Shown here piece by piece: positions 1 to 31,546 of a stretch of 31,546 bases of DNA. Origin of the DNA: Candidatus Aenigmatarchaeota archaeon (GTDB lineage: Archaea > Aenigmatarchaeota > Aenigmatarchaeia > QMZP01 > QMZT01). The notes beneath the pieces were generated by a model. It worked only from the letters and a program-made list of their open reading frames with translations. It was not told the origin of the DNA and made no database searches. The stretch lies in assembly GCA_043808015.1 (NCBI GenBank), contig JAZDFI010000018.1, positions 1 to 31,546 on the forward strand. The letters run 5' to 3'. Position numbers and translations under genes: made by a program. The stretch's first letter is position 1, and each line of letters starts with the position of its first letter.

Positions 1-2
1 AG

Positions 3-2420
3 GAATTCCTCGGCAATAAACAGGGAGATATGGAAGTGAATATCAAAAACAAAAAAGGCGAGATAAGAACTTTGATTATTTCCTCGGCCTCTAACCCAGT
101 CCACAAAGACGGAAAAGTGATAGGGACGCTTGTGAACGCCAGGGACATCACCGAACGCAAGAATGCGGATGACGCCATTAAGAGCTCAGAGGAGCGGTTC
201 AGGACGATATTCGAATACGCGCCCGACGCGATTTACATCAATGACATGGACGGCAGGCTGATGGATGGCAACAAAAAGGCTGAGGAAATGATGGGGCGCA
301 AAAGGGAAGAGCTGATTGGCAAGAATTTTGTGCAAATGGGAATGCTGCCGAAAAGCCAGATACCGAAGGCCATTTCACTGCTCGCCAGAAACAAGCTAGG
401 CAGGTCGACCGGACCTGACGATTTCACACTCATAAGTAAAAACGGGGGAAAGATTGACGTCGACATAAGCACCTACCCGGTAAACATCGACGGCAAAAAG
501 ATGGTCATGGGCATAGCCAGGGACGCAAGCTACCGCAAGCTTAAGGAAAACATGCTGGTTGAAAGCGGCAGGAACCTGGAAAGCGCGGTGAAAGGCAGCT
601 CTGTGGCGACTTTTGTCATAGACAAAAACCACAAAGTGATTTACTGGAACATGGCATGCGAAAACCTCACGGGCATCGCGGCCGATAAGGTTGTGGGCAC
701 GGACAAACACTGGTCGGCTTTCTACGGGAAAAAGAGGCCGGTGATGGCCGATATCATAGTTGACGGTTCAAAGACCGAACACTTTGAAAAATATTACAAA
801 AACATGTACAAAAAATCCCCGCTTCTGGAAAACGCTTTCGAATCCGAGAGGTTTTTCCCTGAACTGGGAAAGGGCGGGAAATGGATTTTCTTCACCGCGG
901 CGCCTCTGAATGACAAAGAAGGCAATATAACGGGAGCGATAGAAACCCTGCAGGACATAAGCGAACGTAAAATGCTGGAACGAGAGAAGGAAAAAACTTT
1001 CGATTTCATGAAAAAATACCAGGCCGCTATAATTAAAATCTCGACATCGGAAAACTTGTTCAGCGGTAACATAAACGAAATTGATAAGGAAATAACGGAA
1101 ACCTTGGCAAAAACAATAGATGTCGGGAGGGCCAGCATCTGGCTGATTGACAAACAAGAAAATGCGCTCAAATGCGTAGACCTTTATGATAAAACGAAAG
1201 ACGTCCACTCCAAAGGCATAGCGCTTAAAACAGCCAAATACCCGAGATACTTCAAGGCGCTTTCCGTTGGAAGGGCTATAGACGCGGAAGACGCTGCCAG
1301 CGACCCGAGAACCAGCGAATTCGCCAGGGGTTATTTTGATGTCATCGGCATATCATCGACTCTCGACGCTCCGATACGCATTGCAGGTAAAACCTCAGGC
1401 GTAATATGCGCTGAGCACGTGGGAGAAAAACGCAAATGGCTAAGCGAAGAGATAAATTTCGTGGCACAGTTGGCTGACCAGGCCGCGCAAGCCGTCCTTA
1501 ATTACGAAAGATATAAGGCAGAAGAGGAGTCGCAGAAGCTCGCATCCGTAGTGATGAACAGCAACGAGATGGTTAACCTCGCCACTCCGGACGGGAAGAT
1601 GATATTCCTCAACCAATCAGGCATGAAGATGCTCGGTATAAATGAAAAGGACATCCAAAAAACCAGCATATTGCAGGTCATACCTGAAAGCTGCATGAAA
1701 ACCGTCCGTGAAGAGCTTCTGCCGTCGCTTATGGCCGGACGCACGTGGACCGGGGATTTGCAGTATCTGAACCTGAAAACCGGCATGACCACAGATGTCC
1801 ATGCAATGACATTCCCGATAAAGGACAAAAAAACAGGGAAGATTCTTTATTTTGCCAACGTTTCCTTGGACATAAACGAAAGAAAGATGTTAGAAAATCA
1901 GATGAAAACCGAGAAGGAGAAGATCGAAGAATACCTCAAGATAGTGGGAAGCGTTGTGTTGGCGCTTGACGTCAATGGCAATATAACAATGATTAACAAG
2001 AAAGGCAATGATCTGCTCGGCTACAGGGAAGGAGAATTAATAGGGAAAAACTGGTTCAAGACCTGCCTCACCAAAGAAAAAAGGCAGGGGGTTGCCGAAG
2101 TTTTCAAAAAAATAATATCAGGGGAAATGAAATCCACTGAAATTTTCGAGAATGACGTGCTGACAAAAAATGGCGATACGAAAACCATCCTCTGGCACAA
2201 CGCGGACATCAAAGACTCTTCCGGAAAAATAACGGGATCGCTCAGCTCAGGCGACGACGTTACGGAACGCGAAAAAGCGGAAATGATATTGAAAGAAAGA
2301 ACCGAGGAGCTCGAACGTTTCAACCGGCTCGCCGTCGGCAGAGAGCTGAAGATGGTCGAACTGAAAAACAGGATAGAAGCGCTGGAGAAAAAGCTCGGGG
2401 GGAGTAAGGAACAAAAATAA
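3..2420 (+). CDS. Multi-PAS/PAC + GAF cytoplasmic sensor, no kinase domain, conserved C-terminal coiled-coil tail (5' truncated by window)
   Basis: Frame is open from base 3 (EFLGNKQGD-M at 30) and begins mid-PAS. Repeated PAC ends (RDITERK, QDISERK, LDINERK, DDVTERE), a GAF domain (ASIWL...LDAPIRIAGKTSGVICAEH) and no HisKA/HATPase. Ends ELERFNRLAVGRELKMVELK. Confidence 0.9.
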   Translation, partial: EFLGNKQGDMEVNIKNKKGEIRTLIISSASNPVHKDGKVIGTLVNARDITERKNADDAIKSSEERFRTIFEYAPDAIYINDMDGRLMDGNKKAEEMMGRKREELIGKNFVQMGMLPKSQIPKAISLLARNKLGRSTGPDDFTLISKNGGKIDVDISTYPVNIDGKKMVMGIARDASYRKLKENMLVESGRNLESAVKGSSVATFVIDKNHKVIYWNMACENLTGIAADKVVGTDKHWSAFYGKKRPVMADIIVDGSKTEHFEKYYKNMYKKSPLLENAFESERFFPELGKGGKWIFFTAAPLNDKEGNITGAIETLQDISERKMLEREKEKTFDFMKKYQAAIIKISTSENLFSGNINEIDKEITETLAKTIDVGRASIWLIDKQENALKCVDLYDKTKDVHSKGIALKTAKYPRYFKALSVGRAIDAEDAASDPRTSEFARGYFDVIGISSTLDAPIRIAGKTSGVICAEHVGEKRKWLSEEINFVAQLADQAAQAVLNYERYKAEEESQKLASVVMNSNEMVNLATPDGKMIFLNQSGMKMLGINEKDIQKTSILQVIPESCMKTVREELLPSLMAGRTWTGDLQYLNLKTGMTTDVHAMTFPIKDKKTGKILYFANVSLDINERKMLENQMKTEKEKIEEYLKIVGSVVLALDVNGNITMINKKGNDLLGYREGELIGKNWFKTCLTKEKRQGVAEVFKKIISGEMKSTEIFENDVLTKNGDTKTILWHNADIKDSSGKITGSLSSGDDVTEREKAEMILKERTEELERFNRLAVGRELKMVELKNRIEALEKKLGGSKEQK

Positions 2421-2471
2421 TATTTTCAGATTGGAATTGTGTTAAAATGAAAGGGGAGCTGGTGATGTAAT

Positions 2472-4028
2472 ATGAAAAAATATCTGTTATGTGGTTTGTG
2501 CATTCTGGCAATTATAGCCCTCTCTGGATGCGTGTCTAACACGAACGAAAACGCGCAAAGCAAAGTCGAGAGGGACATAGTCATAATAGGCACGAAGGCC
2601 GGCATATTCGGCTTCCAGCCATGGATGACTAATTACGAAACATCCACGATGTCCGTGAATTTCAACATCTTCGACGGCCTGGTGGAATTCGACAAGAACT
2701 ATAAAATAACGCCGGCGCTGGCCACCAACTGGGAGAACCCGAACGACCTGACGTGGAGGTTCCACATGCGCAAGGGCGTGAAATTCCACAACGGCTATGA
2801 CTTCAGGGCAGAAGACGTGAAATACACGCTGGAGCTATTAAAAAACGACCCGGGCAGCGTTTTAAAAGACCTGCTGACCGGCATCGACAGAATTGAAGTC
2901 GTCGACGAATACACAGTCGACGTGATAACGAAGGAGCCATATCCCATACTCCTCAACAAGCTGGCCGACTGCTACATCGTTTCAAAGAAATACCAGGAGG
3001 AAGCGACAGACCATACGCCAGTCGGAACCGGGTGCTACAAGCTCGCGGAATACGTTGAGGGGGACCACATAACGCTCGAGGCGTTTGACGGATGCTGGAG
3101 AACGACGCCGAAGATAAATAAAGCCATATTCAAGGTGATAGAGAACGACGACGACAGGGTCAACTCGCTTATAAGCGGTCAGATAGACATAGCTGAAAGC
3201 GTTCCTGTGGGCAGGACTGACGAACTGAAATATAACCAGGCGACGAGGGTCATATACGCACCCAGCACGAGGATAATCTACCTGAGCTTCGACTTCCGTA
3301 AGGAGAACAGCTACGGTTACGGCACAGGCAAAAACCCGACTTCAGATGTGCGCGTGAGGAAGGCGATGTATTACGCCATAGACGAGGACATGATACTCAG
3401 CGAAATAATGAAAGGCCTGGGCCAGCCGGCATCGCAGTTCGTTCCACCTTCCATATTCGGCTACGACCCTGCGATCAAGAGACTGTCTTATGATCTGGAC
3501 GAGGCAAAAAGGCTCATTGCAGAAGCCGGCTATGAAAACGGTTTCAACATAACGCTGGAATGCCCCAACAACAGGTACGTCAACGACGAAGCAGTATGCA
3601 ACGAAATCGGCCGCCAGCTCGCGCAGATAAACATAAACGTCAATGTGAATGCGAGGCCTAAGGCCGAATATTTCCCGAAGGTGCTCTCCAGAAACACGTC
3701 GTTCTACATGCTCGGATGGGCAACCGACACGGCCGACGGCGGGGAGATATTCGATTTCCTGATAAGGACGGTCGACGACAAGAACGGCGTCGGCGGCTAT
3801 AACAACGGCTATTATTCGAATCCCGATGTCGACAGGCTCGGCGTGGAGAGCTCACGAACCATAAATCCAGAGGCAAGGCTCAGCATCATGCACGAGGGCT
3901 TTGAAATCGCCATGGAAGACGTCGCCTGGATACCGCTCCACACAGAAAACCTGATATACGGCACGAAATCCGACCTCACGTGGGAGCCAAGGTCCGACGT
4001 GAAAATAAAGCTGGAGAGCATATCCTGA
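2472..4028 (+). CDS. ABC-type solute-binding lipoprotein, family 5 (DppA/OppA-like)
   Basis: Lipobox-like LSGC signal; PALATNWE, WRFHMRKGVKFHNG, PVGTGCYKL and DVRVRKAMYYAID motifs; GGTGAT SD upstream. Confidence 0.92.
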   Translation: MKKYLLCGLCILAIIALSGCVSNTNENAQSKVERDIVIIGTKAGIFGFQPWMTNYETSTMSVNFNIFDGLVEFDKNYKITPALATNWENPNDLTWRFHMRKGVKFHNGYDFRAEDVKYTLELLKNDPGSVLKDLLTGIDRIEVVDEYTVDVITKEPYPILLNKLADCYIVSKKYQEEATDHTPVGTGCYKLAEYVEGDHITLEAFDGCWRTTPKINKAIFKVIENDDDRVNSLISGQIDIAESVPVGRTDELKYNQATRVIYAPSTRIIYLSFDFRKENSYGYGTGKNPTSDVRVRKAMYYAIDEDMILSEIMKGLGQPASQFVPPSIFGYDPAIKRLSYDLDEAKRLIAEAGYENGFNITLECPNNRYVNDEAVCNEIGRQLAQININVNVNARPKAEYFPKVLSRNTSFYMLGWATDTADGGEIFDFLIRTVDDKNGVGGYNNGYYSNPDVDRLGVESSRTINPEARLSIMHEGFEIAMEDVAWIPLHTENLIYGTKSDLTWEPRSDVKIKLESIS

Positions 4029-4065
4029 AATCCGCGTGAATTGAAAATAAGGTACGATAAGTGGA

Positions 4066-5013
4066 ATGATAAAAATAAACAGCATCAGCTTCAAGGTCAC
4101 GGCGTTCTTGATAGTCCTGTTTATAATCACATTTGCAGTCGTAGGATACGTGATTGTGAACAGGGAAATCGAGACCAGAAAGTCATCCATGCTTTCCGAG
4201 TCGCGGTCCTTCTCGTATCTCAGCGTTGAAAATATAATGAAAAACTACATGATATACTACGAGTCGGGATTCTACAAATACAGGGAACTCGTCGGGATTG
4301 TAATGGCCCTTAACCCAAATCTCGACAAAATACAGATATTGGATTATGATGGCATGATACTGTTCGATTCAGACGAAATAAAAGAAGGCAAATACCAAGG
4401 AAAATTGGAAAGGGTTTTGAATGATGAAAATATCATCAGCAGAATAAGAAAACTGGAACCGTCAGTGGGAAACACAGCATTAGGCGGTAAAGAATACATG
4501 GACATAATCCAGCCTTACATCGAGGAATGGGGAAGGCACCAGTATTCGGTAAGGTATTATTTCTCCTACAAAATCCTTCAGAACGATATCGCCACCATAA
4601 TCACAGAAATAATGGCAGGTCTCATAGCGTCCTTCGTGGTTGTGACCGTAAGTTTCTACATTTTCACCAGGAAGGTGATAATAAAGCCTCTGATTAAAAT
4701 AGCTTCCGGATTCACTTCACTACGCCTGGGAAAGCTGGAAAAGATCGATATAAAATCAAAAGACGAGATTGGCTACGTCGCAGCGAACTTCAACAGCACC
4801 GCGGAAGAGCTCTACAAATCGAGAATCGCCATAGAGGAGCACAGCAAGACGCTGGAAAAAGACGTCGAAGAGAGAACAAGACAGCTCGAGGGGAAGGTGA
4901 GCCAGCTTGAGAGGTTCAGCAAGCTGGTCATAGGCAGGGAGCTGAAGATGGTGGAGATGAAGAAGAAATTAAAGGAAATGGAAGATAAAATGAAAAGTAA
5001 TGGGCAGAAATAA
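4066..5013 (+). CDS. Membrane sensor: 2 TM + extracellular (Cache-like) domain + HAMP + conserved tail; no kinase
   Basis: Two hydrophobic segments flank an extracellular region; HAMP signature IIKPL...SKDEIGYVAANFN; S-helix-like VEERTRQL; ends QLERFSKLVIGRELKMVEMK. Confidence 0.88.
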   Translation: MIKINSISFKVTAFLIVLFIITFAVVGYVIVNREIETRKSSMLSESRSFSYLSVENIMKNYMIYYESGFYKYRELVGIVMALNPNLDKIQILDYDGMILFDSDEIKEGKYQGKLERVLNDENIISRIRKLEPSVGNTALGGKEYMDIIQPYIEEWGRHQYSVRYYFSYKILQNDIATIITEIMAGLIASFVVVTVSFYIFTRKVIIKPLIKIASGFTSLRLGKLEKIDIKSKDEIGYVAANFNSTAEELYKSRIAIEEHSKTLEKDVEERTRQLEGKVSQLERFSKLVIGRELKMVEMKKKLKEMEDKMKSNGQK

Positions 5014-5037
5014 TATTTTCAGGATGGAGGAGATGTT

Positions 5038-5808
5038 ATGAATAAATTTTTGATTGCAGCGATGTGCATTTTGATAGTTGTAGGATTTTCCGGATGCACG
5101 CAGACAGGCGTGAATAGCGGCGGTTCCGCGTTAAAACTTAAAGAGCCGGGCAAACTTATCATAGGCACGAATTTGCCGTACGAGCCGATGGAGTTCTACG
5201 ACGCTTCGGAAAACATAGTAGGCATCGACGCGGATGTTGCAAGAGAAATCGCTGCGCAGCTTGGCCTGGAGCCGGAAATAAGAAATGTTGACTGGGATCT
5301 GCTGTTCGAACAGGTGAAATCAGGCGACCTGGATATTATAATCTCATCCATATCCATAACGAGCGAAAGGCAGAGGGAATATCTTTTTAGTACGCCATAT
5401 TTCAACGCAGGCCAGGTGGTTATCACCAGAAAGGACAATACCGACATCAAATTCCCGGAGGACCTCAAAAACAAGAAAGTGAGCGCCCAGAAAGACACGA
5501 CAAGCGCTGAAGAGGCTGCAAAATACTCGAACAGCTCTACCGTGTACGAAAACTCCGATTACGAAAAAACTGTTGCTGACATTAAAAACGGAAATTTAGA
5601 CGCAATTGTTATGGATTATGTTGCCGGCATCATGCTGGTGAAGAATGACCAGTCACTCAAAATAGCCGTGGAACCTTTCACCCAGGAGTTTTACGGCATA
5701 GCCACGAAACTGGACAACACGGCGCTCATAGACGAAGTGAACAGAGTGCTCAGGGGTATGAAGAGTACGGGAAAGTTGGAAGAGGTAAAAAATAAGTGGC
5801 TCGGTTAA
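5038..5808 (+). CDS. Amino-acid ABC solute-binding lipoprotein, family 3
   Basis: FSGC lipobox; YEPMEF, GIDADVAREIA, SITSERQ, FSTPYF and C-terminal KWLG motifs; GGAGG SD upstream. Confidence 0.92.
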   Translation: MNKFLIAAMCILIVVGFSGCTQTGVNSGGSALKLKEPGKLIIGTNLPYEPMEFYDASENIVGIDADVAREIAAQLGLEPEIRNVDWDLLFEQVKSGDLDIIISSISITSERQREYLFSTPYFNAGQVVITRKDNTDIKFPEDLKNKKVSAQKDTTSAEEAAKYSNSSTVYENSDYEKTVADIKNGNLDAIVMDYVAGIMLVKNDQSLKIAVEPFTQEFYGIATKLDNTALIDEVNRVLRGMKSTGKLEEVKNKWLG

Positions 5809-7499
5809 TGAAAATAAACATATCGTTTAAGATAATCGGGGTAGTTGTTGTGCTTTTTTTACTAGTTTTTATAGTCATCGCTTACAACAACATCGTAATA
5901 TATGAGAACGACGTGACAGGCTATTTCATAGATAAATCCAAAGCCATTGCGTATTCCATAGAAGCTGGTTTAAAGGATAGGGAGAGTTTGAACAAAAAGG
6001 ATGAGCTAATGTCCACCATACATAAAATCATGTGGCTTAATTCTGAAATTACAGATATAACATACGTCACGCAGAGCGAAAGCGGGCTGATAAATTATAT
6101 ATCAAACGACCCAAAAAAAATCGGCGTCAATCCCGACCCTGAAAATTATGAAGCATACGAAAAGGACATCATGATAAGCGAGATTTATACCGGAAGAACT
6201 TCGGATATGCTTAAAATCGTATCACCTCTTCATGTTTCTGGCCAGGTCGTCGGTACAGTGCAGGTGGATTTTACCATGGAAAACATCAACAATGACATAT
6301 CAGCCGTGAGAAACACCCTCATCATGGGTTATATGGCGCTAATGCTCATTTCCATTGCTGCGCTGTTCTTTTTACTGAGGATTATAGTCATAAAACCGAT
6401 TCAAAAAATAAACAAAGGCGTTGAAACATTATCGTCCGGCAAAATGGATTACAACGTTGATATAAAATCCAAGGACGAAATAGGCAGTTTGTCAAAGGCA
6501 TTCAATGAGATGGTAAACGAGCTCAAGCAATCCAACAACCAGATAAAAATGCATGAGCATGACCTAGAGGAAAAGGTAGAAGAAAGGACCAAGGACCTTG
6601 ACGTCAAAGTGGGCGAGCTCACTGACACGAAGACTGCCATTTTAAACATGATGGAAGACATGGACGATGCCAACAGGAACCTTATGAAGATGCAGGACGA
6701 GCTTAGAATGAGCCTCAAGGAGCTGAAGGAAAGCGACATAAAAAAGGACGAATTCATCTCGATAGCGGCTCACGAGCTCAAGACGCCGCTCACCTCGATA
6801 CACGGCTTCGCGCAGCTGCTGCAGAACAAGGACGTCATAGAGAACAAGGAGAAGAGGGGAAAATACCTGGGCATAATGGATCATGAGACCACGCGCCTGG
6901 CGAAGCTCGTGACTGACATACTTGATCTTTCAAGAATCGACCTCGGCACGCTTAAACTGGCGATAGAAGAGGTCGACGTTTCTGCGCTTTTGAGCGACGT
7001 GAGCAAGGAGCTCAGTTTCCAGATGAAGGACCATGGCCTCGATTCTGAATATATACTAGAAAAGAACCTGAAGATGATGACGGACAGGGAACGACTTACA
7101 CAAATAGTGATAAACCTCATAAACAACTCCATCAAATACACGCCGAAAGGCAAGATAACCGTGAAGGCATGGAAAGACGGCGATGACTTCCACTTCATGG
7201 TCAAGGACACGGGCGTGGGCATTCCCAAGGATAAACAGCACCACATATTCCAGAGGTTCTACCAGGTCGATTCGTCGTACACGCGGTCAGCCGGCGGCGT
7301 TGGACTGGGACTCTCGCTCTGCCAGGAATTCGTCAACGTGCTCGGGGGAAAGATATGGTTCGTGAGCCAGGAGGGTAAGGGAAGCGAGTTCCATGTCACC
7401 CTGCCCATGAAGAAAACTATCGCGCCCGGCATATTTGACGTGAAAGCAAAGGCTGCAGAAATTCTCAAGAAGTCCGAAAAAATCACTAAAGGAAAATAA
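5808..7499 (+). CDS. Membrane sensor histidine kinase (TM-sensor-TM-HAMP-HisKA-HATPase)
   Basis: H-box FISIAAHELKTPLT, N-box NLINNSIKYT, G1 DTGVGIP, F IFQRFYQ, G2 GVGLGL. ATG at 5808 overlaps the upstream stop (TAATG) and is preferred over GTG 5796. Confidence 0.95.
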   Translation: MKINISFKIIGVVVVLFLLVFIVIAYNNIVIYENDVTGYFIDKSKAIAYSIEAGLKDRESLNKKDELMSTIHKIMWLNSEITDITYVTQSESGLINYISNDPKKIGVNPDPENYEAYEKDIMISEIYTGRTSDMLKIVSPLHVSGQVVGTVQVDFTMENINNDISAVRNTLIMGYMALMLISIAALFFLLRIIVIKPIQKINKGVETLSSGKMDYNVDIKSKDEIGSLSKAFNEMVNELKQSNNQIKMHEHDLEEKVEERTKDLDVKVGELTDTKTAILNMMEDMDDANRNLMKMQDELRMSLKELKESDIKKDEFISIAAHELKTPLTSIHGFAQLLQNKDVIENKEKRGKYLGIMDHETTRLAKLVTDILDLSRIDLGTLKLAIEEVDVSALLSDVSKELSFQMKDHGLDSEYILEKNLKMMTDRERLTQIVINLINNSIKYTPKGKITVKAWKDGDDFHFMVKDTGVGIPKDKQHHIFQRFYQVDSSYTRSAGGVGLGLSLCQEFVNVLGGKIWFVSQEGKGSEFHVTLPMKKTIAPGIFDVKAKAAEILKKSEKITKGK

Positions 7500-7512
7500 G
7501 GGACGAGGCCGA

Positions 7513-8331
7513 CTAACTATTATCTTGTTTTTTGTCCGTTGCGCTTGCGCCGGCCTGTTTCGCGGCTTCAAAAAGCCTGGTAATGATCACTCTGTTATAT
7601 ATGAAACCGGTAGCCATCAGCATGTAGTTCGTGTTCCAAAGTATGTCTATAATGTTTCCGGTCTCATAACTGCCGAGAATATAAGAATATATTATATCAG
7701 CGCACGTGCTCAGCATCAACGCTAAAAATATTACAGACCATGGCCTGACGAATTTGCTGCCCCACAGGTAAGTCAGGCCGAAAGCCATTGAAATAAGCAG
7801 GCACATGTCTTCTGCAATGTATCCGGCTGAAGCCAATTTCTCCAGCAAAGGAGTTTCAGTATCTGCTGCAAATGGTGCAATAAGAAATATTGAAGCCGCC
7901 GCTATCGCTATCACAACGGGCAGCAATACCCACTTTTTTCTGCCGAGCTTCGATGACGAAAGCTTGCAGATGAAAAACATGCCGGCGATGAAAAACGCGT
8001 AGCCCGCATACCAGAAAATATCGGCTATCGACACGACTGGCTTGAAGTCAGTAAATATCTCCAGAACTCCCCATGTTATTTCACCCAGAGTCCAGAATGC
8101 CGTCCCTACCGCGATGAATAACATCGCTTTTCCCTGCTCGCTCTTGAAGCCATGTATCTTGAAGGCGAAAAAGCCGGCCAGAGTGGCCATTATCGCCAGC
8201 GCGGCCACCCACACATCGGCAACGATATAAAAGGAGTCGCCCAGCGGCTTCAATGTGTAAAGCGCCAGATTTATTACAAACAGAGCAGCGAGAATCGAAA
8301 GCCCGAAATATTTCATATTTTCTAATTTCAT
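7513..8331 (-). CDS. Polytopic membrane protein (~8 TM), resembles a stand-alone integral-membrane sensor domain
   Basis: Almost entirely hydrophobic helices; WTLGEITW...SIADIFWYAGY pattern recalls membrane sensor domains normally fused to GGDEF proteins or kinases; no cytoplasmic output. Confidence 0.7.
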   Translation of the reverse strand: MKLENMKYFGLSILAALFVINLALYTLKPLGDSFYIVADVWVAALAIMATLAGFFAFKIHGFKSEQGKAMLFIAVGTAFWTLGEITWGVLEIFTDFKPVVSIADIFWYAGYAFFIAGMFFICKLSSSKLGRKKWVLLPVVIAIAAASIFLIAPFAADTETPLLEKLASAGYIAEDMCLLISMAFGLTYLWGSKFVRPWSVIFLALMLSTCADIIYSYILGSYETGNIIDILWNTNYMLMATGFIYNRVIITRLFEAAKQAGASATDKKQDNS

Positions 8332-8347
8332 TTCAACAACACCATAT

Positions 8348-8548
8348 TCATTTGATATATTTCCTGTAAAGCGGGTCCATCTTTTTCTTGGCCGCGTCCG
8401 AGCCTATGAACTTCCCGAGAAAGTCGGTGCACTCGTCGAGGAAGTCCTTCGGGTATTTTTCAGGATTATCGAAATTTTTCAGCTGGTCGGATATTACAGA
8501 GCCTAGCATTTTGTCAAATAATGATTTAGCTTCGTCTTTCAGCGCCAT
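8348..8548 (-). CDS. Small (66 aa) helical hypothetical protein
   Basis: Fills the gap between receiver and membrane gene on the same strand. Start MALKDEAK at 8548 preferred; alternative start 8578 overlaps the receiver stop. Confidence 0.7.
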   Translation of the reverse strand: MALKDEAKSLFDKMLGSVISDQLKNFDNPEKYPKDFLDECTDFLGKFIGSDAAKKKMDPLYRKYIK

Positions 8549-8574
8549 GGTGTCAGCCTGAGCTATGAAATGGT

Positions 8575-8946
8575 TCATCCTATCATTTTCTTGACCCGCT
8601 TGACGAGGTCGTCGTTGTCGAAGGGTTTGTTTATGTAGTCAAGCACTTTCATTTCCTTGAGGATGTCCTTGCCGGCTTCGGAGAACTTGGCCACGGTCAG
8701 AAAAGCGATTTTCAGGCCCTTGGTCTTCGGGTCTTTCCTTATCTTGTCGCACACCTCGCGCCCGCTCATGCCGGGCATCATCATGTCCAGAAGTATGAGA
8801 TCCGGCGACATGGTTTTGAGCTTCTTCAGGCAATCCTCGCCATCCGATGCTGTGTTCACGGCATATCCTTCGTGCTCGAGCACTGCAGAAACAAGTTCCC
8901 TCAGGCTCTCCTCGTCGTCGACTACGAGAATCTTCTTTTTTGTCAT
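8575..8946 (-). CDS. Stand-alone response regulator receiver (CheY-like)
   Basis: ILVVDDE, phospho-Asp in LILLDMMMPGMSG, FLT, NKPF; TATA-like TTTTAATA about 25 nt upstream of ATG 8946. Confidence 0.95.
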   Translation of the reverse strand: MTKKKILVVDDEESLRELVSAVLEHEGYAVNTASDGEDCLKKLKTMSPDLILLDMMMPGMSGREVCDKIRKDPKTKGLKIAFLTVAKFSEAGKDILKEMKVLDYINKPFDNDDLVKRVKKMIG

Positions 8947-9011
8947 ATTTAACATATTACATCATCTCTTTATTAAAACTGTTAAATCCTGAGATAATCC
9001 TTGGGTGGCGT

Positions 9012-9563
9012 TCACCTGAAATTTATCGTCTTGTCCGCGAACATGCCGAGATCCTTCATCAGCATTTCATTCTCTTCCGAAGGGATTGTGTCCTGTTTCA
9101 GGAGGATGAAGAGCTTTTTGACGTTCTCTTTCGTATCGTCCGACATGATGCTGTGCGTGAAGTTGATGACTGACGACGTCTGCTGGTAAATGAGAAGAGT
9201 GGATATCGTGTCGAAAAGTATGACGCTGCAGCTATTTTTATCGACCGCGTCCTTTATGGCGACGCGTATGGCGGCGAGATCACGCGGTGAGCTCACGAAA
9301 AAACAGTCCTTGCACGGCTCAGGGTCGTGGTAATGCGACGTGAGCACGTCTATGAAGAAGAAATCCGACAGATTGAACCCCTGCTTCGAAAGCTCCTCCC
9401 TCACGTCGCTGACGGGCTTGCTGAGGCACACGTAGCATATTTTCGTCTTCGTCTTCTCCACGCTGTTCATTATCTCTTCCATGCGCTGGACGTACTCGCT
9501 CTCCTCCATCATTATCAGGAGGAACCGGTTGCTGCTGATTTCCTTGATGAGATCCAGTGCCAT
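9012..9563 (-). CDS. Inactivated KaiC/RecA-fold domain protein (iKaiC/DUF835-like)
   Basis: ICYVCLSKP, FFFIDV and ILFDTISTLLIY strands typical of KaiC-fold proteins, but no Walker A. Confidence 0.75.
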   Translation of the reverse strand: MALDLIKEISSNRFLLIMMEESEYVQRMEEIMNSVEKTKTKICYVCLSKPVSDVREELSKQGFNLSDFFFIDVLTSHYHDPEPCKDCFFVSSPRDLAAIRVAIKDAVDKNSCSVILFDTISTLLIYQQTSSVINFTHSIMSDDTKENVKKLFILLKQDTIPSEENEMLMKDLGMFADKTINFR

Positions 9564-9658
9564 GAGTGTAATTGGCGGTGCAACTTATAAATTTAACTTC
9601 AAAATGTTTAAACATATCAACTGTTTTATAAGCAAAAGCGATAATAATATATAAACGG
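9564..9658. promoter_or_regulatory. Divergent archaeal promoters (iKaiC / UbiA-rSAM)
   Basis: TTTATAAG on minus (9584-9591) and TTTTATAA on plus (9624-9631), 20-27 nt from the respective ATGs, consistent with leaderless or very short-leader mRNAs. Confidence 0.6.
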
Positions 9659-10477
9659 ATGGAAAATTTGCACGTTTTTGCCATAAAAGAGTTCCTTTCG
9701 TTCATAAGGCCGGAAAACTGCTTTTTCACGGCAGGCATAGCGGTCTCCGGATACATGATTTTCAACCAGGCAAACGCGGTTTTGCTGCCCCTTTTTCTTG
9801 CCATCTTCTGCGGCACCGGCGCCAGCTATGCCTACAATCACCTCACGGACAAGGCTGAGGATGCCATTAACAGGAGCAGGCTTAACGCCTTCGTGCTCGA
9901 CGGGAAGAGAGGAAGGAACGCGGTCGCCGCGCTTTACTTGACCGGGCTCGCATTCTCCATTTTCACGTCCTTTATGTCTTTGCTTGTCTACCTCTTCCTG
10001 CTGCTCATAAGCTTTCTTTATTCCGGCGACGCGAGGCTAAAGGAAAAGTTCATAGTGAAGAACGTCAACACGGGGATGGGCATAGCGCTCTCTTTTCTCG
10101 TGGGCGCGATGGCCGGCGGCCTCGCGAGCGCGGATATGCTGCTTTACGTTTTGATAGTGTTCATGCTGGGTTTTGCCGCCAACGTGCTGGGCGATATAAA
10201 GGGATGCATAGGCGACAAGGCCATCGGCATGAAGACCCTGCCCATACTGCTGGGGACGGAAAAAACGAAAGTGATAATATATTCGGTCGTATCGCTCATG
10301 TCCGTCCTTGTCGTCGCGCTTGGCTACGCTGCTTTTTACCCGCTGCTGCCGTTCATGGCCGCCGCGATTTTCCTGCTCCATGCCGGCAGGATGAAGGCGA
10401 CCCGCGCCTCGCTGCTTTCCTCGTTCACTTTTTTGCCGCTGATGCTGGTTTTGACAAAAATTATCGGTGGTGGTTGA
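9659..10477 (+). CDS. UbiA-family membrane prenyltransferase (divergent)
   Basis: IRPEN start, YNHLTDKAEDAINR first Asp-rich motif, LYS...RLK, GD..GMKTLP second motif, multiple TMs. Confidence 0.85.
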   Translation: MENLHVFAIKEFLSFIRPENCFFTAGIAVSGYMIFNQANAVLLPLFLAIFCGTGASYAYNHLTDKAEDAINRSRLNAFVLDGKRGRNAVAALYLTGLAFSIFTSFMSLLVYLFLLLISFLYSGDARLKEKFIVKNVNTGMGIALSFLVGAMAGGLASADMLLYVLIVFMLGFAANVLGDIKGCIGDKAIGMKTLPILLGTEKTKVIIYSVVSLMSVLVVALGYAAFYPLLPFMAAAIFLLHAGRMKATRASLLSSFTFLPLMLVLTKIIGGG

Positions 10478-10478
10478 C

Positions 10479-11576
10479 ATGTGTGTCGTTACGTTCGATT
10501 GGGAAGAGAACGACGCGAAGGAAAAGGTTGAGCAGTTCAGGAAAATGGGCTCGGTGGCTTGGGCCGTGATAGAGGTCACCAACAACTGCAATCTGAACTG
10601 CAAATGGTGCTATGCCAATTCGGGCTATAAGACCCGGGTTAAAAGGGAGCACATGGACTTCGAAAGTCTCGAAAAACTTGTAAGGACGCTTCAGGACGCC
10701 GGCGTCAGGCAAATAACGTATTCCGGAGGCGAGCCGACGGTATATCCCAAAATACGGGAAGCCGTGGCGCTGGCGAAAGGCCACGATTTCATAGTGCACA
10801 TGAACACGAACGGCTTCAGTTTGACTAAAACCCTCGCGCGCGAGCTGAAAAAAGCCGGCCTCACGCAGATACAGACGAACATAGACAGCGTGGACCCGCG
10901 GAAGCACGACGCCATAAGGGGCAGGAAAGGCTCTTTCTCGCGCGCAGTTAAGGCCCTGAAGAACGCCAGAGAAATGGGCATGACGTGCGTGTCGCAGACC
11001 GTTCTTACCAGGGAGAACGAGGAAGAGATAGAATGCATATTCAGCTTTGCCAGGGGCCTGGGCATACAGCGGTGCAGGATATGGGACATGATGCCTTCTC
11101 ACGGCACCGCGATCGAAAATATAGACCTCAAGCCGGACGATTACATCGAGTCCCTGAGAAAACTCGTGGATTACGCAGAGAGGACGGGATGCAGGCACAT
11201 AGAAGCTGGGGAGCCGTTTTTCCCGGCCGGGTGCGGCAAGGCCATGAAGGTTTCCCACGTGCCATGCGTGGCCTCGCACGGGGTGCTGGCCAACTTCGCC
11301 TACAACGGCGACGTATACTACTGCGTGACCCAGAGGAAACCGATGTTCAACGTTTTCAGGGACCTTGAAGGCGGTTTTGAATCATTCTACAAAAAAGAGC
11401 TTGATAAATTATTGAAGTCTGAAAGGCTCAACCCCGAATGCGCGGTGTGCGGCATGCTGGAAACATGCAAGGGCGGCTGCCTCACCAGAAGAAGCTACGC
11501 CGCGGACGGGAAGGACTACTGGTGCCATGTCAGGCCTTCGAGTAGACAACCCGGAGCGTTTTGCCGCGCAGGCTGA
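10479..11576 (+). CDS. Radical SAM protein with SPASM domain
   Basis: CNLNCKWC, SGGEP, TNG, HDAIRG..GSF; C-terminal C...GDVYYC...CAVC.....CKGGC...WC. ATG at 10479 follows the UbiA stop. Confidence 0.92.
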   Translation: MCVVTFDWEENDAKEKVEQFRKMGSVAWAVIEVTNNCNLNCKWCYANSGYKTRVKREHMDFESLEKLVRTLQDAGVRQITYSGGEPTVYPKIREAVALAKGHDFIVHMNTNGFSLTKTLARELKKAGLTQIQTNIDSVDPRKHDAIRGRKGSFSRAVKALKNAREMGMTCVSQTVLTRENEEEIECIFSFARGLGIQRCRIWDMMPSHGTAIENIDLKPDDYIESLRKLVDYAERTGCRHIEAGEPFFPAGCGKAMKVSHVPCVASHGVLANFAYNGDVYYCVTQRKPMFNVFRDLEGGFESFYKKELDKLLKSERLNPECAVCGMLETCKGGCLTRRSYAADGKDYWCHVRPSSRQPGAFCRAG

Positions 11577-12540
11577 CGCTTTGAATGGCGAATCTCCCGT
11601 CCACGACGCGCATGAAGCCGAGGATGGAATTGATTAGGAACGTCCAGTTGTCAGCGCCCTTCTGCAGCCCGAACGGCGGATGCATTATTTCGAAAACTGT
11701 TTTTTCATCATCGGTTATTATTTTCACCAGGCCCCATCCCATCGCGTGGAGGAGGTTTTTCAACAGGCCGAGCCTGCTGACGTCGGAAGCGTCCTTGTCC
11801 AGTATGGCATTGAAGAACCTGTACGATATGCCGGCTATCTCTCCTGCCATTATGTTTTTCTCCCCCACGAGATGGTACAGCGTGTTTTCGACCGTATAAA
11901 CCGGCCTGTTCCTGAAAAATATCCTGTTTTCCCTGAGGTGAAAAATCCTGTTCCTCGAGGCCTTGTCCAGTGTCAGCCCGTTTATAGGCTTGAAATGGTT
12001 GAGCCTTTCGTACGTTTTCCTTTCCTTCGGCAGGACTTCCGGCGGTTTTTTGCCGCTCTTCCTGAAAACGTAGCTGCTGATTTCCTTTTTCTGCGCAACG
12101 CTCACGATATCTATGCCGGAGCTGAAAAATGAGTTGCATATGCCCAGAAAAAGGCCGACGGAAAACATGTTATCACCGATTGCGCCGGTTATTGCCTCGC
12201 CCCTCGTCACTATCTCTATGACGTCGCCCCTTTTCTCCATCCTGAAATCTTCCATCATGCCGAGATTCGTCCATACTTTCCTCATAATGCCGGAAAACAC
12301 GGGCAGCGGCAGCTTCTTGATGACACTTGGAACCAGCTGGTCGAAATACAGCAGCATCCACGTCTGGCCGATTTCCATCATTTCGCCGGCATGGCCCGCA
12401 CGCTCGCATATCTTCACGTATTCCGTGAATATGTCGCCGAAAAAAAGGCTGTTTCTTCTTTTGTTTATTTTTAGCCGGTTTATTACCCCGCCGACTTCAG
12501 TTTCCAGTATTTTTTTTCTCAGCAGTTCTGATATTTTCAT
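11530..12540 (-). CDS. Protein with two tandem V4R/XylR-N-like small-ligand-binding domains
   Basis: Two repeats: WTNLGM...GLFLGICNSFF and RIFFRNRP...AMGWGLVKI...SILGFM. The GWG and G-x3-G helix features match the V4R/H-NOX fold. 3' end overlaps the rSAM gene by 47 nt. Confidence 0.6.
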   Translation of the reverse strand: MKISELLRKKILETEVGGVINRLKINKRRNSLFFGDIFTEYVKICERAGHAGEMMEIGQTWMLLYFDQLVPSVIKKLPLPVFSGIMRKVWTNLGMMEDFRMEKRGDVIEIVTRGEAITGAIGDNMFSVGLFLGICNSFFSSGIDIVSVAQKKEISSYVFRKSGKKPPEVLPKERKTYERLNHFKPINGLTLDKASRNRIFHLRENRIFFRNRPVYTVENTLYHLVGEKNIMAGEIAGISYRFFNAILDKDASDVSRLGLLKNLLHAMGWGLVKIITDDEKTVFEIMHPPFGLQKGADNWTFLINSILGFMRVVDGRFAIQSVSLRGKTLRVVYSKA

Positions 12541-12586
12541 AAAGCATTCGCATGGATGTTTTCTAAGCGAACCTGAAATGGCAGCG

Positions 12587-13255
12587 TCAGATTATCTTGG
12601 TCTCTGTTATCCTGATTTCCTTTGAGTCTATGACAATCTCATGAGGTACTTTGGGCTCGAAGCTCGCGTATCTCATCTTATGGATTGTCATGATTCTCTG
12701 GGGCTTTTCCTCGAGCTCCAGGAACGACATGGAAAGCACGCCGTCGCACTCGAACGACTCCCCGTTGCCCGTGTCTATGTGCTCGCCTCTCGTCTCGCAT
12801 ATAAGGAGCGTGCACCCCATCTGCCTGAGGCTTTTCACCAGTTCGGATAGGTGTATCCTGTAGGAGCGCTCGTTCTCGGCGAAGATGAGCAGCTTGTTGA
12901 CGTTGTCTATGACAAGCCTGTCTATCTTCGGATACGACGCGATTATGTCTATGAACTTCTTCATGGTGATGTTCTCGCCGAGCGGTATGTGCTCTATGGC
13001 GAAATTCTTGCCCACGTATTTCTCCATGGCGCCGAGCGACTCGATGCCCTTGCTGGCGCGGAGAAGCTCGTCCTTCGTCTCGTTAAGCGAGACGTAGCAG
13101 CATCTCTCCTTTTTGAGAATGCCTTCCATGAGGAAATTCATGGCGAATAACGTCTTGCCGGAGCCGGGTCCGCCTGAAACAAGGACCGTCGTTTTCCCCG
13201 GGAATCCCCCTCCGAGCAGCTTGTCCAGCTTCTTGATGCCAGTTCCTATGAACAT
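12587..13255 (-). CDS. Single-domain KaiC-like (RAD55/GvpD-type) ATPase
   Basis: TGIKKLDKLLGGG, Walker A GGPGSGKT, Walker B LVIDN, KMR finger. Confidence 0.9.
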   Translation of the reverse strand: MFIGTGIKKLDKLLGGGFPGKTTVLVSGGPGSGKTLFAMNFLMEGILKKERCCYVSLNETKDELLRASKGIESLGAMEKYVGKNFAIEHIPLGENITMKKFIDIIASYPKIDRLVIDNVNKLLIFAENERSYRIHLSELVKSLRQMGCTLLICETRGEHIDTGNGESFECDGVLSMSFLELEEKPQRIMTIHKMRYASFEPKVPHEIVIDSKEIRITETKII

Positions 13256-13259
13256 AGTC

Positions 13260-13601
13260 TCACTCCTTAGCCTCCCCGTCCTTGAAGACAGGAATGCCGA
13301 ACGCCGACTTCTTGATCTTTATGAGAAGATACGTGTCGTCGTTTATGCTGAACATCCTGGCCGGGACCTTTTTATCGAGTATCCTTATATCGAATTTCTC
13401 GAGTATTTTTTTTGGAAGCATGACTCTGTTGCTGTTGCCCAGCTTCCCCGTCGTGAGCAAATAGCTCATGAAATTATGGCTGGTGGGCAGGAGAAGCAGG
13501 TTGGAAGTGTGGTTGCTGAGCGTTTCGTATTCCAACTTCGATATCTTGAGATTTACAAATACATTGTCCCTTTTGACGTCTATTGTTTGTATCTCGGCCA
13601 T
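13260..13601 (-). CDS. Hypothetical protein, possible AbrB-like swapped-hairpin domain
   Basis: GKLGNSNRVMLPKKILEKFDI resembles the AbrB/MazE 'GNS..V.LPK' hairpin; co-oriented 4 nt upstream of the KaiC gene. Confidence 0.6.
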   Translation of the reverse strand: MAEIQTIDVKRDNVFVNLKISKLEYETLSNHTSNLLLLPTSHNFMSYLLTTGKLGNSNRVMLPKKILEKFDIRILDKKVPARMFSINDDTYLLIKIKKSAFGIPVFKDGEAKE

Positions 13602-13697
13602 AAGTTATATATTTAGGCGTAATATTTAAACTTTTCCTGCTTTTTGATTACCCCGGACGGCTGCGAAATTTATTAGCAGCGGATTCAATACGTTTAT
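13602..13697. promoter_or_regulatory. Divergent promoters between the two KaiC transcription units
   Basis: TTTAAATA on minus (13623-13630); BRE-like CGAAA + TTTATTAG on plus (13669-13676); each about 21 nt from its ATG. Confidence 0.6.
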
Positions 13698-14561
13698 ATG
13701 ATTTCGCGCAAGAAGAAAAAACCGGTTTCTGCAGAAAAGGCCAGGAAAGCCGAACCGGAAAAGGCGAAGCCCGTCGCTAGCGACGTCGCTAGCGTGAAAC
13801 CGGCGCCTGCCAAGAAGAAGGAAAGTGATGATTTCATAAAAACCGGCATAGAGGGCTTCGATGGCCTCATCGAGAAAGGCATACCCAAAGGGTCTGCGAT
13901 ACTCATAGCGGGCGGCGCAGGCTCGGGCAAGACCATCATGTGCCTCCAGATACTCGCTCACGCCGCCAAGAACGGGAAGAAGGGACTGTATATGTCCTTC
14001 GAGGAGTCAGAATCACGCCTGCGAAAACACATGGAGGATTTCGGGTGGAACGCAGCCGAATACGAAAAGAAAGGTAATCTCATGATAAAGAGGATGAGCT
14101 CATACGAGATAGCGCGCGCCGTCGAAGGATTACTAGCGAAAGAGAGAGGCGAACTGCTCATCGATCTCGATCCTCTGCTCCTGCCGGACAACTATAAACC
14201 GGACATCGTGGTCCTAGACTCGCTGAGCGCGATCGCATCGTATTTCATGGGCAAGACCGGCCAGTACAGGAGTTACGTCGAGCAGCTGTTCAGGTATTTC
14301 GAGCGCATGGGAACGACGTCTTTCATGATAGCGGAGACAAAGCAGATCCCGGAGGTATTCAGCCCGACGGGTGTGGAAGAGTTCCTCGCCGACGGAGTCG
14401 TCGTGTTATACAACATCCGCAAGGGCGACGTGCGCGAGAACGCGATAGAGATACTCAAGCTTCGTGGAACGAAACACATGAAAAAGATAGTAGCCATGCA
14501 AATTGTTGACAACCAGGGCATCGCCGTCTATCCGGATCAGGAAGTCTTCGGCGGGCTCTGA
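13698..14561 (+). CDS. Single-domain KaiC-like ATPase with Lys/Ala/Pro-rich N-terminal extension
   Basis: TGIEGFDGLI, Walker A GGAGSGKT, SFEES, VVLDSLS, GVEEFLADGVV, ILKLRGT. Confidence 0.92.
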   Translation: MISRKKKKPVSAEKARKAEPEKAKPVASDVASVKPAPAKKKESDDFIKTGIEGFDGLIEKGIPKGSAILIAGGAGSGKTIMCLQILAHAAKNGKKGLYMSFEESESRLRKHMEDFGWNAAEYEKKGNLMIKRMSSYEIARAVEGLLAKERGELLIDLDPLLLPDNYKPDIVVLDSLSAIASYFMGKTGQYRSYVEQLFRYFERMGTTSFMIAETKQIPEVFSPTGVEEFLADGVVVLYNIRKGDVRENAIEILKLRGTKHMKKIVAMQIVDNQGIAVYPDQEVFGGL

Positions 14562-14590
14562 ATAATCCAGGAAATTTTCCAGGTTATTTT

Positions 14591-14743
14591 TCAGTTCCAT
14601 ACGATGCTGTCTTCCTGCTCGTTCTCGAGAACCAGGCCGAACGGCGTGAAGAACGACGAGCATTTCGGACAGACGAACGCTTGTGGCGTCCTGTTCCATA
14701 TCCTGCCGTGAGCCCCGCATACTGGGCATTTCTCATCAAACAT
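14591..14743 (-). CDS. 50-aa zinc-finger microprotein (CPxCG type); absent from the ORF track
   Basis: Manual translation: MFDEKCPVCGAHGRIWNRTPQAFVCPKCSSFFTPFGLVLENEQEDSIVWN*; two CxxC knuckles; GAGGGT upstream; fills the gap after rpl32e. Confidence 0.8.
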   Translation of the reverse strand: MFDEKCPVCGAHGRIWNRTPQAFVCPKCSSFFTPFGLVLENEQEDSIVWN

Positions 14744-14793
14744 CTGCAGACCATACCCTCAAACAGCCGTGTTACGAAAAATAAGCTGTCAAT

Positions 14794-15186
14794 TTACTTT
14801 TTGTTGGCAACTTTTATATTGTTTTTGACAGCGAACTCCATGATTGCAAGGCGCTTTCTCTTGCCGACAGTGCCGGCTATGACCGCCATGTCGTCCTTGC
14901 GGTTCAGCTTTTCCATGTCTTTCGGGTTCCTTACAATGACTTCCCTGTAGCCCATCCTGTTAAGGCCGCGAACCGCAGCCGGTGCGCCGTATCCAATTCT
15001 CGGAAGCGCTCCCCTGGCGACCTCGTGCTCGCGGAGCTTCGAGTGGATTCCCCTCGGCTTGCGCCAATTGTGATCTAGCGTTTTCTTGCACCACCACTCC
15101 TGACGGAGGAATGACGGCTTTTTCTTTTTCATCTTCCTGCGAATCGCTAGAAGTTCCTCTTTCGTCTTCGTTTTTTCGTTGCTCAT
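14794..15186 (-). CDS. rpl32e: 50S ribosomal protein L32e
   Basis: KKPSFLRQEW, WRKPRGIHSKLR, IGYGAP..VRGL, VGKRKR. Confidence 0.95.
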   Translation of the reverse strand: MSNEKTKTKEELLAIRRKMKKKKPSFLRQEWWCKKTLDHNWRKPRGIHSKLREHEVARGALPRIGYGAPAAVRGLNRMGYREVIVRNPKDMEKLNRKDDMAVIAGTVGKRKRLAIMEFAVKNNIKVANKK

Positions 15187-15722
15187 TCCTCTCCCTCCAG
15201 GTATGGCTTCCTTGTTATGTAAAGGCCGTCTTGGAAGACTCGTTTATCATAACCGCGTATCCTTGTCGTCTGCTCTATCCTGCCGCACAATTGGCCGACC
15301 CGCTCCTTGTCGTGGCCCGACACTTTTATCAGGCTCTGGTCGAGTTCGACTTTCATGTCCAACGGGATTGGAACGCTCCTCGGGCTTTTCTCGCCGAGGA
15401 AGTTGTCGATGAGCAGCCGTCCCTTATCGACCTTGAGCTTTATCGGGAAGTGAGAATACACGAGCTTCAGCTCGGCTTTCCAGCTCTTATCGGTTCCCTT
15501 GAACATGTTCCTGACGAGCGTCTCCCAGGTGGAGACTATCGCGCGCACTTTCTTTCGCTCGTTGGGCGAAGTTATTACTATCTTATTCCCGTCGAGGCTC
15601 ATGCCGAGCATGGAGTTGACGAAGACCTTGCTCGCTTCGCCTTTCTTGCCCTTGACAGTAAGCTTTCCATTCGCCAGCGATACGTTCACGCCATCCGGGA
15701 TTTCTATCTCGTTCTTAAGCAT
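15183..15722 (-). CDS. rpl6: 50S ribosomal protein L6
   Basis: IEIPDGV, VYSHFPI, NFLGEK.PR, DKRVFQDGLYI. Confidence 0.97.
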   Translation of the reverse strand: MLKNEIEIPDGVNVSLANGKLTVKGKKGEASKVFVNSMLGMSLDGNKIVITSPNERKKVRAIVSTWETLVRNMFKGTDKSWKAELKLVYSHFPIKLKVDKGRLLIDNFLGEKSPRSVPIPLDMKVELDQSLIKVSGHDKERVGQLCGRIEQTTRIRGYDKRVFQDGLYITRKPYLEGEE

Positions 15723-15760
15723 AGGTTACACCTGAAATATGAATATCATTAGAAGGTAAT

Positions 15761-15768
15761 ATATTTAA
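15761..15768 (-). promoter_or_regulatory. Putative TATA box for rpl6-rpl32e
   Basis: TTAAATAT immediately after the rpoA'' stop, followed by an AGGTG SD before the rpl6 ATG. Confidence 0.5.
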
Positions 15769-15771
15769 GCG

Positions 15772-17034
15772 TTATTTCTTTTTCCTGGGAGCGGCTTTCT
15801 TCTTTTCCTTCGCTTTCGCAGGCTTTTCCTCTTTTTCCGCCTTCTTTTTTACGGGTTTCTCGGCTTTCTCTTCCTTCTTCTTTTCAGCCTTCGTCTCTTC
15901 ATCTTCATCGCCCGGCTGCTCCACATTGACCTCAGGCATGCGTCCGACCAGCGTAAATGCGCCTGTTCCCATGGGTATGACCTGGTTCATGATGATGTTT
16001 TCCACGTGCCCCTTGAGCGGGTCGCGCATCCCTTCGATAGCGGCGGCGATGATGTGTTTCTTCGTCTCCTCGAAAGCCATTCTCGCAAGAACCGAGTCCT
16101 TGTTTCCGGCGATGCCGTATCGCCCGATGCCCATTATCCTGCCGCCGGCTGTCATGAGATCGGCAAGCATCGAGACGTAGCGTATGTCGACGCCGAGGCC
16201 CTGCTCCTCTATCGTGCCGACGGCTTCCTTGATTATCGAATTTCTCGCCGCTTCTACGCCGAAGACGTCGTATATCTCGAACGGGTTGTTGCATGTCGTC
16301 CTCGTCGTGTCGACGCCCTCGATGGCAAGAACCTTGTGCAGGTTCGAGCCAAGCGTCGATATCACCCATTCGTCGCCTTCTTCTTTGCTGACGATGACGT
16401 GCGAAATGTTCTTCACGCCTTTTATATGCGTTTCCAGCAGCTTGTATTTCAGCTTGTGCAGGTTGACGTTCTCCGACTTCTTTGGCATGATTATGAGTTC
16501 CTTGCCTTTCGATTCGACGTCGATGTTCTTAATTTTGACGTGCTTCGGAAGGTCCTTCATGTCGACGTCGAAGCGTTTCAGCTTCTCGACATCCATCTGG
16601 CATGCAATGGTGAGGTTTATCAGGTCTATGATGTTGCTGAGGACGAAGTCCTTGAGCTTGACTTCCTTGATTTTCTTGGCTATCTCTATCGCCTTGGTCT
16701 CGCTGCCGTGCTCCTGGTCCAGATATATGGTCATGCTCGGGGTCTCGGGCTCTTTCTTCGCATCGAAAATCTCGGCCAGACGCGGCAGGCCCAGCGTGAC
16801 TTGTATGCCTGCGGTTCCTGCGAAGTGGTATGTTCGCATCGTCATCTGCGTCGCGGGTTCGGAAAGAGACTGCGCGCTGACGACTCCTACCGCTTCCTCG
16901 GGGTCATACATGGACATGCGGTAGAAGTGCTTCACCTTTTCGACTATCTCGTGCTTCTTCTCGCCCTCTATGCCCTTCTTCTTGCAATAGTCGTCGATTT
17001 CTTCCCTGATTTTCAGCGGCAGGTCTGTCATCAT
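15772..17034 (-). CDS. rpoA2: DNA-directed RNA polymerase subunit A'' (Rpo1C)
   Basis: AQSLSEPATQMTMRTYH, TLGLPRL, GVEAARN, AFEET, ENII....PMGTG; start at 17034 or 17031. Confidence 0.97.
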   Translation of the reverse strand: MMTDLPLKIREEIDDYCKKKGIEGEKKHEIVEKVKHFYRMSMYDPEEAVGVVSAQSLSEPATQMTMRTYHFAGTAGIQVTLGLPRLAEIFDAKKEPETPSMTIYLDQEHGSETKAIEIAKKIKEVKLKDFVLSNIIDLINLTIACQMDVEKLKRFDVDMKDLPKHVKIKNIDVESKGKELIIMPKKSENVNLHKLKYKLLETHIKGVKNISHVIVSKEEGDEWVISTLGSNLHKVLAIEGVDTTRTTCNNPFEIYDVFGVEAARNSIIKEAVGTIEEQGLGVDIRYVSMLADLMTAGGRIMGIGRYGIAGNKDSVLARMAFEETKKHIIAAAIEGMRDPLKGHVENIIMNQVIPMGTGAFTLVGRMPEVNVEQPGDEDEETKAEKKKEEKAEKPVKKKAEKEEKPAKAKEKKKAAPRKKK

Positions 17035-17036
17035 AA

Positions 17037-19535
17037 TCACCCGTGCTCCAAAAAGTCAATCCAGTTCAATTTGCCCCAGTCCGATTTGGACGGGTCGATG
17101 CCGTCGTCGCCCACGAAGAACTGAATGATGTTGCCATTCGAATCTCGTACGCTCATGTCCGCGCAGACCTTGAGGTCCTGCAGCGAATTCATCAGTCGTC
17201 GCTGCATGTATCCCGACTTTCGTGTGCGCAGCGACTTGTCCATCAGGCCTTCTCGTCCGTTCATGACGTTCCAGAAGAACTCGAAAGGCGTCAGCCCCTG
17301 CTTGAATCCTCTCGCCACGAAGCCTCTCGTCGCAGCGGAAAGGTCGCCCACCTTGAAATGCGTCGTCGTGCGGCCAAGATAACCGCGCTGTATGCGCTTT
17401 CCAAGGATGGTCTCGGAACCTACGCACGCGGACATCTGGGTCGTGTTGATGTTGGAGCCCTTCGCGCCGGACTGCGACATCGTGAGGATGTCGCTTGGCC
17501 TGATGTTTTTTATCATGATTTCGCTGACCGTGTTGAGTCCCTCGGCCAGCGTGGAAAGTATCTGTGTCTCCAGCGAATCTTCGGGTGTCATGCCCGGAAG
17601 GACCTTGAGCTTGTCCTCGTTGAACTTGACCACAAGCTTGTCGGCGTCTTTCATGGACGTCTGTATCTCTTCGCTTATGATGTTCTCGATCCTTGTCGGA
17701 ACGTCGAGGTCCGAGATGCCTATGGAGAAGCCCCTCATCATGAGGTACGATACTCCGAGTCGTCCGAGCCTGTCGATGAAGTTCTTCAGCTCGTCGTCCG
17801 CGACGAGGCGCCTGACCTTGTTGAGCATCTTGCCCTTGAACGCGCCTGCAGCTCTCGTGTCCAGCACGCCCGTCTTCAGCACGCCGTCTTTGATGGAAAC
17901 CCACTTGTCATGCTTGCATTCCTCTTTAAGGCACTTGTCGCATTCCTTGCACGCGTTGGCCTTGAAGTACATGTTGAGTTTCTTGGGCAGGAGCAGGCTG
18001 ACGATTTCCTTGCCCGTGAACGCATCCTTTTCAGGCAGTTCGATGTCTATCGACGCCCTTGAGAAAAGCTCTGCGGTCTCTTTCCTGCCGAGAACCGTCT
18101 CCTTGCTGGTGAGAAGGAACAGGCCGGATATGTGGTCCAGGTCGAGGCCGACAAGCGGGCCGCCGAACCTCGGCGAAATTATGTTGTTCTTGACTTCCAT
18201 GAGCATTGACGCTTCGACCTGTGCTTCCTCCGACTGTAACGCATGAATATTCATCTCGTCGCCGTCGAAGTCTGCGTTGTAGGGAGCGCATACGCTCGGG
18301 TTCATGCGGAACGTCCTGTACGGCATGACCTTTACCCTGTGAACCATTATGGAAACCCTGTGCAGCGAGGGCTGCCTGTTGAATAAAACGACGTCGCCAT
18401 CCTTCAGCTGCCTGTCCACGCTCCAGCCTATGGCAATGTTGGTTATTATGTCTTTCCTGTTTTCATCCGTAACTTTTATCTTGCGGCTGTCAGGCCTTGT
18501 GATGTAGTTGACCCTGCCGTCCTTTATCAGCTCTTTTATGGCCTTGACGTTGAGCGTGGTGATGGTTTCGGGAATCGTGAGTTCTTTCGCGACTTCGACC
18601 GCTGGTATTCCGACCTCGTTTATCGAGAGCGTCGGGTCGGGCGATATGACCGTACGAGAAGAATAATTAACTCTCTTGCCCAGAAGGTTGCCGCGGATTC
18701 GCCCTTCCTTCGCCTTCAGCCGCTGTATTATGCCCTTTAACGGGCGCCCGGAGCGATGTCTCGCCTGCGGGATGCCTGTAAGCTCATTATCGAAGTACGT
18801 CGCAACATGATACTGCAGCAGCTCCCAGAGGTCGTTGAGGATGAATTCCGGCGCGCCGATGTCTATGTTCTCCTTCAGCGACTGGTTTATCCTGACTATG
18901 TCGACCAGCTTGTGCGTGAGGTCGTCTTCGGAGCGTTCTCCTGTCTCTAGCGTAATCGAAGGCCTCATGGTGACCGGGGGGATTGGGAACAGCGTGAGCG
19001 TCAGCCATTCGGGTCGCCCGCCGCGGAAGCCGATTTTAAGCAAATCCTCGATTTTTACGCGCTCGAACCATTCCCTTATCTGCATGGGATTGAGCTCTTC
19101 CTTGCCGAGATAATAAGTGTAAGGCTTCGCGAACGTGACTTTACCCTGCTGCTTGTCGCAGTGGATGCATTTTCTCATCGGCGCCTTTCCGACCTGATCC
19201 AGCGATAACGGGTTCCTGTGAAGGATGTGCCCGCATTTGGAGCACGTGGCCTTGAGCAGCTGGTAAATCTGTTTGGTGTACATGACATGAATGACTGGAC
19301 GAGCGAGTTCTACGTATCCGAAGTGGCCGACACAGTCGCCTATCGTGCCGCCGCATGTCCTGCAGCGGAGACCTGGATCGACGACGCCCATTCTCGGGTC
19401 CATCGCGCCGCCATCGACCGGGTAGCCGTCAGCGTCGTAGAGATCGCTGGTTACGATGCGCACGGTCGCTAGCGACTTGACCATGCTCGGGGAGAGCAGG
19501 CCGAAATCAATCGTATTTATTTTTGATATAGTCAT
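17037..19535 (-). CDS. rpoA1: DNA-directed RNA polymerase subunit A' (Rpo1N)
   Basis: Catalytic NADFDGDEMN, FNRQPSLH, GNLLGKRV, SGYMQRRL. Confidence 0.98.
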   Translation of the reverse strand: MTISKINTIDFGLLSPSMVKSLATVRIVTSDLYDADGYPVDGGAMDPRMGVVDPGLRCRTCGGTIGDCVGHFGYVELARPVIHVMYTKQIYQLLKATCSKCGHILHRNPLSLDQVGKAPMRKCIHCDKQQGKVTFAKPYTYYLGKEELNPMQIREWFERVKIEDLLKIGFRGGRPEWLTLTLFPIPPVTMRPSITLETGERSEDDLTHKLVDIVRINQSLKENIDIGAPEFILNDLWELLQYHVATYFDNELTGIPQARHRSGRPLKGIIQRLKAKEGRIRGNLLGKRVNYSSRTVISPDPTLSINEVGIPAVEVAKELTIPETITTLNVKAIKELIKDGRVNYITRPDSRKIKVTDENRKDIITNIAIGWSVDRQLKDGDVVLFNRQPSLHRVSIMVHRVKVMPYRTFRMNPSVCAPYNADFDGDEMNIHALQSEEAQVEASMLMEVKNNIISPRFGGPLVGLDLDHISGLFLLTSKETVLGRKETAELFSRASIDIELPEKDAFTGKEIVSLLLPKKLNMYFKANACKECDKCLKEECKHDKWVSIKDGVLKTGVLDTRAAGAFKGKMLNKVRRLVADDELKNFIDRLGRLGVSYLMMRGFSIGISDLDVPTRIENIISEEIQTSMKDADKLVVKFNEDKLKVLPGMTPEDSLETQILSTLAEGLNTVSEIMIKNIRPSDILTMSQSGAKGSNINTTQMSACVGSETILGKRIQRGYLGRTTTHFKVGDLSAATRGFVARGFKQGLTPFEFFWNVMNGREGLMDKSLRTRKSGYMQRRLMNSLQDLKVCADMSVRDSNGNIIQFFVGDDGIDPSKSDWGKLNWIDFLEHG

Positions 19536-19544
19536 AATGATACC

Positions 19545-21347
19545 TCAAACTTCCGCGACGTTCAGCTTCGGGTAGACACCGAGCGATTTCAGCTCGTCCA
19601 TCGTCAGCTTGAACGCGTATGACGTGTTGACCCACAGGATCTTGGAATCCTTGCACACGGGACAGTAGGTCTTGTTCTTCGCCTTGTCGTTTATCGCTAT
19701 AAGGCCGCACGACTGGCAGATGGGTAACGACGTCTCGTCGGAGTTGAAGCGTTCCTTGAGCGTAAGCGCTGCGCCGTGCCCTACCAGGCACTGCTGCTCC
19801 ATTTCTCCCAGGCGAAGCCCGCCGCGCTTCGAGCGGCCCTCTGTGGGCTGTCTTGTAAGAAGCGTGACCGGTCCTTTCGAGCGCGCGTGTATCTTGTCCG
19901 CTACCATGTGGTCCAGCTTCATGTAATATGCTATTCCCGTGAAAATCATGACTTCGAATTTCTTGCCCGTGCGCCCGTCGTATAGCGTTTCTTTGCCGTC
20001 GTCACGGAAGCCGAGCTTCTTCAATTCCTTGCGTATGTTCTCTTCCCTGGTTTCGGAGAAAGCGGACGAATCGATTTTTTCACCAGCGAATGAGCCGTAT
20101 TTGCCGGCAAGCAGCTCAAGCAGCTGGCTGACGGTCATACGGGATGGAATGCCGTGCGGGTTGAACAATAAGTCAGGCACAACGCCTTCCTTGGTGAATG
20201 GCATGTCCTCCTGCGGGACCAGAAGAGCTGTTACGCCTTTCTGCCCGTGCCTCGTGGCGAACTTGTCCCCGAGCTCCGGTATGCGTTCGTCTCTCGTGCG
20301 TATCTTGAATAGTTGTTCACCACTCACCGTCTCGCTTATCAGCACGCGGTCGATTATGCCGCGCTCGCCGTAGCGTATCGTGACCGACGACTCTCGCTTG
20401 TTCTCAATGTCAGTCGTGAAATCGCCGCCAGTCAGGAAGCGGAGCGGCGAAGTCTTGCTCACAAGAACCGAATCCGATTCGACTGCGGTCTCCGGGTTGA
20501 TTACGCCGTCTTCAGGGATGTCCTTGTAGGCTTCCTCGCCTCGGTAGCCTTTTATGCCCGGCTCTGGGATCGCTATAACATCTTCCTGTCCTCCCCAGTA
20601 GCGCTTGCGAATCGTCTCATACGTGCGGAAGTAGAATGAGCGGAACATGCCTCTATCTACTGAACCCTTGTTGAGCACGACTGCGTCGTTCATGTTGAAG
20701 CCGTCCCAGCACATAACAGCCACGACTATATTCTGGCCGTACGGGTGCTGCTTGAGAATCTTGTCCGTTGCCGTGTCGACGAGCGGCATCTGAGCATACG
20801 TCAAGACGTTGAACTTCGTGTCCGTCCTGACCTGGAAGTTGTCGATTGGCGCGCCTATCGCCTGTCCGACCATCTTCGCTCCGTAGTTGACGCGGTCGCC
20901 ACGGTTGTATTCAGGGAATGGCGTAAGGCTTGCTGAAATGCCAAGTATGAGAAGCGGGCTTATCTCCGCGTGCGTGTGCTCTTTGTTGACTTTCTCGATA
21001 TCAATCGCTATGTAGCTGTTCTCTTCCTCTTCGGAGTCGATGTATTCGATTATGCCGTGCTTGACCAGGAAGCTCCAGTTTATCTTGCCGGTCTTGAGCT
21101 TTTCGATGTGTTCCTTCGTAAGCTTCGGCTTGCCATCTTCGACTACGACGAGCGGCCTGCGCGCGCGTCCCGAATCGGTGTTTATCCTTATCTCGCCGAA
21201 TTCAGTATGATACGAAACGTTCATCTGGTCTGGCAGGATTCCATGTCGCCTCTTCTTCCTGAGATCTTCTACTACGTCTTCCGGCTTGTCCGTCGTGCCG
21301 ACGAAATCGCCGTTGAAATATATGTCAGCTTCTATTTTGCCTTTCAT
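19545..21347 (-). CDS. rpoB1: DNA-directed RNA polymerase subunit B' (Rpo2C)
   Basis: GDKFATRHGQKG, NPHGIPSRMT, RQPTEGR...GGLRLGEME, C-terminal zinc finger. Confidence 0.98.
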   Translation of the reverse strand: MKGKIEADIYFNGDFVGTTDKPEDVVEDLRKKRRHGILPDQMNVSYHTEFGEIRINTDSGRARRPLVVVEDGKPKLTKEHIEKLKTGKINWSFLVKHGIIEYIDSEEEENSYIAIDIEKVNKEHTHAEISPLLILGISASLTPFPEYNRGDRVNYGAKMVGQAIGAPIDNFQVRTDTKFNVLTYAQMPLVDTATDKILKQHPYGQNIVVAVMCWDGFNMNDAVVLNKGSVDRGMFRSFYFRTYETIRKRYWGGQEDVIAIPEPGIKGYRGEEAYKDIPEDGVINPETAVESDSVLVSKTSPLRFLTGGDFTTDIENKRESSVTIRYGERGIIDRVLISETVSGEQLFKIRTRDERIPELGDKFATRHGQKGVTALLVPQEDMPFTKEGVVPDLLFNPHGIPSRMTVSQLLELLAGKYGSFAGEKIDSSAFSETREENIRKELKKLGFRDDGKETLYDGRTGKKFEVMIFTGIAYYMKLDHMVADKIHARSKGPVTLLTRQPTEGRSKRGGLRLGEMEQQCLVGHGAALTLKERFNSDETSLPICQSCGLIAINDKAKNKTYCPVCKDSKILWVNTSYAFKLTMDELKSLGVYPKLNVAEV

Positions 21348-22822
21348 TTCTTCCCACCCTGCTTTTCTCCATGCAAAAGATTAAGTATGTTATCGTCTTC
21401 CTCTTTCGATACGCCCGGCGTTATTTCCGTCAGCAGCGCCAAATGCTTTCGAAGACCTATCGAGCTCCCTTCAGGCGTCTCGGCCGGGCACAAGCGACCC
21501 CATTCGGTCGGATGAATCTGCCTCGCCTTGAAGTGCTCCTGTGTCGGAGTGAGCGGCGACAGGACCGAGCGGAGATGCGAAACCGTTTTTATGTAAGAGC
21601 TCCTGTCCAGGCGCTGCGATACGCCGGTGCGCCCGCCTATCCACGTGCCCGTCGCTAGAGACGAGAGGATTTGCTTCGTCACGGTGTTTGCTTCTATTAT
21701 TGACTGGACTGACGGGAACTTGCCTCTCTTGACGAGCTTCTGGTAGTTGTAAGTCATCTTCGCTATAAGGCCCCATCGGCCCAGAAGTATGGAGCGGAAC
21801 AGCTGCCCGAAAAGCTCGCCGGACATTAGCAGCCGCTTGTTAGCATAGTGGTCTATGTCATCCTCTGGCGAGAGATCGAGTCTTATGTATATGCACTTCC
21901 TGATTATTCTTGCCAGATACTTACTCTTCCTTATCCTGTCGCCTACCTCCTGGCCCAGATGGGGCAGCAGGTAGCGGTCAAGAATCTGGTTTACCCTTTC
22001 GTCTATGTAATCTTTGGTAACCTTGAGCTTCTTGCCTATGTAATCTACAGCCTCTTCGGTCGTTATGACGTCGGTCTCGTAAAGGTTCGTGTAGAACTCG
22101 TTGAGAATCTTGTCATCCTTCGAGACGAGGTCGCAAAGCTCCTTGTCGTTCTCCAGGCCCAGCGCCTTCATGAGGACGACTATCGGCAGCTTCTTGATAT
22201 TCGCAAACGAAATCGTGATTTCTCCGTCGGGCTTCATTTCGGCCAGGTGGCGCTGCTTGAACCCCGACTTTTCCGAGTTTATCCTCACGGACACGCCGTT
22301 GTTTTCGGTTTTCTCGAAAATCGGCTTGTTCGAAGTGATTTCCTCGATTAAAACCAGCACGCGCTCGGTGCCGTTGACGACGAAATACCCCCCAGGATCG
22401 GTCGGGTCTTCGCCCGCGGCGATCAGCTCTTCATCGTTTATGCCTGTAAGGTTGCATATCTTGGATTTGACCATGACAGGCAGGTCGCCGATATGGACTG
22501 TCTCGGATTTCTCCTGCACGCCGTTGAAAATGGGAGTGAGCTTGACGTAAATGGGCGCCATGTAGTTAAGGTTGCGTATTCTCGCCTCGTTAGGATAAAT
22601 GGCGCGGCTCGAGCCGTCCGCTTCGTGGACAACCGGTTTTCCAAGTGCGACCTCGCCGAACTTTATCTTAAGGTCTTCCTTGTCCTGCACGACTCGTATG
22701 GTGCCGACCTCGTTTATTATCTTCTGAAGCCCGAAGTCAATGAAGTTGTTGAAGGATTCGACCTGGTATCGCACCCATTCCTTTTCCTTCCCGAAACCGC
22801 CAACTATGGTGACAACTGACAT
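21344..22822 (-). CDS. rpoB2: DNA-directed RNA polymerase subunit B'' (Rpo2N)
   Basis: YPNEARIRNLNY, DPGGYFVVNGTE, DHYANKRL, GRLCPAETPEG; ATG 22822 preferred over GTG 22831. Confidence 0.98.
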   Translation of the reverse strand: MSVVTIVGGFGKEKEWVRYQVESFNNFIDFGLQKIINEVGTIRVVQDKEDLKIKFGEVALGKPVVHEADGSSRAIYPNEARIRNLNYMAPIYVKLTPIFNGVQEKSETVHIGDLPVMVKSKICNLTGINDEELIAAGEDPTDPGGYFVVNGTERVLVLIEEITSNKPIFEKTENNGVSVRINSEKSGFKQRHLAEMKPDGEITISFANIKKLPIVVLMKALGLENDKELCDLVSKDDKILNEFYTNLYETDVITTEEAVDYIGKKLKVTKDYIDERVNQILDRYLLPHLGQEVGDRIRKSKYLARIIRKCIYIRLDLSPEDDIDHYANKRLLMSGELFGQLFRSILLGRWGLIAKMTYNYQKLVKRGKFPSVQSIIEANTVTKQILSSLATGTWIGGRTGVSQRLDRSSYIKTVSHLRSVLSPLTPTQEHFKARQIHPTEWGRLCPAETPEGSSIGLRKHLALLTEITPGVSKEEDDNILNLLHGEKQGGKK

Positions 22823-22827
22823 AAAAA

Positions 22828-23073
22828 TCACACAACTAGCCTGTAATAAACGTATTCCCCGGCGACTTCCGACTTCCTTTTTATCTCGAGGATGTCGCCC
22901 TTCTTGGCCTCGATCTTCGTGACTATGGGATCAACCTGAAGAATTTTGGGGAATTTTTCTTTCGTGCTTTTGAGTTTTTCGAGAAGCCTCGCCTTTTCCT
23001 CGTCTGAAAGGACTCTGAATTTAGGAACTAGGACATGTTCTAAAATGTTAATGCAATCACCCTTTAAACTCAC
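22828..23073 (-). CDS. rpoH: DNA-directed RNA polymerase subunit H (Rpo5)
   Basis: HVLVPK, PKI...DP, GDILEIKRKS..AG....YRLVV; canonical position ahead of rpoB''. Start uncertain. Confidence 0.95.
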   Translation of the reverse strand: MSLKGDCINILEHVLVPKFRVLSDEEKARLLEKLKSTKEKFPKILQVDPIVTKIEAKKGDILEIKRKSEVAGEYVYYRLVV

Positions 23074-23264
23074 AAGGCTTAGCAGCCGTAGAGGAGTTTT
23101 ACGTTTTTAATGGATATAGTATGGTGTAGGCGTGGTTCGATAACTAAAATAGATAAACTTGTTATTTAAATACTTTTCGGCTTTTGACGTGTTTTTCGGG
23201 TCAAAAAGGGCAAAAACCGGGCATTTTCCGGTTTTTTGGGCAAAAAATGTAAAAAAGATGAAAG

Positions 23265-23408
23265 TGAGCCCGGCGGGAATCGAACCCGCGACCCCCAGAT
23301 GTCTTTCCGCACCTTGTTATGTCATTGGCTTTCGCGAGAAGCGAATCCTCAGCATACTTTTATCGAACAGATAAAAGTCTGGTGCTCTGCCGATTGAGCT
23401 ACAGGCCC
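23265..23408 (-). tRNA. tRNA-Lys(UUU) with 71-nt intron at 37/38 (23301-23371)
   Basis: GGGCCUG UAGCUCAAUCGGCAGAGC A CCAGA CU UUU A|intron|A UCUGG...GCGGG UUCGAUU CCCGC CGGGCUC A; BHB central helix CUUU/AAAG. Confidence 0.95.
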
Positions 23409-23486
23409 ACAACAGCGACAGACGCAGAGGATTCGAAAGACGCATATGCAATATGCGTCAAACGCCTAACCTGCGTCATACGCCTA

Positions 23487-23559
23487 CGCCCTGGCCGGGA
23501 TTTGAACCCGGGTCCTCGAAGTGACAGTCCGAGATGATAGGCCACTACACTACCAGGGC
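23487..23559 (-). tRNA. tRNA-Asp(GUC), intronless
   Basis: GCCCUGG/CCAGGGC acceptor, UCGGA CU GUC AC UUCGA anticodon arm, CCGGG UUCAAAU CCCGG, G73. Confidence 0.96.
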
Positions 23560-23687
23560 AGGTTTTACGTTTGTTTTCTGTTTGATAATATTTCTAATCA
23601 CGTCCAATATTTATAAATCTGAAAAAGCGCGAAAAACGCCGCGGAAAAAATTAAACAGAAAAACAAAACGAAAAGAATAACAAGAGG

Positions 23688-23799
23688 TGAGCAGCTATCT
23701 GATGTTCCCCCTTGTTCAGGAGTACTATCCAGACCGTCGGAAAGTTTAACTTCCGTGTTCGAAATGGGAACGGGTGAACCTTTCCACTTTGGCCGCTCA
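23688..23799 (-). rRNA. rrf: 5S rRNA (~112 nt), unlinked from 16S/23S
   Basis: UGAGCGGC/GCUGCUCA terminal helix; CACCCGUUCCCAUUUCGAACACGGAAGUUAA core; AGUAC loop-E motif. Confidence 0.93.
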
Positions 23800-23819
23800 A
23801 TACTTCTATTACCGGCTAC

Positions 23820-23827
23820 TATTTAAA
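23820..23827 (-). promoter_or_regulatory. TATA box of the 5S rRNA gene
   Basis: TTTAAATA about 20 nt upstream of the 5S 5' end. Confidence 0.65.
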
Positions 23828-23859
23828 AGCTTTGCGTCCTGAAAAAAATAAGGCCCAGT

Positions 23860-23946
23860 CTAGAATTTAATCAATATGAGCATTATAGCCATAACTATGC
23901 CGACCAGATAAATCCTGCGCTCAAGTCTTGCAAAGTTAATGCTCAT
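23860..23946 (-). CDS. Putative 28-aa single-TM microprotein; absent from the ORF track
   Basis: MSINFARLERRIYLVGIVMAIMLILIKF*; basic N-terminus plus hydrophobic helix; GTGAT SD-like element and AT-rich promoter-like region upstream. Confidence 0.45.
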   Translation of the reverse strand: MSINFARLERRIYLVGIVMAIMLILIKF

Positions 23947-24050
23947 GCAAAATCACAAATGTGAAGTATACTATGAATAGATAAGTTTTTAAGTGTGATT
24001 CTGGCCCAGTCCGTCCAAAAAACATGGTATGAGTTTTAAAAAAAGAAGTA

Positions 24051-24244
24051 TCCCCCGGGTGAGATTTCCATACGCGAAAGCTGCTGGTTTTCGCTTAAGC
24101 CTTTTTCACAAAAGGCTTATTTTGAACTCACAACCTATCGGTTTCTGAAGCGACTGCGAATGACCAACACACTCGTAAAACCGAGCTTAAGTCACCATGC
24201 GAGAGTCTACAGCCGATCGCTCCACCAGGTTGAGCTACCGAGGG
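24051..24244 (-). tRNA. tRNA-Tyr(GUA) with two introns: 37/38 (24143-24206, 64 nt) and 59/60 (24065-24120, 56 nt)
   Basis: C1-G72 acceptor CCCUCGG/CCGGGGG A; AUCGG CU GUA G|..|A CCGAU; GUGAG UUCAAA|..|U CUCAC. Removing both introns gives a 74-nt cloverleaf. Confidence 0.92.
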
Positions 24245-24257
24245 ATATTTTGATTTT

Positions 24258-24326
24258 GCCACGGAACGCCAACCTAGTACGCGTTCTTGGCCATCGCAAG
24301 CAGCCTTGTTGCCAAGGTCGCCAGGC
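24258..24326 (-). ncRNA. Unidentified structured RNA / leader upstream of tRNA-Tyr
   Basis: GC-rich 69-nt island between a TATA box (TTTAAATT, 24353-24360) and tRNA-Tyr; folds by eye into a closing stem and three hairpins. Confidence 0.4.
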
Positions 24327-24401
24327 GATAATAGTAATATACACTATAACAGAATTTAAAAGTTAACTAAGTTCAGAAAAGCCCAGAAACCAAAGCCCGC
24401 C

Positions 24402-25763
24402 CTACTCCAGGATGACTTCTCTAGAGAAGACTTTTGTCTTTCCCTCGTTTTCTGCTGCGCTCATCCTGTAGGAAAGGAATGCTCTCGGCATCTTGAGCTG
24501 CGCCTCGACGAGCGGCTGGACCTTGTATGAAAGGTAAATCTGGCTTCTCGGTTTCATGTCGCCGAGATTCCAGAAAAGCTCTGTCCCGTATTCCGTTTCC
24601 CTTATGACAGGCTTGGGTCCGCCGAACTCGGGAAGGACTTTACCAAGCGCCGTCACCCTGTCCTTGACTATGACGTTCTTCAGGTCGCTCATGACAGGGC
24701 CCTTTATCTCGAGGACTATGATGTGTTCGTTTCTCTTTTTCACGTGGCTCTTTTTTATCGACGGTGCCCTGATCTTGACCGCCCCCATCCCCAGAATGGC
24801 GACAAGGCAGAATATCATGATGAATGAACCGATGACGAACGGCAGCCTGCTTATGTTGTATACGAATGAGACGCTCTTGCCGACAGCGAGACCTTCTACG
24901 TGCCAGTTGTAGCTGACGTCGCTGCCGTCGATGACTGTGCTGGCCGGCGTGTCGACAAAGCCAACATACTGGTTCGCCTGCACGCTGTCGGAAGCGACGT
25001 AGTCTTCAGGGGTGTTGCCTTCGTTCGTGACTGTTATTATGACATCCTGGCCAAGCGGTGTGGAAACAGTTTCCCTTTTCGTCACGACCTTGTGAATCGC
25101 AGAGACCACGAACGAGCTCTGCGCCTTAACGCCGAACTCCGGCATCTCGACTTTCACCATGTAATTGCCGGCGAGAAGCTCGCCGAGCTCCACCGACTGT
25201 GAGACGACCGTCATGCCGCTGACCTGCTGCGTCACCTCGAAATGCTTTACCAAGTCGCCGTTGCCGTCAAAAACATCGAAAGGTATTTTCACGGTCCTGC
25301 TGCTCTTGGACGAAGTTTTCGCTTCAACCAGAAGCTGGGTTCCCGTGATTTCGCTTTTCAGCTCCCTGACATCGAACTCCTTTTCCGGAATGACTGTAAG
25401 CTCTATGGCTTTGGAATCAATCCTCTCCGGATGGTCTTTCGCATAAACAATGACATTATACTGGTATTTCCCCTCGAGCGTCGGGTAGAAAAAAAGGCCT
25501 ATATCCTGCATGCTGTTGCCGCCGATGGTGGTGTAATAACCGCCCAGGTTAAGCCATTCGAGATGCGGGCCGGTGACCGTTATTACAAGCTCCTCGGACA
25601 TCGGATAGTCATTATATATCTGTATATTATACCGTCCATTCTGTCCGGTCTCGACTTCGACTGAAGAAGGCGAGACGCTTATCTCGACGGCGCGCGCGGG
25701 ACTTGCAAAAAATGCGAGCGAAAAAATTGACAAAACACAGACTAATATGACTAGCTTTTTCAT
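24402..25763 (-). CDS. Membrane-anchored surface protein with Ig-like beta domains and a cytoplasmic C-terminal domain
   Basis: Signal peptide (..ASPARA/VEI), beta-rich extracellular region (ITVTNEGN), single TM (FVIGSFIMIFCLVAILGMGAV) followed by a Lys-rich stretch. Confidence 0.75.
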   Translation of the reverse strand: MKKLVILVCVLSIFSLAFFASPARAVEISVSPSSVEVETGQNGRYNIQIYNDYPMSEELVITVTGPHLEWLNLGGYYTTIGGNSMQDIGLFFYPTLEGKYQYNVIVYAKDHPERIDSKAIELTVIPEKEFDVRELKSEITGTQLLVEAKTSSKSSRTVKIPFDVFDGNGDLVKHFEVTQQVSGMTVVSQSVELGELLAGNYMVKVEMPEFGVKAQSSFVVSAIHKVVTKRETVSTPLGQDVIITVTNEGNTPEDYVASDSVQANQYVGFVDTPASTVIDGSDVSYNWHVEGLAVGKSVSFVYNISRLPFVIGSFIMIFCLVAILGMGAVKIRAPSIKKSHVKKRNEHIIVLEIKGPVMSDLKNVIVKDRVTALGKVLPEFGGPKPVIRETEYGTELFWNLGDMKPRSQIYLSYKVQPLVEAQLKMPRAFLSYRMSAAENEGKTKVFSREVILE

Positions 25764-25883
25764 ACTTCTTTATATCGCGTGCAGATTTAAATTATTTCAT
25801 TGAGCCTGCCGCGACGGCGAATGCGGTTTTTTGGATTTTTTTCATGGAAAAAATTATAAAAACCGCACTGACAATTAAGAAAC
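25764..25883. promoter_or_regulatory. Divergent promoters (surface protein / tpiA)
   Basis: ATTTAAAT at 25785-25792 and TTATAAAA at 25854-25861, each about 21-22 nt from its ATG. Confidence 0.55.
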
Positions 25884-26555
25884 ATGACTGTGAAAGATTC
25901 GCCGGTCCTGCTGATAAACTTCAAGACGTATGACGAGGGCACGGGAGCGAATGCGCTGAAGCTCGTCAAAGCCGCTTCCTTCGCTGGCGAAGCGGTAGAG
26001 ATAATATTCGCCGCTCAAGCGACAGACATCAGAATGCTGTCGAAAGAAACGCGCATTCCGATTTTCGCGCAGCACGTCGACCCTGTGAAGTTCGGCTCGA
26101 GCACCGGATGGATTCTACCTGAAGCGATAAAATCCGCCGGCGCGAGCGGCACGCTGCTGAACCATTCCGAAAGGCGCATCGACTTCGATACGGCGCGACG
26201 CTCGTTAGCGCGATGCCGCGAACTGGGCCTGCGCGTGGTCATGTGCGCCGAGTCGCCTGAGAAGGCGAAGGAGCTCGCGTCGCTAAGACCGGATTATATT
26301 GCAATCGAACCTCCGGAACTCATCGGAGGCGACGTATCAGTATCGAAGGCGCGACCCGAAGTGATAACTGAATCCGTACAGAAGGTCCACGCGGTCGCGC
26401 ACGTTCCTGTTCTCTGCGGCGCCGGCGTCAAGGATGGCGAAGACGTGCGCAAGGCTATCGCGCTGGGCGCGAAGGGCATACTCGTCGCTTCCGGCGTCGT
26501 GAAGTCAGCGAAACCGCTGGAAGCGATAAAGGATTTGCTGGCGGGGTTTGGGTAA
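25884..26555 (+). CDS. tpiA: Triosephosphate isomerase, archaeal short type
   Basis: INFKTY, AQHVD, LLNHSE, IEPPELIG, LCGAGV, LVASGVVK. Confidence 0.97.
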   Translation: MTVKDSPVLLINFKTYDEGTGANALKLVKAASFAGEAVEIIFAAQATDIRMLSKETRIPIFAQHVDPVKFGSSTGWILPEAIKSAGASGTLLNHSERRIDFDTARRSLARCRELGLRVVMCAESPEKAKELASLRPDYIAIEPPELIGGDVSVSKARPEVITESVQKVHAVAHVPVLCGAGVKDGEDVRKAIALGAKGILVASGVVKSAKPLEAIKDLLAGFG

Positions 26556-27066
26556 GGAAACTGGAATTATGTACAAGCATCATGTTTACTCCGCTTCAAG
26601 AATGAACTGGATAAAAAAGGGCAAGGCAAAAACCTCAGGGTGCCTTTTCTGCCGCGTCGCCAGCGATGACCCGCGCGTCGAGAAAGAAGTGATTTACAAG
26701 ACGAAGGACGTCATGGTCGCGCTTAACATCTATCCCTACAACACGGGCCATCTTCAGGTCGTCCCGATAAGGCACGTGGAGAAGCTCGATGAGCTGAGTG
26801 CGAATGAAGTCGCCGCGCTTTTCATCATGACGCAGAAATGCGTGAGGCTGCTGAAGAAAACGCTTAACCCGGACGGCTTCAACATCGGCATGAACATCGG
26901 AGGCGACGTCGCCGGCGCGTCTGTCATGCATCTTCACGTCCACGTGGTTCCGCGCTTCGTCAGGGACAGCGGCTTCATGGAGGCCGCGTGCGAGACGAAA
27001 GTCCTGCCGCTGACCGTCAGCCAGGTCGCGGAAAAGCTGAAGAAGGAAATAAAAATATTGAAGTGA
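26548..27066 (+). CDS. HIT-family nucleotide hydrolase (Ap4A hydrolase/phosphorylase-like)
   Basis: CLFC, LNIYPYNTGHL, GFNIGMN..AGA, HLHVHVVPR; start TTG 26548 or ATG 26569. Confidence 0.92.
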   Translation: MGKETGIMYKHHVYSASRMNWIKKGKAKTSGCLFCRVASDDPRVEKEVIYKTKDVMVALNIYPYNTGHLQVVPIRHVEKLDELSANEVAALFIMTQKCVRLLKKTLNPDGFNIGMNIGGDVAGASVMHLHVHVVPRFVRDSGFMEAACETKVLPLTVSQVAEKLKKEIKILK

Positions 27067-27080
27067 TTTTCACAATTGCT

Positions 27081-27581
27081 CTAAAATCTAATGCCCATTT
27101 CTCCGACAAATTTCTTCATGCCGTCAGAGTAATTTTCAGAACCGCTAATGCTAAGGGAATCCCAGTGGATATCGCTCAAAGTGCCTGCCATTTGTTCAAC
27201 GAGTTCCGATGCTTCCCGTAATACTCTTGTTTTTTCCTCTGATGTCATTTTTTTCAGGGCACTAACATTCGACAGCTGCATTCTTCTGCCAAGAATTCCG
27301 CTGCCAAGGTATTCATTGGGTGCATTATTTCTCGGTTTTATGAAATTCATCATGATTAAGCCCGGTTTAACTTGCCCTTTCGGCACAAATTCAAGATAAT
27401 GAGTTTTTACTCCGGGTGAAATTCTAATACGCACACTGCTCTTGTCTACCAAAACGCCAGCAACATCTGCATCTTTACCATGTGGGCTGTAAACAAAAAC
27501 CGGGGAGTCATTTCTGAATTCGAAATATGCGTTTCTCATGCTTCTGGGACCGACATCGGAATTGTAAGTTTGACCTAGCAT
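27081..27581 (-). CDS. Hypothetical protein, AT-rich
   Basis: 166-aa ORF fills the gap; TTTTTAAA box about 22 nt upstream of ATG; no recognisable motif. Confidence 0.6.
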   Translation of the reverse strand: MLGQTYNSDVGPRSMRNAYFEFRNDSPVFVYSPHGKDADVAGVLVDKSSVRIRISPGVKTHYLEFVPKGQVKPGLIMMNFIKPRNNAPNEYLGSGILGRRMQLSNVSALKKMTSEEKTRVLREASELVEQMAGTLSDIHWDSLSISGSENYSDGMKKFVGEMGIRF

Positions 27582-27703
27582 GAAATATTATCTGGAAGCA
27601 AGCTTTTTAAAAGTATTGTTTTCACTACTTCTTGGTTCTATATATGTATATAATATAGTCCGGGGTTCTGTCCGGAGTCTCCGGCTCTCAGGCTCTCGAG
27701 GAG

Positions 27704-28831
27704 CTATTTTTTGGCTTTCTTTGCCTTCTTTTCTCCCCTGACCACGAACTTCTTGTCCAGATCTTTCATTATCTCGACTATGCCGCCGTATTCCAGCTCG
27801 CTGTATGGCAGCATCGCCGGACCTGAGAACCCTTGCCTGCGGATTTCCTGCGCTTTCTTCGACACACGCGTCCTGACGAAGTCCCAGTAGGGGTGGTCGA
27901 ACGCATCAGCCGCCTCGGTAAGCTTGCCGTTGTGGACGCAGAAAGCCGCGCAGCTCACGACGGGCGGGCCGTCGAAGAACGAGATGGATGAATTAAGCTT
28001 GACCGGCATGAGAGGCCCCGTGTGGGAGCCGCGCATGAATCCAGCGACGTAGTGGCCTATCGTGAATGGCGAAAGTATCTCGCCGGTCGCCGGGAAGTCC
28101 TTCTGCACGCGCACCAGCATGACCGGGTCGTCCTTGCCCACGTATTTCCCAGCGATGTTATGGAGTCGCGTCGTGCTGACCGATGCTGCATGATCCCTCG
28201 TCGCCCGCGAATGTATCGACTCGACAACGAATCGTCCGTTATCGCGCAGCAGGGCTGCTATCTTATACATGTCTTCGGGCGTGTTGAGCTCGATGACGCG
28301 GTCGCCTTTCGTGTTCTCGACGTCCATTATGGTGAACTTGAATCCCTTGCCAAGGTTGCTGCTTAACAAAAGGCCTGCGCAGTGCATGGGGTCCGTGAAC
28401 GCGAGGTAAAGAGGCAGGTTGTACGCGCCTGGTTCCGTCTTGTCCGCGGCGAAGAACAGGAACGCCTCGTTGGGTCGCTCCTCGATTTCCATCTCTGCCA
28501 CGGCTGGCCCCATTCCTTTTATGTTCCCCGAGAACGAGTCTTTGAGCAGGTCCTGGCCGGCGCCGTAAAGGCCCTGGTCTTTTGCGACCTGCGTTCCCGC
28601 CTTGAAAGCGTCCCAGGCCAGCTTGTGTATTTTTTCGCTCTCGCACCCTAGCGCATGGGTCATGAGAATCGCTATGTCGTCTCCTGTGTAGCTTATGTAA
28701 TAATCCTTGAGCATGTCCTTGCCGTATTCGGCGATGAATTCGCGCACCGTATCGAGGACCCTGGCGCTCGGTTTTATGTGGCCCCCTATGCTGCCTATGT
28801 CCGCCTTTATCACAGAAATCGTAACCTTCAT
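27704..28831 (-). CDS. fbp: Fructose-1,6-bisphosphate aldolase/phosphatase (class V FBPase)
   Basis: SVIKADIG..GGH, GDDI, LYGAGQDLLKD, DKTEPGAYN, catalytic YVGKDDP, MRGSH; start MKVTISV at 28831. Confidence 0.97.
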   Translation of the reverse strand: MKVTISVIKADIGSIGGHIKPSARVLDTVREFIAEYGKDMLKDYYISYTGDDIAILMTHALGCESEKIHKLAWDAFKAGTQVAKDQGLYGAGQDLLKDSFSGNIKGMGPAVAEMEIEERPNEAFLFFAADKTEPGAYNLPLYLAFTDPMHCAGLLLSSNLGKGFKFTIMDVENTKGDRVIELNTPEDMYKIAALLRDNGRFVVESIHSRATRDHAASVSTTRLHNIAGKYVGKDDPVMLVRVQKDFPATGEILSPFTIGHYVAGFMRGSHTGPLMPVKLNSSISFFDGPPVVSCAAFCVHNGKLTEAADAFDHPYWDFVRTRVSKKAQEIRRQGFSGPAMLPYSELEYGGIVEIMKDLDKKFVVRGEKKAKKAKK

Positions 28832-28931
28832 ACCAACACCCCTCTTAGACGAATCCGATGCGTGCAAAATACATTGATAATTTATTCTGAAAACAGAACA
28901 ATAAAAAGTTTTTGATTCGCCGATTCGCTGT

Positions 28932-29186
28932 TTACTGGGCTTTTGCTTCCTGTTTCGCTTCCATGGCCTTGGCCGAGCTTATGCTCGTGTAGCCGCACTT
29001 GCCGCAGTAAAGCCTGTTTTTGTGCTTCGAGAGGATGACGCCTCCGCCGCATCGCGGGCAGAAGTTGTTCTTCCTGACGACCGTGTCGCCTTTAATTTCG
29101 TATTTCTTCCAGATTTTTATCGTCTCGTGCTTGCGCCCCTTGCGCACGCGCTTGCCTTTCGTCCTTACTTTCTTTTCCTTTCCCAT
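28932..29186 (-). CDS. rps27ae: 30S ribosomal protein S27ae
   Basis: RKNNFCPRCGGGVILSKHKNRLYCGKCGYT. Confidence 0.93.
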   Translation of the reverse strand: MGKEKKVRTKGKRVRKGRKHETIKIWKKYEIKGDTVVRKNNFCPRCGGGVILSKHKNRLYCGKCGYTSISSAKAMEAKQEAKAQ

Positions 29187-29218
29187 TTATCCACCCATGA
29201 ATATTATACTATTTTATA

Positions 29219-29509
29219 CTATTCGGCTGTGAGCTCGAATTTCCCGGCGCGGAATCCCTTTTTCGTGTGCATCTTGCCGCACTTTTTGCATATAAAGCGG
29301 AGATCGACTTTTTTGGTCGGTTTGCCTTCTCCGGTCGGCTTAGGTCTGGGGAAAGAACCGTAGCCGTCCATCTTCCGCTTGAAGCGTCTCTGCGACTGCG
29401 ACAGCGGATGCGCGCTGGAACGGCCTTTCCTCTTAGCCTGCTTGACCGTGTGCTCCATGTGCTTCTTGCACGTGGGACAATACGCATTGACAGTTTTAGG
29501 GAATTTCAT
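29219..29509 (-). CDS. rpl44e: 50S ribosomal protein L44e
   Basis: MKFPK....YCPTCKKH, GYGSFPRP, KPTKK.DLRFICKKCGK; start at 29509. Confidence 0.96.
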   Translation of the reverse strand: MKFPKTVNAYCPTCKKHMEHTVKQAKRKGRSSAHPLSQSQRRFKRKMDGYGSFPRPKPTGEGKPTKKVDLRFICKKCGKMHTKKGFRAGKFELTAE

Positions 29510-29627
29510 GCTCGCACCTATATAACAACTTATAATACTCATGTCAATTTATAAACTTATTCACTTCCAAGCCCGGCTTTTATGCGCACAGACAGGTTTT
29601 AAATTTCTTATCTTTTAACAGATAACC

Positions 29628-30059
29628 ATGCCTTCGATGCACTGGTTCAGACACTGGGACAAGATATTCTGGCTGTTTTTCATACTCATGTGTATCGCTA
29701 TCGCTATCGGTGGCGTGACGCGGCTGATATCGGCGGAGTTTTTCGTCGTGCTGGGCATATTCATGGTCATAATGGGCGCCGGGAAACTCGCTTCCGAGAT
29801 AACGCACAGGAAGGTCATGAACTACCAGGACGACATCTACAAGAAGCTGCACCAGATGTCCCAGCATATTGAGAAGACGTTCGAGCTGGCGAGCATGAAC
29901 AAGGAGAAAAACGAGTTCCGCATAGGCAAGCTGCACCAGAGCAGGAAAGACATGGACAAGAAGATTGACAAAAACTACCGAGATCTGGCGAGGAAAATAA
30001 TAGAAACGGAAAACAGCGTCAACAAACTGTACAAGATGACCGGCAACAAAAGGAAATAG
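29628..30059 (+). CDS. Hypothetical membrane protein (2 TM + coiled coil)
   Basis: Two N-terminal hydrophobic helices followed by a charged heptad-like region. Confidence 0.75.
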   Translation: MPSMHWFRHWDKIFWLFFILMCIAIAIGGVTRLISAEFFVVLGIFMVIMGAGKLASEITHRKVMNYQDDIYKKLHQMSQHIEKTFELASMNKEKNEFRIGKLHQSRKDMDKKIDKNYRDLARKIIETENSVNKLYKMTGNKRK

Positions 30060-30102
30060 GAAAAGGATAATAACCACGGATATAAAATAAATTCGTGGTC
30101 TC

Positions 30103-31350
30103 ATGTTTTTCGAGGTAATCGTCTTCGTCATACTAATAGCCCTGTCGGCTTTTTTCTCAGGCGCTGAAATAGCGCTTTTCTCGCTGGGCGACATAAGGGT
30201 CCGCAAGCTCGTCCGCCAGCGCAGGCGAGGGGCGAAACTGCTGCGCAAGCTCAAGGACAACCCCCACAGGCTACTGGTCACGATTCTTTTGTGCAACAAC
30301 CTTGTCAACATAACCGCTGCCGCCCTGGCGACCGTGACTTTTACTGCGATGTTCGGCTCGGGCGGCATAGGCATAGCGACCGGCATAATGACGTTCGTGC
30401 TGCTCATTTTCGGCGAGATAACGCCGAAATCATACTGCCACCACAACGCCGAAAAAGTGTCGCTGGTAGTGGTGGGCCCAATATACGTCCTCACCAAGGT
30501 GCTTTTCCCCTTTGTGATAACAGTGGAAAAACTCAGCCTCGGCATGCTCAGGCTGGTCGGCCACAGTAGGAAGCGGCAGCGCATAACAGAGGATGACATA
30601 AAGAGCGCGCTCAGCATGGGAGCCGAGCTCGGCGTCATAGACGAGGACGAGGAAGAGATGATAAGAAACATCTTCGACTTCGGCGACACCAGGGTGAGCG
30701 AGGTGATGGTGCCGAGGAGAGAGATGGTGGCCATACGCTCTGACAGGAAGCTTGGCGACGCGCTCATGAAAATGCTCGATTCCAGATATTCGAGGATGCC
30801 CGTTTACAAGGAAAAGTTCGACAACATAATAGGAGTCATACATATCAAGGACATGCTCAAGCACGTCAGGGAAAAGAGCTTCGACATGGCGATAGAGGAA
30901 ATCGTCTCCCCCGTCATGTTCGTGGACGAGGGCAAGAAGCTGGACGACCTGATGGATGACTTCAGGGAAAGGGGCATTCATCTGGCTATAGTCAGAACCG
31001 GCAGGAAGGTGAAGGGCCTGGTCACGTTCGAGGACCTGCTGGAGGAGATAGTCGGGGAAATATACGACGAGAGCGACGTAAAGGACTCGAAACTCAGACG
31101 GATGGACGAAAAAAGCATGATAGTCGACGCGGGCGCGTCCATAAGCGAGATACGCAAAGCGACCGGCATAGACTTCGGCCAGAAAAATCTCAAGACAATT
31201 TCCGAGCTTTTCGTCAGCAAGACCGGCAGAATGCCGAGGAAGGGTGACTGCATAAGATTCAATAATTTCAGGATAATAGTCAAGGACACCGACAGCCACA
31301 GGATAAAGAGGGTAAAGATCGTGAAAAAGAAAGGTAAGATAGGCAAGTGA
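30103..31350 (+). CDS. CNNM/CorB-type protein (DUF21-CBS pair-CorC; 'hemolysin' family), putative Mg2+/Co2+ transporter
   Basis: SAFFSGAEIALFS, FGEITPKS, VMVPR, YSRMPVY, GLVTFEDLLEEIVGEIYDE. Confidence 0.93.
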   Translation: MFFEVIVFVILIALSAFFSGAEIALFSLGDIRVRKLVRQRRRGAKLLRKLKDNPHRLLVTILLCNNLVNITAAALATVTFTAMFGSGGIGIATGIMTFVLLIFGEITPKSYCHHNAEKVSLVVVGPIYVLTKVLFPFVITVEKLSLGMLRLVGHSRKRQRITEDDIKSALSMGAELGVIDEDEEEMIRNIFDFGDTRVSEVMVPRREMVAIRSDRKLGDALMKMLDSRYSRMPVYKEKFDNIIGVIHIKDMLKHVREKSFDMAIEEIVSPVMFVDEGKKLDDLMDDFRERGIHLAIVRTGRKVKGLVTFEDLLEEIVGEIYDESDVKDSKLRRMDEKSMIVDAGASISEIRKATGIDFGQKNLKTISELFVSKTGRMPRKGDCIRFNNFRIIVKDTDSHRIKRVKIVKKKGKIGK

Positions 31351-31364
31351 TGCGACTTACAGAT

Positions 31365-31546
31365 TCACTCGAATTCTATAGTTCCCGGCGGCTTGTTGGT
31401 TATATCGTAGACCACGCGATTGACTTTTTTGCCTAAGACGTTCGTTATTTTTACCGAGATTTTATCAAGCACGTCGTGGGGAATCTTCGAATAAGAAGCG
31501 CTCATGCCATCGATGGATTCGACCGCGCGCAGCGCAATCATGTAGC
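31365..31546 (-). CDS. guaA: GMP synthase C-terminal end (partial)
   Basis: Manual translation: [59 protein letters not shown]. Confidence 0.93.

Follow-up and report, generated by a model that had tools for sequence, protein, structure and literature searches.

How stand-alone sensor proteins pass on their signal has long been a puzzle, particularly for archaea and the small-genome CPR and DPANN lineages. In LuxP-LuxQ and TorT-TorS, the signal is sensed by a separate protein and a histidine kinase is controlled in trans. RetS-GacS and BceAB-BceS are reportedly built likewise, a separate sensing protein controlling the histidine kinase in trans. The interfaces of these four systems are system-specific. 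In contrast, the system described below shows one portable motif pair combined with unrelated input domains in many phyla, and several of its sensors appear to share one kinase.

The S-helix, helical and heptad-patterned over about 40 residues, has an ERT signature and is located between two signalling domains (Anantharaman, Balaji and Aravind 2006, PMC1592074). In RsbK of Bacillus cereus, methylation of the S-helix by RsbM and REC docking are documented (PMC4574943), which gives a precedent for a sensor-kinase S-helix serving as a docking surface and as a regulated methylated site. The partners described in the available part of that study are the kinase's own REC and the methyltransferase, rather than a separate sensor's C-terminal helix or a motif pair. 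Finally, archaeal HK-like proteins of the 'HisKA, no HATPase' class keep a HisKA-like domain and the conserved His (Galperin et al. 2018, PMC5847659).

The window analysed here, meaning the whole stretch of 31,546 nucleotides, encodes two kinase-less sensors ending in one shared motif (the tail, or 'plug'), and a histidine kinase with a second motif that we call the socket. Like the S-helix (PMC1592074), tail and socket start with an ERT heptad that follows PAS, GAF or HAMP domains, and a heptad segment with the ERT signature was found in both window tails. Unlike the S-helix as presented in the available part of that paper, the tail terminates the protein, with no domain after it in either window sensor, and it goes beyond the described element by a conserved 20-residue extension, F-N-x-L-x-V-G-R-E-L-K-M-x-E-L-K. 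Tail carriers resemble the class of Galperin et al. (PMC5847659), in the portion of that work available, as PAS/GAF sensors with a helical dimerisation element at their end and without the kinase ATPase. In contrast to that class, the tail contains no His, does not match Pfam HisKA even at E≤10 and shows no H-box profile similarity. The window sensors lack HATPase, as the class does, but they also lack the HisKA-like domain and its His. A reading of the tail's F-x6-G-R-E-L-K as a degenerate H-box, F-x5-S-H-E-L-R, was dropped, as hhalign, run with 240 tails and 52 H-box regions, aligned only the upstream coiled coil, at a probability of 30%.

Two kinase-less sensors with one C-terminal tail

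Five same-strand genes, separated by 51, 37, 24 and –13 nt, run from the left edge of the window to the kinase. The first (3..2420, +) encodes a cytoplasmic kinase-less sensor in which Pfam and the translation show four to five PAS domains, a GAF domain, the S-helix and the tail. Its 5′ end is open at the contig edge, so that the 805-aa product, which ends ...KERTEELERFNRLAVGRELKMVELKNRIEALEKKLGGSKEQK before the stop, is 5′-truncated; an ortholog (P0007/P0157) with the same tail is 1205 aa long. The second gene (2472..4028, +) encodes an SBP_bac_5 solute-binding protein with a signal peptide and a Cys (Pfam E 9.3e-86), and gene order makes it the likely extracellular ligand receptor for the product of the third. 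The latter (4066..5013, +; 315 aa) is a membrane sensor made of a TM, an extracellular part, a second TM, HAMP, the S-helix and the tail, ending ...ERTRQLEGKVSQLERFSKLVIGRELKMVEMKKKLKEMEDKMKSNGQK before the stop. Its HAMP match (E 3.2e-4, 21.4 bits) is below the Pfam 25-bit cut-off. An AF2 model of this sensor, computed without alignment (pLDDT 50.9), shows residues 232-311 as one helix, at low confidence. The fourth gene (5038..5808, +) encodes an SBP_bac_3 lipoprotein-like solute-binding protein (Pfam E 1.2e-38), which probably serves this adjacent HAMP sensor.

The fifth gene (5796..7499, +) encodes a kinase with TM, sCache_3_2, TM, HAMP, S-helix, socket, HisKA and HATPase_c; its H-box AAHELKTPL (6765..6791, +) contains the phospho-acceptor His326. 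A HisKA search of the whole source genome returned this kinase only. The sole Response_reg match of the genome is a REC-only response regulator (8575..8955, –), presumed to be the phospho-acceptor of the kinase. Overall, the source genome has one HisKA, one REC, two tails and one socket, all inside the window. As in auxiliary trans-acting sensors, each window sensor is a polypeptide of its own whose gene is linked to that of a kinase. The preliminary description, made from the letters of the window, had called the input domains of the two sensors unrelated and their outputs missing; indeed, one is of PAS/GAF and the other of TM/HAMP type, and the Pfam scan found no HisKA, HATPase_c, GGDEF, MCPsignal or EAL in either product.

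That description had also noticed the common tail after the ERT helix, and its coordinates proved exact. S-helix and tail 1 occupy 2295..2417 (+; ERT 2295-2303, LERF 2310-2321, GRELKM 2337-2354), and S-helix and tail 2 occupy 4870..5010 (+; ERT 4870-4878, LERF 4906-4917, GRELKM 4933-4950). The tails proper start with E769 of ELERF at nt 2307 and with Q280 of QLERF at nt 4903. Each reads as an S-helix (ERT), ELERFxxLxxGRELKMVExK, about 16 residues more (17 aa past the core in protein 1) and the stop. In a comparison of the 51- and 50-aa tails, 20 columns are invariant, LERF and the 8-mer GRELKMVE among them, a likeness that is far beyond chance. A regex scan of the 934-kb source genome retrieved just these two copies.

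Conservation beyond the source genome, on which the proposal of an unrecognised module had been made to depend, is extensive. The tail is present in 26/41 relatives, in 52/301 genomes of the phylum and in many bacterial and archaeal phyla. Among 1.84 billion proteins, a profile built from both tails matched 8860 cluster representatives at E≤0.001 and 141 at the stricter E≤1e-10. The consensus is E-L-E-[RK]-F-N-[RK]-L-A-V-G-R-E-L-[KR]-M-[IV]-E-L-K-x-x-I-x-x-L. In 338 unique copies, G (97%), M (97%), F (92%) and E (95-96%) are near-invariant, heptad leucines stand at –16 and –9, and I or L at +12, +15 and +19. Because the near-invariant G, M, F and E are not demanded by the heptad, the tail is better seen as a specific module than as a generic coiled coil. 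It lies within 50 aa of the C-terminus in 322/338 unique copies (median 19), and carriers end 10-30 residues beyond it.

The tail family is not covered by anything in Pfam, NCBIfam or PDB, in agreement with the earlier statement that no named domain corresponds to it. Pfam searches with tails and with socket repeats gave noise matches only, NCBIfam searches with tails matched only the linker of one REC-HD-GYP family, at 16.7 bits, and the best E value of a PDB profile search with the tail was 0.29. In the ESM Atlas, the clusters nearest to the tail are annotated 'hypothetical protein', and none of these resources returned a characterised match. A word-index search with tail 2 gave 2 matches among 7 candidates. 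No description of the motif strings or of the tail/socket concept was found in the CC-licensed PMC and bioRxiv literature.

The acidic socket of the downstream kinase

The idea of a shared partner becomes testable through a partner motif in the kinase, which the preliminary description had missed. On the evidence of sequence, the partner kinase is marked by a second, new and unnamed motif, A-x-L-N-x-x-E-D, located after the S-helix, the socket. Its consensus, [QRK]-x-A-x-L-N-[IML]-[LM]-E-D, is net-acidic and lies behind the kinase's own S-helix. In the window, S-helix and socket span 6582..6659 (+), with ERT at 6582-6590 and AILNMMED at nt 6636-6659, that is residues 281-288 of the kinase, 38 residues before His326. 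Socket profile A3 matches this kinase at E 3.3e-20, and the socket regex found it only there in the source genome. The net charge of the socket stretch is –3, compared with +3 and +5 for the two tails. Homology between tail and socket was considered and is not established, hhalign giving a probability of 15.7%, in register over the S-helix only.

Motif counts in this work come from regular expressions of our own and from a simple, crude ORF caller, which breaks down in high-GC loci (L093, for example). On this basis, the socket was found in 47/677 ORFs of tail loci, for a chance expectation roughly estimated at <1. None of the 104 tail ORFs also carries a socket, though tail and socket genes adjoin. 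The downstream kinases of L068, L091 and L093 have 4-6 socket repeats at their N-terminus; ahead of HisKA there are only these repeats in L068 and L091, and one PAS in addition in L093. Many bacterial kinases have the socket far from the DHp, ahead of PAS arrays.

Gene order around tail genes is directional. The next same-strand gene is a HisKA+HATPase kinase for 26/85 downstream neighbours versus 5/76 upstream ones, and 16 of the 26 downstream kinases overlap the tail gene or begin ≤8 nt past its stop. The socket is present in 19/26 immediately downstream kinases (7 without, by regex) as compared to 0/5 upstream kinases. More generally, a socket gene lies 1-3 genes downstream of the tail gene in 40/72 GTDB-wide loci and upstream in 2; no socket gene was seen in 32/72, many of which are cut by contig or locus ends. 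REC-only neighbours are upstream in eight cases and downstream in one, and SBP genes make up 23/161 neighbours.

The two motifs also occur in the same genomes. In 301 genomes of the phylum, with thresholds of 1e-5, 1e-8 and 1e-5, respectively, the tail was found in 52, the socket in 50 and HisKA in 75. Both motifs were present in 48 genomes, the tail alone in 4 and the socket alone in 2, while none of the 25 genomes with HisKA but without socket had a tail. In 38/48 genomes with both, a tail gene precedes the socket by ≤3.2 kb on the same strand, and each genome has one socket (two in G022) for 1-8 tails. In a second clade, the order to which a Ramlibacter genome belongs, 8 of 121 genomes have both motifs, 1 the tail alone and 0 the socket alone; the socket is ≤1 kb downstream of the tail in 7/8. 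In three bacterial genomes with 110, 72 and 51 HATPase_c matches, the sole tail gene adjoins the sole socket ORF, located downstream. Tails without socket were found in G027 (93% complete, 9 contigs), which has three tail sensors, no HisKA, no socket and no kinase near any of them, in G020, G112 and G290 of the phylum sample, and in G317 of the second clade. Related genomes in these counts are not independent samples.

Finally, tail, linker, S-helix and socket follow one another in that order within single proteins, P0185, P0205 and P0251, where the socket is followed by a kinase in the first two and by GGDEF-EAL in the third. The linker between tail and socket in fused forms has 12-45 residues and is non-helical. 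An AF2 monomer model of the P0185 fusion stretch (pLDDT 81.5, pTM 0.37) shows two long helices, interrupted at 69-80, and carries no information on their packing against each other. Some long proteins have an internal tail ahead of PocR instead of a socket.

Proposed docking of plug and socket, and other readings

Functional coupling of tail sensors to the downstream socket kinase is strongly supported, because directional gene order, phylogenetic profiles and natural fusions converge on it. The preliminary description had taken the tail for an output plugging into a shared partner, either the adjacent kinase or a KaiC/iKaiC hub; the former is strongly backed by these three lines of evidence, whereas the latter appears as sporadic neighbours only. 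We consider it reasonably probable that kinase-less sensors have in the tail an unnamed C-terminal module dedicated to output, with the downstream socket kinase as partner. The tail would be an ERT signalling helix running on into a net-basic helix of about 30 residues, and its functional partner would be the kinase encoded just downstream, with its acidic socket. In the window, the PAS/GAF sensor and the HAMP sensor would both feed the hub kinase, which would phosphorylate the sole receiver; one hub kinase would be shared by several sensors.

Physical docking of the tail on the socket, its geometry and its effect on the kinase are what we infer from this coupling. The plug helix, as a dimer, would pack on the likewise dimeric socket helix, which in the window kinase lies 38 residues before the phospho-acceptor His, and ligand-driven changes of the sensor S-helix would bias the kinase/phosphatase state. 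Since the socket is often far from the DHp, it cannot act directly on the DHp in all kinases. In Fos-Jun-type acid-base leucine zippers, a basic and an acidic helix pair as a heteromeric coiled coil; the analogy with tail and socket is in charge only, with no sequence relation. Complex prediction with two socket and two tail copies, run without controls, scored 0.01 (mark 0.32) and speaks neither for nor against docking. Extended to Bacteria and Archaea, the picture would be that of a portable coiled-coil connector in two parts, the basic plug ('GRELKM') and the acidic socket ('A-x-L-N-x-x-E-D'), by which free-standing sensor cassettes (PAS, GAF, HAMP, Cache, REC-PAS, CheB-CheR-PAS) are wired to hub kinases or cyclases in trans, with several plugs sharing or competing for one socket or one row of socket repeats. 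We propose this wider picture tentatively.

Sensors and kinase may instead be coupled without docking, which we regard as rather unlikely. The tail would then be a conserved dimerising end-cap, and the kinase would be regulated via a third protein or other surfaces, such as PAS-PAS or HAMP-HAMP heteromers or membrane co-localisation; tail and socket would co-occur as hallmarks of one ancient operon or cassette family, repeatedly split and fused. Such a family, split from multi-module kinases, could yield both co-occurrence and gene order without contact. Tail and socket follow the S-helix in the same register, both having L at –16 and –9, so they could be parallel variants of one linker type, though the in-register hhalign match has a probability of only 15.7%. 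The non-helical linkers of the fused forms, the internal tails that precede PocR and tail-only genomes such as G027 also fit the absence of docking. However, near-invariance of G, R, E and M from bacteria to archaea, at positions inside and outside the core, is more than a mere cap would require. Moreover, the L068 and L091 kinases, made of socket repeats and a catalytic core, offer no other sensor-like surface, the socket is absent from all 104 tail ORFs despite gene adjacency, and the two motifs are opposite in net charge.

It is much less probable that tail and/or socket act as substrate or dock for CheR/CheB-type glutamate methylation and demethylation, giving adaptation as RsbM does on the RsbK S-helix. 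CheB-CheR-PAS proteins ending in the tail made up 13/60 matches of one search and precede socket kinases in L085 and L064, and the tail genes of L022, L045 and L048 are flanked by CheB or CheR as genes of their own. Nevertheless, CheB or CheR occurs in just 6/99 loci and was not seen in the window, and the tail seems not to be as rich in glutamate pairs as MCP methylation sites. Nothing relevant on CheB/CheR fusions was found in CC-licensed PMC and bioRxiv texts. The methylation and REC docking documented for the RsbK S-helix (PMC4574943, available part) are consistent with such a role.

Docking on KaiC-like ATPases, KaiB or another shared partner instead of the kinase is equally improbable. 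The gene order is KaiC-KaiB-tail in L042 and L034 and KaiB, kinase, tail gene in L075; KaiC-like DUF7504 adjoins tail genes in 8 archaeal loci, and two KaiC genes and a DUF835/KaiC-like gene lie within 9 kb in the window. These neighbours are, however, rarer and less directional (KaiB 3, KaiC 7 and DUF7504 8 of 99 loci versus 40/72 for the socket), and the window KaiC genes belong to another strand or unit.

That both window sensors are truncated remnants of full histidine kinases can practically be dismissed: the tail does follow the S-helix exactly where many kinases have the DHp, and its 'ELE-x-F' lead-in resembles some HisKA kinases, but thousands of intact carriers have the same conserved C-terminus, the H-box alignment covers the upstream coil only (30%), and there is no His at the equivalent tail position. 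Contrary to the refuting case named in the preliminary description, homologues do not normally continue into a kinase. A domain scan of 120 carriers, from which both window sensors and 29 fragments shorter than ~130 aa were excluded, found kinase, GGDEF, EAL or MCP domains in none, and of 54 matches of 442-1409 aa, 53 have no output domain and one continues into a kinase.

Consequences for stand-alone sensors

Thousands of proteins annotated merely 'PAS domain S-box protein' or 'hypothetical' lack an assigned output. If docking of plug on socket is true, the pair would assign each of these stand-alone sensors a testable kinase partner. As the pair occurs in the cultured Ramlibacter albus GTP1 and Cupriavidus numazuensis, it can be tested directly. 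It would also account for kinases made of repeats and a catalytic core only, and would supply a compact natural connector for building signalling circuits. Overall, it would illustrate, in a minimal case, how several inputs reach the single two-component system of a 1-Mb archaeon, and would reveal a general route to many-to-one signal integration and to evolutionary rewiring by gene fission and fusion.

Tail in the two window sensors and its spread

The two kinase-less sensors belong to an operon of five same-strand genes (+ strand; gaps of 51, 37, 24 and -13 nt), in the order PAS/GAF-tail sensor, SBP_bac_5, TM-HAMP-tail sensor, SBP_bac_3, Cache-HAMP-kinase. The ORF of the PAS/GAF sensor (3..2420, +; 805 aa) runs off the contig at its 5' end, and Pfam assigns four to five PAS domains and a GAF domain to the protein. 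The sole Pfam match of the TM-HAMP sensor (4066..5013, +; 315 aa) is a sub-threshold HAMP. Both C-termini consist of an ERT helix, the motif LERF-x2-L-x2-GRELKMVE-x-K and 16-17 residues before the stop, and a position check found the tail coordinates of the preliminary description to be exact. Twenty of the 51 aligned columns are invariant between the two tails. As that description had claimed, Pfam detects no kinase, cyclase or MCP output in either sensor, and the tail has no Pfam or NCBIfam model. The top NCBIfam match was the linker of a REC-HD-GYP family (16.7 bits), and the top match of a PDB profile search reached only E 0.29. An ortholog of the PAS/GAF sensor, with the source name Candidatus Aenigmarchaeota, has 1205 aa. 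On another contig, the genome of the window contains an open frame of 765 aa in which PAS_9 matches four times (C13:20433-22229); it may be the absent N-terminal part of the 5'-open window ORF.

Conservation beyond this genome was evident from a profile of the two tails, which matched 8860 cluster representatives at E<=0.001 (the best 150 of the 8860 are listed). A scan of one genome per species confirmed at least 551 tail stretches. Among the best 80 loci of these, archaeal tails occur in Aenigmat-, Woese-, Nano- and Altiarchaeota, Methanosarcinales, Methanoperedenaceae and Hydrothermarchaeales, and bacterial ones in Verrucomicrobiota, Kiritimatiellia, Planctomycetota, Nitrospirota, Gamma- and Betaproteobacteria, Bacteroidota and many CPR lineages. 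The position is terminal: in the best 80 loci, 90 of 92 copies are no more than 48 aa away from the end of their ORF, 20 copies in 19 of 20 loci from relatives lie 9-32 aa before the stop, and 322 of 338 unique copies, pooled from all proteins and loci gathered, are at most 50 residues from the C-terminus (median 19). In these 338 copies G and M are conserved at 97%, F at 92%, L at 92-96% and E at 95-96%, the conservation of R, E and K being uninformative because the tail regular expression fixes them. Tail conservation exceeds a heptad pattern by far. Two flavours are seen, one with a Lys-rich end (archaea, CPR) and one ending in E-I-N-x-L-x-x-x-L-G-x-x-P-x-Y (majority of other bacteria).

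A Pfam scan of 120 tail carriers, excluding the two window proteins and 29 short fragments, found no HisKA, HATPase_c, GGDEF, EAL or MCPsignal domain. The input domains were PAS, GAF, HAMP, Cache, 4HB_MCP, CHASE4, 7TM, CBS, PocR and SBP_bac_3. Nor do homologues normally continue into a kinase, as truncation of the window copies would imply: in a length-aware search, 53 of 54 matches (442-1409 aa) lacked a kinase domain. REC-PAS-tail proteins and 13 CheB-CheR-PAS-tail proteins were also found; thus the tail also terminates cassettes that are signal receivers themselves. The latter fusions (L085:3103-6192, L088:3109-6192, L064:2083-6177; 13 proteins within P0237-P0261), named 'CheB/CheR fusion protein' at source, hint at methylation control of the connector. 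PocR follows some internal tails. Six long bacterial proteins (P0009, P0010, P0019, P0041, P0104, P0193) have two cassettes each, every one closed by the variant G-R-E-E-[RK]-[IM]-I-E-L-K ... G-x-x-x-P-[YF]; the first tail leads through an acidic linker into PocR.

Gene order and the socket motif

To survey neighbours, ORFs were called in 99 loci, with a caller that mis-calls high-GC loci, and 161 immediate neighbours of tail genes were scanned with Pfam. A HisKA+HATPase kinase was the adjoining same-strand gene for 26 of 85 downstream neighbours versus 5 of 76 upstream ones, and 16 of the 26 downstream kinases overlap the tail-gene stop or begin within 8 nt of it. REC-only genes lay upstream eight times and downstream once. 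After their S-helix, the downstream kinases recurrently carry [QRK]-x-A-x-L-N-[IML]-[LM]-E-D followed by acidic residues, the socket. The window copy is AILNMMED, residues 281-288 of the kinase (5796..7499, +), 38 residues N-terminal to His326; elsewhere the socket is frequently distant from the DHp.

A regular-expression scan detected the socket in 47 of the 677 ORFs called in tail loci. It is present in 19 of the 26 downstream kinases (the pattern, our own, is absent from the other seven) versus none of the five upstream kinases, in none of 104 tail ORFs, and, among the first 157 proteins gathered, in P0005 alone. GTDB-wide, a socket gene lies downstream on the same strand in 40 of 72 tail loci (22 at +1, 15 at +2, 4 at +3) and upstream in two. 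Three kinases downstream of a tail gene (L068:2760-3758, L091:549-1706 and L093:6138-7412, the last from cultured Ramlibacter albus GTP1) begin at or over its stop. Their N-terminus is made of 4-6 tandem 21-residue socket repeats (T-Q-[KR]-A-[IV]-L-N-I-L-[ED]-D-x3-E-K), for which no Pfam model was found, and leads to the catalytic core. One PAS separates repeats and core in L093; L068 and L091 are wholly devoid of a sensor domain.

Other neighbours were recorded. In a Cupriavidus locus (L085), a socket-bearing hybrid kinase is the gene after the CheB-CheR-PAS-tail fusion. Bacterial operons run KaiC, KaiB, tail sensor (L042:2171-6246, L034:3030-6213) or KaiB, kinase, tail sensor, kinase (L075:389-9775). 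KaiC-like DUF7504 genes are directly upstream of tail genes in eight archaeal loci. FIST-domain genes adjoin tail genes in three archaeal loci (L026:6149-7534, L030:4628-5797, L036:3552-4697), L030 and L036 having a KaiC gene on the opposite side. Near the window operon are a small DUF835/KaiC-like protein (9012-9563, -) and two single-domain KaiC-like ATPases (12587-13255, -; 13698-14561, +). After the only receiver gene, and convergent with the kinase gene, the minus strand encodes a 272-aa multi-pass membrane protein (7513-8331) and a 76-aa protein (8348-8578), both without a Pfam match.

Co-occurrence of tail and socket across genomes

The genome of the window (934 kb, 90.7% complete) contains one HisKA match, one receiver, two tails and one socket, every one inside the window, where archaeal ribosomal protein L32e, split RNA polymerase subunits and archaeal FBPase are also encoded. 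In a phylum sample of 301 genomes (tail E<=1e-5, socket E<=1e-8), the tail was found in 52, the socket in 50 and HisKA in 75; 48 genomes had both tail and socket, 4 the tail only, 2 the socket only and 247 neither. HisKA was present in all 50 socket genomes. None of the 25 genomes with HisKA and no socket had a tail, showing that tail presence goes with the socket and not with kinases generally. In 38 of the 48 genomes that have both motifs, a same-strand tail is found no more than 3.2 kb upstream of the socket. Each genome has a single socket (two in G022) and 1-8 tails.

In an independent clade, the order of the Ramlibacter genome (121 genomes), the tail occurred in 9, the socket in 8 and both in 8; in 7 of these last 8 the sole socket match is within 1 kb downstream of a tail. 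In three large bacterial genomes with 110, 72 and 51 HATPase_c matches, the single tail gene adjoins the single socket ORF. Because kindred genomes are non-independent samples, these profiles are reported as counts, with no statistical test. Shared descent of one operon family could account for the tail-socket linkage.

Exceptions exist. One relative, G027, which is 93% complete, encodes three tail sensors (L101:4933-5478, L102:5111-5602, L103:4892-5815) but lacks both HisKA and socket, and none of the three lies near a kinase; four further genomes are tail-only. A hemerythrin gene stands beside one of these three sensors, as is also the case for tail genes in L086 and L099.

Fusions, precedents and proposed mode of action

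Tail and socket are joined in three natural fusions: in P0185 (1254 aa), P0205 (1137 aa) and P0251 (847 aa), a single polypeptide runs from PAS through tail, linker and ERT to the socket. The linker between tail and ERT has 12-45 residues, and the fusion order matches the operon order. A kinase forms the C-terminal part of P0185 and P0205, and GGDEF-EAL directly follows the socket in P0251. An AF2 model of the P0185 fusion stretch, uninformative on helix packing, gave two long helices with a break at the G-Q-P-A-P-Y linker.

As for known systems, a HisKA remnant was ruled out by Pfam search and by profile alignment against H-box regions. The tail carriers are not members of the 'HisKA, no HATPase' proteins as PMC5847659 describes them. 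The tail starts like an S-helix but breaks the S-helix positional rule set out in PMC1592074. The closest functional precedent that we identified is the RsbK S-helix, a docking and methylation site (PMC4574943). No published description of the motif strings or of a sensor-kinase connector concept was found in open papers and preprints.

Overall, the tail is a real, conserved, unnamed output module with an identifiable partner motif. The preliminary description had it plug into a shared partner, either the adjacent kinase or a KaiC/iKaiC hub. A functional link between tail sensor and downstream kinase is strongly supported; docking as its mechanism is plausible and still hypothetical. The two tails have a basic net charge (+3, +5), the socket stretch an acidic one (-3). 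In both motifs, hydrophobic residues extend beyond the a/d stripe, as would fit helices buried in a bundle with three or more strands. We infer docking, its geometry and an effect on the kinase: a dimeric plug would pack on a dimeric socket, and the kinase would read the state of the sensor's S-helix. One kinase hub would be common to several sensors. Here, ligands for the HAMP sensor and for the Cache kinase probably come from the two solute-binding proteins on the membrane side.
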